Assembly (NCBI GenBank): GCA_963665665.1
Contig: OY762428.1
Span: forward strand, 1,664,001-1,728,000
DNA from: Candidatus Kapaibacterium sp.
GTDB taxonomy: Bacteria; Bacteroidota; Ignavibacteria; Kapaibacteriales; UBA2268
Length of the DNA: 64,000 bases
Reading direction: 5' to 3'
Below are positions 1 through 64,000 of this stretch, piece by piece. The position numbers were made by a program, and so were the translations under genes. The stretch's first letter is position 1, and the number at the start of each line of letters is the position of its first letter. Under the pieces are notes generated by a model. That model was not told where the DNA came from. It ran no database searches and worked only from the letters and a program-made list of their open reading frames with translations.

Positions 1-129
1 AATATCGAAGGCTGGGTAACCGCTGATAAAGCAGCCGTACCTGTTATTGCCGAAATTGATTTTTATATCGGAAAGATAACCGTCGAGTTAGTGAAAGCAT
101 CACGTCCGGGATGGAAAGCCCCGAGATGA
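1..129 (+). CDS. 3' end of a CDS running in from the left edge, DUF3108-like
   Basis: Frame 1 reads NIEGWVTADKAAVPVIAEIDFYIGKITVELVKASRPGWKAPR* and its TGA overlaps the next ATG (ATGA at 126-129). The sequence resembles DUF3108 C-termini from memory. Confidence 0.55.
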   Translation, partial: NIEGWVTADKAAVPVIAEIDFYIGKITVELVKASRPGWKAPR

Positions 130-1058
130 TAAACGCGGATGAAAATTTAAACCGCTGGATGATGGATTCCGATCCGGCGATTAAATGGCAGTACATGAAA
201 GATATACTTGGGCTGCCACCAAAAGAATACGAGCCTGTAAGGAAATCAGTCTCGGAAACAGGCTGGGGTAAAATGTTCCTGGATTTTCAGGATAAAAAAT
301 ATACATGGGGCGGGGATTTATACTCACCTAAATGGATTTCAACCACATATACCCTGCTGACATTGAAATATTTCGGCATTGAACCTGATGTTAACAGCAG
401 AAAAGGATGTAGCCTATTAATAGACCGAGGACTATACAGGGACGGAGGGATAAATTATTTCGGATCTATTAACTATGGAGAACAATGTGTAACAGCCATG
501 GTTGCTTCACTAATGTCTCATTTCACTCCTGACGATGACAGAATTCACGGTTTAGTGGAATTTCTATCGGCAAGGCAAATGGCTGACGGCGGATGGAACT
601 GCCAGTCACCAAAAGGTCATCAGCACAGCTCCATGCACACAACGATCAGTATTCTTGAATGTATGGCAGATTATAATAATACTTACGGCCAGCAGCAAAA
701 GCTGAATGAACAAATACTTAAAGCGGTTGAATTCGTCCTGCAGCATCGTTTATTTAAGTCTGACAAAACCGGCAATATCATTGACCAGAAATACACCCGA
801 TTTTCTTTTCCACCAAGGTGGAGATATGATATTATGAGAATGCTTGAATTTTCGGCTAAAAATAATCTCCACTATGATGAAAGATATTCAGATGCAGTTG
901 AACTGTTCCTTAATAAGAGAAATAAGGACAGAAGCTGGAATGTACAGCAAAAATATAGCGGCCGGGTATTTTTTGATATGGAGAAAACCGGAAAGCCCTC
1001 GAAGTGGAATACATTAAGAGGGATGAGGATTTTGAAATGGTTAAATGATAAAATTTAA
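126..1058 (+). CDS. Prenyltransferase/squalene-cyclase-like (alpha/alpha barrel) hypothetical protein
   Basis: ORF 111..1058, likely start at the coupled ATG 126. Contains a QW-type motif RQMADGGWNC plus LYSPKWISTTYTL and FPPRWRYD. Confidence 0.65.
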   Translation: MINADENLNRWMMDSDPAIKWQYMKDILGLPPKEYEPVRKSVSETGWGKMFLDFQDKKYTWGGDLYSPKWISTTYTLLTLKYFGIEPDVNSRKGCSLLIDRGLYRDGGINYFGSINYGEQCVTAMVASLMSHFTPDDDRIHGLVEFLSARQMADGGWNCQSPKGHQHSSMHTTISILECMADYNNTYGQQQKLNEQILKAVEFVLQHRLFKSDKTGNIIDQKYTRFSFPPRWRYDIMRMLEFSAKNNLHYDERYSDAVELFLNKRNKDRSWNVQQKYSGRVFFDMEKTGKPSKWNTLRGMRILKWLNDKI

Positions 1059-1126
1059 TTATTGATTATTTTTATACATAGCCGGATGACCCATTACACT
1101 TATTCTTTGATTTTGGATTCTTAGAT

Positions 1127-1154
1127 ATGGGCGGCCACAAGAACCGCCCCTACA
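1127..1154. repeat. REP-like palindrome (GTAG family)
   Basis: Minus strand reads TGTAGGGGCGGTTCTTGTGGCCGCCCAT, a GTAG foot followed by an imperfect hairpin, between convergent genes. Confidence 0.55.
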
Positions 1155-1226
1155 GATAATTTCAGACATCCAGAATCCACATAATTTTTGAAGTCTCAGT
1201 TTTGAAAATTCCAATTCAGTTTCCGC

Positions 1227-1262
1227 ACCTCCCATACCCTCCCCAAAGGGTAGGGGTTGGGG
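1227..1262. repeat. Short dispersed GC-rich repeat (CCTCCCAxACCCTCCCC family)
   Basis: Matches the reverse complement of the element at 35262-35297; a related remnant lies at ~63003-63055. Confidence 0.55.
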
Positions 1263-1321
1263 AATGTCAGGCATGATAATATTTTATAGTTCAGATTTAT
1301 TGATGTGGTAAAAGTTGATAT

Positions 1322-3619
1322 TTATCTGAAAACTACAAACCTGCGCGTTATGATTCCTGAATCTGTTTTGACCTTCAAATAGTATATCCCGTTTGGAAAA
1401 CTATCCGTTTGAATTCTGTTTCCTTTCAATAGCCTAATATCTTTTATTTCAAATCGTGTATTACCATAAATATCAAATATTAAAATTTCTTTTCCTGAAA
1501 AATTGTCTGAATAGGATAAATTTATAAAATTATTTGTCGGATTGGGGCAAATGGTCAGATCATTTTTATTTTTATTTTCATCAACAGATATTATCAGCCT
1601 GAAAGTGTCTGCTTCTGAAAAGCAGCCGTTATCACCAAGCACTTTTACGGAATAATCTCCACCATAGTGCACGTAAATGGTGTCGCCGTGGTCGTTGTTT
1701 ATATATTCGCCGTTGAAGTACCAATAGTTGTTCTCAGGCGACGATGATATCAGCGCCTGCAATGTTTCCGCCTTGCTGATTGTAGCCTTTTCCGGACGTG
1801 GCAGAACCTGCTTAACTATTGTGTCCCTGCTGATTTTATTAATTCGTGTTATATTCTGCAAAAATTCAATTCTTGCAGGGCCTGCTTCTTTCCATTTGAT
1901 TTCCACAAACGATTCATTGGAAGAGCCGTTTATCGAGCAATTTTCCAAAGCTGTCCATTTAAAATTTCTATACTCTCCTTCAGCCTGGTAGCTGTCTGTT
2001 TCTTTTTCACAAACGTTTCCCGGACCATTGTAAGCAATATCAGTACTTAAAACATTAAAAGTAACAACTTCGATTGCTGTTGTGGATTCCGATGAATTAT
2101 ATACAAAATTCACATGATAGCTTCCCGGTAGTGCGTCTTCCGGAACGGCGAATATATACTTTCCTTTTCCCCGGTCGTCTGTGAATACAGTATCAACTAC
2201 TCCGGATAGGTTGTACTTACAAACTATCTTTTTACCATGCAATGGAAATCCAATGGAATTTTCCGTGGCCAATTCAAATTCTATTGTTTCACCCGGAAAG
2301 TAGTCATTCGTATCCTTATCAGTTATCAGACAAGCGAAAATATTTTTTACATTTGCAGTGATATTATCAATTATCATCTGCATAATTTTTTCATTGTTTG
2401 CCAGATGACGAAAATCAACAGCGAAATATATCGAATGATACCCCTTTATATAATTTGTTAAAACAGCTATACTATCCGTATTATTAAAATTTTTATAGTA
2501 CATGAATTCATTAACAAAGCCTGTCATTTCCGGGGCAGGTTGAATTAAGCCGCAATGTGGAGCATTGTCTCCGGGAAATTGTGTGGATTTAATTGGAATA
2601 ATATATTTATTGTCCATTGAAATTATTGAATTCCCGTCATTATTAATATTCTCGCCTGATGGATTTCCGGGTGGATTGTTCCTGGCACCAATAAAGTCCA
2701 TAAACCCTCCGTCATAATCCGGTACATTACCGGTGTGAAACCTTGCAATTTCCTGGCTGAATATTACAACCGAAAGCCTGTCATCCCAGCTGCCATTATA
2801 ACCAAACATAGCAATATTATATCGCTCATGTTTGCTTACTGGTTTATCGTCCCCGTCTATCCAGAAAATAGCTTTATATTTTGAATAGTCTACATTCTGC
2901 GGCTCCCATGAATTTCTGTCAAAATAATCGAATAAGGGCTTATTTACTCTGTTTTCAATGTCAGAACACAGCGTATGAAGGGAATCGAAATTAAGTTTTC
3001 CCGCAATAATATCTTTCGGGCTGTTTTTACCAATATCCTGCCATGTATTTTCTGCCGAAACAAGCGCAATTCCTTTTTTCAGATAAAGCCTGAAAATCAG
3101 TTCCCCGTAATTATTAGTCGTATCTTTATCCGGAGACAATTTGATGACAACCTTATATCGCGGAGTTACATTTTTTGCCATAAATTTGAATCTGTCAGGT
3201 ATATGATAATTTGCTCCCTGAGCATTTAACTCAAGATATGATTGAGGGTGAAAGGATCTTTCATCATAATCATAAGGGTCCATATTTATAAATATCCTCT
3301 GGACATAGGCAGTTAAACAGGCATCTATTTGTTCATTAAAAACCTCTGTGGTAAAAATTCCATATTCATCTTCACGATAAATTTTCATTTTACCAATATT
3401 TTCATATACCGTATTTCCGTTATTGTTTAAAACAAATGTAAAATAAAGATTCGAAGCATCCATTATATACATTGCATCTGAAAATTCTCCTTCTTCAGAT
3501 TGGTGCACGCCGGGGGATTTAAAATATGCGAATTCAACATCATATCTTGGTTGGGCCTCTGATTCCTTCAGCACAAAGAATGATAATAAAGCAAAAGATA
3601 ATAGTAATAATCTTCTCAT
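1322..3619 (-). CDS. Secreted protein with T9SS type A C-terminal sorting domain
   Basis: Signal peptide MRRLLLLSFALL and C-terminus ICPNPTNN...GIYYLKVKT...RRFVVFR. Confidence 0.85.
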   Translation of the reverse strand: MRRLLLLSFALLSFFVLKESEAQPRYDVEFAYFKSPGVHQSEEGEFSDAMYIMDASNLYFTFVLNNNGNTVYENIGKMKIYREDEYGIFTTEVFNEQIDACLTAYVQRIFINMDPYDYDERSFHPQSYLELNAQGANYHIPDRFKFMAKNVTPRYKVVIKLSPDKDTTNNYGELIFRLYLKKGIALVSAENTWQDIGKNSPKDIIAGKLNFDSLHTLCSDIENRVNKPLFDYFDRNSWEPQNVDYSKYKAIFWIDGDDKPVSKHERYNIAMFGYNGSWDDRLSVVIFSQEIARFHTGNVPDYDGGFMDFIGARNNPPGNPSGENINNDGNSIISMDNKYIIPIKSTQFPGDNAPHCGLIQPAPEMTGFVNEFMYYKNFNNTDSIAVLTNYIKGYHSIYFAVDFRHLANNEKIMQMIIDNITANVKNIFACLITDKDTNDYFPGETIEFELATENSIGFPLHGKKIVCKYNLSGVVDTVFTDDRGKGKYIFAVPEDALPGSYHVNFVYNSSESTTAIEVVTFNVLSTDIAYNGPGNVCEKETDSYQAEGEYRNFKWTALENCSINGSSNESFVEIKWKEAGPARIEFLQNITRINKISRDTIVKQVLPRPEKATISKAETLQALISSSPENNYWYFNGEYINNDHGDTIYVHYGGDYSVKVLGDNGCFSEADTFRLIISVDENKNKNDLTICPNPTNNFINLSYSDNFSGKEILIFDIYGNTRFEIKDIRLLKGNRIQTDSFPNGIYYLKVKTDSGIITRRFVVFR

Positions 3620-3886
3620 GATTTCACCGGAATAATTGTTTTTTGTTTATTATCTTAACCCATGAAACTTAAAAAAGACGCAAAATATTTTTCCTCACAA
3701 TAGATTATTTCAGAATTATCCTTGCAGTTAATAATTAATAGCAACACTATGGTTACATAGTCATTTTCAATTTTATTATAATTCTTTCTCTAAATTTCTT
3801 AATTTTGTTTTCTGTTATGGTAACGATTGGAAAATAGAGATTTTAGAAGAAATGAATTTGATTATTTAACTGAATTTGGGGAAATT

Positions 3887-5203
3887 ATGGAACACGAGTT
3901 TGAAGTACCAATTTATTCATTGATCCCGTTTGTTTTAATGTTGGGGGCAATAGCCGTATTGCCGCTGGCAGCTCATAACTTCTGGGAAAAGAACAGGAAT
4001 AAGCTGTTTATAGCGCTCGGGCTTGGGATACCAACAGCGGCATGGCTGCTTGCCAATGGTATGCTTCACGAACTGGAACACGCCGTGATATTTGATTATG
4101 TACCTTTCATCCTGATGCTGGGAGCTTTGTTCATTATCACCGGTGGTATAAACATTAGTGGTAATATCGAGGCAAAGCCAAAAACCAATGTGATTATAAT
4201 TGCAATTGGGTCGGTTCTGGCATCACTTATGGGGACTACCGGAGCGGCAATGCTTTTGATACGCCCGCTGATAAATACAAATAAGGAAAGAAAGTACAAA
4301 GTTCATACTATTCTCTTCTTTATTGCCACAGTGGCAAACTGCGGCGGTCTTCTTACCCCTCTTGGCGACCCGCCCCTGTTCATGATGTACCTGCGCGGAG
4401 CACCGTTTACATGGTTCTCCAACCTTGTTGTTGAATGGGCATTTGTAAATATCGCACTTATAGTAATATACTTCTTCGTGGATTCCTATTTCTACAAAAA
4501 AGAAGATCCTGAAGACGTTAAAATTGACCATGACAATAAAGAACCTATCAGAATTACAGGCAGCCTGAACTTTGTATGGCTTCTCGGTGTTGTTCTTGCC
4601 GTAGCCTTTATCAATCCAAATACAATTTCCTGGATTAAAGCCGGTACAATTAGCGCTTTCACCCGCGAGGCAGTTTTTGTATTGATGGCCGTTCTTTCGT
4701 TAAAACTTACAAAGCAGAAAGTCAGGCTTGCAAATCAATTTTCCTGGGAACCTATCGAGGAAGTGGCATACCTGTTTATCGGTATTTTCATTACAATGGT
4801 TCCCTGCCTGTCATATCTCGAGGCAAACGCGCACCAGCTTGGAGTTGACGCTCCCAACCTGATTTACTATGCAACCGGCGCTTTGAGCGGATTCCTGGAT
4901 AATACCCCGACAGCCGTTACATTCTATTCTCTTACTGTCGGGCTTACACAGCAAAACCCTGCAATGCTGGACGGAGTTACAGCTATTGCCGGAATTCCTG
5001 AATCATTTATGATAGCAATTTCCGTAGCTTCAGTATTCTTCGGTTCAATGACTTATATTGGCAACGGCCCGAACTTTATGGTTAAAGCTATTGCCGAAAG
5101 CCAGGGAATTAAGATGCCTGATTTCTTCTCATACATGATTAAATTCTCGCTGATAGTATTACTCCCGTTGTTCATACTGTCTCAGATATTGTTTATTCAT
5201 TAG
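3887..5203 (+). CDS. Putative Na+/H+ antiporter (IT superfamily, NhaD/CitMHS-like)
   Basis: Highly hydrophobic with motifs GTTGAAMLLIRP, ANCGGLLTPLGDPPL, LDNTPT and TYIGNGPNFMVK. The ATG at 3887 is preferred over the upstream TTG. Confidence 0.85.
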   Translation: MEHEFEVPIYSLIPFVLMLGAIAVLPLAAHNFWEKNRNKLFIALGLGIPTAAWLLANGMLHELEHAVIFDYVPFILMLGALFIITGGINISGNIEAKPKTNVIIIAIGSVLASLMGTTGAAMLLIRPLINTNKERKYKVHTILFFIATVANCGGLLTPLGDPPLFMMYLRGAPFTWFSNLVVEWAFVNIALIVIYFFVDSYFYKKEDPEDVKIDHDNKEPIRITGSLNFVWLLGVVLAVAFINPNTISWIKAGTISAFTREAVFVLMAVLSLKLTKQKVRLANQFSWEPIEEVAYLFIGIFITMVPCLSYLEANAHQLGVDAPNLIYYATGALSGFLDNTPTAVTFYSLTVGLTQQNPAMLDGVTAIAGIPESFMIAISVASVFFGSMTYIGNGPNFMVKAIAESQGIKMPDFFSYMIKFSLIVLLPLFILSQILFIH

Positions 5204-5224
5204 AAGATAATTTACATAATTTTA

Positions 5225-5258
5225 AAAAAGCTCCGGAATATTGCTTCCGGAGCTTTTT
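5225..5258. terminator. Bidirectional intrinsic terminator
   Basis: AAAAAAGCTCCGGAA-tattgc-TTCCGGAGCTTTTT between convergent genes. Confidence 0.85.
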
Positions 5259-5277
5259 ATTATAATATTTGAAACGA

Positions 5278-6117
5278 TCAAATTGTGTTTCCAAAGAATT
5301 TGTCTAGTATGTCAAGGGTAATATTTATCCTGGCAGCCATAACTTCGGGTGTAAAATCTCCTTCGAATCTGATGTTATTCGCAAAATAATATACATTAGA
5401 GCCTTTTTCCACCCAACCAACAAACCACCCGACTTTGTCGAATGTTGACAGCCCTGATTTGGCCCTGATTTTCATTCCATTTTCATCTGAAAAAAGCATT
5501 ATTTCCTTGACGGTTTCAAGATTCTTTTTTTTGAAATCAAGATTATTATGATACAGTTTTTTCAGGAAATCAATTTGTTCCCTTTGTGATATTCTTATCT
5601 TTCCGTTCAGCCAGAATTCGTCAACGGGGCCTGAAATATCATTATTTCCGTAATTTACTTTTTCGATATATTCCTGCATTCTGTCATGCCCAATGCGCCT
5701 TGCAATTTCCTTGTAGAACCAGACAACGGAATTTCTATAGGCGCTTTGCAAATTATGATCCTGATCCCAGACTTTCAGCCAGCGCTTCTGCCCGTCCCAT
5801 TTTATTAGTTCGTCCTTGCTTTCAACAGCGCCGCTTTCCAGGGCAAAAATAGAATTCGGAATTTTGAATGACGATGCCGGGCAGAATCTTTTTCCGGTAC
5901 GCTCCTTATTGAAAAAATGATAACTATCTTCTTTTTCATCAAGCAACAGGAATGATCCGCTATAGCCGTGTTTCCCGAAAACGCTGTCGGCATAAGTGAT
6001 TTCTATCCATTCAGGATCAGATTTAATCTGATCAGCCTGTAATTCTTCGTTCGTGTTTTCCTTGCCGCCACAGGCAACAAAGATCAATACTGCTGTAATT
6101 ACAAAAATAATTTTCAT
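5278..6117 (-). CDS. Class D (OXA-family) beta-lactamase / penicillin-binding domain lipoprotein
   Basis: Motifs PASSFKIPN (SxxK), SVVW (SxV), YGN, FWLNG..IS..EQ and KSG; lipobox-like IFVAC. Confidence 0.85.
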   Translation of the reverse strand: MKIIFVITAVLIFVACGGKENTNEELQADQIKSDPEWIEITYADSVFGKHGYSGSFLLLDEKEDSYHFFNKERTGKRFCPASSFKIPNSIFALESGAVESKDELIKWDGQKRWLKVWDQDHNLQSAYRNSVVWFYKEIARRIGHDRMQEYIEKVNYGNNDISGPVDEFWLNGKIRISQREQIDFLKKLYHNNLDFKKKNLETVKEIMLFSDENGMKIRAKSGLSTFDKVGWFVGWVEKGSNVYYFANNIRFEGDFTPEVMAARINITLDILDKFFGNTI

Positions 6118-6129
6118 CAAAGTATCCTT

Positions 6130-6516
6130 TTATTTAATTATTGGTTTTCTTTTCCCAAAATACAGAAGATGTGCCGGGCAAACAGAACAATCCGATGAGC
6201 CAAAACCTTTTACCGGGACTGAAACCCCTGGTTCAATCAGCAGCATGGCATTCAACTCGCATTCGTTCTTTTCATCAGACGGATAGTATAATGTTTCTTC
6301 AATTTCAGTACAACTGTCATTCAGAAAATAATCAATATGCCATCTCAAAGTTTTTTCTTTTCTATTATGCCTGTCAACTCTTTTTTGTAAGTTATTCATG
6401 GCACTTCCGGTATAAACATACCATCCCTTTTTGAAAAAATATTTACCCAGGGCGCCTATTTCAATTTCTCTGTCCGTGGATAAATAAATAATAAGCCTGT
6501 ATGCTCCTTTGTTCAC
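6130..6516 (-). CDS. GIY-YIG nuclease family protein (DUF123/Uri-like)
   Basis: GAYRL, YVYTGSA, RVDRH, WHIDY and GFGSSDCSVCPAHL motifs. Confidence 0.85.
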   Translation of the reverse strand: MNKGAYRLIIYLSTDREIEIGALGKYFFKKGWYVYTGSAMNNLQKRVDRHNRKEKTLRWHIDYFLNDSCTEIEETLYYPSDEKNECELNAMLLIEPGVSVPVKGFGSSDCSVCPAHLLYFGKRKPIIK

Positions 6517-7298
6517 TTTTTTTTCCTCGCGTTTTTATCCCAGTTTTTTAAAGCAGGTTCAAATATCCATGACGGAATTATCTTAACAAGTCCGGTAAGA
6601 AGAGCCATTTGTTTCGGGAAGGCAATTATTCTTTTTTTCTTTCGAATCCCGTCCATAATTATCTTTGCAGCTTTTTCCGGCTGCATCAAAAATGGCATTT
6701 CAAAGTCATTCTGGTCTGTCATATCGGTTTTCACAAATCCGGGCCTGACTGTAAGAACATCTACATTATATCTTTTCATCTCAATACGGGCAGATTCCAG
6801 CAACATGCTTAGCGCTGATTTACTGGAACTGTACGATGCGGAACCCGGGAAGCCGCGCACATCAGCCATAGAACTGATTCCTGCTATAATTCCGCTTCCG
6901 TTTTCTTTCATTCCCGGAATTAGAAATTCAAGTGCGTGTGCTATACCAAAAACGTTCACTTCGAAAATCTTTTGCAGATTGTTACTGTCAAACTCAGCAA
7001 TTTTCTCCGATCCGCCTATTCCTGCATTCAATATAGCTATATCAATTTTACTTAGAAAAGCAAGCGCCTGGTTTATACTCTCCATTACCGAATTTTTATC
7101 GCTTACATCACAAAATGAATATGATGATTTGACACCAAATTTTTCACTAATCTCTCTGCTAAGATCTGTCAGCTTTTGATTATCTCTTGCTGCGATAAAT
7201 ACATTTGCTCCGTTTACTGCTGATTCAATGGCTAAAGCCCTGCCAATTCCCCTTGACCCTCCGCTTATATAAATATTTTTGCCTTTAATTTCTAACAT
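6513..7298 (-). CDS. Short-chain dehydrogenase/reductase
   Basis: SGGSRGIG, LNAG, YSSSK (YxxxK) and PGFVKT motifs; likely start MLEIKGK. Confidence 0.9.
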   Translation of the reverse strand: MLEIKGKNIYISGGSRGIGRALAIESAVNGANVFIAARDNQKLTDLSREISEKFGVKSSYSFCDVSDKNSVMESINQALAFLSKIDIAILNAGIGGSEKIAEFDSNNLQKIFEVNVFGIAHALEFLIPGMKENGSGIIAGISSMADVRGFPGSASYSSSKSALSMLLESARIEMKRYNVDVLTVRPGFVKTDMTDQNDFEMPFLMQPEKAAKIIMDGIRKKKRIIAFPKQMALLTGLVKIIPSWIFEPALKNWDKNARKKK

Positions 7299-7412
7299 TA
7301 TGTCACAGCCCTTTTTCATAATAACAGATGGAACAAATATATCAAAAATCATGCTGAAAATTCAGAAATCCGACTCCTCGTAATTTTAAGTAGCAGTTTT
7401 AGATTAATCCAA

Positions 7413-7554
7413 TTCAGTTCCCGTCCCATTCCAAACACAAGCAGTGTGCAACCATCGTAAGGGGACCACTCCTCCACGAATGCGAGTGCGTTGAAGAAAG
7501 AACAAGGTGGTAATAGGTTCAAATATCGGTGCATTGCTCCCAATAAGGTCTGAA
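7413..7554 (-). ncRNA. Candidate 6S-like RNA (long imperfect hairpin with internal bubbles)
   Basis: Minus strand folds end to end by eye: TTCAG/CTGAA, CTTATT/AATGGG, AACC/GGTT, ACCAC/GTGGT, CTTCAACG/CGTGGAGG. It contains CCGATATTTGAACC, reminiscent of 6S RNAs, and is a GC-rich patch in an AT-rich intergenic region. Confidence 0.4.
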
Positions 7555-7683
7555 AAAAGCAAATTTTTGCTTCAAAATGCTCAGGCTATACTTCAATATA
7601 TCCCGACATGATAAGTTAAAATTATACAAACAGCTTAGTTTGCATAAACATAAGTTTTTTATGATAGACAGCCCTACAAATAA

Positions 7684-7724
7684 AATTACTCATCCGGCGG
7701 TTTAAAGCCACCGGATGAGTAATT
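7684..7724. repeat. REP-like palindrome (TACTCATCCG...CGGATGAG family), may act as terminator
   Basis: AATTACTCATCCGG-cggtttaaagcca-CCGGATGAGTAATT; same arms as the palindromes at 32505 and 34809. Confidence 0.7.
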
Positions 7725-7757
7725 ATTGTAAAAGAATTAGAAAATGAGAAAGTATAC

Positions 7758-10646
7758 CTACCTAACAATTGTGAACCTTCCCCGGATTCCGTTAGCGGCT
7801 ATATAGTAAGCTCCGGGAGCCAGATGTGAAATATCCAGCCTAAGGGAGCCGGAGTTCAGCGATTCAATCGGAACCAGCAGGCTGACATCGCTGCCATAAA
7901 TATCAATTATTTTCATATCGCCGTAGAAAGCAGCCGGATTGCTTGTTTCAATATTCAGCGCGTTCACTGCGGGGTTGGGGAATACTTTTATTGTTGTTTC
8001 ATTGCTAAAATTATCATCGACATCGGTAATGCCGCTTATACTTATATCGTCAATATACCAGCCGTCATTATTTCTAAATACCGAACTCCGGAAGCGGAAA
8101 CGCACAAAAATACTGTCCGTCTGCTCGAATCTGCCAATTGATATTTCCTCGTGTTTCCAGTCGTCGGCGTTTAGCTCGCCGTCGTCCCATGGATCAAAAT
8201 CAGTTATTAAATATTTTCCAAGTTCGTTCCAGTTCTCACGGTCGGTTGAATATTCAACCATGGCATCGTCGCCCTTTTCAACTATTGCGGTATGCCAGAA
8301 GCTTAGTATTATTTCCTGATTTGGCGCTGCCTCGACCGGGAAGAGCATAAGAGTATCTGCCTTGCCGTCCTCGTAGTTGCCGTCGGGGGATTCCGTTATA
8401 CAATTTGGAGCTGATTTGTAGAAAGTGCTGGTTGTTGCCCATCTGCCGGAATTGAAATATTTATTGAGTGGCAGATTATCAAAGTTTTCGCTGAGTTCAT
8501 CATTTACAGGGCCTGTATATCCGAGGACAGGGAATGATTTATCGCTGGTCTGGGGATCGATACCGGAACCGAAATCATCGCTGACCGTTGCAGTAAACAT
8601 ATAAAAACCCGGAGCAGAAAACTGATATGCAAAATTTACAACTTTGCCGGTATCTGTGGGGCTTACTTCCTCGGAACCAAGCAGCTCGCCGTCGGAAAAT
8701 ACTGCAAAACGCTTCAGAGCTGCAAGGGGTGTTTCCATGTCTGCCCTTACCGCAGGCATTTTCACATAAATCGTCGTATTGTTATCAGCTTCGCCTTTCA
8801 CATATTCTATATCAGGAAAGCGCGGCTCTTTGGCTCCGCCTGCATAAGAAAAATCTTCCTTTGCCATACTTGAATCGGAAGTTCCGATAACTCTTATCTT
8901 ATAATCATATCTTTTAAAAGGCTCAAGCCCCGAGTCTGTGTAGCTGTCCGTTCCCGAAGGAAGCTGCATAAAATACTCCCCGTCGCGCCATAATGAATAA
9001 TGAAATTCTCCTATCGGAGCGCCAAATGAAGTTTCTGTCGGTTCTTCCCAACTAAGTTCAAGGGAAGTAGGATCGGCTGCAAAAACTGACGCTTCAAAAT
9101 TTTGTACCGGAAGCGGCGCTCTTGTATTAACTATTGCGGTATAAACATCACTGTCAAAAACATCACTTACAGCATTCCGCATATCAATCCACGAAGGATA
9201 TATAATTCCGTCGTAGAAAGCACACCCGCTGTAATCGCCGGCAAATGCATTGCCGGTAAAGGGATTCAGTCTCAGGTCGCCGGAAACATCGGCAGCGGGG
9301 CGGTCTATCCATGTATCACCGCCGTCGGAGCTGTAGCTTACCCAGCATTCCACCATGATATTATCCGGATCGCGGCGGCTGTCCAGATACATAATTGCAA
9401 GGTCACCGTTCAAAGGGTCAATAGCCAGCCAGGGCCAGAACTGATCATTTGTGTTATCTGAATGAACGGTTATCGGATCCGTCCATGTTTCACCCTGATC
9501 CATTGATTTTGAAAAGTATATATTTGGCACTCTGTCTGCAGCCCAGATAAGATAAATCGCTCCGTTATTGGGACCGCCGGTAACATCAGTTACCATTGCG
9601 GGATAGGCCTCGGCACGAACTTTTCCTTTCACTGAGTGACGCCATCCCTGTCCGGGAAGATTCCTGGTTTCACCGAAAATTTCATAGTGATGCACAATTT
9701 TTGCATCCGAAAATGTTTCGCCTCCATCCATTGATTTTGCAAAACCAACGCCGTGCTCTATACCGTGATTCCACACCACGTAAACCTCGCCATTAGGCCC
9801 GCAGGCTGCCAAAGGCCAGCTTTGGCCGTAAGTAGTATCTTCAGTTGTACCTGTAAGCCTGTCGGAAACACCAACAGGAACAGTCCATGTATCACCGCCA
9901 TCAACGGATTTCGACATTACAATCTGTGTGGCTGAATCGCGTGGGCTCATTCTTTTCCAGGGAATGTACAGATCGCTGTAATGAGGCGAAGAAGGGCTGT
10001 TATCAACAGTAATATAGTATTTATCTTCGAATGAAGAATCAAGTGTCATGGTTCCTCTGTGAAGGATGACGGGAATATGCTGTTCCCATGTTCTGCCCTC
10101 GTCGAAGCTGCGGGCAAAGAAAACACCATTCTCGCCCATCAGCACTCCGCCGCTGCTCATTGTTCCGAAACCGCCATGAACAAGATAGCCCACGCCCTCG
10201 TTGCTAAAAGCCACTGAGGGGTCGTTGGAAGACCTCCATGTTCCGAATACATGCCCGAGGTTAATGTTTTCCCAGGTTTTACCGCCGTCGTGGGAAACAT
10301 ACACCCATGTGGCCGAGTTATCTCTGTAGTCCACTGCCGATGCAATCAGGTTCAGCGGATTTGTAGGGTTCACGGCAATGGAGGATTCATTCTGTACCCT
10401 GTTTCCGAGGGCATCGGCATCAACAGTTGTGCTTGAATTCAGGAAAAGCGCCGATTTTGATGTTTCGGCAAGAGGCAGCATAGAAGGCACTTTCGGGGCT
10501 TTCATCGGCGTAGGGTGCGCCGATTCCATGAAACGTCCGAAAGCGGATCCGGCTTCCTGTATTTCATCTTTGGGCTTGTCCGGGTTTGCCGGTGCAAGGC
10601 TCGAAATACAAAATAATGTTATCAATATGGTTAAAACTTTTTTCAT
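7758..10646 (-). CDS. Secreted BNR/Asp-box (sialidase-fold) protein with FN3 domain and T9SS CTD
   Basis: Multiple SxDGGxTW Asp-boxes, an FN3-like segment (LSWEEP...YTDSGLEP..YDYKI) and C-terminal VFPNPA...GAYYI. Confidence 0.85.
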   Translation of the reverse strand: MKKVLTILITLFCISSLAPANPDKPKDEIQEAGSAFGRFMESAHPTPMKAPKVPSMLPLAETSKSALFLNSSTTVDADALGNRVQNESSIAVNPTNPLNLIASAVDYRDNSATWVYVSHDGGKTWENINLGHVFGTWRSSNDPSVAFSNEGVGYLVHGGFGTMSSGGVLMGENGVFFARSFDEGRTWEQHIPVILHRGTMTLDSSFEDKYYITVDNSPSSPHYSDLYIPWKRMSPRDSATQIVMSKSVDGGDTWTVPVGVSDRLTGTTEDTTYGQSWPLAACGPNGEVYVVWNHGIEHGVGFAKSMDGGETFSDAKIVHHYEIFGETRNLPGQGWRHSVKGKVRAEAYPAMVTDVTGGPNNGAIYLIWAADRVPNIYFSKSMDQGETWTDPITVHSDNTNDQFWPWLAIDPLNGDLAIMYLDSRRDPDNIMVECWVSYSSDGGDTWIDRPAADVSGDLRLNPFTGNAFAGDYSGCAFYDGIIYPSWIDMRNAVSDVFDSDVYTAIVNTRAPLPVQNFEASVFAADPTSLELSWEEPTETSFGAPIGEFHYSLWRDGEYFMQLPSGTDSYTDSGLEPFKRYDYKIRVIGTSDSSMAKEDFSYAGGAKEPRFPDIEYVKGEADNNTTIYVKMPAVRADMETPLAALKRFAVFSDGELLGSEEVSPTDTGKVVNFAYQFSAPGFYMFTATVSDDFGSGIDPQTSDKSFPVLGYTGPVNDELSENFDNLPLNKYFNSGRWATTSTFYKSAPNCITESPDGNYEDGKADTLMLFPVEAAPNQEIILSFWHTAIVEKGDDAMVEYSTDRENWNELGKYLITDFDPWDDGELNADDWKHEEISIGRFEQTDSIFVRFRFRSSVFRNNDGWYIDDISISGITDVDDNFSNETTIKVFPNPAVNALNIETSNPAAFYGDMKIIDIYGSDVSLLVPIESLNSGSLRLDISHLAPGAYYIAANGIRGRFTIVR

Positions 10647-10866
10647 TACAGACACTCCGGTTCAATTATTAAAAATCATTATAATATATTGAATTTTGCA
10701 ATGAAAGTAAAGCGGGAAATAAGAAATAGTTGGCTGCCACGCCGGAATAGTAAAAAGTTGCGCCGTTTTTTGTAATACACTTGATTGATTTAGAATAAAG
10801 GAGTATATTGAGATAGGAATTAAAACAAAGCTAAATGGAATAATTCGTTTAAATAGTTGAGAGAAA

Positions 10867-11910
10867 ATGAAACTATTTACAATTGATAATAACGGTAAAT
10901 TCGTCCAATTCAGGGAGCAGGATTTCAAAGAACAGAACAAAGAGATTGATTTGGAGGTTCTTCTTGAAAACAACCCGGAATATTTTTTTGATAATTCAAA
11001 AATCCTGATCATCGGAAGACAGGTAACAACAAATTTGAATACATTCATTGATTTGCTTGGAATTGACCAATTTGGAAATACGGTGGTAATTGAATTAAAA
11101 AGAGGAAAGACTGCACGGGATACTGTAGCACAACTTATTGAATACGCATCCTATATCGACAATCTGGATTACGAACAACTGAACGAAATCTATCAAAATT
11201 ATTCAGGAGAAGACGCTACTCTTGAAGATTATTACCAGGAATATTTCAAATCGGATATTGAAGAAAAACTTTCCTGGAATAAAAGCTCCAAACTTGTTAT
11301 TGTCGCTTCGGATATAACAAAGGATATTAAGCAAACAGCGTTGTATTTACGAAAAAAAGGCTTAAATATATTTTGCGTTGAATTTAAATATTTCGTTAAT
11401 ACAGCAAACAAAAAGATGATTTCCAGCGATTTTATTGTTGGGGATGAAGAATTTATAAGAACAAAAGCAAGCTCTTCCTCGCCATTGCCAAAAACTGATA
11501 AAAGTAAATTCATGTCGGAATTAGATATTATTGGGAAAGAAGTATTTAATGCTTTATTCGATTTTGCAGATAAAGAAGGATTATCAATCCGCTGGGGTTC
11601 AAAAGGATTTTCTTTGAACAAGCTATTTGAAAATGAATTTGTCGGATTATGTTTCGGTTATCCTCCCGGCGCGGTTTTCAAACAAAGCATTTACACCGGA
11701 TTTGAAGAAATCCGAAAAAAAGTTAACAATGCCGATTCAATAATTGATTTCTATAAAAAGGAACTGAAAAAAACAGATAGATTTCAACCGGCAAAATCCA
11801 ATTTGAAATGGGTTTTAAATAAATCAATCAGTAATAGCGATATTGATAAATATTTGGAAATTTTGAAACAGGTAATTATAAAGATTGATAAGGCAGGATT
11901 GAAAAATTAA
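10867..11910 (+). CDS. NucS/DUF91-like PD-(D/E)xK endonuclease domain protein
   Basis: EIDLE..LENNP, IDLLGID..GNTVVIELKR and AQLIEYAS motifs. Confidence 0.75.
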   Translation: MKLFTIDNNGKFVQFREQDFKEQNKEIDLEVLLENNPEYFFDNSKILIIGRQVTTNLNTFIDLLGIDQFGNTVVIELKRGKTARDTVAQLIEYASYIDNLDYEQLNEIYQNYSGEDATLEDYYQEYFKSDIEEKLSWNKSSKLVIVASDITKDIKQTALYLRKKGLNIFCVEFKYFVNTANKKMISSDFIVGDEEFIRTKASSSSPLPKTDKSKFMSELDIIGKEVFNALFDFADKEGLSIRWGSKGFSLNKLFENEFVGLCFGYPPGAVFKQSIYTGFEEIRKKVNNADSIIDFYKKELKKTDRFQPAKSNLKWVLNKSISNSDIDKYLEILKQVIIKIDKAGLKN

Positions 11911-12145
11911 TTGGGAACAGGTTACTGATTTTGTAAAATTCTACCAATGGGTTGAAAAGATGTTTTAAGAATTTATTTTGCTAAAGTGGTTATGAATTAT
12001 CATAAATATCAATGTTTTACGTTTTAAAAACAGAGTTAAAGACAAATTGATTGACTAATGTTGGCAAAAATATTATTTAGGAATACTCAGTAATCTTTAT
12101 TCGTTTCATTTTTAATTGTGTATTTTTTGCAATGAGATTGTATTA

Positions 12146-12331
12146 ATGAAATGTTCGGAACTATACAGGCTTCTGATAAAAGACGGATGGTATCCGATAT
12201 CACAAAAAGGTTCGCATATAAAGATGAAACATGATTTCAAACAGAAATTGATTATTTTCCCCAACCACGGCAGCCATGAAGTTGGCAAGGGACTTGAGAA
12301 AAAAATTCTGAAAGACGCTGAATTAAATTGA
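12146..12331 (+). CDS. hicA: HicA family toxin
   Basis: 61 aa; DGW..SQKGSHIKMKH, P.HGSHEVGKGL..KILKDA. Confidence 0.9.
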   Translation: MKCSELYRLLIKDGWYPISQKGSHIKMKHDFKQKLIIFPNHGSHEVGKGLEKKILKDAELN

Positions 12332-12345
12332 CGACTGATTAAAGG

Positions 12346-12750
12346 ATGATTATGAATTTTTTAAAAAATAAAATATTAATGATCGTTGAAAAAACTGATA
12401 CCGGCTTTTCGGCTTATAGTAAAAATCACCCGATATTTACTACCGGGCTTACAATTACCGAATTGATTGATAATGCATTAGAGGCTGCAAATCTATATTT
12501 CGAAGAAGAAGATTTTGAAATTCAGGAAGAAAATCTCAAATTTGAAGTTGATTTTAAAGAATTCTTTCAATATTATAAAGCTCTGAATCCCGAGTATTTA
12601 GCTGAGAAAATAGGTATGAATCATGTATTATTGTCCCAATATTTAGAAGGACAGAAGAAACCTTCAGATGAACAGACAGAAAAAATTTTATATGGTATTC
12701 ACGAGATTGGCAGGGAATTATCAGAAATCAACCTGATCTACAAACGTTGA
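12346..12750 (+). CDS. hicB: HicB-like antitoxin with C-terminal HTH
   Basis: Directly downstream of hicA. N-terminal EKTDTGFSAY..TTG.TITEL..NALEA and C-terminal LAEKIGMNHVLLSQY..G.KKPS. Confidence 0.8.
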   Translation: MIMNFLKNKILMIVEKTDTGFSAYSKNHPIFTTGLTITELIDNALEAANLYFEEEDFEIQEENLKFEVDFKEFFQYYKALNPEYLAEKIGMNHVLLSQYLEGQKKPSDEQTEKILYGIHEIGRELSEINLIYKR

Positions 12751-12837
12751 TGAAGTTTTTACTTCCAATGATTTATTTTATACCACACACATTCTATTAG
12801 GTAAAATATGTTTTTATCAACAAACCTTTAAAAAATA

Positions 12838-13725
12838 TCACAGCAATTCGGATAGATATTTCAGCGCTATGAATATTATTGAAGCAGTAAGAATTATTTT
12901 TATAAGGTTTGCCGGCAGATATTTTTGAACCCTTGCTCCGGTATAAATTCCAGCAAAGCCTCCGATACCAAGAAGAAAGCCGTTGAGCCAGTCCGGGGTT
13001 ATAGCAATTCCGGGATAATAATTTGATAGTATCATAAAAAATATAACGCCTGATAGTGAAGTCAGGAAAGTACTGAACAAACATGCTCCGGCAATTGTAT
13101 ATACAGGCAGGCGGTAAAAACTGATCAGAATCGGCGCAATAATTGCCCCTCCGCCAATGCCGTAAGCTCCCCCGACAATTCCAATAAATAAGCTTATAAA
13201 AGCCAGGCTTAAATGCGGGATACGATATTCAATACCGGAATAGGAAAAAGACGTATGTGAAAATGATATACTGTTGACGGAAACCCTGGCATTTATTTCA
13301 GCCTTTTCTTTAGGCTCTGATTTATTACTCCTGCCTGCCAGTAAAGTCTTTAGCATCCTTATGCCGATGTATATTAACACTAATCCGGCGAAAATTTTAA
13401 AATTTCCGGGGTCAGGTAGTAGTTCAATCCTGATAACAGCACCAATGAAAACTCCCGGAAAGGTACCCACCGACAATGATAATGCCAGGGGCCAAAGCAT
13501 TCTTCCTTCACGGATGAACCTGTAAACACCTCCGGGAATAGCCAGAATATTGAAAAGGTGGTTTGTAGCACTTACACCGGGGCCGGTAAGCCCTAAAACT
13601 GACATTTGGAATGGAAGTAATAAAAAAGCCCCCGAAACACCCCCGACAGATGTGAATAGGGAAATAATAAATGCTGACAAAGGCAAAATCAAAACAAAGA
13701 TATCTGTGTCGGCAAAGATTCCCAT
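12838..13725 (-). CDS. Sulfite exporter TauE/SafE family membrane protein
   Basis: GGVSGAFLLLPFQ and GGAYGIGGGAIIAP duplicated halves. Confidence 0.85.
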   Translation of the reverse strand: MGIFADTDIFVLILPLSAFIISLFTSVGGVSGAFLLLPFQMSVLGLTGPGVSATNHLFNILAIPGGVYRFIREGRMLWPLALSLSVGTFPGVFIGAVIRIELLPDPGNFKIFAGLVLIYIGIRMLKTLLAGRSNKSEPKEKAEINARVSVNSISFSHTSFSYSGIEYRIPHLSLAFISLFIGIVGGAYGIGGGAIIAPILISFYRLPVYTIAGACLFSTFLTSLSGVIFFMILSNYYPGIAITPDWLNGFLLGIGGFAGIYTGARVQKYLPANLIKIILTASIIFIALKYLSELL

Positions 13726-13740
13726 AATATCTTCTGATAA

Positions 13741-14088
13741 TTATTTTTCTCTGATTATTTCCGGTGGTGTTTGCGGCCTTTCCATACCAAGTTTTTTTCT
13801 GGCTATACCCGTAATTCTTTCAGCGCTTTCCAGATCTGCTATTTTAGTGCCCAGAAGTTCATTACTGATATTAAGCGATTTCTTTTGTTTTTCCATTTGC
13901 CTGATTTCATAAAGCAAACCGTTTACCTTGTTAACGTTGAATATATAAAAAATCGTTAACGATGCTGCAATGGTAATAATTGCAAAAACCGACCACCTGC
14001 TCATTTTGAATAAAGCGGAGGAGGATTTTTTATCCTTTTCGGTAAAATCATTTTGCTCTGTATTTTCGAAATCTTCTATCATATTCAT
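13741..14088 (-). CDS. FtsL-like cell division / septum-formation initiator protein
   Basis: Single TM helix, coiled coil and C-terminal ADLESAERITGIARKKLGM. Confidence 0.65.
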   Translation of the reverse strand: MNMIEDFENTEQNDFTEKDKKSSSALFKMSRWSVFAIITIAASLTIFYIFNVNKVNGLLYEIRQMEKQKKSLNISNELLGTKIADLESAERITGIARKKLGMERPQTPPEIIREK

Positions 14089-14089
14089 A

Positions 14090-15358
14090 TTACCCGATAT
14101 CTGCTACCATTGCCAGTTCTCTTGCCAGTTCTCCTGTCAGCAGGCTGCGGTCGTACTTTGAAGTAAAATCAACGCTTATTTCCGGCAGGTTTCCGGTTTT
14201 CCACATATTATAATATTTAGCAATAGCGCTCTCGATGGCTTTAACGTCTTTCGGATCAGTACATATTGCACAGCCGGATTCCTCGGCAATAGTTCTCATA
14301 ATACCGGGAGGAGATGAAACAAGCAAGGGTTTGCGTGCGCCAAAATATTCGTATAATTTGCCCGGAGTTCGAATTGTATCGTTCAGCATCATCCAGAGTA
14401 CATCAGAATTAATAATATGACCGACGGCTTCTTTATGCGGAACATATCCAACTAAATCAACATTGGATTCCAATCCCATTTTCTTAACCATTTTTGTATG
14501 GCTGCTTCTCATCAGTCCAACAAATTTTGCGTTTATATCTTTGCCTGCTGATGGATTTTTTTCTATAAAATTCTTCAGCGCTTTCAGAAAATACTTTGGT
14601 GTTCTGTTATCCTGGAATACACCGGAATGAGTAATTGTGAATTTTTCGCTTTTTTGAATTTCCGGGCTGAAATAGAAATCATCAGGATCAAAACCATGAG
14701 GTATTATCAGTACATCATTGTGATTCAGAAATCTGTATCTTTTCAGCAGCAATTCCTTTGAATACCTCGTTGTAACAATTGCTTTTTCCGCATGAGTCAG
14801 GATATCCGTTTCAAGGTTTATACTCCTGTTTTTATGGAAAGGAGTAGGATAGAAATGAAAAGGGTTATCCACCCATGTATCACGGTAATCAACAATAAAT
14901 GGTTTGGAGAATTTTTTAGAGAGTTCATTTGCCACCAGGAAATCAGTAAAGGGTGGTGCAGTTGAAAATATAGCATTTACGGGGTATTCCCTCATTATTT
15001 TCTCGCCCATTTTTACTGCTGATTTTTTCCAGCCGATTTTACTGTCCGGCTGATATATTGTCTGCAGAATGCCACGCCCGATTTTCTGTGTAAAATAGGA
15101 CGGGAATTTTTTCTCTTTTTCTTTTTTCTTAGGGGCTTTATTATTTTTTGAAGCCCTGAAAACCTCTATCCCTTCTTTATCAATTTCAAAAGCCAGGGAT
15201 TCATCATAAGCATAATATGATTTTGGCTGTGCTGTAAGTACAATAACCTTCCATCCGTACTGAGGCAGGTATTTCACGAATTTCATTGTCCTCTGAACGC
15301 CGCTAAGCCCCATGGGCGGAAAGTAGTATGCAATTACCAATAAAGTATTCTGGAACAT
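14090..15358 (-). CDS. Glycosyltransferase family 4
   Basis: IAYYFPPMGLSGVQR, DYRDTW and PGKLYEY motifs. Confidence 0.9.
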   Translation of the reverse strand: MFQNTLLVIAYYFPPMGLSGVQRTMKFVKYLPQYGWKVIVLTAQPKSYYAYDESLAFEIDKEGIEVFRASKNNKAPKKKEKEKKFPSYFTQKIGRGILQTIYQPDSKIGWKKSAVKMGEKIMREYPVNAIFSTAPPFTDFLVANELSKKFSKPFIVDYRDTWVDNPFHFYPTPFHKNRSINLETDILTHAEKAIVTTRYSKELLLKRYRFLNHNDVLIIPHGFDPDDFYFSPEIQKSEKFTITHSGVFQDNRTPKYFLKALKNFIEKNPSAGKDINAKFVGLMRSSHTKMVKKMGLESNVDLVGYVPHKEAVGHIINSDVLWMMLNDTIRTPGKLYEYFGARKPLLVSSPPGIMRTIAEESGCAICTDPKDVKAIESAIAKYYNMWKTGNLPEISVDFTSKYDRSLLTGELARELAMVADIG

Positions 15359-15517
15359 TTTTCATCCCGAAAAATCATTCAAAACCGGCATTTATCCCCC
15401 TGCCGTGATGCAAAAATACTAATATTTACAGCAGTAAAAAAAAATTATAGGAACCGGCTGATCAATTATAATTATATCTGCCATTATTTCATGCATTTAA
15501 CAGCAGGTCATTCAATA

Positions 15518-15544
15518 AAAAAATCCGGCTGAATACCGGATTTT
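15518..15544 (-). terminator. Intrinsic terminator after the STAS gene
   Basis: AAAAAATCCGG-ctgaata-CCGGATTTT. Confidence 0.65.
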
Positions 15545-15566
15545 ATGGTTAAAGTTCATTTCCGGA

Positions 15567-15926
15567 TCAATATAGCTTATAACCTTCAAGCAGTGCTTCG
15601 GTTGCAAGGCGGTTACTTAATTCAGTTCTGACCATTTCCTTAAGGCCGGACATATTAAGAACCTCGGCAACCTGAGCCTGGACTCCGGTAAGTACAATAT
15701 CGCCTTTTTTATTACGAAGCAGATTGGCAGTAGCAAGTATCACCCTTATGCCAACTGAACTTATATACTTAACATTTTCAAGGTTAACAACTATAAAACA
15801 TTTTTCTTCAGCAATTTTTTTCAGGTCTTCATCGATCTGAGAATGTGTGCTGTTATCAACTCTTTCAAATTCTACATTATATTCAGCAATCTGTTCTTTG
15901 CTGTCAGCTTTAACTTTTAAGCCCAT
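15567..15926 (-). CDS. STAS domain anti-sigma-factor antagonist
   Basis: VVNLENVKYISSVGIRVIL motif; 119 aa. Confidence 0.85.
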   Translation of the reverse strand: MGLKVKADSKEQIAEYNVEFERVDNSTHSQIDEDLKKIAEEKCFIVVNLENVKYISSVGIRVILATANLLRNKKGDIVLTGVQAQVAEVLNMSGLKEMVRTELSNRLATEALLEGYKLY

Positions 15927-16017
15927 AATTTTCTCCGAAAGTTTTGTTTAAAGAGTAATTCAAAGAATTAGCAAATATATATTATTTATGGAATTTATCA
16001 AAGAATAAAAGAATGTA

Positions 16018-16677
16018 TTATTTATCAGACTTTAGTTCAGTATCATTTTTTTCATTTTCTTTTTCATTCTTGCTGTCATCAGCATCCGGTTTCCATAATT
16101 TCCCGGAGTTTACAACCGACATTGCCTGGCCTTCCCCAAGCCTGACAAGAGTTTCGATACTTTCAACAGCCCTTGAAACCATAATATCTTTATCAGATAT
16201 CTCATCGTCCCTGAAGCTTGAAAGCACATAATCAACCATTTCCCCCGATTCAAACCCTTTGCCTATTCCACATCTCAGGCGGAAAAATTCATTTGAATCG
16301 AGTTCTTCAATTATTGAAGCTATACCATTATGCCCGCCGTCACCGCCGCCACGACGCAAATGAACCTTCCCGACGGGAAAATTATATTCGTCACAAATTG
16401 CCACAACTCTTTCCGGAGCTATGCCAAAATCCTTGCAAACCTCTGAAACAGCTTCGCCAGACAGGTTCATGAATGTTGTAGGCATTATCATAAGAACAAG
16501 CTGCCCGTTAATTCTTTGTGCTGAATGCATATATTTAGGGCTGAACTGCATAACAGGTTTCTTGTATTTTTCAGCCAGTGCAGTACCTACCATCCAACCG
16601 ATATTATGGCGTGAATGTTTGTACTTATCACCCGGGTTGCCAAGCCCCGCAATCAGCCATTCTACTTTTGAAGCCAT
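16018..16677 (-). CDS. pth: Peptidyl-tRNA hydrolase
   Basis: GLGNPG..Y..SRHNIG, TFMNLSG, GGHNG and RLRCGIG motifs; conserved prs-rplY-pth order. Confidence 0.95.
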   Translation of the reverse strand: MASKVEWLIAGLGNPGDKYKHSRHNIGWMVGTALAEKYKKPVMQFSPKYMHSAQRINGQLVLMIMPTTFMNLSGEAVSEVCKDFGIAPERVVAICDEYNFPVGKVHLRRGGGDGGHNGIASIIEELDSNEFFRLRCGIGKGFESGEMVDYVLSSFRDDEISDKDIMVSRAVESIETLVRLGEGQAMSVVNSGKLWKPDADDSKNEKENEKNDTELKSDK

Positions 16678-16741
16678 ATTTTTTCCTTAAAAAAAAAGGG
16701 TATCTGCAACAGATACCCCCGATATAAAAATTTCATCAAAT

Positions 16742-17365
16742 CTATTCTTCTGTTGCTTCTTCTTTCTCTTCGCCCTCTTCGCCTTCTTCGCCTTCTTCAT
16801 CATCAGCATCAGAGCTGAGACGTGATTTAACAACAGAAACAACAACAGTATCGCCCGGAATGGCAAATTCAACATTTTCCATCTGAGCCTGCCCAATAGT
16901 CAGGGACTGGCCAACATTAAGTTCGGAAATGTCTAATTCAATAAATTCAGGCAAGTGCCTTGGGAAGCATGAAACCTGGATTTTACGAAGTGCCTGCTGA
17001 ACAATACCTCCAAGACGTTCACCAATTGCCTGGCCTTTAAGAACCACGGGTACCTCTGCTGTCATTTCCACACCGCGTTTAATTCCGAGGAGATCAAAAT
17101 GCAGAACAGAATCTGTTATCGGGTGAAGCGATACATCTTTAAGGAAGCATTCCCTTGGTTCGGCTTCGCCTTCAATTTCCAGATTTACAATACGCATTGC
17201 CGAAGTATAAACAACTGGTTTCAAATCCAGTGGCTCTGCGGAAATCGGGATATTTCCTTCTTCTTTGAAATAGAAAATACCAGGTACTAAACCTTCTCTT
17301 CTTGTCTGGCTGGCCGCACTCTTGCCTGTCTCTCTTTTCTTTACTTTTAAGTTTATTACACTCAT
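16742..17365 (-). CDS. rplY: 50S ribosomal protein L25/Ctc
   Basis: R..GK.A....RREGLVPG, HP....VLHFD and acidic tail. Confidence 0.95.
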   Translation of the reverse strand: MSVINLKVKKRETGKSAASQTRREGLVPGIFYFKEEGNIPISAEPLDLKPVVYTSAMRIVNLEIEGEAEPRECFLKDVSLHPITDSVLHFDLLGIKRGVEMTAEVPVVLKGQAIGERLGGIVQQALRKIQVSCFPRHLPEFIELDISELNVGQSLTIGQAQMENVEFAIPGDTVVVSVVKSRLSSDADDEEGEEGEEGEEKEEATEE

Positions 17366-17424
17366 TACTATATATCCTTAAAAAAGATTTATATTTTATT
17401 TCTTATTGTTTCTATATAATATAA

Positions 17425-18363
17425 TTATCTTTCAATTTCAAATAACGAACTGATCGACCTGTTATCATGTGTCCTGATAATAGCTTCAGCCAGAAGTTCA
17501 CTAACTGATACAACCTCAATTTTATCATAATCTCTTTTCATTGGTATTGTATCTGTTACAAATATCTTATCAACAGCACTTGTAGCTTCAATTTTGTCCA
17601 ATGCCTGGCCGGAGAACACGGGGTGAACACAAACGCCGGTTATTTGCAAAGCGCCGCGTTCCTTCAATGTTTCGGCAGTACGTACAAAAGTAGTACCGGT
17701 ATCGATCATATCATCAACAATAATTACATTTTTCTCATTGACATCACCAATCACATGTACTATCTCGGCAACATTGTGTGCAGGCCTTCTCTTGTCAACA
17801 AGAACCAGGTCGGCATCCATTCTTTTTGCATAAGCACGAGCTGTTTTGATACCACCGACATCGGGAGAAGCAACTACCAGAGAATCCATTTTCTGGCGAC
17901 GAAGCCTGCGAATCAAAACGGGAGAAGCATAAAGGTGATCCATCGGGATATCGAAAAATCCCTGTATCTGTGATGAATGAAGGTCGATAGTAATAATTCT
18001 GTCAGCCCCGGCACTTGTAAGCAAATTTGCCATAAGTTTTGCTGTTACCGGCACTCTCGGCTGATCTTTTCTGTCCTGTCGGGCATATCCAAAATAAGGA
18101 ATAACTGCGGTAACCCGCTTAACTGATGCCCTTTTTGCCGCGTCAAGCATAAGCAGCATTTCGAGCCAGTTCTCAGCAGGTGCAGTAGCAGACTGAATTA
18201 CGAAAAGGTCAACACCGCGAACATTGTCTTCGTATTTTACCCATAATTCCCCGTCAGAGAAATTACGAATAGTGGTTTCAGACAACTCAACTCCGAGATG
18301 TGCAGCAACTTTCTGTGCTAATTTAACGTTTGAACGTCCGGTTACAACTTTCAGGTCTAACAT
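17425..18363 (-). CDS. prs: Ribose-phosphate pyrophosphokinase
   Basis: FSDGE, PYFGYARQDRK, DLHSSQIQGFF and DDMIDTG motifs. Confidence 0.97.
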   Translation of the reverse strand: MLDLKVVTGRSNVKLAQKVAAHLGVELSETTIRNFSDGELWVKYEDNVRGVDLFVIQSATAPAENWLEMLLMLDAAKRASVKRVTAVIPYFGYARQDRKDQPRVPVTAKLMANLLTSAGADRIITIDLHSSQIQGFFDIPMDHLYASPVLIRRLRRQKMDSLVVASPDVGGIKTARAYAKRMDADLVLVDKRRPAHNVAEIVHVIGDVNEKNVIIVDDMIDTGTTFVRTAETLKERGALQITGVCVHPVFSGQALDKIEATSAVDKIFVTDTIPMKRDYDKIEVVSVSELLAEAIIRTHDNRSISSLFEIER

Positions 18364-18393
18364 ATTAAAATCACCTTTGTAAAAAAATTACAG

Positions 18394-18467
18394 CTGGGGC
18401 GGCAGGATTCGAACCTGCGTATGTCGGCTCCAAAGGCCGATGCCTTAGTCCACTTGGCGACGCCCCA
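18394..18467 (-). tRNA. tRNA-Gln (anticodon TTG), CCA not encoded
   Basis: TGGGGCG acceptor stem, anticodon arm TCGGC-CTTTGGA-GCCGA and T-loop GGTTCGAATCC; upstream of prs as is common. Confidence 0.95.
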
Positions 18468-18488
18468 GTGGTACTACTCTTTAGAGCT

Positions 18489-18498
18489 TACAAATATA
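18489..18498 (-). promoter_or_regulatory. Bacteroidota-type -7 promoter motif (TAnnTTTG) for the tRNA-Gln-prs operon
   Basis: Minus strand TATATTTGTA about 20-30 nt upstream of the tRNA. Confidence 0.45.
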
Positions 18499-18736
18499 AG
18501 GGTATAAAAAAAATTATCCAAAAACTTTTTTTAATAATTTTTCAATTACTTAGCTCATTTGTTGCTGCTCGTGGGTTTTACAATATAAAAAAAGCATCCG
18601 ATAAGATTCGCAGATTTGCCTGAAGCAAGGCGTGCCGGGGCAATATTGTTAAGTATTTCTGACTTACAGAAAAGCATCTGTTTTAATTAGCGGGATATTA
18701 AAATATATTGAAATTAAAAGCTTTGTAAATTTTCCG

Positions 18737-19387
18737 CTACCATTCCGGCTGGGTTATGTATTTATCCAGGCCGCCATCGGATTTTTTTCCGCCGGCTATG
18801 TGTGGTAATGTCAGTTTCTCAATATACTTCCCGATAATATCAAATTCAAGGTTTACTTCATCGCCGGCTTTAAGTTTTCTGAGAATAGTCACGTCCCAGG
18901 TATGAGGAATGATTGTTACCATAAATTTTGGGCCGTCAACCCTTGCAGTAGTCAGGCTTACTCCGTTTATTGTAACAGATCCTGAATTAACAACATACTT
19001 TTCGAACTGAGAAGGGAAGCTTATCCAAACAAGCCGGTCGGTAGCAGTTGCCCCCACCGAAATCACTCTGCCCGGTGTATCAACATGCCCCTGAACAATG
19101 TGGCCGCCCAGTCTGTCGCCAAGCTTTGCCGCCCTTTCCAGGTTTACTTCGTCTCCGGTTCTCATCAATGCAAACGTAGATTTCCGAATTGTTTCCTCTA
19201 CTGCGTCAACGTCAAATGTTGAATCACTAAAAGAGACAACTGTCTGGCAAACGCCGTTAATAGCCACCGAATCGTCAATTTTCAAATCGTCCATTATCTT
19301 TTTTGCTTTCACCCTGATTCTTTTTCCGCCACCCATGGGCGTGATCGATTCGATTTTGCCAACTTCTTCTATCAATCCTGTAAACAT
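18737..19387 (-). CDS. ribE: Riboflavin synthase alpha chain
   Basis: MFTGLIEEVG start, SVAINGVCQTV, VNLERA and GGHIVQGHVD. Confidence 0.95.
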   Translation of the reverse strand: MFTGLIEEVGKIESITPMGGGKRIRVKAKKIMDDLKIDDSVAINGVCQTVVSFSDSTFDVDAVEETIRKSTFALMRTGDEVNLERAAKLGDRLGGHIVQGHVDTPGRVISVGATATDRLVWISFPSQFEKYVVNSGSVTINGVSLTTARVDGPKFMVTIIPHTWDVTILRKLKAGDEVNLEFDIIGKYIEKLTLPHIAGGKKSDGGLDKYITQPEW

Positions 19388-19663
19388 AATTTCCCTCCGG
19401 ATTTATTTCAATTATACCAAATATACAGGTTTTTCTTCAGAATCCGATCAGATTTAAAACTTTATGTTCAGAAATAAAATATGGGTGCAGCAAGCAGTTA
19501 TTATATTTTTCTGATCACAATAATTCTGATAGTGACGCTTACTATTCTTATCTTGTCTAAAAACAATGCAATTATAATTTCAACTAACTCAACACAATAG
19601 TTATTATCAAAATTATTCTTTAATAATTATTTTATGTATTTTCGCAGGAAGATAATTTCGAGG

Positions 19664-20788
19664 ATGATTTTGAAACGTATAATATTTATTGATTTAATAA
19701 GGACATTTGCCATTCTGTCGATGGTGCAGGGGCATTTGATATCTGGTGTGCTGGCAGAGAAATTTACCCAATCGGGTTCCGCCCTTTACAGCTACTGGAA
19801 TTTTAACCGGGGTTTAACTGCACCGGTATTTTTCTTTGTTTCGGGATGCATTTTCACTTACCTTCTGTTTAAAAAAAATGAAAACAGCTTCCTGGAAAAC
19901 CCGAGAGTAAAAAAGGGAATTAAAAGGGCCCTGGTACTGATCGGAACCGGCTATCTGCTCCAGTTCAACATGGATATAATATGGGCTCTCCCGAATATAA
20001 ACATTATGGATTTTACCCACATGTTTCTTTCCCATGTGCTGCATTGCATAGGGTTTGGCCTGCTGGCTATTATTGGTGCGTATTTCCTGCATAAAAAGAT
20101 GAAAATGCCATATCCTTTGTTATCAGTAATAGCAGCCCTCGGAATTTTCCTGATAACTCCAACGGTTAATTCCATCAACTGGCTTGAGATATTTCCACTA
20201 CCGGTAGCAACTTACTTCAACAAGGATTATAATTCAATATTCCCGCTATTTCCCTGGGTTGGATTCGTTTTCTGGGGAAGTGCTCTTGGGTGGGTTATTC
20301 ACAAACGGCCGGGATTTGTTGATAGTTATTTCTTTCCGCTGATCCTTGTAATCCTTGGCATAATATTGAAACTATCCAGAACGGATTTGTTGGAATTGGC
20401 TTATGAATACACCGGTTGGGAGAATTTTAAAGAAATTTTCATGTACGATTATACTTTCTACCACCTGCCGCATGTACTTATTGTTTTTGGGATTTTTGCT
20501 TTAATTCCAATGATATTCAGAAAAATCCCCAAAGGTATGCTGGAAATAGGCCAGAATACGCTGCTTGTGTATGTACTTCATGTGCTTTTACTATATGGCT
20601 GCACATTTTACTCCGGGCTGGTTCCTGCTTTCAAGCACAGTCTTGATCCCATTCAGAGTATTCTGATGGCTCTTATTAGTGAAATTTTGCTGATAGTGCT
20701 TGTTCTAAAAAGACAATTCTTCATCGACCTGTACTTCAAATACAAACCAATATTTTTGAACAAGCTTGCAAGGATTAAAACGAAATAA
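19664..20788 (+). CDS. Membrane acyltransferase-like protein (HGSNAT/DUF1624 family)
   Basis: RIIFIDLIR..AI..MVQGH, TAPVFFFVSG, HVLHCIG and FPLFPW motifs; many TM helices. Confidence 0.75.
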   Translation: MILKRIIFIDLIRTFAILSMVQGHLISGVLAEKFTQSGSALYSYWNFNRGLTAPVFFFVSGCIFTYLLFKKNENSFLENPRVKKGIKRALVLIGTGYLLQFNMDIIWALPNINIMDFTHMFLSHVLHCIGFGLLAIIGAYFLHKKMKMPYPLLSVIAALGIFLITPTVNSINWLEIFPLPVATYFNKDYNSIFPLFPWVGFVFWGSALGWVIHKRPGFVDSYFFPLILVILGIILKLSRTDLLELAYEYTGWENFKEIFMYDYTFYHLPHVLIVFGIFALIPMIFRKIPKGMLEIGQNTLLVYVLHVLLLYGCTFYSGLVPAFKHSLDPIQSILMALISEILLIVLVLKRQFFIDLYFKYKPIFLNKLARIKTK

Positions 20789-20842
20789 ATTTTTCAGATT
20801 TAATACTATCCGGCCATCCGGGAAAGCGGTTAGACATTTCAA

Positions 20843-21616
20843 CTATTGGCAATTATTTTCGATTATATATTTCCCTAAACCATCAATCTCAAAATCAATT
20901 TCCTCATAATTTTGTTCGAACTTATCATAACCGACCTTCAATTCCTTCCAGAAATCAATTAGTTTTTTATCAGCTGAATATCTGGAGGAGAATTGCTTCC
21001 ATTTTGCCTTGTTCATTTCAAAAGGAAAAATATATACCGGAATTTTGCTTTGGCCATTTTTGGCAGCCAGCAAACAAATCGGGTATATTTCCTTTATCAG
21101 GTCATCTGTAACTGGCAGGCAACCCAGAGTATAACATCCGCCATGTATATAGATATCTCCTCCCAGATCAGGAGCATACCCGCGAATGCTGTCAGACTTA
21201 TTAGGGTAATTAATTCCAAGCGACAAATAGAAACGGCTTTGCGGATTAAACACTTTGATATAATAAAAACCTTCGGGCACCTGTTTATCACCTGATCTTC
21301 TTTTAGGACCGGGAATGCCGCTGGACTTACATATTTTATACTTGCTCAGCAATTCATACTTCGTGCTGTCCCTGTGCCGGACATATAGCAGAATATCCCT
21401 GCTTTCCTTAATTGCGACTAACAAAGTATGGTAATTATTTTCATTGAGATTCTTTTTTTTCAGCATTTTTAAAATTTTTGACTTCTTTTCTTTAAATGCT
21501 TCTTTTACCCTGTCTTCATCCAGTTGGCCACTGAAAAAATCCTCCGAACCAAATACCAACATCCCAAAAACAAAAGATATTATTACTGACAAAACTCCGA
21601 TAAATCCTCTACTCAT
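20843..21616 (-). CDS. L,D-transpeptidase family protein (YafK/DpaA-like)
   Basis: SG.PGPK...GDKQVPEGFY, FYLSLGINYPN and catalytic IYIHGGCYTLGC. Confidence 0.9.
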   Translation of the reverse strand: MSRGFIGVLSVIISFVFGMLVFGSEDFFSGQLDEDRVKEAFKEKKSKILKMLKKKNLNENNYHTLLVAIKESRDILLYVRHRDSTKYELLSKYKICKSSGIPGPKRRSGDKQVPEGFYYIKVFNPQSRFYLSLGINYPNKSDSIRGYAPDLGGDIYIHGGCYTLGCLPVTDDLIKEIYPICLLAAKNGQSKIPVYIFPFEMNKAKWKQFSSRYSADKKLIDFWKELKVGYDKFEQNYEEIDFEIDGLGKYIIENNCQ

Positions 21617-21841
21617 TTTTTACCTTTACGTTTAGCTTATTATTTTAATAATGATAATTTCTATGAATATAACAAAAATAATCAAATTATCCGATGATTT
21701 TGCAGTTATATGTTAAAGCCAATTTTCCCTGGCGGGAATATCACTTTAATCTCAGATTCCCTTAAATAATAACTGACTCATTGAATCAATTAATTATTCA
21801 TACTTGAAAAAATCATTTCTCCACTTTTTTTATTTACAAAC

Positions 21842-21868
21842 TAAATTATTTTCGTTATTATACGATAA
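21842..21868 (+). promoter_or_regulatory. Possible sigma-28 (FliA) promoter for the flagellar cluster
   Basis: TAAA-N15-TACGATAA versus consensus TAAA-N15-GCCGATAA, about 90 bp upstream of fliJ. Confidence 0.45.
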
Positions 21869-21958
21869 TAATAATTAGCAGGCGTTGCAATCGTCTTTGT
21901 TATTATGTGTGATTTATCGCGGACTGACTATAGTTATTAATATACCGGGTAGAAATAA

Positions 21959-22396
21959 ATGAAAAAATTCTCTTTCAGGCTTGATCCTGTTCTCAGGCTT
22001 CGCGAGCATAAAGTTCGCGAGGAGAAGGAAGCATTCGGGCAGGCTGTAAGTTCCAGGCTTAGCAAGGAAGAACAAATCAGGCTTAAGAAAGAATACCAGG
22101 GAAAGATCCTGAAAATGAAAGCAATATCCGGAAAGGCAGAAAATATTCAGGCTATTTACCATCATAGTATTTTTATTAAAGATGAGATTAAGATGCTGGA
22201 GCACGAAAGAAGTCAGCTAATAGAAATTGAATCTGCCAGGAGGATTAAACTGACCGAGGCCATGAAAAACGAGAAGATAATTACCAAGCTTAAAGAAAAA
22301 AAGAAAGATGACTATAATATTGAAAACAACCGCGAGGAAACCTCGAATTTAGATGAAATTGCAAGGAATAGCAGAAATGATGAATTTAAACTGTAA
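21959..22396 (+). CDS. fliJ: Flagellar export protein FliJ
   Basis: MKKFSFRLDPVLRLRE, coiled coil and KLKEKK...E...LDE; position in a flagellar cluster. Confidence 0.85.
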   Translation: MKKFSFRLDPVLRLREHKVREEKEAFGQAVSSRLSKEEQIRLKKEYQGKILKMKAISGKAENIQAIYHHSIFIKDEIKMLEHERSQLIEIESARRIKLTEAMKNEKIITKLKEKKKDDYNIENNREETSNLDEIARNSRNDEFKL

Positions 22397-22402
22397 CAGC
22401 AA

Positions 22403-23089
22403 ATGAGTGCCAAGACATTAATAATAATTGTTGCCGTGCTGGCAATTCTGATGACAGCAATCACCGTCGGTATTGTAGGGGTATATAAATATGACAGGAC
22501 TCTGCTCGGGTTACCCCCCGCCCCGCCTGATTCAACAGTACAGGACACAACACAGATATGGTTCAATATATCCGAAAAAAGATATAATTACCTGGAGAAA
22601 AGCCTTAAACAGAAAAATCAATACAAAAAGCAAAAAGACTCTCTTGAAAAATTAAAAAAAAATCTCCTGGATTCGATTAAAGCAGTTCAGGCAAGTCTGG
22701 GAATGTTCAATGATTCGATTAAAACCGTTGAAAAATCCAAGAACCTTACTTTGAAGGAAAAATCAAAGCTCAATGATTCCCTGAAAAAATTGAACCAGGA
22801 ATATATGCAGGCCCAACGAAAGATCGAGCTGGAAAAAGAACTTCAGAAAAATCTTGAAAAAGAACTAACCCAGAAACAAGATTCTTCTAAAACAAAAAAC
22901 TTCGAAACATTTGCGAAAATTTATAATAATTCCAGTGCCGCGGAAGTTGCCCGTATCCTGGAACAGATAGACGAGCAGGACGCCGCAAAAATTCTCAAAC
23001 TTATGAAGCAGAAAAAAGCTGGCAAGGTTATTGAAGCTATGCAACCTGAACAAGCCGCTGCAATTTTATTACTTGGCGGCTACGAGTAA
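22403..23089 (+). CDS. MotE/FlbB/YlxF-like flagellar protein (MgtE N-terminal-like domain)
   Basis: N-terminal TM, coiled coil and AKIYN......A.ILEQ.....AAKIL..MK.KKAGKVI..M.PEQAA; lies between fliJ and fliK. Confidence 0.8.
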   Translation: MSAKTLIIIVAVLAILMTAITVGIVGVYKYDRTLLGLPPAPPDSTVQDTTQIWFNISEKRYNYLEKSLKQKNQYKKQKDSLEKLKKNLLDSIKAVQASLGMFNDSIKTVEKSKNLTLKEKSKLNDSLKKLNQEYMQAQRKIELEKELQKNLEKELTQKQDSSKTKNFETFAKIYNNSSAAEVARILEQIDEQDAAKILKLMKQKKAGKVIEAMQPEQAAAILLLGGYE

Positions 23090-23135
23090 AAAAGGACAGG
23101 AAGTCCGTTTACAACCACAGTGCAGGGAAGCGCTA

Positions 23136-25388
23136 ATGACAATGCAGGCTAATAACGTTCTTGCCAATTCGGCAGGTAAGGGACTATCGTTGAATAAACC
23201 CCGGGGAAACAATTCCGGGAAAGGATTGTTCAGCAATATTCTTCTGGCAAGTCTCGGCAATAGTTCAACTACCCTTAATTCTACAAAAAACAATATGTTT
23301 AATATCAGCTCCAAGGGGCTGAAAAAAGGGGAAATACGCCTGCAGTTGAAAAGCACAAAGCCTGCTGATCCTGATATTACAGATGCTGAAAATGCCACTG
23401 TACTAAATGGAAGCTCCGGGATAGCTCTCTTCACAAAGCAAAAATATTCTGAAGTTAAAAAGAGTATTCCGGTATCATCGATGGCTGCTATTATTAACCA
23501 TACAAAGCATTCTGCACAAAATCATACACTGAAAATTAAAAATAAAACAACCGAAAACAGTGATAATAATGGTGTGGGAAAAAATTCTTCAACAAAATCT
23601 GATGTCAAAATAAAATTGACCAAACCATCACTTGGATCGAACCTGAATAAAAATGCTCAAAGCAGCGATGCAAATATTAACAAAACAAGTAACAAAGCAA
23701 GTATTTCGGCCAAATCAGATAGTGATCTTAATATTAAAGAAACAGTAGATAATAAATCATCTGCTGCAATAGCATCATTGAAGCAATCAGTGATCGGTTC
23801 AACAAATACCAGCAGTAGCAGCGCCGGAGAAAAAAGCACAAGTATCGCAGCCACAACGGTAAATAACAGATCCATAACAATTAACAGATCTATAGGTAAA
23901 AGCGATACCCTTAGCGGTAATATTATCAGTAATTCCACAGCAGAGAAAAGCCTCCAGGCTCGTCCTGATAAAATCAACCCCTTAGTTTCAAATAACGGAA
24001 ATTTAACTAAATCAGATAATTCGGCTGTCAATACCAAATCATCAGGCATAAGTTCACTAAGCAATTTGCAAAAAAGTACTGAAGCACTAAAAAACAATAA
24101 ATCAGTTCAGAAAAATGTTAGCGAAAATACTGAAACAAAACTGAATAAACCTGCCGATATTATTAATGATAATATCTCAAAGATTACTTTAAACAAAAAG
24201 CAGGATCGGAAATATAATCAAAACAGTGTTAATGATGCAGCTAATAGTAAAAACGGCATATCCCGGAATAATAATATCAATGATAATATCTCAAAGATTA
24301 CTTTAAACAAAAAGCAGGATCGGAAATATAATCAAAACAGTGTTAATGATGCCGCTAATAGTAAAAACGGCATATCCCGGAATAATAATATCAATGGAAA
24401 TATCTCAAAGATTACTTTAGACAAAAAGCAGGATCGGAAATACAATCAAAACAGTGTTATTGATGCAGCTAATAGTAAAAACGAAAAAAACAATCCCGCT
24501 TCTTCAGCAATTAATGATACCAATGTAGAGAAGAAAGATAATTCTGCAACAGTTTTAAACAAAAATATTGCTGATACTGCTCAATCCTTAAAAAATAATA
24601 GAAATACAGCAGTTAAAGATTCAATTGTTCAGACAACCGTTAGTATTGCACCGGTTGTTCAGCAAACAGATACAAAGTCCGTTAAGAAAAGTGCGTATAT
24701 CTCAGGCTCACAGGATTATCAGGCTGTTGAAGGCAGTAAAGATAATATTTCAGCTACGCAAGTTAGTACGAAAACAGATTCCGGCAATGAAAAGAAAAAC
24801 CAGGATTCTGCAAATGAAAAATTGGGCGCTAATATAATCGAAAATATCAGCAGCAGGAATCTGGCGAATAAAGTTGCTTCTGCATATAATGCTGCAGCAA
24901 ATATTAGTTCGGGAACAGATTCATCAGCTTCAGTGCAGGGCAATAACACCACAACAAGAACAATTTTGCCAAATGAAATTACATCCAGAACACTTACAAT
25001 GGCAAAAAATCTGAACGGCGACGGCACTACAAGCGCCAAGCTTCAGTTGCAACCGGCAACTCTCGGCTCTATAAATATTGATATAAGTATTGTAAATTCA
25101 ACTGTAAAGCTTGTTTTCAAAGCAGATACCCGCGAAACAATGCAGATGATAGAAAACCAGGCAGCAGGGCTAAAAGAAAGCTTTGCCAAGCTTGGCCTTA
25201 AAATGGAATCGTTCGATGTAAAATACGAGAGTAAAGACAATTACTCAGAAAATAATTCAAATAATCAGTTTAACAGGAACAGTAACTCCAACGGCAGGCA
25301 GCAGAGTACAAAGCAGGAATACCTGAATACTCTGAAAGCAATGTCAGAACAGAATCTTACTGATTCCATAAATAACTATTTACAATAA
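23136..25388 (+). CDS. fliK: Flagellar hook-length control protein FliK
   Basis: Long N/S/K-rich low-complexity region and C-terminal AKLQLQPATLGSINIDI domain; precedes flgD. The ATG at 23136 follows an AGGGAAG RBS-like sequence. Confidence 0.85.
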   Translation: MTMQANNVLANSAGKGLSLNKPRGNNSGKGLFSNILLASLGNSSTTLNSTKNNMFNISSKGLKKGEIRLQLKSTKPADPDITDAENATVLNGSSGIALFTKQKYSEVKKSIPVSSMAAIINHTKHSAQNHTLKIKNKTTENSDNNGVGKNSSTKSDVKIKLTKPSLGSNLNKNAQSSDANINKTSNKASISAKSDSDLNIKETVDNKSSAAIASLKQSVIGSTNTSSSSAGEKSTSIAATTVNNRSITINRSIGKSDTLSGNIISNSTAEKSLQARPDKINPLVSNNGNLTKSDNSAVNTKSSGISSLSNLQKSTEALKNNKSVQKNVSENTETKLNKPADIINDNISKITLNKKQDRKYNQNSVNDAANSKNGISRNNNINDNISKITLNKKQDRKYNQNSVNDAANSKNGISRNNNINGNISKITLDKKQDRKYNQNSVIDAANSKNEKNNPASSAINDTNVEKKDNSATVLNKNIADTAQSLKNNRNTAVKDSIVQTTVSIAPVVQQTDTKSVKKSAYISGSQDYQAVEGSKDNISATQVSTKTDSGNEKKNQDSANEKLGANIIENISSRNLANKVASAYNAAANISSGTDSSASVQGNNTTTRTILPNEITSRTLTMAKNLNGDGTTSAKLQLQPATLGSINIDISIVNSTVKLVFKADTRETMQMIENQAAGLKESFAKLGLKMESFDVKYESKDNYSENNSNNQFNRNSNSNGRQQSTKQEYLNTLKAMSEQNLTDSINNYLQ
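24165..24483 (+). repeat. ~2.8 copies of a 114-bp (38-aa) tandem repeat inside fliK
   Basis: Units start at 24165, 24279 and 24393 (NDNISKITLNKKQDRKYNQNSVNDAANSKNGISRNNNI) and are near-identical at DNA level. Confidence 0.95.
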
Positions 25389-25408
25389 ATCCACGGGGGG
25401 ATTTTATA

Positions 25409-26089
25409 ATGGCAACAGAAGGAATAAGTTCCATGTCCGAAAGTACACAAAGCTACACAAGTGCCAGCTCGGCATCGAGCGTAAGCAAAGAAGAATTTCT
25501 CAGGCTTCTGACATACCAGTTGAAAAGTCAGAATCCGCTTAGTCCGTATGACAACCAGGAATTTGCTTCACAATTGGCACAGTTCTCTCAGCTGGAACAA
25601 CTAACGGACATGAAGTCACTCCTGGAAGAGCAGATTCAATCAAATCTGCTTCTTACCCAGACAATTTCCAATACAGCACTGCCGGGATTACTCGGAAAGA
25701 CGGCGAAATCACTAACCGGCAGCTTTAGCTATAATGGAGATAACCAGATGAACATAGGATATTCCCTGCCATTCGCAGGCAAATCAGGTAATATAACTAT
25801 AACTGATTCAGCAGGCGCAGTTGTTCGGAATATTGAACTTAACGGTTCTGAACTGAGCAGCGGTTATCACGCCTACGAATGGGACGGGCTTGATAATAAC
25901 GGGAACAGTGTTGCTGCCGGAACTTATAATATCGAGTGTAATATTACCGATTCGAATGGATCCACGGTAAATGCCGATACTTATATGACCGGAAAAATTG
26001 AAAGCGTAAAATTCAAATCAGAAGGCACGGTTCTTGTTGTAGACGGGCAGGAAGTGGCGCTGTCTGATATTGAAGATATTTCCACTTAA
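25409..26089 (+). CDS. flgD: Flagellar hook capping protein FlgD
   Basis: FLRLLTYQLKSQNPLSP..NQEFASQLAQFSQLEQ and YEWDGLDNNG motifs. Confidence 0.95.
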   Translation: MATEGISSMSESTQSYTSASSASSVSKEEFLRLLTYQLKSQNPLSPYDNQEFASQLAQFSQLEQLTDMKSLLEEQIQSNLLLTQTISNTALPGLLGKTAKSLTGSFSYNGDNQMNIGYSLPFAGKSGNITITDSAGAVVRNIELNGSELSSGYHAYEWDGLDNNGNSVAAGTYNIECNITDSNGSTVNADTYMTGKIESVKFKSEGTVLVVDGQEVALSDIEDIST

Positions 26090-26122
26090 TAAACTATTGT
26101 TTAACTAAATACAGGAGTAAAC

Positions 26123-26509
26123 GTGCCTGAGATAAATGGTGTATCCGTACCTTTCCTGCCAGCCGGCGGGGTTGACGGACTTAGCAGGAAGCCAAGCCAG
26201 ACCCTGAAAGGAACAGGAAGCGTACCATTTGAAGATGTCTTCCGGGAGGAACTTGGCAAAGTTAAGTTCTCCGGGCATGCTAAAACACGCATGACAGGAC
26301 GGGACATTGCTCTCAGCGATACCGAAATGACAAGGCTTGAAAGCGCAGTTGATAAAGCCACGGAAAAGGGCGCGAAGGAATCGCTTGTTCTTTATCCCGA
26401 TAAAGCTTTTATCGTAAGCGTTCCGAACAGGACTGTTATTACCGCAATGGACAGGCAGCAGCTGGACAACGGGGTGATAACGAATATCGACTCTGCCGTT
26501 ATGGCATGA
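26123..26509 (+). CDS. Flagellar operon protein (TIGR02530-like)
   Basis: VKFSGHAKTRM..R.I, KGAKESLVL, FIVSVPNRTVITAMD and ITNIDSAV; between flgD and flgE; GTG start. Confidence 0.85.
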   Translation: MPEINGVSVPFLPAGGVDGLSRKPSQTLKGTGSVPFEDVFREELGKVKFSGHAKTRMTGRDIALSDTEMTRLESAVDKATEKGAKESLVLYPDKAFIVSVPNRTVITAMDRQQLDNGVITNIDSAVMA

Positions 26510-26510
26510 C

Positions 26511-26566
26511 AGGGGTTGGACCCTTACGGGGGACCCCTCCGCTGCCCCGACCGACTGACGGGCGGC
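26511..26566 (+). promoter_or_regulatory. Two-hairpin structured RNA element in the flgE leader
   Basis: AGGGGT-tgga-CCC-ttac-GGG-gg-ACCCCT followed by GCTGCCC-cgaccgactgac-GGGCGGC; no U-tract. Confidence 0.55.
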
Positions 26567-26618
26567 AAACAAAATTTAATTCAAGGATGAACTGATATTT
26601 TAACCATGGAGGGAAAAT

Positions 26619-27941
26619 ATGGGGATCGCAAGATCACTTACCACCGGAGCGAGTTCGTTGCGTGCACATCAGCAGCGAATGGACGTAATCGCCAATAATA
26701 TTTCCAATACTAATACTGTTGGTTACAAATCCGAAAGAGCATCATTCGTAGAACAATTCAGCCAGGTATATTCCATGGGCTCATCGCCGAACTACAGGGC
26801 CGGAAACGGCAGCGGCGGCGTTAACCCGCTGCAATTCGGGCTTGGTGTTAAACTTGGGGCTGTTACCCCGGATATGAGCCAGGGCTCGCTTGAAACTACA
26901 ACAAGAAATCTTGACCTTGCCCTGCAGGGAGACGGTTTCTTTGTTTACGAAATGAATGGTAGCCAGCTTTATTCCAGGGCCGGCAATATTGTTCAGGATC
27001 AGGACGGCTTTTTTGTCGATTCTTCAACTGGTGCATACCTGCAGGGGTATAATGTTGAAACCGACGCAAGCGGAAAGATCGTTAAAGATGAAAATGATAT
27101 TAACATTCTGGACAGGCAGGTTACTGATATTCAGATAGAATCTTCTGTGATTTCAGAACCAAAGCAAACTCAGAACATAAAACTTCAGGGTAATCTGAAT
27201 GCTAACGCCGCCGAAGGCGACGAAAGGAAAACAAGTATTAATATCTTCGACAATCTTGGCGGAAGCCGTACTCTGGGACTGACTTTTACCAAAACAGCCA
27301 ATGCTAACGAATACACTATTGCCGGTTCTATCGACGGGGTGGACCTTACACTCGGCACTACAACACTTACTTTCAATGCCGACGGAACTCTGAATACTCC
27401 TACCGATCTGGCAATCGCGGCAGCAGACCTGAACGCTGCGCTCGGTTCTACTGTTTTCGACGAGAACACACCGCAGGACATTACAGTTAGCCTTTCCGAA
27501 TCCGGTAATCTTGGCGGCAGCCTGACAAATTTCTCCGGCCTTAATACCGTTACTATCTCCGAACAGGACGGATATAAAGCCGGCGACCTCGTTGACCTTT
27601 CGGTTGATAACGAAGGAAGGGTATGGGGTTCATTCACCAATGGCCAGTCCGAACTACTCGGGCAGGTAGTTATGGCAAAATTTGCCAATAACGAAGGCCT
27701 GGTGAAAGAAGGCGGAAACTTTTTCAGTGTATCGCCGAACAGCGGGCTGGTGAATATCGGCACTGCCGGGGAAATATTCCCCTCAACAAACATTATCGGG
27801 CAGGCGCTGGAACAGTCCAATGTTGACCTGACTACGGAGTTCACGGAAATGATCTCAACCCAGAGGGCTTACGAGGCAGCCTCGCGAACCGTTACCGTAA
27901 CCGATCAGATGCTTAGTATTGTAAATACACTTAAGAGGTAA
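26619..27941 (+). CDS. flgE: Flagellar hook protein FlgE
   Basis: MDVIANNISNTNTVGYK, DLALQGDGFF, YSRAG and LEQSNVDLTTEFTEMISTQRAYEA motifs. Confidence 0.95.
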   Translation: MGIARSLTTGASSLRAHQQRMDVIANNISNTNTVGYKSERASFVEQFSQVYSMGSSPNYRAGNGSGGVNPLQFGLGVKLGAVTPDMSQGSLETTTRNLDLALQGDGFFVYEMNGSQLYSRAGNIVQDQDGFFVDSSTGAYLQGYNVETDASGKIVKDENDINILDRQVTDIQIESSVISEPKQTQNIKLQGNLNANAAEGDERKTSINIFDNLGGSRTLGLTFTKTANANEYTIAGSIDGVDLTLGTTTLTFNADGTLNTPTDLAIAAADLNAALGSTVFDENTPQDITVSLSESGNLGGSLTNFSGLNTVTISEQDGYKAGDLVDLSVDNEGRVWGSFTNGQSELLGQVVMAKFANNEGLVKEGGNFFSVSPNSGLVNIGTAGEIFPSTNIIGQALEQSNVDLTTEFTEMISTQRAYEAASRTVTVTDQMLSIVNTLKR

Positions 27942-28022
27942 TAGATATATAAGATAAAACATATTTCATCGCCGGAGAATCATTCCTGATAAACCGGCCC
28001 CAATACAATAAATAATATTCCG

Positions 28023-28052
28023 AACAGGAGCCGACGGGTTCCTGTTTTTTTT
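28023..28052 (+). terminator. Intrinsic terminator after flgE
   Basis: AACAGGAGCC-gac-GGGTTCCTGTT followed by a T-tract. Confidence 0.75.
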
Positions 28053-28137
28053 GTAATATGATTTCAATATATCGCTGGTTCCGATAAATCCCCGACACGT
28101 CGGTGCCGGCGGTGGACAGATGTAACCGAAAAATTAC

Positions 28138-30312
28138 TCACTCCTTCACAAACATGCCTGAAATAATATCATTGCCAGTTTCGATTCTGATGTAGTAAAT
28201 GCCTGCCGGAAAATCACGGAGAGGAATGCTTGTATTGTGTTCCATTACAGCGGAAAAAGTGGTGTTAATGTAAACTTTTGCGCCGAGCTGGTTATATACG
28301 CTGATATTTGCAGGGGCTATGGCTGATATTTTGAATTTCAGGTCAATGTAATCACTTGCGGGGCAGGGAGATATATTGATTCCTCCATGTTCGATTGCTT
28401 TAGATTCGTTTTCAACTGATACATATTGATCATTACTGCGGTAAAGGCCACGATTTTCTAATGCCAGAAAGTAGTATCCATCAGGACTAACAGTCATAAA
28501 ATTGAAAGGATAGGGATCATGTAATAGACCAGTAGAAATGTCTTCCCATTCATAATTATTTCCATATTCAATTGTTCGGCGAAATTTTTCATAACCTAAA
28601 CTCCAACCGAGAAGCTTACAGGTTGAATCAATTGCAAGTATGCTATGTTTTAGTTTTCCAACTTCACTGAACCAGGTTCTGCCATTATCAGTAGTTTGAA
28701 ATACTGAACTCGCATAACCGTTGGAATATTTATCAAAAATAATTTTTCTAATTTCTCCGCTTCCTGTACCAGGTTCACCTTCAAAAAGTTCATATTCCCC
28801 GACAACTTCCTCCCAAGTGTCGCCATCGTTGGTGGAACGGTATATCTGCCCGTGTTCGCTGCCGCGGAAAATATGTCCCTCCGAGTTCATTCCATAAGAA
28901 TAATTACCGCCGCTGATCCAGTTATCAGTCCAGGTTTTGCCTCTGTCTGTTGATTTTACAAGTGAATTTGTAAAGTCATGCCCGATATAGATATGGCCGC
29001 GATTGTTCTCAAAGAAATTATTTGGGTCAACGTTATAAGTTTCGGGTCTGGGTAAATAATCCCAGGACTGGCCGTAGTCTGTTGATCTTGCTATCCAGCT
29101 AACGCCACTATTATTGAAATAGATGGTAAGTATAATATCATCTTTGGATATGAAAATTGGAGCCAGGCTATAGATTGGATCCGTTTGTAAATCATTCCAT
29201 GTTTCGCCATCATCTGATGATTTAAATACTGAATGTAAAGCTACAGCATATATATCGCCTCTGCTGTCAAAATTAATTGCATTAACATTCGAGGCAACAA
29301 AACCTTTATTCGAACTGATCCAGTTTGCTCCTCCGTCAGTGGAATAGTAGAAACCGCGATAATTCCCCGCGTACATTTCACCATTTTCGCCTGCTATCAT
29401 TTTATCAAAATAGCAGTCCTTTCCTTCTTCTGTTATTCTCTGCCATGTTCTTCCGCTGTCAACAGATTTGTAAACCGAATTATATTCCCCCTCACTGCCA
29501 TTGGCAAAAAGTTCGTCTTTGGAGTTGCGACACAGGTATTTTGAAAACCCATTAACAGTTGTGGAATTCCATGTTTCCCCTCTGTCATTTGAAAAAAGAA
29601 TTCCCCTGTTTGTTGTAATGACAATTTTTTTATAACTAATGAATTGTAAATCCAATATACTTTTAGGAGCTTCAATATACTCCCATGATTTTCCGGAATC
29701 GGGACTTATCAAAATAAAACCTTCATAAGATTTATTAATATAACCAATAATCACGAAATTATGATTTTCTTCAATGTTATAGTCCCACGAAATAAAATCT
29801 TTTTCATATGGATTTTGCCAGTTGCCAAGCTGTTTGTAGCTGCCATCCTTTTCAAAGGAATAAACCACAATCGAATCTTTGATTTTTTTCCTTACACCAA
29901 AAATATTACCATTAATATCCATTTTTAAGGTTGGATCATTTTCTGTTATTGAATAAAAATAATCCTCCATTTCAATATCAGTCCAGTTATCACCATTATC
30001 ATTTGAATATCTGAAATAAATAACGGTTTCTTTTATTTCGTCATTTCGGTCATAATAGTATGAATACAGGGAATCGTTTTGAGTGCCCATAATCGAACCA
30101 ATAATATCCATATTATAAAGTGATTTCCAACTCCTGCCAAAATTATCAGATCGAAAGTAGCCGTTATAAGTACTGATAAATATCTTTTCGTTATGGATAG
30201 ACATATCCCAAATCATCCCTCCCTCAGGACTCCAGAGATATTTCCAGAAATCACCGGCATGAAGGTTGAAGGGAACAATAATTAATATGGCAATCAGTAA
30301 CAGCTTTTTCAT
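28138..30312 (-). CDS. T9SS-secreted BNR/VPS10-like beta-propeller protein, paralog A
   Basis: Signal peptide MKKLLLIAIL after RBS AAGGA, many SxDxGxTW Asp-boxes and CTD ISPCPASD...GIYYIRI...FVKE. Confidence 0.85.
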   Translation of the reverse strand: MKKLLLIAILIIVPFNLHAGDFWKYLWSPEGGMIWDMSIHNEKIFISTYNGYFRSDNFGRSWKSLYNMDIIGSIMGTQNDSLYSYYYDRNDEIKETVIYFRYSNDNGDNWTDIEMEDYFYSITENDPTLKMDINGNIFGVRKKIKDSIVVYSFEKDGSYKQLGNWQNPYEKDFISWDYNIEENHNFVIIGYINKSYEGFILISPDSGKSWEYIEAPKSILDLQFISYKKIVITTNRGILFSNDRGETWNSTTVNGFSKYLCRNSKDELFANGSEGEYNSVYKSVDSGRTWQRITEEGKDCYFDKMIAGENGEMYAGNYRGFYYSTDGGANWISSNKGFVASNVNAINFDSRGDIYAVALHSVFKSSDDGETWNDLQTDPIYSLAPIFISKDDIILTIYFNNSGVSWIARSTDYGQSWDYLPRPETYNVDPNNFFENNRGHIYIGHDFTNSLVKSTDRGKTWTDNWISGGNYSYGMNSEGHIFRGSEHGQIYRSTNDGDTWEEVVGEYELFEGEPGTGSGEIRKIIFDKYSNGYASSVFQTTDNGRTWFSEVGKLKHSILAIDSTCKLLGWSLGYEKFRRTIEYGNNYEWEDISTGLLHDPYPFNFMTVSPDGYYFLALENRGLYRSNDQYVSVENESKAIEHGGINISPCPASDYIDLKFKISAIAPANISVYNQLGAKVYINTTFSAVMEHNTSIPLRDFPAGIYYIRIETGNDIISGMFVKE

Positions 30313-30338
30313 GGTTCTTATCCTTTTGATATTATTAC

Positions 30339-32483
30339 TCACTCCTTCACAAACATGCCTGATATAATATCATTGCCAGTTTCGATTCTGATGTAGTATA
30401 TGCCTGACGGGAAGCCGCGGAGGGGAATGCTGGTGTTATGCCCCGTGTCGGAGGAAAAAGTGGTATTTGTGTAAACTTTTGCGCCGAGCTGGTTATATAC
30501 GCTGATATTTGCAGGGGCTATGGCTGATATTTTGAATTTCAGGTCAATGTAATCACTCGCGGGGCAGGGAGAGAGCGATATTCCACCTGCTTCTATCTCA
30601 TCTTTTTCATTTTCAACTGATACATATTGATCGTTGCTGCGGTAAAGGCCGGAATTATCAGCTGCAAGGAAAATATATCCATTGGGAGCAACAGCCATAC
30701 AACTGTAACTATTATGGGTAAAGCCGCTTGAAATATCCTGCCAGTCGCTCCCGGCTGACGTCATTGTTCTATATGCTTTGTAATGCATCCACGAGAGAAG
30801 ACTGCCGGTTGAATCAATGGCACGAACTGGGCGGTACTTTTTATCTTCATCAACAAACCAGGTTCTTCCATTATCGGTTGTGGTTATTCCATAGTTCGAA
30901 AACCCATTCGAGTACTTGTCAAAATAGATACTCACTATTTCTCCTCCCATCCCTTCAAAAAGTTCATATTCCCCTACAACTTCCTCCCAAGTGTCGCCAT
31001 CGTCGGTGGAACGGTATATCTGCCCGTGAATACTGCCACGGAAAATATGGCCCTCCGAGTTCATTCCATAAGAATAATTACCGCCGCTGATCCAGTTATC
31101 AGTCCAGGTTATGCCTTTATCAGTTGATTTTACGAGCGAATTTGTGAAGTCATGACCGATAAAAATATGGCCGCGATTGTTTTCGAAATAATTTTTGGCA
31201 ACAACGTTATAAGTTTCGGGTTTGGGTAAATAATCCCAGGACTGGCCGTAGTCTGTTGATCTTGCTATCCAACTAACGCCACTATTATTGAAATAGATGG
31301 TAAGTATAATATCATCTTTGGATATGAAAATTGGAGCCAGGCTATAGATTGGATCCGTTTGTAAATCATTCCATGTTTCGCCATCATCTGATGATTTAAA
31401 TACTGAATGTAAAGCTACAGTATATATATCGCCTCTGCTATCAAAATTAATTGCATTAACATTCGAGGCAACAAAACCTTTATTCGAACTGATCCAGTTT
31501 GCTCCTCCGTCTGTTGAATAGTAGAAACCACGGGAATTTCCGGCATACATTTCGCCATTTTCACCAGCAATCATTTTATCAAAATAGCAGTCCTTTCCTT
31601 CCTCTGTTATTCTCTGCCATGTCCTTCCGCTATCAACAGATTTGTAAACAGAATTGTAATCGCCGTCACTACCGTTGGCAAATAATTCGTCTTTGGAGTT
31701 TCTACACAGGTATTTTGAAAACCCATTAACAGTTGTGGAATTCCATGTTTTCCCTCTGTCATTTGAATTATAAATTCCTCCACCTCCTGTTGCAATAACT
31801 AAATTTGAATCACTGAAAAATTGAATTTGAAGAACACCTTTGGAAGTTTCAATATATCTCCATGATCTTCCTGAATCTGGACTCAAAAAGATAAAACCCT
31901 CATAAGATTTCTTTATATAACCATATACAACCCATTCTCCTTTATCATTAAAACAATGACCCCATTTAAAATATTCTTTTGAGGAGGCCAATGGAAAGCT
32001 ATTTATTCTGACAATTTTCTTATAATCCGGAGCCGAATAACTAACAATTGAATCCGGCCAAACAATAACACCAAACATATTTCCATTTTTATCCATTGTT
32101 AAGTTAGGATAGGGATCAGTAATCTTATACTTCTCGTCATATAAGTGTATATCCCATGTATCACCTTTGTTAGTGGATTTCAAAAAAGCCAAAATATCCC
32201 AACTCAATTCTTCATCATGATAAAATGTAGTAGTCCAAAAACAACCGTCTGGATTTATCATTATATTCCCAATTTCACGAAATTCATACAATGATTTCCA
32301 TGATCTACCGTTGTCGCTTGAACGAAACAATCCATTATTAGAATTTATAAATATATTACCATTGTACTCGAAAAGATGATTAATAGATCCTCCTTCCGGC
32401 CCCCAGAGGTATTTCCAGAAGTCCCCGGCAAAGAGATTGAATGGGATGATAATCAATATGGCAATTAGCAACAGCTTTTTCAT
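30339..32483 (-). CDS. T9SS-secreted BNR/VPS10-like beta-propeller protein, paralog B
   Basis: Same architecture, with long identical blocks shared with A and C. Confidence 0.85.
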   Translation of the reverse strand: MKKLLLIAILIIIPFNLFAGDFWKYLWGPEGGSINHLFEYNGNIFINSNNGLFRSSDNGRSWKSLYEFREIGNIMINPDGCFWTTTFYHDEELSWDILAFLKSTNKGDTWDIHLYDEKYKITDPYPNLTMDKNGNMFGVIVWPDSIVSYSAPDYKKIVRINSFPLASSKEYFKWGHCFNDKGEWVVYGYIKKSYEGFIFLSPDSGRSWRYIETSKGVLQIQFFSDSNLVIATGGGGIYNSNDRGKTWNSTTVNGFSKYLCRNSKDELFANGSDGDYNSVYKSVDSGRTWQRITEEGKDCYFDKMIAGENGEMYAGNSRGFYYSTDGGANWISSNKGFVASNVNAINFDSRGDIYTVALHSVFKSSDDGETWNDLQTDPIYSLAPIFISKDDIILTIYFNNSGVSWIARSTDYGQSWDYLPKPETYNVVAKNYFENNRGHIFIGHDFTNSLVKSTDKGITWTDNWISGGNYSYGMNSEGHIFRGSIHGQIYRSTDDGDTWEEVVGEYELFEGMGGEIVSIYFDKYSNGFSNYGITTTDNGRTWFVDEDKKYRPVRAIDSTGSLLSWMHYKAYRTMTSAGSDWQDISSGFTHNSYSCMAVAPNGYIFLAADNSGLYRSNDQYVSVENEKDEIEAGGISLSPCPASDYIDLKFKISAIAPANISVYNQLGAKVYTNTTFSSDTGHNTSIPLRGFPSGIYYIRIETGNDIISGMFVKE

Positions 32484-32504
32484 GGTTCTTATCCTTTTGA
32501 TATT

Positions 32505-32539
32505 ATTACTCATCCGATCACTTGAAGTGACCGGATGAA
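32505..32539. repeat. REP-like palindrome in the leader of paralog B
   Basis: ATTACTCATCCGATCAC-ttgaa-GTGACCGGATGAA. Confidence 0.7.
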
Positions 32540-32639
32540 TTGTGTTAATCATATACTATAATAACAAATTATTTTTAATTTGGTTTCAGAAGATACGCCA
32601 CCTATAAGCAAAAGTCAGACCTGGGAAGAGTACGCGCCC

Positions 32640-34787
32640 TCACTCCTTCACAAATATGCCTGAAAGAAGATCATTGCCCGATTCGATTCTGATGTAGTAT
32701 ATGCCTGCCGGAAAATCACGGAGAGGAATACTGGTGTTTTGCCCCGTGCCGGAGGAATATGTGGTATTGCTGTAAACCTTTGAGCCGAGCTGGTTATATA
32801 CTCTGATACGGGCTGGCGATATGGTTGATGTTCTAAATTTCAGGTCAATATAATCAGTGGCGGGGCAGGGAGATATATTGATTCCTCCATGTTCGATTGC
32901 TTTAGATTCATTTTCAACTGATACATATTGATCGTTGCTGCGGTAAAGGCCGGAATTATCAGCTGCAAGGAAAATATATCCATTGGGAGCAACAGCCATA
33001 CAACTGTAACTATTATGGGTAAAGCCGCTTGAAATATCCTGCCAGTCGCTCCCGGCTGACGTCATTGTTCTATATGCTTTGTAATGCATCCACGAGAGAA
33101 GACTGCCGGTTGAATCAATGGCACGAACTGGGCGGTACTTTTTATCTTCATCAACAAACCACGTTCTTCCATTATCGGTTGTGGTTATTCCATAGTTCGA
33201 AAACCCATTCGAGTACTTGTCAAAATAGATACTCACTATTTCTCCTCCCATCCCTTCAAAAAGTTCATATTCCCCGACAACTTCCTCCCAAGTGTCGCCA
33301 TCGTCGGTGGAACGGTATATCTGCCCGTGAATACTGCCACGGAAAATATGGCCCTCCGAGTTCATTCCATAAGAATAATTACCGCCGCTGATCCAGTTAT
33401 CAGTCCAGGTTATGCCTTTATCAGTTGATTTTACGAGCGAATTTGTGAAGTCATGACCGATAAAAATATGGCCGCGATTGTTTTCGAAATAATTTTTGGC
33501 AACAACGTTATAAGTTTCGGGTTTGGGTAAATAATCCCAGGACTGGCCGTAATCGCTTGATCTTGCTATCCAACAAACACTACTGCCATTAACATAACTG
33601 GTAAGTATAATATCATCTCTGGTTATAAAAATTGGCTCCAAACTATAGATTGGATCCGTTTGTAAATCAGTCCATGACTCGCCGTTATCTGATGATTTAA
33701 ATACTGTACCTGATGCCATTGCATAAATTGCCCCCTTACTGTCAAAACTTATCGATTGTACATCCGAGGCAACAAAACCTTTATTCGAAATGATCCAGTT
33801 TACTCCTCCGTCAGTGGAATAGTAGAAACCGCGAGAATTTCCGGCATACATTTCACCATTTTCGCCTGCTATCATCTTATCAAAATAGCAGCCCCTTCCT
33901 TCTTCGGTAATTCTCTGCCATGTTCTCCCGCTGTCAACAGATTTGTAAACCGAATTGTAATCGCCGTCACTGCCATTGGCAAATAGTTCGTCTTTGGAGT
34001 TGCGACACAGGTATTTTGAAAACCCATTAACAGTTGTGGAATTCCATGTTTCCCCTCTGTCATTTGAAAAAAGAATTCCCCTGTTTGTTGTAATGACAAT
34101 TTTTTTATAACTAATGAATTGTAAATCCAATATACTTTTAGGAGCTTCAATATACTCCCATGATTTTCCGGAATCGGGACTTATCAAAATAAAACCTTCA
34201 TAAGATTTATTAATATAACCAATAATCACGAAATTATGATTTTCTTCAATGTTATAGTCCCACGAAATAAAATCTTTTTCATATGGATTTTGCCAGTTTG
34301 ATAGCAGTTTGTAACTGCCATCCTTTTCAAAAGAATAAACAACAATCGAATCTTTGATTTTTTTCCTTACACCAAAAATATTACCATTAATATCCATTTT
34401 TAAGGTTGGATCATTTTCTTGTATTGAATAAAAATAATCCTCCATTTCAATATCAGTCCAGTTATCGCCATTATCATTAGAATATCTGAAATAAATAACG
34501 GTTTTTTTTATTTCGTCATTTCGGTCATAATAGTATGAATACAGGGAATCGTTTTGAGCGCCCATGATCGAACCAATAATATCCATATTATAAAGTGATT
34601 TCCAACTCCTTCCAGAATCATCAGATCGAAAGTAACCGTTATAAGTACCGATAAATATCTTTTCGTTCTGGATAGACATATCCCAAATCCCACCTCCTTC
34701 CGGCCCCCAGAGGTATTTCCAGAAATCACCGGCATGAAGGTTGAAAGGAACAATAATTAATATGGCAATCAGCAACAGCTTTTTCAT
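32640..34787 (-). CDS. T9SS-secreted BNR/VPS10-like beta-propeller protein, paralog C
   Basis: Same architecture; N-terminal half near-identical to A and C-terminal propeller near-identical to B. Confidence 0.85.
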   Translation of the reverse strand: MKKLLLIAILIIVPFNLHAGDFWKYLWGPEGGGIWDMSIQNEKIFIGTYNGYFRSDDSGRSWKSLYNMDIIGSIMGAQNDSLYSYYYDRNDEIKKTVIYFRYSNDNGDNWTDIEMEDYFYSIQENDPTLKMDINGNIFGVRKKIKDSIVVYSFEKDGSYKLLSNWQNPYEKDFISWDYNIEENHNFVIIGYINKSYEGFILISPDSGKSWEYIEAPKSILDLQFISYKKIVITTNRGILFSNDRGETWNSTTVNGFSKYLCRNSKDELFANGSDGDYNSVYKSVDSGRTWQRITEEGRGCYFDKMIAGENGEMYAGNSRGFYYSTDGGVNWIISNKGFVASDVQSISFDSKGAIYAMASGTVFKSSDNGESWTDLQTDPIYSLEPIFITRDDIILTSYVNGSSVCWIARSSDYGQSWDYLPKPETYNVVAKNYFENNRGHIFIGHDFTNSLVKSTDKGITWTDNWISGGNYSYGMNSEGHIFRGSIHGQIYRSTDDGDTWEEVVGEYELFEGMGGEIVSIYFDKYSNGFSNYGITTTDNGRTWFVDEDKKYRPVRAIDSTGSLLSWMHYKAYRTMTSAGSDWQDISSGFTHNSYSCMAVAPNGYIFLAADNSGLYRSNDQYVSVENESKAIEHGGINISPCPATDYIDLKFRTSTISPARIRVYNQLGSKVYSNTTYSSGTGQNTSIPLRDFPAGIYYIRIESGNDLLSGIFVKE

Positions 34788-34808
34788 GGTTCTTATCCTT
34801 TTGATATT

Positions 34809-34844
34809 ATTACTCATCCGATCACTTGAAGTGACCGGATGAGT
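34809..34844. repeat. REP-like palindrome in the leader of paralog C
   Basis: ATTACTCATCCGATCAC-ttgaa-GTGACCGGATGAGT, matching the copy at 32505. Confidence 0.7.
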
Positions 34845-34984
34845 TCATTGTAACATATACAATAATAACAAATTATTTCAATATTTGTTCCTAATTATCA
34901 GATCATTAATCAGCTTTAATGATCTTCCTGCTTATCGTCCGGCCTTCCACCGTCATCCCCCTGTTTATCGGAATGAAGGATAGC

Positions 34985-35118
34985 GGCGTAGCCGCGACAT
35001 TTTTGTAGAAAGACGAATCCGGAAAGGACAACAGCCCCGTAGGGGCGACATTTACATTTCAGATGTCGCTCCTACGGAGCTTTTTCCCTCCTTTCGAAGG
35101 AGGGGGCCGGGGTGAGGT
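34985..35118. repeat. Cluster of REP-like palindromes left of array A
   Basis: AGCCCCGTAGGGGCGACAT...ATGTCGCTCCTACGGAGCT (inverted pair) and CCCTCCTT-tcg-AAGGAGGG. Confidence 0.7.
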
Positions 35119-35125
35119 AGGAAGT

Positions 35126-35941
35126 GTCGAAAGCAATGTACCAATGGTCGACACTATTGCAGCAATGTTTTGCTTTATTGATGCCTTGGTCTACGCTATT
35201 GCACTGATGTTTGGTGATAATGATGCCTTGGTCGGAGTCATTGCCGCCCTGTTTTACTGCAAAGCCCTCTCCTTCGGGGAGGGTTTGGGAGGGGTCAGAG
35301 GTATTGAGGTCTTGTTTGCACCTATTGCAGCAATGTTCAGAAGCAGTGAACCAATGTTTTGCTTTATTGATGCCTTGGTCGAAGTCATTGCTGCCTTGGT
35401 TGGAGTCATTGCTGCCTTGGTTGGAGTCATTGCTGCCTTGGTTGGAGTCATTGATGCCTTGGTCTACGCTATTGCACTGATGTTTGGTGATAATGATGCC
35501 TTGGTCGAAGGCATTGCCGCCTTGGTCGAAGTCATTGATGCCTTGGTCGAAGTCAATGATACCTTGGTCGGAGTCATTGCAGCCTTGTTCGGAGTCATTG
35601 ATGCCTTGGTCGAAGTCATTGCTGCCTTGGTTGGAGTCATTGATGCCTTGGTCGAAGTCATTGATGCCTTGGTCGGAGTTATTGCAGCCTTGGTCGGAGT
35701 CATTGCAGCCTTGTTCGGAGTCATTGACGCCTTGGTTGAAGTTATTGATGCCTTTGTCGAAGTTATTGATGCCTTTGTCGGAGTCATTGATGCCTTGGTC
35801 GGAGTTATTGTTGCCTTGTTCGGAGTTATTGCTGCCTTGTTCGGAGTTATTGATTCCTTGGTTAGAGGCAAAGTACTGATGTATGAAGTCATTTACGGCT
35901 TGGTCGGAGATATTGATTGCTTGTGTAGCGTTGAAATCCGG
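35126..35941 (-). repeat. 21-bp tandem repeat array A (~38 unit positions), consensus on + TTGATGCCTTGGTCGGAGTCA
   Basis: Unit starts fall exactly every 21 bp from 35136 to 35913 (checked by hand). A 57-bp block at 35178 recurs at 35451. Confidence 0.95.
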
Positions 35942-36440
35942 AATATTTAACTAATTGTATTATTTATTAAAATTGAATTATTAAATATATGCTCAAAATC
36001 AGTAAATATTTAAGTGTTTGTAGTAAATATATTTATCAGATTATTAAATAATCATATTGATTTATAATATTAATAATATAACTAATCAAATAAATAAATC
36101 AAACAAGTCATTAATCATTATTTCTTATAAATTATCTTTCTTCTTTTATAAAATATTTTATGTATCCAAGGATATATTGAATTGTCCTAACAAATTAGAT
36201 ATACTGATTAATTAATAGTTTAATACTGATATTTAATAGTTTATAAAATTAATTAAATAAAACATACCATTTATTTAATAATATGTATAATTTATTTAGT
36301 TATTCATATAAAAAGTTTAGTTAGATGAACTATATCAAGGCTTGGATATATTATATAATTTATTATAAATACTATATATTTAATATAAATAGTATAATAT
36401 TTAATATTTTGGATTAAATATTTGATTATCAGTTCTATCT
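35942..36440. other. Extremely AT-rich core between the two arrays
   Basis: Hand count gives 66 G/C in 480 bp (35941-36420), about 14% GC. No ORF; a ~22-bp near-duplication TACTGAT..TTAATAGTTTA at ~36202/36224. Confidence 0.9.
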
Positions 36441-36465
36441 ATAGACTATTCTCATCTCTACCTTC

Positions 36466-36935
36466 GGGATTTCAATGCCAAACAAGCAATCAATGAGGCG
36501 GAACAAGCCGTCATTGAAGCCAAACAAACATGCAATAAGGCCAAACAAGACATCAGTAATGTGGAACAAGTGAGCAATGAGGCAAAACATCCAAGCAATG
36601 AAGCGGAACAAGACTTCAATAAGGCGAAACGAGTAAGCATTGAGGCGGAACAAGCATGCAATGAAGCAGAACAAGACATCAGTAATGTGGAACAAGTGAG
36701 CAATGAAGCCAAACAAGACATCAGTAAGGCCAAATTTCACTACATTAAGGCCAAAGAATGCTTCAATACCTCCGGCCAAGGCAGTTTAAAGCCCCGACAA
36801 CAAATCAATTAGCCCAAACATCAGGGTTTTGAATAAAAACAGCATTGAATTAAGGAAATTATCCGATTCATTGAAACCACAGAATAGGGAATTAAGGCCG
36901 GTACTTGGTTCATTGGAGTGGAAAAACGGGTAAAC
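36466..36935 (+). repeat. 21-bp tandem repeat array B (~22 unit positions), consensus CAATGAGGCGGAACAAGxxAx, oriented opposite to array A
   Basis: CAAT/CATT/CAGT unit starts every 21 bp from 36491 to 36911, degenerating distally. A 37-bp block at 36544 recurs at 36670 (6 units later). Confidence 0.9.
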
Positions 36936-36959
36936 TGAGCAAAAGAATGAGGTGTTATG

Positions 36960-37440
36960 TTGTCATTCTGACGGAGCGAAGCGACCGAAGAATCCATCTT
37001 TGTTTGCAGATAATGTATAAAGAATGGATCCTTCGCTTCGCTCAGGATGACATGCAGTTTTACCATCGTCAAGTTCAATAGCCACGTGCTTTAGCTCGTG
37101 GGTAAAGATGCAAGGTGCAGAGGCAAAGAAAAAGAACCCACCCCAGCCTGTCCCGACTTGTCGGGAACTCGCTGCGCTCGCCACCCCTCAACGAGGGGAA
37201 TTTTCCGGAAGTCCACCCCCGCCCTTTCCCGACACGTCGGGCCAGCGGGGGTTATAAAGCCTCCTTCCCAAGTTGTACCTGGGAAGGAATATTTTCTGCA
37301 AAGTTCTACTTTGGAATTGAGAAGCTCAGCTTCAAAAGAAAACTGCATTACGAAGTACAACTTCGTAATGAGGGGGAAATCCATCTTACTTACAGAAAAT
37401 GTATAAAGAATGGATACTTCGCTCCGCTCAGTATGACATT
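36960..37440. repeat. Cluster of several REP-like palindrome families right of array B
   Basis: TGTCATTCTGA..GCGAAGCGA...TTCGCTTCGCTCAGGATGACA, TCCCGAC-tt-GTCGGGA, CCCGACACGTCGGG (also at 28090), CCTTCCCA..TGGGAAGG, CATTACGAAG..CTTCGTAATG and CTTCGCTCCGCTCAGTATGACA. Confidence 0.75.
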
Positions 37441-37662
37441 CCATACGCCGCCGGGGGACAGGTGAAATCACAAAGTATGAATTTACATGGATTCTAATTT
37501 CTGTGTTATATCCTTTTTCATTTTCAACTTAATTCTCCGTGTTTCACGTAGAAAAAATCCGAGTAATCCGCATATCAAATTCAGAATTACCCTAATTGTG
37601 CTGCCTTATAATTATTGATATTATGCAGGAAATGACGTTGTTACACTTTAATAAAGATTTCT

Positions 37663-38349
37663 ATGAAATTCAAAACATTACTTCTTGTTTTTGCTTCATT
37701 GATAATTGCTGTTGCGAAACCGGTAGCAGCACAGGAATTAACGCCGGGCGCCGACCTTGTGAGCAGGTATGTATGGCGCGGACTCGACTTTGGTTCTTCT
37801 CCTGCTATTCAGCCGGGACTGACATTTTCGTATGGTGATTTTTCTATCGGTGCCTGGGGCTCGCTTACAATCAACGATAATAAGTTTCAGGAACAGGACA
37901 TCTTTGTTTCTTATACTATTGCAGATATGTTCTCGGTTACTGTTACTGACTACTTCTTCCCGAATGATGATGTAGCAATGAATAATTATTTTGAATATGA
38001 TGAAGATATTACCGGCCATATCCTGGAAGCCACTGTCAAATTTGAAGGAACGGAAAATCTTCCTGTTTGGGCGGCTTTCAATGTGAATTTCTGGGGCGCT
38101 GATCCTGATAATTCAATGTATGTTGAGCTTGGATACAAAGGAAAGATCAAGGACAATTCCTTCGATGTATTCCTTGGTGCAACAACTGATGCCGGAGTTT
38201 ACGGGCATACAGCAGGTGTTGTTTATTTTGGTATAACCGGGTATAAGGATATCAAGATATCAGAATCCTTCAGCCTTCCGGTATTTTGCAGATTTATTAC
38301 TAACCCGCAGAACGAAAACGTACACCTTGTGTTTGGTATGAGTCTATAA
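37663..38349 (+). CDS. Outer-membrane beta-barrel protein (TorF-like putative porin)
   Basis: Signal peptide, ADLVSRYVWRG..., PAIQPG and GAWGS; upstream of amt. Confidence 0.7.
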   Translation: MKFKTLLLVFASLIIAVAKPVAAQELTPGADLVSRYVWRGLDFGSSPAIQPGLTFSYGDFSIGAWGSLTINDNKFQEQDIFVSYTIADMFSVTVTDYFFPNDDVAMNNYFEYDEDITGHILEATVKFEGTENLPVWAAFNVNFWGADPDNSMYVELGYKGKIKDNSFDVFLGATTDAGVYGHTAGVVYFGITGYKDIKISESFSLPVFCRFITNPQNENVHLVFGMSL

Positions 38350-38383
38350 GTGAATTATTTAAACTATCGATTGGAGAATTAAA

Positions 38384-39598
38384 TTGGATACAGGAACAAC
38401 CGCTTTTATGATACTGGCCACGAGCCTTGTAATGTTAATGACCCCGGGACTTGCTTTCTTCTATGGCGGACTTGCCGGAAAAAGAAATATTCTTGGAATT
38501 ATGATTCAGACCTTTGTTTCTCTTGGTATAACTACAATATTGTGGGTAGCAGTTGGTTATTCACTTTCCTTCAGCGGCGGTGAAGGTGGAATTATAGGAA
38601 ATTTAGATAAAATGTTTCTCAACGGAGTAGCATTCGATCAGTTATTCGGGGGCCCGGACGGTAAATTCCCCGAGTATATCTTTATTGCTTATCAGATGAT
38701 GTTTGCCATAATCACTCCTGCTCTGATAACAGGGGCGTTTATCAACCGGGTCACGTTCAAATCATACCTGATATTCCTTGTTGCCTGGCAGATATTAGTT
38801 TATTACCCGTTTGTGCACATGATCTGGGGCGGCGGACTCCTTGCAGAATGGGGAGTACTTGATTTTGCAGGCGGTATAGCAGTTCATACAACAGCCGGTT
38901 TCGCAGCTCTTGCTTCAGTGATTTACGTAGGTAAGCGCCGTGACACTAACGCTCCTCCGAACAGTATTCCGCTGGTAGCTATCGGTACCGGACTTCTGTG
39001 GTTCGGATGGTATGGCTTCAATGCAGGCAGCGAGCTTGCAGTGGATTCTATCACAACTCTTGCATTCTTAAATACTGACGTAGCCGCATCATTTGCAGCC
39101 ATTACATGGATGGTAATTGAATGGGCACGCGAACGTAAACCAAAATTTGTAGGCCTGCTGACGGGTGCAGTTGCAGGATTGGCAACAATTACTCCTGCAG
39201 CAGGATTTATCAGCCTGCCAATGGCTATTGTTCTTGGTATCCTTGCCGGAGCAGTATGTTATATTGCCGTACAGCTTAAGAATAAACTTGGCTGGGATGA
39301 TGCCCTTGATGTTTGGGGTGTTCACGGTATTGGTGGTGTACTTGGTTCTATACTTCTTGGTGTTTTTGCTTCATCAGCGATAAACGGCCAGGCAGGCCTG
39401 CTGGAAGGCGACAGTATGTTCTTTATTAAGCAGGTTGTTGCAGTAGTGGTAGCTGCGGCTTATGCGTTTATATTTACATATATCATGCTCGTGATAATTA
39501 ACTTTATCACTCCTGTAAAAGTTGGTGAATCCGAAGAAACACTCGGCCTCGATGAGTCTCTCCACGGAGAAAAAGCTTATGACGAAGGCGCCTTATAA
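38384..39598 (+). CDS. amtB: Ammonium transporter
   Basis: LMTPGLAFFYGG, YQMMFAIITPALITGA, DFAGG..VH, LWFGWYGFNAGS and DDALDVWGVHG; TTG start after GGAG. Confidence 0.95.
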   Translation: MDTGTTAFMILATSLVMLMTPGLAFFYGGLAGKRNILGIMIQTFVSLGITTILWVAVGYSLSFSGGEGGIIGNLDKMFLNGVAFDQLFGGPDGKFPEYIFIAYQMMFAIITPALITGAFINRVTFKSYLIFLVAWQILVYYPFVHMIWGGGLLAEWGVLDFAGGIAVHTTAGFAALASVIYVGKRRDTNAPPNSIPLVAIGTGLLWFGWYGFNAGSELAVDSITTLAFLNTDVAASFAAITWMVIEWARERKPKFVGLLTGAVAGLATITPAAGFISLPMAIVLGILAGAVCYIAVQLKNKLGWDDALDVWGVHGIGGVLGSILLGVFASSAINGQAGLLEGDSMFFIKQVVAVVVAAAYAFIFTYIMLVIINFITPVKVGESEETLGLDESLHGEKAYDEGAL

Positions 39599-39631
39599 TA
39601 TTTAAATTTCAAAACTTGACCTCTGCAATTT

Positions 39632-39667
39632 AGGAGCAGTCAGCCTTAGGGCCCTGCTCCTTTTTTT
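39632..39667 (+). terminator. Intrinsic terminator after amt
   Basis: AGGAGCAG...CTGCTCCT followed by a T-tract. Confidence 0.7.
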
Positions 39668-39729
39668 ATTTTATAAGTTCAAGGAATAATAATCCCGGAA
39701 TTGCATGGAAAAATGTATGAAAGCCAAAA

Positions 39730-40143
39730 TCATCCTCGGGCAATAAGCCCATAAGATTCCTTTATCCTGCCAAGCAACACTTCGTCTACCTCGGAGATTT
39801 CTTTTATTACAGCAGCATGAAAAACTCTTTTGCCACTAATCTTTACAGATTTTAAAATTCTCGGGTCATTCCATTCTTCCGGCAGTTGAAACTCAAGTTC
39901 AACCTTGTCTTTTTTTATTTTCAAAGATAAAAAAACAGCCCCGGAGCGAAATTGAATCGAGGATTTTACCGGAATAACTTCAATTTCACCAAATTCTGCA
40001 CAACGATCAAGCAATGCATGAAATATTTCTCTAATTTCATCCGGGCGTTTAGCAAGATGATCCTCAATGCCAACAGTATAGCATGAATGCCACTGATTTT
40101 TATTTCTGAACTCGCGTCCGCATTTATTGCATATCCAAACCAA
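39730..40143 (-). CDS. DUF5655-like protein with N-terminal CxxC
   Basis: WICNKCGREF.NKNQWHSC and C-terminal EVDE.L...IKESY. Confidence 0.65.
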   Translation of the reverse strand: MVWICNKCGREFRNKNQWHSCYTVGIEDHLAKRPDEIREIFHALLDRCAEFGEIEVIPVKSSIQFRSGAVFLSLKIKKDKVELEFQLPEEWNDPRILKSVKISGKRVFHAAVIKEISEVDEVLLGRIKESYGLIARG

Positions 40144-40146
40144 TGC

Positions 40147-40620
40147 CTATCCTTTGCTTAGTACCATATCAACAAATTCGGCAGGCATAGAAGATTTTTC
40201 AACAATTTCATCTCTGCTCAGTCCCCGGGTATTCAATCTGATTACAACACTATTCATAGTTTCCCCTATTTCCACTATATGCCCGTCGGGGTCGAATATG
40301 CGGATTACTCTTTGCCCCCAGGGCTGTTCCCGCAGCCTGTGCAAATATTTTATACCGGATTTTCTAAGTTTTTCATCAATCTCTTCAGGATTATCTGTCT
40401 CGAAATACAATTCGTGGTTATATGAACAATCACTTCCTGATACCTTAGCGCCTGTTATTTTGCCAAAATGTTCGTCCAGGTGAATTGCAAACCCTCCGAC
40501 AAAGGAAATATTTTCCCCGTGATCAAATTCCACCTTCTGACCAAGAATTTTTTCATAAAACACACGTGAAGCGGAAATGTCTGAAACTGTAATCAATGCA
40601 CATTTATAATTCAAATACAT
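40147..40620 (-). CDS. VOC/glyoxalase family protein
   Basis: VSDISASRVFYE.ILG, ELYFETD and EQPWGQR...FDPDGHIVEIGE motifs. Confidence 0.9.
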   Translation of the reverse strand: MYLNYKCALITVSDISASRVFYEKILGQKVEFDHGENISFVGGFAIHLDEHFGKITGAKVSGSDCSYNHELYFETDNPEEIDEKLRKSGIKYLHRLREQPWGQRVIRIFDPDGHIVEIGETMNSVVIRLNTRGLSRDEIVEKSSMPAEFVDMVLSKG

Positions 40621-40746
40621 GCTAACTCCAAATATTTTTTAATTAAATTATGATAAAATATTAAGAACGAAAAAATTTTTTCTAAAAAACTTAAAATTAA
40701 TAAAATATAATTTTTAATATTCTCCTAATTTATTTATATTAGTTCT

Positions 40747-40852
40747 GTCGTCAATGACGACTGAAAACAGAACCTAAAAATTTTCACCTTCGGGTGAAGA
40801 GCCTCATAAATAACCCTATAAATGTTGGACCCCGGTTTTCCGGGGTTTTTTT
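40747..40852 (+). ncRNA. Candidate small RNA or leader with three hairpins ending in a terminator
   Basis: GTCGTC-aat-GACGAC, TTCACC-TTCG-GGTGAA (cUUCGg) and ACCCCGG-tttt-CCGGGGT plus T-tract. Confidence 0.45.
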
Positions 40853-40918
40853 ATTTCTGAAAAGCTCATATCAATTTTTTATATTTGTGTATTGTTAAAT
40901 TGATACAGCGGAGATTTT

Positions 40919-42016
40919 GTGTCTGACAATGGACAAACAAATTTTCTTATTGCCGGCGGGGGCACCGGGGGGCATCTTTTTCCGGCTATGGCAGTAGGCC
41001 AGAGCCTGGAGCAGCTGCTCGGCGGAAAAGCAAAGTTAATATTTGCAGGCAGCAGGGAACGTATGGAATCCGAGATCGTTCCCCGCGCGGGTTACGAGTT
41101 TCATGGTATGGATATAAGCGGACTCACAAAATTATTATCGTTGAATACGCTGCAATTACCTTTTAAAATATTCAATGCCATGCGCCAATGCAGAAAAATT
41201 ATTCGTGATATTAATATTAAAGCTGTTATTGTTACCGGAGCATATATCAGCTATCCTCCGGGCCTTGCAGCATATAAAGAAAACGTACCGCTATTTCTTC
41301 TGGAGTCGAACGTTAACCCGGGCAAGACAATAAAAATGCTTTCACCGAAAGCAAAAGCCATCCTGACAAGCTTTGACGAGAGCGCTGAGTTTTTTCCAAA
41401 TGAAGTAAGGCAGAAAATACATCCTTTCGGGAATCCCGTCAGAAGCAATATTGGCAATTCAGCAGACAGGCAGGCAGCACTGAAACAATTTGGTTTCAAT
41501 GATAAAAAACCTTTATTGCTTGTTTTTGGCGGAAGCCTCGGGGCTGCTTCAATAAACTCTGAAATTGAAAAACTCATCTCGCAAATTTCAGAATTAAATA
41601 TAAATATGCTCTGGCAAACAGGAAAAAATTACATACCTTCTGTTGATATTCCGGACTTCATTCGCCAAACTACTTTCATTGACGATATGGCAGCAGCTTA
41701 TGCTGCCGCGGACATGGTTATTTCCAGGTCAGGAGCTACGACGGTTGCGGAACTGTGCCTTGCCGGGAAGCCGTCAATACTTATTCCATATCCGGGTGCG
41801 GCTAATAACGAACAGGAAAACAATGCGAAAGTACTATCCGAACGAGGTGCTTCTATATTAATCCGTGATAATGAATTATCCGTAAAACTTCAGGGTGCGA
41901 TAACTAAAACAATGAAGGATCAGGTACTGAGAAATGATATGGCTGCAATTGCAAAATCAATATCAAAACCAAATGCATCTGTTGATTGCGCCAATTTCAT
42001 TTTAAATTCAATTTAA
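40919..42016 (+). CDS. murG: Undecaprenyl-PP-MurNAc-pentapeptide GlcNAc transferase MurG
   Basis: AGGGTGGHLFP, GNPVR, FGGSLGA and SRSGATTVAE motifs. A TATATTTG motif lies upstream at ~40880. Confidence 0.95.
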   Translation: MSDNGQTNFLIAGGGTGGHLFPAMAVGQSLEQLLGGKAKLIFAGSRERMESEIVPRAGYEFHGMDISGLTKLLSLNTLQLPFKIFNAMRQCRKIIRDINIKAVIVTGAYISYPPGLAAYKENVPLFLLESNVNPGKTIKMLSPKAKAILTSFDESAEFFPNEVRQKIHPFGNPVRSNIGNSADRQAALKQFGFNDKKPLLLVFGGSLGAASINSEIEKLISQISELNINMLWQTGKNYIPSVDIPDFIRQTTFIDDMAAAYAAADMVISRSGATTVAELCLAGKPSILIPYPGAANNEQENNAKVLSERGASILIRDNELSVKLQGAITKTMKDQVLRNDMAAIAKSISKPNASVDCANFILNSI

Positions 42017-42093
42017 TAACAATGGAATTAATATTTAGATTTCTCAGGAATTTTTAATATTATTATATATATTGATTTTATTGAAACAGAAAA

Positions 42094-42609
42094 ATGACAT
42101 CAAAAACAGACAATCAGAAATTAAAAGAAAAACGTTTCGACCAGAGACTTGATTTCTACTGGCAGTACCTTTCTGTTTATGCTATTATTCTTGTTGCATA
42201 CAGCATATTGAAAGGTTCGATAAAAGAAGGTTCTATAACTATTGCAGTAAGCGACCCAATCGTTATCCTGCTTTCAGCCCTGGTTATCTTTTCATTGGTT
42301 TCCCTGCTTTATAACCTGTATAAAAGGCGATCGATAACAACCGGCCCTGACTATATAATATTTCACAGCCGTTTCGGAACCAAACAATTCTTTCTGAAGG
42401 ATATTAAATCCATTTCCGTAGGCCGGGAAAAAATGATAAAAGTTCGCAGGGGAATGTATAAAGTAATCAGGATGAGAGTTGCAAGCCGCAGAATGGCTAT
42501 CAGGATCAGGCCATCACTTTTTTGGAAAGAACTGAAACTTGTCGAGGAAATTGCCAGGCTAAAAAAAGATCTAAAAAAATTATCCTCCGAAAATGCAGGC
42601 CATCATTAA
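42094..42609 (+). CDS. Hypothetical membrane protein (2 TM plus basic soluble domain)
   Basis: 171-aa ORF with two hydrophobic segments; overlaps the next ORF. Confidence 0.65.
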   Translation: MTSKTDNQKLKEKRFDQRLDFYWQYLSVYAIILVAYSILKGSIKEGSITIAVSDPIVILLSALVIFSLVSLLYNLYKRRSITTGPDYIIFHSRFGTKQFFLKDIKSISVGREKMIKVRRGMYKVIRMRVASRRMAIRIRPSLFWKELKLVEEIARLKKDLKKLSSENAGHH

Positions 42610-43240
42610 AATATTATTTCATTCATCAACAAACCGGGCAAGAATTCACGGCCTGTTAATTCTTATAGCAATTTTATTTTGCATATCATCACCATATTTA
42701 TCTGCTGATGAATTAAATTTACCCCCTGCCAGGCACATTGCAGATTCCGTTCTTAGTGAAGGATTCACTGAAATTCTAAAACGCAGCGGCCTGAGTGCCG
42801 GAGATACTATCTCGGTAAAAGATATTGGCAAAGGCTCCAATATATATATCGTTTTCAAGCTGGAACATTTTTTACAGGAAAAAGGTATTTTTATTAATAA
42901 GAATCCTGAAAAAAAATACCCCGAATTCAGATTACTGGTCGATAATTTTGGGTTTCAATATGAAAACACCGATGACCCGGACAATATTCAACGGAAATTT
43001 GAACTCGGATTAAGCTTCTCCCCCACCAACTACTCAGCTATTGATGATATTAATTTTGAATCAACTGATACAATACCAAGGCTTTTTTATTTTCAGGAAA
43101 AGCATTACCAGCATCCTTATTCTAATGGCAAACTACCTGAACCCGACGGTTCATTCTGGGATGAAATTGCCGAACCGGCTTTAGTTATATCAGCCGCGGT
43201 TATCAGTGTTATTACCTTATTCTCAGTCAGGTCAAAATAA
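42593..43240 (+). CDS. Hypothetical exported protein with C-terminal hydrophobic anchor
   Basis: Signal-like segment and C-terminal EPALVISAAVISVITLFSVRSK. Confidence 0.65.
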   Translation: MQAIIKILFHSSTNRARIHGLLILIAILFCISSPYLSADELNLPPARHIADSVLSEGFTEILKRSGLSAGDTISVKDIGKGSNIYIVFKLEHFLQEKGIFINKNPEKKYPEFRLLVDNFGFQYENTDDPDNIQRKFELGLSFSPTNYSAIDDINFESTDTIPRLFYFQEKHYQHPYSNGKLPEPDGSFWDEIAEPALVISAAVISVITLFSVRSK

Positions 43241-43245
43241 TCAGG

Positions 43246-44646
43246 TTAGTTTTTCTTTTTCCTGTATTGCTGTACGTTTATCCCGTACTTCCTGATCTTA
43301 TTATGTAATGTTTCCCTGCTGATACCCAAAATAGCAGCGGATTTGCTTACATTGCCACGACAGCTTTCCAGAGTGGATTCAATTTTTTTCTTATCCGTTA
43401 GCTCGATGTCTTCCTTAAGAGTCCTGCTGTTTGACAGAACCGTAACCTGTGGCTCAACTTTAACTTTTGAATGTGTGCCCGACTGAATAATCTTAGCAAT
43501 ATCAGCGGCTTCTATCTGGTCTTTATGAACAGTCTGAAGCACAACCCTGATAACACTCGCCAGTTCCCTGACATTTCCGGGCCACTTTTGTTCCTGGAGA
43601 AACTCTATAGCACCTGGTGCGAAGAACTTACCTTCATCATAATCACGGTTGTGCCCTTCAAGATAATAAAGTACTATGTCAGGAATATCATCAAGTCTTT
43701 CTGCCAAAGGAGGCAGGTAAATTTCACATTCGCGAAGGCGGTGATATAATTGCTCACGAAATTTCGAATCTTTCATTGCGCTAATAAGGTCTCTGTCGGT
43801 TGCCGATACAAACCTGATATCAACTTCCTCGGGTTCGACAGCTCCAACCCTACGAACCATCCTTTCCTCGATAGGAAGAAAGAGATTTGATTGCAGATCT
43901 AAGGAAAGATCGCCAATTTCATCAAGGAACAATGTTCCCTTGTTTGCCTTGTGGAACAATCCTTTTTTTGTATCGGTAGCGCCCGAAAAGGATCCTTTAT
44001 TATGGCCGAACAATTCGCTCTGGAACAATTCTCTTGGAATATTCGGAATATCAACTGTTACGAACGGGGACTTTTTCCTCCTGCTTACGGCATGTATTGC
44101 TTTTGCAACAAGTTTTTTACCGGTGCCTGTTTCTCCTGATACCAGAACATTCAGATCAGTTCTCCCGTAACGAATGATATTATCGCCAACATTTATCATG
44201 GCTTTGCTTTTAGCTATGATACCCTGTGAAGCCAGAAAATTAGCTATTTCCCGTTCTTCGCCACGGGCTCCTATCTTTTCGCTGGCAGTATCAAATACAG
44301 CTTTTAGCTTATCGCTGCTTACCAGGCTTTTCTCGATAAAATTCATAGCTCCAAGCTTTGTAGCCCGCACAGCAGTTTCAATAGTCCCTTTTCCGGAAAT
44401 CATTACCACGGGGACAGCAGGATTTCTCTTTCTTATACCCTCAAGAACATCAAGCCCGTTCATTGAAGCATCCGGGCCGAATTCAATATCGAGAAGAATC
44501 AAATGTATATTATTCTTATGATTACTCATATAAGCAACAGCTTCCTCGGGGACGTTCAATATCCTTGCATCATGACCGGACGACTGAACTATGTCAGCTA
44601 TCGTGGTGCAGAAATCTATACTATCGTCAACAATTAAAACATTCAT
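43246..44646 (-). CDS. NtrC-family sigma-54-dependent response regulator (REC-AAA+-HTH)
   Basis: IVDD, LLDI, GETGTGK, SELFGHNKGSFSGA, LFLDEIGD, WPGNVREL and Fis-type HTH. Confidence 0.92.
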   Translation of the reverse strand: MNVLIVDDSIDFCTTIADIVQSSGHDARILNVPEEAVAYMSNHKNNIHLILLDIEFGPDASMNGLDVLEGIRKRNPAVPVVMISGKGTIETAVRATKLGAMNFIEKSLVSSDKLKAVFDTASEKIGARGEEREIANFLASQGIIAKSKAMINVGDNIIRYGRTDLNVLVSGETGTGKKLVAKAIHAVSRRKKSPFVTVDIPNIPRELFQSELFGHNKGSFSGATDTKKGLFHKANKGTLFLDEIGDLSLDLQSNLFLPIEERMVRRVGAVEPEEVDIRFVSATDRDLISAMKDSKFREQLYHRLRECEIYLPPLAERLDDIPDIVLYYLEGHNRDYDEGKFFAPGAIEFLQEQKWPGNVRELASVIRVVLQTVHKDQIEAADIAKIIQSGTHSKVKVEPQVTVLSNSRTLKEDIELTDKKKIESTLESCRGNVSKSAAILGISRETLHNKIRKYGINVQQYRKKKN

Positions 44647-44718
44647 TCAATTCATCCTGAATAATACTATAATAGTTCGCCGGGGAAACAGCTCATCCTG
44701 AATCTCAAAAATAACAAA

Positions 44719-45177
44719 TCATCTAATATTTTCTACATAAATTTCAGGTATAAGGACTAATAAGGAATCAAATAATTTTTGAAATTCTTCATTTCCGACA
44801 TTTTTGTGATTTGGATTCCAAACAGCCCTCATCCTGACATTTAAATCGGGATTAATAAACTCGATAAAACGGTTAGTATCAGCCGGAACATTCAAGGCTT
44901 GTGTTTTTAGCAATAAGGCCTGAACTTTCGACTTAAATTCACAAAAATACTCACGTTCCATTTGTAATACTTCTTTATTGCCGGGTATACTTGTTATAAC
45001 TCCGAGGGAGTTAATATCAAATCCTGTTACTTTCTTTTCGGCAGCAATGTAATTCCCCCAGCGAATTTTCAGATTTTTTTCCTTTTCCGAAATACAATCC
45101 GGAAATTGCGGTGTACAGGAAATAAACATTGCACTAAGCAGAAATGCAGCAAATATCTTTATATATATCAATTTCAT
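44719..45177 (-). CDS. Hypothetical lipoprotein
   Basis: MKLIYIKIFAAFLLSAMFISC lipobox; starts just after the gltX stop. Confidence 0.65.
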   Translation of the reverse strand: MKLIYIKIFAAFLLSAMFISCTPQFPDCISEKEKNLKIRWGNYIAAEKKVTGFDINSLGVITSIPGNKEVLQMEREYFCEFKSKVQALLLKTQALNVPADTNRFIEFINPDLNVRMRAVWNPNHKNVGNEEFQKLFDSLLVLIPEIYVENIR

Positions 45178-45181
45178 TTTA

Positions 45182-46642
45182 TTAACCGTGCTTTTCAAGA
45201 AAAGTTTCCATTCTGCGAATACATTCATCCTTGCCAAGAACTTCCATTGTCTCGAACATACCTGCCCCGACTGATTTCCCGGTTATCATCAATCTTAGCG
45301 GATGGATTACCGGCTTGAAACCAATCTCGTTTTCTTCAAGATACTGTTTGGTCAGGGTATGAGCAGCTTCATGGTCGAACTTTTGCATTGCCCTGAATCT
45401 TTCCATTAATGGCCTGAGAAGATCAGCGCTTGTTTCTTTCCAGTGTTTATTGAAATATTTTTCCTCGTACTCTTCAATTTCAGCAAACATGTATGGAGCA
45501 AAATCAGGTATATCCTGAATAAATGATACTCTTTCCTTGAATAGTTTGATAACTTCTTCAAGATAGGAATCAGAATAATTGTCCTTTCCCTTATCAGCAA
45601 GTGTATCTTTAAGGATCGGAACGAGTTCTTTTTCAGTAAAGATTGTTCTAAGATATTGTTCGTTAAACCACTTCAATTTATTAAGATCGAAAATTGCACC
45701 GCCCTTGTTTACTTTTTCAATGTTGAACAATGAGATAAGTTCATCCATTGTATAAATATCCCTGTCGGCAGTAGGATTCCAGCCAAGCAGAGCAATGAAG
45801 TTTACGAATGCATCTTTCAGGTAGCCCTGATTCTTGAAATCTTCAACTGCAACAGAACCGTGCCTTTTGCTTAGTTTCTGCTTTTTGGAGTTCAGCAATA
45901 ACGGAAGATGAGCAAATTCGGGTATATCCCATCCGAATGCCTGATATAGAATCACGTGTTTGGGAGTTGAAGGCAGCCATTCCTCGCCACGGATTACATG
46001 ACTTATCTTCATCAAATGATCATCAACTACATTTGCCAGGTGATATGTCGGAAAACCATCCGATTTCAATAAAACCTGATCGTCAATATCTTTACCGTTA
46101 ACTGTTACGTCACCCCTGATCAGGTCGTGAAATTTAATATTCTCCATTGGCACTTTCAGCCTGACAACATATTTAGTTTCCGAATCAATAAGCTTTTTAG
46201 TTTCTTCTTCACCGAGAGTAAACTGATTTCTCATTGTGTCCCTGTCATACTTCGGATCTTTTTTCTCGGCCTGCTGTTTTTCACGCATGGCTGTAAGTTC
46301 TTCTCCGGTATCAAAAGCATAGTAGGCAAGGCCTTTATCAATAAGTTCATCAGCATATTTTTTATAAAGGCCAAAGCGTTCCGATTGAACATAAGGTCCG
46401 TAATCACCACCTAAAACCGGACTTTCGTCAAACTCTATACCTGCCCATTTCATAGATTGAATTAAATTGTCTGCTGCATTTTCAACCAGCCTTGTCCTGT
46501 CTGTATCTTCTATTCTTAAAATTACTTTACCATTATTATGCCTGGCAAAAAGATAATTATATAAAGCCGTACGCAAACCACCCACGTGCAGGTATCCTGT
46601 CGGGGATGGTGCAAATCTTACTCTTACGGACATATCATTCAC
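45182..46642 (-). CDS. gltX: Glutamate--tRNA ligase
   Basis: RFAPSPTGYLHVGG, LRIEDTD, HVIRGEEW and KLSKR motifs. Confidence 0.97.
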   Translation of the reverse strand: MNDMSVRVRFAPSPTGYLHVGGLRTALYNYLFARHNNGKVILRIEDTDRTRLVENAADNLIQSMKWAGIEFDESPVLGGDYGPYVQSERFGLYKKYADELIDKGLAYYAFDTGEELTAMREKQQAEKKDPKYDRDTMRNQFTLGEEETKKLIDSETKYVVRLKVPMENIKFHDLIRGDVTVNGKDIDDQVLLKSDGFPTYHLANVVDDHLMKISHVIRGEEWLPSTPKHVILYQAFGWDIPEFAHLPLLLNSKKQKLSKRHGSVAVEDFKNQGYLKDAFVNFIALLGWNPTADRDIYTMDELISLFNIEKVNKGGAIFDLNKLKWFNEQYLRTIFTEKELVPILKDTLADKGKDNYSDSYLEEVIKLFKERVSFIQDIPDFAPYMFAEIEEYEEKYFNKHWKETSADLLRPLMERFRAMQKFDHEAAHTLTKQYLEENEIGFKPVIHPLRLMITGKSVGAGMFETMEVLGKDECIRRMETFLEKHG

Positions 46643-46811
46643 CTGTAAAATTAATAAAAACCATGCAGCAGGAAATTGTTTCCGAAAACTGCTAATTCTC
46701 CGAACTTAAAATTACAAAATTTACATTTTTTTTCTAAATCTTATAATCAATAACCATAAAAAAAGGGATCTACCCATTATGAGTAAACCCCTTTTATAGT
46801 TATTTAAATTT

Positions 46812-49007
46812 TTATCTTGGATTTACGGTAAATCCATTATTTAAAGTTGCCCTGCTCCTGTCTCTGTTTTTAACAATCACATTCCATCTTGTAGGATTCC
46901 GTAGCCAACTGTTACGAATTCTTACCGTGGCTCTGATCTCTGTTGAACTGACAACTGTTACACTTCGGGCAATCGGTGCCCTTCCTCTGCCACCTCGGAA
47001 TTTTATACTGGCTCTATCCTGAAAACCACTTCCCCTGATAACAATATTTACAGTAGTTCTCTCCCTGCCGCTATTAGGTGTTATACTTGCTATCGTCGGA
47101 TCTGTTGTTGCTTCGCTAACAATAACTGTCAGCTGATCCGAAGACGTTGCTCCTCCATTATCAGTAACAGTTAAAACAACGGTATGGGTTCCAACATTGA
47201 AACTATAATTTAAAGATGCTGTTGTTCCAATTGTATTTCCATTTAAAGTCCAGGAATAGGACACTATTGTCCCATCTTCGTCGTATGAATCTGATCCGTC
47301 AAGTTGAACAGTTTCTGAACCATTATCATCCTCATCAGTAACATTAATAATATTACCTGCATCAGCAACAGGATCCTGGTTTTCAATAATTGTAACAACA
47401 ACTTCATCTTCATCAGTATTTCCGTCATCATCAGTAACAGTCAGGATGATATTATGAATTCCAACATTGAAACTAATATTAATTGTGGAGGAAGTTCCAA
47501 TTACAGTGCTGCCTTCCTTCCATTCGTAGGAAACAATACTGCCGTCATCATCATAAGAATCACTTCCGTCAAGCAGCACAGACTCTGATCCGGAGTCATC
47601 ATCATCATTGGCTGTTATTGCATTTCCTGCATCAGCTACCGGGTCAGAGCTGTTAGAGCTACCTGATCCGGCCCATCCCAAATTCTCGTGATTATTATCC
47701 GGATCTTCAGGATCACTATCAGATTCCAGACCATTATCGGAGGTGTACATACCTTCTCCGCCATTTATCAGAGCCTGCCGAATTGAATATACTCCCGTTG
47801 CATTTGTAGCTCTTCCATTCTCTGCAATGTACATTGCCACTAATCCTGCTGCATGTGGAGTAGCCATTGATGTACCGCTCATATATTGATAATTCCCGCC
47901 AGGTGAAGTTGAATATACATTAACTCCTGGAAGAATAAGATCTATAGCAGCACCAGATGATGTGACCGGATTATTAGAAACAACACTTTGACTATAATTA
48001 CTAAATTCTGCGAAAGAATCATCGTCTCCGTAATAGTTCGAATTACCAAGGCCTCCGGGCTGACCATCTGTATCACATAAAGCAGATATCGTCATTGCTT
48101 CAGGAAAACTGGCAGGTGTGTCATCATCGTTTGTACCAAAGTTTCCATCTCTGCCATAAATATCCCGTGAATCATTACCAGCTGCAACAACAACAACAAT
48201 TCCTTCCGAAACGCAATCCTGAACAGCTGTTCTAAGAGAGGCACTATATCCTCTGCCACCAAGGCTCATACTGGCTATTTCAATGCTCGACGATCTTTCG
48301 CTTACCCAGTCTAAACCTCGTACAATATCAGAGATAAATCCACTACCATCCTCATCCAATACCTTTACTCCCCAAACTCTTGCTCCGGGAGCAACACCAA
48401 CCACACCAATATTATTATCTATAGCAGCAGCAGTTCCTGCACAATGAGTTCCATGGCCATTGTCATCATCGAAATCATTATCAGAAAAAGGCCTCCACCT
48501 GTTCCTTACATATTCCCTCCAGTAATGGATACCTGAAGTATGCACATTCAGATCAGGATGATCAGTATCAATGCCGGTATCAATTATTGCTATATCAACA
48601 TCTACATTTCCTGATACGGATGTGGCATCGGCTTCGATTCTGCTAATTCCGTTAGGTATTGTCTGAACATTTGCTCTGACTATCATATCCTGCTCAAGAT
48701 ACTCTATGTCAGGATTTTTCATCAGAGCATTGACAAGCTCCTCTGTGGCGTTATAAAGAATAAAGCCGTTCAATACTTTTCTGTAAATATAAAATTCCTC
48801 TATACCATACTCTTTAATTATTTCCTCTGGTACACAACTTTTCTTAACAACGACGATATACTGTCCTTCAACATATTCAGGGCCATTTTCGATAACCTGG
48901 ATTCCCGGTACCTCATGTTCATCCGGCACATTTATTAAATCGTCTTCGATACATCCGGCAAACAGCAGCAAAGTGCCAATTAGCATTATGGTATAGATAT
49001 TTCTCAT
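46812..49007 (-). CDS. Subtilisin-like S8 serine peptidase lipoprotein with I9 prodomain, two PKD domains and an IPT/TIG-like C-terminus
   Basis: Lipobox LFAGC; catalytic IIDTGID, GHGTHCAG and SGTSMATPH; two DPVADAG...LDGSDSYD.DG.IVSY.W...LTVTD repeats. Confidence 0.9.
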   Translation of the reverse strand: MRNIYTIMLIGTLLLFAGCIEDDLINVPDEHEVPGIQVIENGPEYVEGQYIVVVKKSCVPEEIIKEYGIEEFYIYRKVLNGFILYNATEELVNALMKNPDIEYLEQDMIVRANVQTIPNGISRIEADATSVSGNVDVDIAIIDTGIDTDHPDLNVHTSGIHYWREYVRNRWRPFSDNDFDDDNGHGTHCAGTAAAIDNNIGVVGVAPGARVWGVKVLDEDGSGFISDIVRGLDWVSERSSSIEIASMSLGGRGYSASLRTAVQDCVSEGIVVVVAAGNDSRDIYGRDGNFGTNDDDTPASFPEAMTISALCDTDGQPGGLGNSNYYGDDDSFAEFSNYSQSVVSNNPVTSSGAAIDLILPGVNVYSTSPGGNYQYMSGTSMATPHAAGLVAMYIAENGRATNATGVYSIRQALINGGEGMYTSDNGLESDSDPEDPDNNHENLGWAGSGSSNSSDPVADAGNAITANDDDDSGSESVLLDGSDSYDDDGSIVSYEWKEGSTVIGTSSTINISFNVGIHNIILTVTDDDGNTDEDEVVVTIIENQDPVADAGNIINVTDEDDNGSETVQLDGSDSYDEDGTIVSYSWTLNGNTIGTTASLNYSFNVGTHTVVLTVTDNGGATSSDQLTVIVSEATTDPTIASITPNSGRERTTVNIVIRGSGFQDRASIKFRGGRGRAPIARSVTVVSSTEIRATVRIRNSWLRNPTRWNVIVKNRDRSRATLNNGFTVNPR

Positions 49008-49194
49008 TGCATATACTCCTTATTATTAAAACATTTTGAACCCGCACCTCCTAAATATAATTAACATTTTTTAATTATCAAACTTATTATTGTACTTTTA
49101 TGATATTATATTAATATTTTGTTCATATTTATATCATTCCTATGTCAAAAAAAAAGAGGCCGAAGCCTCTTTTAATATATTCTTTTTTGTTGGA

Positions 49195-50550
49195 TTACTT
49201 TGCAACAATAACAATTTCCGTACGGCGATTAAGCCTCCTTCCGAAATCCTGTCTGTTGCTGGCTATAGGCCTTCTTTCGCCATATCCTTTTGTTTTAATT
49301 CTATTTTCGTCAACACCTCTTGAAACAAGGTATCTTTTAACACTTTCGGCCCTTTGTAATGATAGCCTGTCATTAATCCTGTGCGACCCTATGTTATCAG
49401 TATGGCCTTCTATCATAATAGCTATCTGAGGCTTTACCCCCATAAATTCTGCAAGCATATCAAGTTCCGGCACTGAATCAGGTATATCAAACCTGTTTGT
49501 AAGATAAAGCAGATTTTCAATAATAAGCTTTCGCCCAAGGTCAACAATAGGAATTGTTTTCCTTACAAGCCTGCCCTTTTTCTTATTGAAAAGCGCTATT
49601 TCGATCGAATCCGGCACAGCAGGTTGGTCTGACCTGTATGTCATTGAATACAGGTTTGTAAGTTGATTCGAGAAGTTATCCAGAATGGTTGAAAATGGAT
49701 AACTGATATCATAAAAGGTACCGCGGGTTTTTTTAGTTATTTCCTTATACCTTCTCAATTTCGGAGGTACTATAGCAAAAACTCTTAATTCTTTTTCAAT
49801 TAAATCTTCTGTTATTGATTCTGTGGTCTGGTTTGTAACACCAAAACCATTTTCACCTTCCTGGTGATAAGGAGCATCTGTTAGAAGCACTGCCACACGG
49901 CTCGCTTCAGTCCTGTACTTTAGCTTTGTGGCAGCTTCCAGGGCTTCCAGGGCATTTTCCTTCTCATCTCCGCCACCCCTTGCTTTTAGTTCATTTAGCC
50001 ATGAAAGAAACTCTGATACGTCTTTCGTCGGCTGGTATTTTTTTTCCACATCATCCGAAAAAAGAACTAAACCGAGGCGATAATCGATACCACGCCGTAC
50101 AAGATTTTCCGTAAACCTTGAAATATTTGTCCTGACAGCATTAATATGCTGCTGCATTGATCCGGTTCTGTCCAGCACAAACACAAAATCCACTGCCACG
50201 ACTTCACTAACCGGTATCTTTTCAACTTTTGTTACTTTTTTCTGAACTCCGTTTTCATACACGAACATATTCTCGGATGTTAGTGTATCAAGTGGCTGGC
50301 CTGCTTTGTTAAATGCTTCTATGAAAATCTTAATTGAAGGGAATTTAGTAATATCAATACTACGGACAGTAATTTCTATCTCCTTGTCCGCGTACTTAAT
50401 ATTTGCCTTTTCAAGAACTTCTTTAGAGGATTTTGGCAACTGCGGGCCATAAGTATCGTTTTGTGCAATACTTTCCTGCCAACATAAAAACATGAAGGCT
50501 GTTATAATTATGATTGCTGCCTTTTTTGCAACAGATTGAAATTCCGACAT
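49195..50550 (-). CDS. VWA domain + OmpA-like peptidoglycan-binding domain protein
   Basis: MIDAS motif VLDRTGSM, LLTDAPYH and C-terminal IEGHTDN.G....N..LS.QRA..V...GYGE..P...NRRTE. Confidence 0.9.
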   Translation of the reverse strand: MSEFQSVAKKAAIIIITAFMFLCWQESIAQNDTYGPQLPKSSKEVLEKANIKYADKEIEITVRSIDITKFPSIKIFIEAFNKAGQPLDTLTSENMFVYENGVQKKVTKVEKIPVSEVVAVDFVFVLDRTGSMQQHINAVRTNISRFTENLVRRGIDYRLGLVLFSDDVEKKYQPTKDVSEFLSWLNELKARGGGDEKENALEALEAATKLKYRTEASRVAVLLTDAPYHQEGENGFGVTNQTTESITEDLIEKELRVFAIVPPKLRRYKEITKKTRGTFYDISYPFSTILDNFSNQLTNLYSMTYRSDQPAVPDSIEIALFNKKKGRLVRKTIPIVDLGRKLIIENLLYLTNRFDIPDSVPELDMLAEFMGVKPQIAIMIEGHTDNIGSHRINDRLSLQRAESVKRYLVSRGVDENRIKTKGYGERRPIASNRQDFGRRLNRRTEIVIVAK

Positions 50551-50633
50551 TACATCTCCCCCTGAGATTAAAATGCTGCCATTTACAATCAGCAATTTAT
50601 ATAATATTATACTTAACTAAAAATATGCTGCTT

Positions 50634-50678
50634 AAAAAAAAAGCCCTCCACGAAGTTTTTTACCAGCAGGGAGGGCTT
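50634..50678 (-). terminator. Probable terminator between the beta-barrel genes and the VWA-OmpA gene
   Basis: AAGCCCTCC...GGAGGGCTT with a T-tract on the minus strand; the loop is large. Confidence 0.5.
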
Positions 50679-50695
50679 GTAAAATCATCTTTAAA

Positions 50696-52165
50696 CTATA
50701 TTGTCAATCTCAGAACCGGTGAAATCATGAAGAAATTCTCGATTTCATAAGGCCTTGCATCACGCAATGGTGTAGCATATTTACCTTCAATGTAAAGCCA
50801 GGGGCTTAGCAGAGGAATATACAGGCGGCCCATAAATATCTGGTTAGAGATCTGCGCGCTGATTCCGAATGGAAACGCAGCCTGGTTACTGTATTCAATT
50901 TTCGCGAAGATGTAATCGGCAGCTTCACTGTTTTTGTATGTTCTGAGTCCGGTGATCCCGTCTTTTGAAAGGAAGGAAACAGCAAGAGTATCATCACGAT
51001 AGTAAGCCATTTCAACTACTTCGCTGTAATTAACACCAAAATCGAACCTGATGAAGTTCTCAGGTTTCTGTTTGTCTATCCACCAGTTATAGAACAATGA
51101 AAAGCGGCCTGTTGTGCGAAGCATAGGAGCAACTTTTGTGATCCTTGAAGTAAGTGCACGAGGATCGCCATCAGCAAATTCTACTATCTGGTCTTCCGGC
51201 ATCATCATATATCCAAAAGCACCTTCATCAATACCCTGTGTCTCAAGGCCTTTAAGCGGAACTTCAACATTGAATGTAACACCGGCCTGAGGATGGAAAG
51301 GCATGTGGAAGTCAATACCACCGATAAGTTTTCCACCCGGGTCAGAATTAAGTGTACGGCCTTTTACCCAGCTAAGCAGTGTATTGCCGTCACCGATACC
51401 CGAGGTTATTTTATAAGCACCGCCAAGATGAGCATTAATAAGGAATGGAATTACTCTTCTTGTAGCATCATCATCATTTCCATACAGAGGCCTTTGAAGC
51501 ATAACTTTGGCTTCGCCTGCCGACCAAAAGTGATAACCGATATCATCATTTCCAAGCTGTGAAGTCAGCCAGAATCCTGTTTCGCCGATTTTTACTGTCT
51601 GTTCGAAAAGTGAAAGAGTGATAGCCTGCTGAGCATCAGACGGCCTGAGAAGGAAATTGGTAACAACATCTTTCTGAACATCCATCAGCGGAAGGCTTAC
51701 CGGAATATCTTCATAGCAGTAATCTCTTGATGCAAAAGGTTTCACTTCGCCGCGAAGTTCACCTGTATAATAATATTCTCCCGAAAGAACACCAAGCAGG
51801 AAATCACTGAGAGTAGACTCGATTTCTACAGTATTCATACTGTTTTCAGGCATGGGTTCACCACAGGATATCATAAGAATATCATAAGGAACATCGCCCC
51901 ATTCCCTCGGGGCAGCCATTATCTGAATATTATTCATGTCCAGGTCGGCTTTGTTGTAGCCCATCTGAACAAACGCGGTATAAATCTGAACCATAAGATC
52001 CTGCTCGCAAACTTTCCATCTCGGAAAATATTGTTTGATCTCAGGATCAATATCTGTAAGGCTTTCCAGGATCTCACTCTCGTCAATATCAACATCCTGT
52101 GAATAAAGATTTGACAATCCCAGAAGCATTAAAACAAAAACCGTTATTTTCATATATCTTTTCAT
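50696..52165 (-). CDS. Hypothetical exported protein, probable outer-membrane beta-barrel
   Basis: Signal peptide and alternating-pattern strands in the C-terminal two thirds; shares motifs with the upstream 52213-53952 gene. Confidence 0.65.
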   Translation of the reverse strand: MKRYMKITVFVLMLLGLSNLYSQDVDIDESEILESLTDIDPEIKQYFPRWKVCEQDLMVQIYTAFVQMGYNKADLDMNNIQIMAAPREWGDVPYDILMISCGEPMPENSMNTVEIESTLSDFLLGVLSGEYYYTGELRGEVKPFASRDYCYEDIPVSLPLMDVQKDVVTNFLLRPSDAQQAITLSLFEQTVKIGETGFWLTSQLGNDDIGYHFWSAGEAKVMLQRPLYGNDDDATRRVIPFLINAHLGGAYKITSGIGDGNTLLSWVKGRTLNSDPGGKLIGGIDFHMPFHPQAGVTFNVEVPLKGLETQGIDEGAFGYMMMPEDQIVEFADGDPRALTSRITKVAPMLRTTGRFSLFYNWWIDKQKPENFIRFDFGVNYSEVVEMAYYRDDTLAVSFLSKDGITGLRTYKNSEAADYIFAKIEYSNQAAFPFGISAQISNQIFMGRLYIPLLSPWLYIEGKYATPLRDARPYEIENFFMISPVLRLTI

Positions 52166-52212
52166 AGCAAGGCTTTAAATTTTTCCTACTAAATTATTTA
52201 CTTAATCACTAA

Positions 52213-53952
52213 TTAAAAATTGACGATAAACCTGGCCATTGGTGTAAACACGCTGCCGTCTTCCCATGGGTGATCTTCATCGCGGAATGCGTTGAAATAA
52301 CCCTTGGCATCAAGCCTGATTGACAGTGTATTGTCAATTACAGGGAATTGTATCCATACTTTTCCGAATAGAGCTTCATCAAAATACTGGAGAGTAGCTC
52401 CGTAAGGAGTAGCAACGTCTCTTACCATGAAGTCCATTTTTCCGGAAATTCCACCTTTAGTTTCATCTTCAACTTTATAATATTTAACCTCGTCTTCGCT
52501 ATCGCTACGGTCGTATTTGTATCCCCATTGTTCCACATTGTAAACTGTGGCGCCGATACCAAACCTGAGCATGTAATCAGCATCAACGGAAATTGCAAAT
52601 GTATAATGCAACTGAGCATTGCCTCTTATGAAATAGTCATATTTCAGGAAATTGTCGTAAGCGTTATACTGATATTCAAAATTATCAATATTAAGATTTC
52701 TGTCTTTATATGATGCTTCTTCTGCATCACCGAATATATAACCACCGCTAAGCTGGAAAACTCCGCCCTTTGGAATTATTTTAATCGGGAAATCAGCAGC
52801 GCCTGAAATACCAACGCCGCCGTGAGTAAGCATTCTTGTCTGGTCGAAAACATCTTCTGAAAGTGAAGACCAACCGCCTGTCGGGAGAATAACACCAAGC
52901 TTTACGTTCTGCCAAAGAGCGCTAAGAGTCATCCTTTCACTCCAAAGCGAAGCATAGTTGATCTCGTCGATACCGTATTTAAGTTCCACACCGATCTTCG
53001 GAAGATCAGTATTAGGATAGAAATTCACGGTGTCAATATCATCTTCAGCGTATTCAACGGTTCTAAGCTCGTATTGTTTCCAGCTTATCAGGTCCGGGCT
53101 GATGATCACTTCATTTTCTTTCAGCTCAATATCAAGCGGAGAGCCTTCTGAAATCCTCATGATAGTCTGGATTTCTGATGATGTAATATCATTAGCATTT
53201 TTTACAATTGATTTTGAAACACCCCTGGTTGGGTCAAGCCAAATAAGGTCAGTACCGATACCCTGTGCTTCAAGAGTGATATTTTTAACGTTGTTCTGCA
53301 GGAATGCAGTCATCATAAGCTTATACATATTGTCAGCGCCAAATTCTTCCGGATCGAGGTCAAACTGTTCCATTTCTTTCACAGTAAAAACATATTCCGG
53401 ATTTGGCCTGTCCATAGCCCTTTTAAGATCTTCTTCATCTTCATACTGAATCATTGCTGCTATTATTACTTTCGGCATTGGGTCTTCATGACTAACCCTG
53501 TTAGTAATAAGAAAAGTTCTGCGGATCATTTGGGTTGACCCGGAGCCGGGATCAGCACAGTCCCATAGAACATCAAAATTCGGGGGAACTGTAATACCGC
53601 GTGAAAAGAGAGCCCTTTGAACCTGTCCTTTGGACTGTCCTTCGGTTCTTCCCCTTTTAATCAGATTCCAAACAGCAGCGTCAACTTTTTTCTGTTCTTC
53701 TTCGCAATCGCCGCTTGTGGCATTTCTTTTCTTTTCCTTGGTTTTAATAGCTTTCTTGATATCACTGAGATTCTTAAGCTCCCAGATGGATACCTGGCCG
53801 AACCTGTAATTCTTAAACCTGTTAAGAATGCTTTCGAGCTTTATCCTGAACGATTCGTCATATTCGGCTGCATCGGCTTGCTGGCTTAGTGGCAGAAGCA
53901 TTCCGCAGAGAATCAGGCTCAAAACAAAGATTCTTGAGATGTTATTAATCAT
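52213..53952 (-). CDS. Hypothetical exported protein, probable outer-membrane beta-barrel
   Basis: Signal peptide ending ADA, amphipathic strands and terminal Phe (ARFIVNF). Confidence 0.7.
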   Translation of the reverse strand: MINNISRIFVLSLILCGMLLPLSQQADAAEYDESFRIKLESILNRFKNYRFGQVSIWELKNLSDIKKAIKTKEKKRNATSGDCEEEQKKVDAAVWNLIKRGRTEGQSKGQVQRALFSRGITVPPNFDVLWDCADPGSGSTQMIRRTFLITNRVSHEDPMPKVIIAAMIQYEDEEDLKRAMDRPNPEYVFTVKEMEQFDLDPEEFGADNMYKLMMTAFLQNNVKNITLEAQGIGTDLIWLDPTRGVSKSIVKNANDITSSEIQTIMRISEGSPLDIELKENEVIISPDLISWKQYELRTVEYAEDDIDTVNFYPNTDLPKIGVELKYGIDEINYASLWSERMTLSALWQNVKLGVILPTGGWSSLSEDVFDQTRMLTHGGVGISGAADFPIKIIPKGGVFQLSGGYIFGDAEEASYKDRNLNIDNFEYQYNAYDNFLKYDYFIRGNAQLHYTFAISVDADYMLRFGIGATVYNVEQWGYKYDRSDSEDEVKYYKVEDETKGGISGKMDFMVRDVATPYGATLQYFDEALFGKVWIQFPVIDNTLSIRLDAKGYFNAFRDEDHPWEDGSVFTPMARFIVNF

Positions 53953-54035
53953 TTTTATCAGCCCTTGCAAATATCACTTAATTATTAATTTCTATTATTT
54001 TCAATTTCATTTCAATTTAAATTTCGCCAACCGGA

Positions 54036-56321
54036 TTATCTTCTCCTGCCACGGTTACGTCCGCTTGAAGAAGGTTCATAATTGATCTTAACAGGATAGT
54101 TCTGCGTAATTTCTTCAGAGCTCTTTCCATTTACCGGATTGGTTGCATAAGCAGTTATCGGAATTGTAATAGTTCCACGCACTTTGTTTTCGCCACGTTC
54201 AAGTTTACCGCTCAGCTCGAAATAAATACTGTAACCTGATTCCGGGTCGCCTTCAATACTCGGCGAAACGGCAATGCTGTATGTTTTAAGTCCGTCTACG
54301 ATTGATGCAGAACCGCACTTAATATTAATCTCGGCATTTTCGCTTGAACCTGTAATTGGTGGCGTAACAGCAATACCGGTAATTGTAACTTTAAGTTTTT
54401 TGTCAGTACCCGAATATTCAGGGGATGCTGTCCTGGTTGAAATGCTCGGTTCTTCCTGTTTTATCTCAAATGTTCTTTCAGGATAAAGGTCAATTTCAGT
54501 ACCTGTAAATGGCTGTATCCATGTTACGCGTGCCTTAACAGTATTTGCAGATGAAGATAGTTCCACACGCTGATCTTCAAGAACAGAAAGGCCTTCAATA
54601 GGAACAGGCTGGTTATTCAGGTCAGTACTCAGGTAAATCCTGAACTGGTTGGATTTAATCTTACCGCCCGATGTAGGCATAGCATCTATACCGATTTTAT
54701 ATCCGTAATATGAGAAAGCCGTAAGCTGTCCTGATATTTTATTTTCAGATTCCTGTGAAAGTTTTGATTCAAAAACTTCGTATTCCGAAATTTCATCATC
54801 CTGCCTGCCACCGATCTGATGTTTCATTTCCAATGTATATTTGCCAGCGGGCAGGTTTTCTTCAACATAAGCCCTGAATGTTCTGTCAAATCCCTGTACC
54901 GGAGGAGCACCGCTATAGTCTGCAAGTTCATCTGCCGGACGGCAGATAACATTTGATACTACCTGTCCGTTAACATCTTTAACAACACCGCTCACAACAT
55001 TCTTTCCGCCATCCTGATACGGGGCTATCGAGAAGTCAAATACACCCGGGGCTTTATCAAATGTAGCCGTATATTTCGGTACCTGAAGTGTAGGCTCGGA
55101 TACTTTAACTTTAGGAGTAATAACGCGAATATCAAATTCGATAGCGCCTGTATTCTGGTCAAATTTTGAAGACATACCGGGAGCAAGAAGCTTGCAGATA
55201 TATCCGTAAAGCTGAATTTTACCCATCAGGTCAACAGCATCGTCTTCATCCCTTGCAAGAAGTGATGAAGCTTTAAGGCCTTCGTCAAATTTGTCAATAT
55301 CCTGCTCATCAGTTAAAATATCAATAAGCGGAAGGCTATATTTGTCAAGTTTCCTGAGAAGTTCTTTCTGAACCTTACGAAGGTCTTTAACTGTAAGCTG
55401 AACCGTACCGATATTAACAGTTGTTTCATCATCAAGTTCTTCAATATTTTCACCAGCTCTGACACCAAGAATCATGTTCGTTCTGGAAGCAAACCTGAGT
55501 TTATACCATCCAGCCTGGTTCGGCGGTTTGAAGTTTACAACAAAAGCTCTTTTCTGAAGATCCTGAACAGATCCGGGATCAAGATCGCCGAAAGATTCTT
55601 TTTCAGAATAGCAAAAGATAGAATCTTCAGGAACTTCATCAGGCGACATATTCGGGCCTTTTACAATTTCAGATTCCTTCGGGTAAACCGGATGTAAAGA
55701 ATTTAATGTAATATTCTGGAGATCCATATTATTAAAGGCAGCTTCTTCGTCAAGAACCAACCTTCTGATTCCGAGAAGTTCCCATGAACTGCCGTCCGGA
55801 GCCTCAAGGGCAAATCCGGGTTCTTCCTGCGACAAGTCCATATCTCTTAATATTTTTGTATCAGGGAAGGGCGGGGCATTGTCAGGGTCTTCGCTGGAGT
55901 TATAGAACACCTGGTACTCAATATCCCTTACATTGCCGAGCTTGATAAGAGTTTTCAGCCTCTGCACGTATTCTTTTTCCGATTCACCTTCCACACGTTT
56001 AAGTGATGTACTTACGTCAGTAACACCAACTTCCACGATGTACTTACGATAAGGTTTAAGGTCTGCGCCAAGTACTTCTTTAATATTCACACCTGCCGGC
56101 GGAATAGTAATTTCATCCTGCGGACGGGTGTTGATACCTTCGGTACCGGCCCCTGACTGCAACTGTGACAGAATACTTTCCACAATCTTCATCGTCTCTT
56201 TCTGCTTCTGTAAAAGTCCTTCTTCGGCCTCATCACGTTCCACGATAATGATGAGCAGCTCCAGCACAACCGCCAGATACAACACGAAGTAAACTTTTCC
56301 TGCACCACCGCCTTTAGACAT
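54036..56321 (-). CDS. GldM/PorM-like bitopic inner-membrane protein with long periplasmic region
   Basis: N-terminus MSKGGGAGKVYFVLYLAVVLELLIIIVERD resembles the GldM/PorM N-terminal TM helix; the remainder is beta-rich. The family call is an inference. Confidence 0.5.
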   Translation of the reverse strand: MSKGGGAGKVYFVLYLAVVLELLIIIVERDEAEEGLLQKQKETMKIVESILSQLQSGAGTEGINTRPQDEITIPPAGVNIKEVLGADLKPYRKYIVEVGVTDVSTSLKRVEGESEKEYVQRLKTLIKLGNVRDIEYQVFYNSSEDPDNAPPFPDTKILRDMDLSQEEPGFALEAPDGSSWELLGIRRLVLDEEAAFNNMDLQNITLNSLHPVYPKESEIVKGPNMSPDEVPEDSIFCYSEKESFGDLDPGSVQDLQKRAFVVNFKPPNQAGWYKLRFASRTNMILGVRAGENIEELDDETTVNIGTVQLTVKDLRKVQKELLRKLDKYSLPLIDILTDEQDIDKFDEGLKASSLLARDEDDAVDLMGKIQLYGYICKLLAPGMSSKFDQNTGAIEFDIRVITPKVKVSEPTLQVPKYTATFDKAPGVFDFSIAPYQDGGKNVVSGVVKDVNGQVVSNVICRPADELADYSGAPPVQGFDRTFRAYVEENLPAGKYTLEMKHQIGGRQDDEISEYEVFESKLSQESENKISGQLTAFSYYGYKIGIDAMPTSGGKIKSNQFRIYLSTDLNNQPVPIEGLSVLEDQRVELSSSANTVKARVTWIQPFTGTEIDLYPERTFEIKQEEPSISTRTASPEYSGTDKKLKVTITGIAVTPPITGSSENAEINIKCGSASIVDGLKTYSIAVSPSIEGDPESGYSIYFELSGKLERGENKVRGTITIPITAYATNPVNGKSSEEITQNYPVKINYEPSSSGRNRGRRR

Positions 56322-56369
56322 AATCTTACCCTTTATAAAGCGTCAACATACTATTATTGTCAATTTGCG

Positions 56370-56428
56370 CCCGCCGTTTCCCGAAAGAAAATGCCTGTCC
56401 GTTTAATTTACGGCAGACATCAGGCGGG
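56370..56428 (-). promoter_or_regulatory. Three-way-junction RNA structure in the leader of the GldM-like operon
   Basis: P1 CCCGCC/GGCGGG, P2 ATGTCTG-CCGT-aaattaa-ACGG-a-CAGGCAT and P3 TTTCT-TTCG-GGAAA. The G-U pairs work only on the coding strand. Confidence 0.55.
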
Positions 56429-56864
56429 ATTTCTATTTAATATTTTTCCATCATTTTCCGGTTAATTATCCTGTGCTCAATTCCATTTCGTCACAGGTTT
56501 TACAATTTATTGTAATTGTATCAGATATACAAGAAAAAAATTAAATTTCTCCTACGCATTCTCATGATCAAGGAACGTAAAATCCCTTGAAATATGCTCC
56601 TGAACTGCGTATCGATAAATAAGTTGTCAATCAAATCCTATCAGCAAATATTTCATGCAATATTTATAATTGATGATAAAAAAACAATTCACCAATAAGG
56701 AATTAAAAGGGAAATATAATTGTGGGTACAGTTAAATATACGAAAAAAATTTGAAATTATTATAATAAAAATTGTTATTAATATTTTGAAAATAAATTCA
56801 TAATAAATTCATTAGAACCAAATTATTTTTTTTCGAGCCGGACACAATAGAAAATCCAATAACA

Positions 56865-56893
56865 GGAAAGCCCGGCTCGAAGCCGGGCTTTCC
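56865..56893 (-). terminator. Hairpin after sodB
   Basis: GGAAAGCCCGGCT-cga-AGCCGGGCTTTCC. Confidence 0.7.
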
Positions 56894-56921
56894 CTTTCAT
56901 AATCTTATATTCAATATATTT

Positions 56922-57497
56922 TTACAGTTTTTTTGCTACATTGTCCCAGTTAGCAAGTTCCCAGAAATGCTCAATGAATTTCGGGCGTGCGTTGCGGTAA
57001 TCAATATAATAAGCATGCTCCCAAACATCAATTGTCAGCAAAGGAGTATCTGTTGATGTCAGCGGTGTACCGGCATTGCTTGTCTGAACTATATCAAGTT
57101 TCCCGTCTTCTTTTTTAACCAGCCATGCCCAGCCTGAACCGAACAGTGTAACGGCAGCTTTCGAGAATTTATCCTTGAACTCATCAAAGGATCCGAAATT
57201 ATTGGTAATAGCTTCCAGCACTTTTCCGTCAGGGGTTCCGCCTGAATTCGGAGAAAGGCTGTTCCAGAAGAATGTATGGTTCCATATCTGGGCAGCATTG
57301 TTAAATATACCGCCTTCTGATTTCCTGATAATATCTTCAAGTGCCATACCCTCGAATTCTGTTCCGGCAATAAGGTTATTCAGGTTATTTACATAAGCCT
57401 GATGGTGTTTGCCATGATGATAGTCAAGAGTTTCTTCAGAAATGTGCGGAGCTAAGGCGTTTTTGTCGAATGGTAATTCTGGTAATTGGAAAGACAT
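56922..57497 (-). CDS. sodB: Fe/Mn superoxide dismutase (Fe-type)
   Basis: HHGKHHQAYV, FNNAAQIWNHTFFW and DVWEHAYY motifs. Confidence 0.93.
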   Translation of the reverse strand: MSFQLPELPFDKNALAPHISEETLDYHHGKHHQAYVNNLNNLIAGTEFEGMALEDIIRKSEGGIFNNAAQIWNHTFFWNSLSPNSGGTPDGKVLEAITNNFGSFDEFKDKFSKAAVTLFGSGWAWLVKKEDGKLDIVQTSNAGTPLTSTDTPLLTIDVWEHAYYIDYRNARPKFIEHFWELANWDNVAKKL

Positions 57498-57605
57498 AAT
57501 TTTCTCCCGTAATTAATAATTCAATAATACATTTATATAAAAGGATTGGTATTTTTAAATGGCTGCCGTTTCCGGCAGCCTTTATTCTAATTAATTGTTT
57601 TCAAA

Positions 57606-57992
57606 TTAAGCGTGACATCCGCATGTGTTGAAATTATTCGGATTGTTAAATATAAATCCGCTGCCCTGCGGGCCGTCAACAAAATCAAGTGTAACGCCAA
57701 GAAGATAGAAAAGGCTTTTTGCATCAGTTACAATTTTAAGGCCGCCAACTTCAAAGTCACGGTCATTTTCATTAACATTGTTATCAAAGCCCAAAGCGTA
57801 CTGCATGCCCGAGCAACCGCCGCTCTGAGAACCTATCCTGAGGAAGTGGCTGTCATCAAGGTTACTTTCTTCCCTGACTTTAAGAACCATTTCAAGAGCT
57901 CTTGTGGAAACATTAAAAGTATCGTTTTCTTCCGCGCCTTCTATTCCGGTATTAATTTTTTCAACTTCAAGTTCTTCGACTAATTCAGCCAT
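57606..57992 (-). CDS. HesB/IscA/ErpA A-type Fe-S carrier
   Basis: GGCSGMQY and C-terminal NPN...TCGC. Confidence 0.92.
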   Translation of the reverse strand: MAELVEELEVEKINTGIEGAEENDTFNVSTRALEMVLKVREESNLDDSHFLRIGSQSGGCSGMQYALGFDNNVNENDRDFEVGGLKIVTDAKSLFYLLGVTLDFVDGPQGSGFIFNNPNNFNTCGCHA

Positions 57993-58110
57993 TTAATCTC
58001 CTGTTTCAAAAATGTGTAAAAAACTTTTAAACTAAGACTTATTTAATCCGAAAAAATTGTTTCGGTATCCTAAAAAAATAAATGTATTATGATTAATAAT
58101 TCCGGGATTA

Positions 58111-58338
58111 TTAATTTTTCCTGTCATTCTCAAGAATTTTTCTATACTTTTCTTTCATCCTGGCAGTTAATACAAAAGCAAGCACCAGGCCTATCAGTGT
58201 AAGTGCCGCAGCTACAAGCAATAAAATTTCATCAGTCATTGCATAGGCAGTAACAAACAATATTGTGGAAAGCAGGTTTGCAATAATCATTATCGTCCTG
58301 CTTTTATCGATATTTTTCAGCGCCTGATCTTTGCTCAT
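58111..58338 (-). CDS. Small hypothetical membrane protein (2 TM)
   Basis: 75-aa ORF with two hydrophobic helices. Confidence 0.55.
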   Translation of the reverse strand: MSKDQALKNIDKSRTIMIIANLLSTILFVTAYAMTDEILLLVAAALTLIGLVLAFVLTARMKEKYRKILENDRKN

Positions 58339-58577
58339 GTTTGCTCGTTTTTCTCAAATGTTTGCAAATCAAAAATATAAAGATAATATAATTAGAAATA
58401 TCGGACAAAAAAATCATCAGCTAACTACACAACATTGTTGAATCCATACAATAAAATTTCATCTGCCACTATATATTATTTATAATTTTCCTTATCTTGG
58501 CAGATTATTGAAAATCAGATGATTTTCATTTTATAATGTAACTCAAACTTATTTTTAACAAATATAACGGAATTATC

Positions 58578-59768
58578 ATGGATCTGAATGCTATTCAAAA
58601 AGCTTTGAAAGATGAAAACCTTGACGGTTGGTTGTTTTACGATTTTCACGACCGAGACCACATTGCCCACAGGGTGTTAAATATGGATACAAAAAGATTT
58701 GCTTCCCGCCGCTGGTTCTATTTTATACCGGCAGAAGGCGAGCCACAGAAACTTGTTCACGCAATTGAACCCTGGCGCTGCGATCACCTTCCGGGTAAGA
58801 AAAATGTTTACCTGCCCTGGCAGCAGCAGCATGAGCTTCTGAAAACCATGATGGGAGACGCAAAAAAAGTTGCCATGCAATACTCGCCGAATAATGCCAT
58901 ACCTTACGTATCAATAGTTGACGGCGGAACAGTTGAGCTTGTAAGGAGCTTTGGCGTGGATGTTATGTCCAGCGCCAACCTGGTAAGTATTTTCGAATCA
59001 CACCTGGATGAAAAAGACCGCCAAAGCCATGAAGACGCTGCTAAAAGGATGCAATCCGTTAAAGACGAAACTTTTGCTGAAATTGCCAAAAGAATAAAAA
59101 ATGGCGAACATCCGAAAGAATTTGAAATTCAGGCCTTCATGCACAAACGTATGGAACATTATGATATGAACTGGGAAGATGATGGCCCGATTGTAGCAAT
59201 TAATGAGCATGCAGGCGACCCCCACTTCGAACCCACACCTGAAAACAGCCACGAAATGAAGGAAGGCGACCTTGTTCTTCTTGATCTCTGGGCAAAACGC
59301 AATCTGGAAGGTTCAATATATTATGATATTACCTGGATGGGATATATCGGAACAGAAGTGCCTGAAAATATCGAAAAATTATTCCGCATAGCTGCCGATG
59401 CGAGAAATGCCGGCGTTGCACTTGTAAGGGAACGTTTTTCATCCAATACCGACGTCCATGGCTGGGAAGTGGACGATGCAGTACGTAATGTTATCGATAA
59501 TGCCGGATACGGAAAATACTTTATTCACAGGACCGGCCATAATATTGCCGAACAGGTACACGGCAACGGCACTCATATTGACAATCTTGAAACAAAAGAC
59601 GAACGTCGTATAATCAAAGGATCATGTTTCTCGATCGAACCGGGAATATATATGCCTGAGGATAATCTTGGTTTCCGCACCGAACTTGATGTATTCGTTA
59701 CTGACGAAGGCGAAGTACAGGTTTACGGTGCAATTCAGGAAAAGGTTGTGCCTATTCTCAGCTTGTGA
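58578..59768 (+). CDS. M24 family (Xaa-Pro aminopeptidase-like) metallopeptidase
   Basis: GDPHF, LLDLW, YDIT, HRTGH, SIEPGIY and RTE metal-binding motifs. Confidence 0.9.
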   Translation: MDLNAIQKALKDENLDGWLFYDFHDRDHIAHRVLNMDTKRFASRRWFYFIPAEGEPQKLVHAIEPWRCDHLPGKKNVYLPWQQQHELLKTMMGDAKKVAMQYSPNNAIPYVSIVDGGTVELVRSFGVDVMSSANLVSIFESHLDEKDRQSHEDAAKRMQSVKDETFAEIAKRIKNGEHPKEFEIQAFMHKRMEHYDMNWEDDGPIVAINEHAGDPHFEPTPENSHEMKEGDLVLLDLWAKRNLEGSIYYDITWMGYIGTEVPENIEKLFRIAADARNAGVALVRERFSSNTDVHGWEVDDAVRNVIDNAGYGKYFIHRTGHNIAEQVHGNGTHIDNLETKDERRIIKGSCFSIEPGIYMPEDNLGFRTELDVFVTDEGEVQVYGAIQEKVVPILSL

Positions 59769-59792
59769 TTTTTTTTAATATAATTTTTTTTA

Positions 59793-59827
59793 TCCTCTTT
59801 GCTATTTCAGGCAAAGGGGATTTTTTT
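59793..59827 (+). terminator. Intrinsic terminator
   Basis: TCCTCTTTGC...GCAAAGGGGA followed by a T-tract. Confidence 0.7.
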
Positions 59828-60274
59828 ATCTGCTTCTTGCAACTTTGGCTAATCTATTAATAATTATTTATTGTGTTTACACGATGTAAATTACTGATGG
59901 ATAATGTAGGATTGAATATTTTAATATTTAATTAACAAATATTAATTAAAAAGTATGAGACCTTTTTGTAATACAAGTGTTATATTATATTAACAGGTAA
60001 AGGTATTTGTAATAACAAAATGAAATATTTATTGAAAAAATAGTTTTTCATAGTTAAATTGATTTCTTATATTTATACACTTGGATTGAAATTGTGTTAG
60101 GTAATGTATATTATAATTACAATAAAAAATAAAAATATGAGCTGTTTAAAATTCATAATATAACCTCGGGAATATAAAATTCCCATTAATGCGGTTATAA
60201 TTCGCGAGAGGGAACAAAATAGAATTATACCGAATTTAATTTTTTAATTTTTTTACTAATTCAGGAGATCAGTT

Positions 60275-62689
60275 ATGATCAGAAACATTACGAAATGTTT
60301 CATGGTAATCGCGCTTGTAGCTTTCTTGGCAGGCAGCGCTTACGCCCAGACAAAAAGGGTTCTTTTGGAACAATATACAGGCGCATGGTGCGGCTGGTGC
60401 GTTGACGGTACAGTTGTTATGGATAAACTTATTGAAGCAAATCCCGAAACACTGATTGGTGTTAAACTCCACAATGGCGATGCCATGGAAATTGCTGTTG
60501 GCAATGCTGTTATGAGTGGCCTTGGTGTTGGTGGCTTCCCGTCAGGTTCTGTTGACAGGGCTGCATTTAATGTTGGCGACGAAGTTCAGATAGCAATAGG
60601 CAGAGGTTCCTGGGAACAGGCAGTTAACTATATGCTTCAGCAGGCACCAAAAGCAGAAGTTGTAACATCTTATGATTACAATGAATCTACAAGATCCTTA
60701 ACAGTAAAAGTTGACGTTGAATTTCTTGCGAATGTTGACGCTGAAACAAGGCTGAACGTTTATCTTTGCGAAGACGACGTAACAGGTACAGGTTCCGGTT
60801 ATGACCAGAAAAATTATCTCTCAAACCGCGCCGGTTTTGAAGATAATCCTTACTACAACGAACCAAGCACAATCACAGGCTACCACCACATGAAAGTTGT
60901 TCGCGACATTCTTGGCGGCGCTTTTGGTGCTGAAGGTTCCGTTTCTGGCAATGCAACTGCAGGCAGCAAATACTCATATACTTTCCAGACTACTGTTGAT
61001 GCAAACTGGAACTGGGATAATATGTTCATCGTTGGTACAGTTGCAGAATATTCACAGAGTTCACGTCTTATTCTTAACTCTTCTTATGCTGTTAAAAACA
61101 CACCGACACTTGAATATTCATCAACAGGTGAATCATTATTTGTTAAGAATAGCGGTGAGAAAGCTGAAAACACAATTACTATCAAAAACGTAAGTAACAA
61201 ATCCTATAATATCACTGCCGAAACTGCAAAAGTTGACGGAACTCCCGCTGGCTGGACTGTAGAACTAATGGGAGATGCTCAATTTTCATTAGCTGCCGGC
61301 GAATCAAAAGATATTACTTATTCTTTAACTCCAACAGATGAATATGGCCTTGGAGCAGCATCAATAGAATTCAATGTAACAAATGATGCTGAAGCAATGG
61401 GTGGTTCCTTCCAGTTTGCAATTCTTTCAAATGAATTCGAAAAATTTGAAGTTGTTGCAGGTTCAACTGCCGAAGCATTCTATCCTGTTCTCCAGTCTCA
61501 GGGACACACAGAATATTATCCTGTTACAAATGCAATCATGTCCATGGCCTTGGATAAACTTACAAACGTGAAATATATCCTTTGGAACTGTGGTGAAGGC
61601 GGCGAAGTTTCAGCTGTTGAAGGCGGGCTTCTCAGAACTGCAATGGCAAATGGCGTTAATGTAATGATATCAGGCCAGTTGGCTCCTTATTTCATCAGTG
61701 CAAATTATCCGGCTCTGTTCAGCTATACAGGCGGCGAATTTGAAGCTGTATGCTTCCAGGGTTACAACAACTCACCAATTGCTTACGTTGGAATTGACGG
61801 CGATCCTATCTCTGACGGTTTCGATCAGGACATTGCACTGAAAGATTATCTTTCAATGGCTATCAGGCCTACAAGCCAGTTCTCTTATACAGTACTGAAA
61901 CACAGAACTGTTGATACAGTTTGTGCTTACCGTACAGAAATTCCGGATGGTGCAAGGATTATCATGATGGGTATCAACCTTGAAACAATTGCAAATGTCG
62001 CTGTCAGGAACGACCTTCTTGACAAAGCTGTTCAGTGGCTTGAAGGCGAGCAGGTTGCAGTTGGGCCGAAAATGGCTCTCAGCGTTGAAGAAATCAACCT
62101 TGGCGAAATTTATTTGAATGAAACAGAAGAAAGTTCATTCGAAATTTCCAACCCTGGTGATGAAACTCTGAATGTTTCAGCTGTTTCCTTTACACAGGAC
62201 TATGGTGCATATGAATTTATTGATCTTCCGACTTTCCCGCTCACAATCGAAGCAGGCGGATCATATACAATTGATTTCTCATTCACACCTGATACTGAAC
62301 AAGAATATAATACAACTATAGAAGTTGAAAATACTAATGCAGCCGAAACAATGAAATCAATCGACGTTATGGCTAATGGTATTGTTAACTCTGTTGATGA
62401 TAACGGCGTTTACGGAAACAAATCAATCTTCACAATGCAGGTTGGCCCGAATCCGTTTGCAGACCATTCAACTGTTACATACAGCCTTAACGGTGTATCT
62501 TCACAGTTCGTTAGCATGAATCTTGTTGATGCAGCTGGTAATATTGTTCTTAATATAGTAAACTCAACTGTAACACCCGGCCAGCACACAGCTCAGATTA
62601 CATCTGACAATCTTGCTTCCGGAACATACTTTGTTGTAGTAAACGTTAACGGATACTCAGAACAGATGCCTGTTGTTATCGTAAAATAA
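60275..62689 (+). CDS. Omp28-related thioredoxin-fold protein with Ig-like domains and T9SS CTD
   Basis: VLLEQYTGAWCGWC, GFPSGSVDR and YHHMKVVR motifs; ASH/choice-of-anchor-D-like domain and C-terminal GPNPF...SGTYFV. Confidence 0.85.
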   Translation: MIRNITKCFMVIALVAFLAGSAYAQTKRVLLEQYTGAWCGWCVDGTVVMDKLIEANPETLIGVKLHNGDAMEIAVGNAVMSGLGVGGFPSGSVDRAAFNVGDEVQIAIGRGSWEQAVNYMLQQAPKAEVVTSYDYNESTRSLTVKVDVEFLANVDAETRLNVYLCEDDVTGTGSGYDQKNYLSNRAGFEDNPYYNEPSTITGYHHMKVVRDILGGAFGAEGSVSGNATAGSKYSYTFQTTVDANWNWDNMFIVGTVAEYSQSSRLILNSSYAVKNTPTLEYSSTGESLFVKNSGEKAENTITIKNVSNKSYNITAETAKVDGTPAGWTVELMGDAQFSLAAGESKDITYSLTPTDEYGLGAASIEFNVTNDAEAMGGSFQFAILSNEFEKFEVVAGSTAEAFYPVLQSQGHTEYYPVTNAIMSMALDKLTNVKYILWNCGEGGEVSAVEGGLLRTAMANGVNVMISGQLAPYFISANYPALFSYTGGEFEAVCFQGYNNSPIAYVGIDGDPISDGFDQDIALKDYLSMAIRPTSQFSYTVLKHRTVDTVCAYRTEIPDGARIIMMGINLETIANVAVRNDLLDKAVQWLEGEQVAVGPKMALSVEEINLGEIYLNETEESSFEISNPGDETLNVSAVSFTQDYGAYEFIDLPTFPLTIEAGGSYTIDFSFTPDTEQEYNTTIEVENTNAAETMKSIDVMANGIVNSVDDNGVYGNKSIFTMQVGPNPFADHSTVTYSLNGVSSQFVSMNLVDAAGNIVLNIVNSTVTPGQHTAQITSDNLASGTYFVVVNVNGYSEQMPVVIVK

Positions 62690-62713
62690 TTTTACGATAG
62701 AAATATTTTACTC

Positions 62714-62742
62714 AAACCCGCCAATTTTGGCGGGTTTTTTTT
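62714..62742 (+). terminator. Intrinsic terminator
   Basis: AAACCCGCCAA-tt-TTGGCGGGTTT followed by a T-tract. Confidence 0.85.
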
Positions 62743-62867
62743 GTTATTAATGTAATATGGAAATTCTGAACTCCCGATTCCACGAAAAATATTAAATCGC
62801 CTTTATTGATTATTCCAATACTGTTTCCGACCCCTCCCAACGGGATGTCTCATAAGCTGACAAATTT

Positions 62868-63095
62868 GTCACTCTGAGCGCAGCGAAGAGACCATAACCT
62901 GCATTTATACTGGATTCTTCACTTCGTTCAGCCTGCCCTCGATTTATCGGGGAATTACAAATCGCATCAATTCATAATAAAATGACAGCCTTATTTACAG
63001 TCAGCCCCTCCTTCGTATTCCGACAGCCTAAGACAGCGCGGGTTTGGGGAGGTCAAATATTATAATAATACTCCACGACTTAAAAGTCGTGGCTA
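62868..63095. repeat. Cluster of REP-like elements
   Basis: TGTCACTCTGAGCGCAGCGAAG...TTCTTCACTTCGTTCAG (same family as 36960/37410), GGTTTGGGGAGGTC and CCACGACTT-a-AAAGTCGTGG. Confidence 0.65.
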
Positions 63096-63126
63096 TTCGG
63101 ATGTTGATTCAGTAAAATACTTGCCA

Positions 63127-64000
63127 TTAATTATACTTCTTTACAAAACCATTCACGTCAAACTTTCTTTTTGCGCCATTGTAGTTCATGTACCTGACCT
63201 TGCCGAAAACGGGCCTTTCCTGCCATGCCCTGTCGTGTACGCCGCCTATGCTCCAGGCAATCCCGGCATATCCGTTGGGGTCGCGTCCGTCAAGCTGGTA
63301 GCCGTCGTTCAGGCGGATGGCATAATCCATAGCCTGCTCAGGGGATTCCGTCCATTCCAGTATCTTCTTTGCCCAGTACATACGCAGCCAGCCGTGCATC
63401 CGGCCTTCGCGCAACATCTGTTTCTGTGCGGCGTTCCACAAGCCGTCGTGCGTTCGCGCATTTTCCATTATGTCGATCTTGTACAAATATTCCCTGCTGT
63501 CGTCTCTGTGTTCGCTCAGGGTTTTCTTTGCCCAGTCATGGAAACCATTGAAATTATCATAATCCGGGTTGTAGAAACAGAAGTTATCGGCAAGTTCCTT
63601 TCGGACTATCAATTCTTCGAGAAAGGCTTTCCTGTTTTCGTCTTCGGGATAGTTCTTCATCAGCTCCAAGGCAATTCGGAGCGATGAAATCTGGCCGAAA
63701 TGCAGGTATGCCGACAGGCCGGATACCATATCTTCGTTCGGGTCGTTCCTTTTTTCAGCGTATTGCGGCAATATATTTTCCATGAAGAAATTCAGCCGCT
63801 TATGCGCGGCGTATTCCCCCGGAACAACGCTTTCAACTTCATCAGGGCCGCCCTGGTAATTGTTTATAAGGTCGAGTGGTTCCGTTTCGCCGCCTGGAAA
63901 ATCTGTTTCCATTGCAAAAGGATGTTTTTCCGGCGTTCCCGGTTCTGCCAGGAATTCGGTAAGCTGTTTATGTATCTTCGGCCTGATTGTATAAGCGGCA
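63127..64000 (-). CDS. phr: Class II CPD photolyase (5' part lies beyond the right edge)
   Basis: SGLSAYLHFGQ, LEELIVRKELADNF, MHGWLRMYWAKKILEW, DGRDPNGY and FGKVRYM; the frame continues past the window end. Confidence 0.92.
   Translation of the reverse strand, partial: AAYTIRPKIHKQLTEFLAEPGTPEKHPFAMETDFPGGETEPLDLINNYQGGPDEVESVVPGEYAAHKRLNFFMENILPQYAEKRNDPNEDMVSGLSAYLHFGQISSLRIALELMKNYPEDENRKAFLEELIVRKELADNFCFYNPDYDNFNGFHDWAKKTLSEHRDDSREYLYKIDIMENARTHDGLWNAAQKQMLREGRMHGWLRMYWAKKILEWTESPEQAMDYAIRLNDGYQLDGRDPNGYAGIAWSIGGVHDRAWQERPVFGKVRYMNYNGAKRKFDVNGFVKKYN

What the first reader, a model, noticed from the sequence alone, without database searches (positions are those of the whole stretch)
35126..36935. 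Mirror-symmetric locus: two outward-facing 21-bp arrays with a shared head motif around a ~14%-GC core
Seen directly: array A (~38 unit positions, reading leftward) and array B (~22, reading rightward) keep a strict 21-bp phase and both start at the edge of a ~500-bp AT-only core. Their core-proximal heads are homologous in inverted orientation: CGGATTTCAACGCTACACAAGCAATCAATATCTCCGACCAAGCCGT (minus, 35940-35895) versus GGGATTTCAATGCCAAACAAGCAATCAATGAGGCGGAACAAGCCGT (plus, 36466-36511), 36/46 identical, including the same 18-bp first step before the 21-bp phase begins. Units share CAAT-N7-A(A/C)CAAG but differ in between (GACTCCG in A, GAGGCGG in B). Both arrays are most degenerate at the end far from the core and contain internal block duplications. 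No recognisable gene lies inside. Inference: this is one organised element rather than two chance minisatellites. It could be a protein-loading platform (21 bp = two helical turns, as in iteron or centromere-like sites, flanking an easily melted core) or a bidirectional promoter making two repetitive RNAs or peptides. I do not recognise it as a described system.
Basis: partly seen in the sequence, partly recalled or inferred. Interest (0 to 1): 0.85.

Follow-up and report, generated by a model that had tools for sequence, protein, structure and literature searches.

The report
Dispersed mirror-image 21-bp repeat element
This locus is one of about 55 copies of a previously undescribed repeat element in one uncultured bacterium, built from two mirror-image runs of a 21-base unit that keep a single exact 21-base rhythm across the whole element, even through its AT-only centre, which points to a constraint on the DNA itself and not on a protein.

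Summary
The two outward-facing 21-bp arrays, their inverted heads (36 of 46 identical) and the 519-bp, 15%-GC core are real. An independent assembly bridges them, so they are not an artefact.

The locus is one member of a family specific to this genome:
- 53 loci share a conserved ~200-bp tail.
- All have the mirror layout, with five junction subtypes.
- 16 loci carry the AT core.

New findings:
- One 21-bp register runs through each whole element. The A-row to B-row offset is 13 mod 21 in 52 of 53 loci.
- The heads plus core therefore add exactly 26 × 21 bp.
- The core is itself 21-bp periodic.
- Its 16 copies differ by at least 264 substitutions and no indel.

No frame shows a coding signature and no protein homologues were found. 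The outward frames at this locus lack start codons. The copies lie mostly between convergent genes, like REP/MITE elements. Nothing like it was found in 400 other genomes sampled from the class, in public contig collections, or in the literature searched.

Best reading (0.5): a non-coding, foldback-type dispersed minisatellite whose units are helically phased recognition sites. Function and binding partner are unknown. No RNA data were available.

The parts
34984..35085 (.). Flanking REP hairpins (GCGGCGTAGCCGC, GCCCCGTAGGGGC, GCTCCTACGGAGC), outside the element proper
   Evidence: Terminator-like and hairpin hits. The same hairpin type flanks the genome's Y1_Tnp (RAYT-like) gene. The CTACGGAGC motif occurs 74 times in the genome.
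35086..35365 (.). Distal, degenerate part of the left arm: left-flank module (CCCTCCTTTCGAAGGAGGG...) and diverged rows, including a REP hairpin that occupies exactly two 21-nt rows (35261-35302)
   Evidence: Rows in register. The left-flank module recurs within loci at spacings that are mostly multiples of 21 bp.
35366..35869 (-). Array A, homogeneous 21-bp units (ATTGATGCCTTGGTCGAAGTC on the + strand; units point leftward)
   Evidence: TRF period 21, 23.7 copies; rows; unit statistics.
35870..35943 (-). Head A: last rows of the left arm and left arm of the inverted repeat
   Evidence: Inverted repeat I1 35880-35943 / 36463-36526; 36 of 46 identical to head B; conserved in the 16 core-bearing copies.
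35944..36462 (.). AT core: 519 bp, 15% GC, 15-24 stops in every frame, itself 21-bp periodic; the loop of the foldback
   Evidence: composition, stops; 16 copies, 82-94% identical to this one; gap-free alignment; autocorrelation peaks at lags 21, 42, 63, 84, 105, 126; forms the loop in the folded strand.
36463..36512 (+). Head B: right arm of the inverted repeat and first rows of the right arm
36513..36764 (+). Array B, 21-bp units (CAATGAGGCGGAACAAGnnnn; units point rightward), with 42/63-bp higher-order blocks
   Evidence: TRF; rows.
36765..36961 (+). Tail: ~200-bp degenerate continuation of the right arm, at least 90% conserved in most columns among 53 loci and still in the 21-nt register
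   Evidence: 53 BLAST hits; alignment; rows; no coding signature in any frame.
36962..37045 (.). Flanking REP hairpin of the GTCATTC...GAATCC type, outside the element proper
   Evidence: Sequence; 211 copies of the motif in the genome; follows the tail in most copies.

Best explanation
The locus is one copy of a genome-specific family of about 55 dispersed, non-coding, foldback-type minisatellite elements.

Anatomy. Each element is a long imperfect palindrome. It has two arms built from a 21-bp unit, pointing away from a mirror centre, with degenerate outer ends (a left-flank module and a ~200-bp tail). In 16 copies, including this one, the centre is expanded by exactly 26 further rows (546 bp). 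These are two inverted head rows around a 519-bp AT-only stretch that is itself 21-bp periodic.

Likely mechanism. I think the element works, or is maintained, at the DNA level. Each unit carries two conserved patches about one helical turn apart (A/CTTG-type motifs). The array therefore presents recognition sites on one face of the helix every 21 bp, with polarity switching at the centre. The AT centre is the easily melted loop or spacer, and its length must stay in register. Arms grow and shrink by whole units through slippage or unequal exchange.

Shown: the anatomy, copy number, single global register, absence of indels, restriction to this genome, intergenic placement and foldback potential.

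Inferred: that a protein (a transposase/recombinase of the element, or a nucleoid-type protein) reads the lattice, and how copies spread.
For: - Family size and layout. There are 172 BLAST matches in the own genome. 53 loci carry the tail, all with minus-type units followed by plus-type units. Junction subtypes are J1 9, J2 18, J2b 8, J3 4, J4/core 14 (with the 2 loci it left unclassified counted as J4 because their junction reads CAGGATTTC). Two more cores lack a recognised tail.
- Global register. The A-row to B-row offset is 13 mod 21 in 52 of 53 loci, across all five junction types. B rows hold one phase relative to the tail in 53 of 53. The core insert is therefore 26 × 21 bp.
- The core is part of the lattice. 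Its autocorrelation peaks at lags 21 (0.512), 63, 42, 126, 105 and 84, against a mean of 0.376, sd 0.039. It cannot be coding, with 15-24 stops per frame.
- Length constraint. The 16 cores are 79-95% identical, with 211 of 519 columns variable, at least 264 substitution events and 0 internal gaps over 659 aligned columns. The tail has only 2 insertion runs in 275 columns across 53 copies.
- Conserved patches. In arm B these are unit positions 1-6 and 11-17. In arm A they are ATTG and TG.T. They include positions that would be synonymous third positions.
- No coding signal. Unit variation shows no 3-periodicity. Synonymous fractions in the tail are near expectation in all six frames. Each potentially open frame of arm A is stop-free in only 20-26 of 45 loci. 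Codon-usage odds are inconsistent between subtypes. There are no family hits and no homologues. None of 10 candidate ORFs is in a 15-billion-protein collection.
- Foldback potential. ssDNA folds have z = -4.07 (core-less locus) and z = -4.90 (this locus, with the heads as stem and the core as loop); 0 of 20 shuffles fold as well in either case.
- Repeat-element behaviour. Flanking genes are convergent at 22, tandem at 25 and divergent at 6 of 53 loci. REP hairpins lie inside and beside the element. A DDE transposase IS has inserted at the same point of the left module in 4 of its 7 copies.
- Restriction to this genome. Not found in 40 relatives. The head motif gives 28 hits in the own genome and 0 in 400 other genomes sampled from the class. 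Searches of GTDB and JGI contig collections gave 0 or a single chance hit.
Against: - No binding protein, transposase, target-site duplication or empty site was found.
- The arms are only about 62-67% complementary by my hand comparison of consensus units, so a cruciform would be imperfect.
- Subtype J2b lacks the CAnT patch in arm B, so that patch is not universally required.
- The conserved patches also coincide with the a/d positions of a heptad. In the inward frame the rows read I..L/M-V/F, so a protein-level reading of the same pattern is possible.
- In core-less loci the outward B frame has an ATG at the junction, preceded in J2/J2b by GGAGG 8 nt upstream. The organism has an anti-SD and uses SD moderately.
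- In arm B the in-register frame pair is stop-free in 42 and 44 of 45 loci.
- The lack of indels could partly reflect young age or gene conversion, since the cores look mosaic by eye.
Confidence: 0.5

Rival explanations
1. The arrays are small heptad-repeat protein genes. One version is a two-gene unit on one strand in core-less loci: an acidic-hydrophobic IDALVEV protein, then a basic coiled-coil NKVKQVL / SKINQVF / WDEVKQA protein with overlapping stop and start. Another version is a pair of convergent or divergent homologous genes. On either version, the core-bearing copies such as this one are disrupted or differently expressed derivatives.
For: - 21 bp equals 7 codons. The inward rows read as a classic heptad, with I at position 1, L/M at 4 and V/F/Y at 5.
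- In all three core-less junction types, the inward A frame stops exactly where an ATG, ATG or TTG opens the outward B frame.
- J2/J2b have GGAGG 8 nt before that ATG, and the genome has an anti-SD.
- Hydrophobic heptad positions are kept between B subtypes while polar ones change (SKINQVF versus WDEVKQA).
- The arm B frame pair is open in 42 and 44 of 45 loci.
- Real proteins elsewhere do carry comparable heptad tandem repeats (P0025 and P0003).
Against: - At this locus both outward frames have a stop immediately upstream and no ATG/GTG/TTG near the head. This holds across the 16 heads aligned.
- Every open frame has a mirror counterpart on the other arm, as any palindrome would give.
- There is no 3-periodic variation, and would-be synonymous positions are invariant.
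- The tail shows no excess of synonymous variants.
- Arm A frames are broken in about half of loci.
- Codon-usage odds change sign between subtypes.
- No gene caller's product and no homologue exists in the collections searched.
- The non-coding AT core shares the 21-bp period and register, so the period does not need codons.
- The ESM Atlas recognition value of 1015 is below the 2300 that 91 in 100 known-family proteins reach. The tool itself says this does not decide whether a gene is real.
Confidence: 0.2
2. The AT core is a bidirectional promoter, and the arrays are transcribed outward as repetitive, A-rich non-coding RNAs, for example as sponges for an RNA-binding protein. Core-less copies would be read through from outside.
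For: - The outward strands are A-rich (AT skew +0.44 in array B, -0.35 on the plus strand of array A).
- The heads next to the core are the best-conserved GC-containing parts.
- Core-like AT sequence lies upstream of a repeated 304-aa gene and of several other genes.
Against: - Promoter-like sites are at chance level (9 found, 8.6 expected).
- There is no Rfam match.
- Only 16 of about 55 copies have the core, yet all keep the arrays.
- Elements sit mostly between convergent genes.
- An RNA role does not explain why a 519-bp promoter region should keep exact length and 21-bp periodicity.
Confidence: 0.12
3. It is an iteron-type replication origin or a plasmid- or chromosome-type centromere: repeats flanking a DNA-unwinding element, acting at this one locus.
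For: - Phased repeats flank an AT-rich region.
- The window lies about 30 kb from the cumulative GC-skew minimum at ~1.73 Mb.
Against: - About 55 copies are spread round the chromosome, 16 of them with the same core.
- No rep, dnaA or par gene is adjacent. The neighbours are BNR/T9SS proteins, Gcw_chp, an ammonium transporter and others.
- The arrays are far longer than known iteron sets (that comparison is from recall).
Confidence: 0.03
4. It is an assembly artefact of a repeat-rich region.
For: Short-read contigs fragment inside the arrays.
Against: - 16 diverged copies (79-95% identical) of head + core + head exist in a single-contig genome.
- A contig from another study bridges array, head, core, head and array (X4 record 21).
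Confidence: 0.01

Closest known systems
Eukaryotic Foldback-type elements (Drosophila FB; Galileo of the P superfamily)
   Same: Both have long inverted arms that are internally made of short tandem repeats, arm length that varies between copies and between the two arms, and many dispersed copies. That copies occur with or without a central region is recalled for FB and seen here. Tandem repeats in such arms are proposed to be secondary transposase-binding sites (passages of PMC3573991 read).
   Different: Those elements are eukaryotic. Their repetitive arms are the element termini and carry target-site duplications, and autonomous copies encode a transposase. Here no transposase, terminus or duplication was found, the arms are only about 62-67% complementary, and a strict 21-bp register runs through the centre.
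Bacterial REP / BIME / REPIN elements with their RAYT (Y1) transposases
   Same: Both are intergenic, dispersed and palindromic, form mosaics of hairpin modules and favour 3' ends of genes. REP hairpins of the type flanking the genome's Y1_Tnp gene abut this element. For REPINs only the search listing and abstract of PMC3116915 were seen.
   Different: This element is 0.8-2.2 kb, not tens to a few hundred bp (those sizes are recalled). Its arms are 21-bp minisatellites, and it has a conserved tail and an AT centre. No evidence links the RAYT to this element.
Inverted pairs of GGGAATC heptamer arrays in Xanthomonas (Rehm et al. 2015, PMC4692102), and the 'hairpin repeats with tandem 7-9-nt arms' noted earlier in this scan (e1-4916270)
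   Same: In both, two tandem arrays in opposite orientation lie close together at many intergenic loci of one genome, 70 and 75 paired cases in two Xanthomonas strains (passages read). Array length varies while the paired type is kept.
   Different: The unit there is 7 nt and G-rich (quadruplex-forming) against 21 nt here. Those arrays are convergent. No conserved flanks, centre module or element-wide register is described for them.
Centromere-like and iteron repeat sets (R1 parC, F sopC, plasmid iterons, archaeal ORB pairs around an unwinding element). All of these are recalled; none was read here.
   Same: Both show short repeats in helical phase that load a protein cooperatively, sometimes in two blocks around a promoter or AT-rich region.
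   Different: Those sets occur at one locus per replicon beside their rep or par genes and have few repeats. Here there are about 55 chromosomal loci, up to about 40 rows per arm and no partner gene nearby.

Membership tests
Foldback-type transposable element | Long inverted arms composed of tandem short repeats, variable in length | tested here: met
   Mirror arms of 21-bp units at 53 of 53 loci, with row counts varying between loci. Foldback folding has z = -4.1 and -4.9.
Foldback-type transposable element | Defined termini with target-site duplication, or empty sites | tested here: inconclusive
   No junction of the two flanking REP types without the element exists in the genome. No close relative is available for comparison. 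A 35085-to-36962 joint in contigs has only 22 nt of flank and lies in REP sequence.
Foldback-type transposable element | A transposase encoded by autonomous copies | tested here: not met
   The centre has stops in every frame. The transposases found nearby (DDE_Tnp_1, IS3) are separate insertion sequences that interrupt copies.
REP / REPIN (RAYT-mobilised) | Short hairpin-forming palindromes, many intergenic copies | tested here: inconclusive
   Intergenic placement and hairpin modules are present. However, the element is 0.8-2.2 kb and built of minisatellites.
REP / REPIN (RAYT-mobilised) | A cognate Y1 transposase flanked by the same repeat | tested here: not met
   The single intact Y1_Tnp gene is flanked by GCTCCGTAGGAGC / GCCCCTACGGGGC hairpins, not by array units, heads or tail.
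Iteron origin / centromere-like site | One or few sites per replicon next to rep or par genes | tested here: not met
   About 55 copies. The neighbours of this copy carry no such domain.
Iteron origin / centromere-like site | Repeats bound cooperatively by a dedicated protein | not testable with these tools
   Needs pull-down, DAP-seq or ChIP.
Heptad-repeat (coiled-coil) protein gene | An open frame with start codon, kept intact across copies | tested here: not met
   Applies to this locus and the other core-bearing copies. The outward frames have no start and a stop just upstream. Arm A frames are stop-free in only 20-26 of 45 loci. Core-less loci do have a junction ATG for the B frame.
Heptad-repeat (coiled-coil) protein gene | Substitution pattern of purifying selection on a protein | tested here: not met
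   No 3-periodicity in unit entropy. Synonymous fraction in the tail is at most 0.34 against 0.26 expected.
CRISPR array | Identical repeats separated by unique spacers | tested here: not met
   Units are head-to-tail without spacers.
Any Rfam RNA family | Match to a covariance model | tested here: not met
   Only three chance-level miRNA-model hits (E 0.08-0.6), all in flanking REP hairpins.

The most novel reading that the evidence does not exclude
The roughly 55 elements are cis-acting nucleoprotein lattices. A lineage-specific protein polymerises along one face of the helix at 21-bp steps, with polarity reversing at the mirror centre. The AT-only centre is a length-constrained, easily melted hinge. 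This would be a new kind of bacterial chromosome-architecture or centromere-like element, not junk DNA. An equally unusual alternative is that the two arms encode sense/antisense-related heptad peptides.
Probability: 0.25. Interest if true: 0.85.

Novelty: new variant of a known kind. Interest (0 to 1): 0.62.

Why it matters
Bacterial dispersed repeats (REP, BIME, MITE, BOX) are short and loosely structured. Here a 1-2-kb element keeps one exact 21-bp rhythm (two helical turns) through both arms, a 15%-GC centre and its tail. Its 16 diverged centre copies have not a single indel. That is a clear signature of a constraint on DNA geometry, and it makes a concrete question testable: what reads a 21-bp lattice of alternating polarity at about 55 places in a chromosome?

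If the answer is a protein filament or a transposition complex, this would be the first bacterial counterpart of foldback-type elements, or a new architectural element. It is also a caution for annotation, because the arrays give long open frames on both strands that look like heptad proteins.

Tried and rejected
- Expression: no RNA holder was listed, so expression could not be examined. Laying contigs of 4 runs gave only fragments inside the arrays, apart from the one bridging contig.
- Collection scans: the tail motif gave 0 hits in genome contigs and 0 in metagenome contigs. A degenerate two-unit pattern gave 1 isolated hit in a Verrucomicrobiota MAG, which I took as chance and did not follow up.
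- First frame-integrity script: it used mid-array anchors and partly wrong frame labels. It is superseded.
- Replichore orientation bias: not significant (Fisher p = 0.27).
- Sigma-70-type promoter scan: at chance level. Bacteroidota-type -7 motifs were looked for by eye only and none was seen.
- Codon-usage log-odds: no consistent strand.
- Covariation between the two heads among the 16 copies: inspected by eye. There are too few variable positions to say anything.
- Empty-site search between the two flanking REP types: none found.
- phmmer of the outward A frame: 534 hits at E ≤ 1e-3. The four I read (P0003, P0008, P0017, P0025, of the 150 listed) are unrelated proteins with their own heptad repeats. 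The other hits were not inspected.
- ESM Atlas: no usable hit.
- The 304-aa repeated ORF whose upstream region resembles part of the core: no Pfam or NCBIfam match.
- Not attempted: structure and complex prediction. Any heptad repeat would fold as a helix, so a pass would not separate the readings.
- Literature: searches found no description of such an element. Supplements were not consulted.
Full report
**1. Checking the observation**

The region reads as described. Tandem Repeats Finder reports array A at 35366-35862 (period 21, 23.7 copies, 82% matches). It reports array B at 36480-36734 (period 21, 12.1 copies), with 42- and 63-bp higher-order periods. It also finds short period-21 stretches inside the AT region.

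The window between the arrays has 14-15% GC, against 42-50% in the arrays and 38.6% in the genome. The core as I define it (35944-36462) is 519 bp at 15% GC.

The two heads are 36 of 46 identical in inverted orientation. They form a 64-nt, 75% inverted repeat separated by 519 nt.

Written in rows of 21 nt, the left arm is in strict register for 39 rows (35135-35953). This includes a REP-type hairpin that fills exactly two rows. The right arm is in register for 23 rows (36471-36953), tail included.

**2. It is a family, not a single locus**

A BLAST of the 1.75-kb region against the organism's own genome (one contig, 5,458,198 bp) gave 172 matches.

- The 519-bp core occurs in 16 full-length copies, 82-94% identical to this one, each flanked by both heads.
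- The ~166-bp stretch after array B occurs at 53 loci. It is at least 90% conserved in most columns.
- All 53 loci have the same layout of leftward-pointing units followed by rightward-pointing units.
- In 39 loci the two arms abut directly, and in 14 of the 53 the core lies between them. Two further cores lack a recognised tail.

The junctions fall into five subtypes: J1 (9 loci), J2 (18), J2b (8), J3 (4) and J4/core (14). One search left two loci unclassified. I count them as J4 because their junction reads CAGGATTTC, as classifies them. Each subtype has its own homogenised B unit, whereas A units are alike throughout.

An independent assembly confirms the central structure. An 828-bp contig from another study spans array A, head, core, head and array B with 19 differences.

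**3. One lattice through the whole element**

The phase offset between A rows and B rows is 13 (mod 21) in 52 of 53 loci. This holds in all five junction types, including all 14 core-bearing loci with a tail. B rows have the same phase relative to the tail in 53 of 53. The one exception has a phase shift inside its A arm.

It follows that the heads plus core add exactly 546 = 26 × 21 bp relative to core-less junctions.

The core is itself periodic. In the consensus of the 16 copies, the six highest autocorrelation lags between 1 and 129 are 21, 63, 42, 126, 105 and 84. Lag 21 scores 0.512 against a mean of 0.376, sd 0.039. Stacked rows show phased T-rich and A-rich columns.

The 16 cores with 70 bp of flank on each side align without one internal gap. 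They are nonetheless only 79-95% identical, with 211 of 519 columns variable and at least 264 substitution events.

From general knowledge of bacterial non-coding DNA, which I did not measure here, more than ten indels would be expected for that many substitutions in homopolymer-rich AT sequence.

The tail shows only two insertion runs in 275 columns across 53 copies. The left-flank module recurs within loci at spacings of 168, 189, 210, 231, 273 and 294 bp, all multiples of 21, with one exception at 163 bp.

**4. Coding or not?**

A 21-bp unit is seven codons, so this question needed care.

- At this locus the outward frames are stop-free for 292 codons (minus strand, 35072-35950) and 128 codons (plus strand, 36426-36812). 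Neither has an ATG, GTG or TTG near its head, and both have a stop just upstream.
- The opposite strands are equally open, at 313 and 116 codons.
- Every open frame on one arm has its mirror image on the other, as expected of a palindrome.
- Pooled unit variation has no 3-periodicity, with entropy sums of 5.25/4.57/4.77 for A and 5.12/3.86/4.49 for B. The invariant bases include positions that would be synonymous in either strand's frame.
- Among the 53 tails, the synonymous share of variant types is close to expectation in all six frames. The best case is 0.34 against 0.26.
- Each potentially open frame of arm A is stop-free in only 20-26 of 45 loci. In arm B the in-register pair is open in 42 and 44 of 45, which does not discriminate between strands.
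- Codon-usage odds against this genome's own genes favour the inward B frame in J1-J3, the outward frame in J4, and neither frame in arm A.
- Pfam and NCBIfam give only sub-threshold coiled-coil noise.
- Word-indexed searches of 5.8 billion proteins gave two sporadic gene calls containing REP sequence for the inward A frame. They gave nothing for the outward B frame or for the through-ORF of a core-less locus.
- Ten candidate ORFs are absent from the 15-billion-protein collection.
- phmmer of the outward A frame against 1.84 billion representatives gave 534 hits. The four I read are unrelated proteins with their own 7-residue repeats.

Points in favour of coding are real and should be kept in view.

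- The inward rows read I-x-x-L/M-V/F-x-x.
- In all core-less junction types, the inward A frame stops where an ATG, ATG or TTG opens the outward B frame.
- In J2/J2b a GGAGG lies 8 nt before that ATG. The organism has a canonical anti-SD and moderate SD use, with GGAG before 16% of 1,442 confident starts against 3% background.
- Hydrophobic heptad positions are kept between B subtypes.

I weigh these points below one fact: the core cannot be coding (15-24 stops in every frame), yet it shares the period and the register. The 21-bp rhythm therefore does not need codons.

**5. Behaviour in the genome**

Flanking genes converge on the element at 22 loci, are tandem at 25 and diverge at 6 of 53. 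That is the distribution typical of REP/MITE-like repeats and the opposite of a promoter element. This window's copy is one of the 6 divergent cases.

Its neighbours are three BNR/Sortilin proteins with T9SS sorting domains on the left. On the right are a Gcw_chp protein, an ammonium transporter, DUF5655, a glyoxalase and a GT28 glycosyltransferase. None is a rep, par or transposase gene.

The element is embedded in REP-rich DNA. The hairpins at 34984-35085 are of the type that flanks the genome's one intact Y1_Tnp gene.

A DDE_Tnp_1 insertion sequence has 7 full-length (~1.36 kb) copies. Four interrupt the element's left-flank module at the same point, and a fifth lies beside an array.

Orientation does not follow the replication arms (p = 0.27). 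The window happens to lie about 30 kb from the GC-skew minimum.

As single strands, a core-less copy and this copy fold arm-on-arm well beyond shuffled controls, with z = -4.07 and -4.90. In this copy the heads form the stem and the core forms the loop.

**6. Distribution**

- Arrays, tail and core were not found in the 40 relatives searched from the same family and order. Those searches hit only a short REP hairpin and low-complexity AT sequence.
- The head motif, allowing 3 mismatches, has 28 hits in this genome. It has none in 400 other genomes drawn from the class, 358 of them at least 90% complete.
- Nothing was found in the GTDB species-representative contigs or the JGI metagenome contigs beyond one chance-like hit.
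- No other species of the genus is among the genomes held.

**7. What it most likely is**

I commit, at about 0.5, to a non-coding DNA-level element. It is a foldback-type dispersed minisatellite whose 21-bp units carry two conserved patches about one helical turn apart. In arm B these are unit positions 1-6 and 11-17. In arm A they are ATTG and TG.T.

The arrays therefore present recognition sites on one face of the helix. Polarity switches at a mirror centre that lies at the same row position in all junction types. In 16 copies that centre has been expanded by 26 AT-converted rows.

What is shown is the geometry and its conservation. That a protein reads the lattice, and whether that protein serves the element's own spread or the cell, is inference.

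The main rival, at 0.2, is that some arms, especially the outward B frame of core-less copies, are translated heptad peptides.

**8. Comparison with known systems**

The closest analogies are these.

- Eukaryotic Foldback/Galileo elements, which have internally repetitive inverted arms that are thought to bind transposase (passages of PMC3573991).
- Bacterial REP/BIME/REPIN repeats (abstract of PMC3116915 only).
- The paired, oppositely oriented GGGAATC heptamer arrays of Xanthomonas (passages of PMC4692102). The lead to that paper came from the earlier scan note e1-4916270.

The element fails the membership tests for each where these could be tested. It has no transposase or termini, and no cognate RAYT. 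Its unit, flanks and centre are all different. Four literature searches found no description of such an element.

I therefore class it as a new variant of a known kind, the dispersed palindromic repeat elements. The possibility remains open that it is something more.

Noticed in passing
G000:C1 2,483,304-2,484,416 (L002:293-1405, minus strand) and six other places (136.5 kb, 371 kb, 998 kb, 1.347 Mb, 2.159 Mb, 2.210 Mb): A ~1.36-kb insertion sequence with a 370-aa DDE_Tnp_1 transposase has 7 copies, 97-100% identical. Four interrupt the left-flank module of the repeat element at the same point and a fifth lies beside an array. This indicates target preference for that module.
   Followed up: partly
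G000:C1 3,453,450-3,455,540 (L024) and five other places: A ~2.1-kb repeat in 6 copies, two of them split by IS3, carries a 304-aa ORF with no Pfam or NCBIfam match. Its AT-rich upstream part resembles core positions ~328-447 at 72-74% identity.
   Followed up: partly
G000:C1 2,032,443-2,034,379 (L025:1940-3880): A 17th, more diverged core copy is split by an IS3-family element (HTH_Tnp_1 + rve ORFs). Next to it is a different tandem array with a period of about 84 bp (4 × 21) containing TTCCGGATT, reminiscent of the head.
   Followed up: partly
G000:C1 1,821,817-1,822,161 (L029): A single intact Y1_Tnp (RAYT/IS200-like) ORF is flanked on both sides by GCTCCGTAGGAGC / GCCCCTACGGGGC / GCAGCTACGCTGC hairpins. 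The same REP type lies at window 34984-35085.
   Followed up: partly
window 36962-37480 and 34900-35085: The 2.8-kb intergenic region holding the element is a REP island. It contains GTCATTC...GAATCC hairpins (211 in the genome), CCCTCCTT..AGGAGGG hairpins (95) and a CCCGAC..GTCGGG inverted pair at 37148-37245.
   Followed up: no
whole genome; window = G000:C1 1,664,001-1,728,000: Cumulative GC skew has its minimum at about 1.73 Mb (flat to 2.0 Mb) and its maximum at about 5.1 Mb. The window therefore lies close to the likely replication origin.
   Followed up: no
window 28138-34817, minus strand: Three tandem paralogous genes of 725-737 aa each carry Sortilin-Vps10/BNR repeats and a T9SS C-terminal sorting domain.
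   Followed up: no
G000:C1 1,775,218-1,777,530: Two complete J2-type elements lie head-to-tail 1.4 kb apart, apparently a recent segmental duplication of an element.
   Followed up: no
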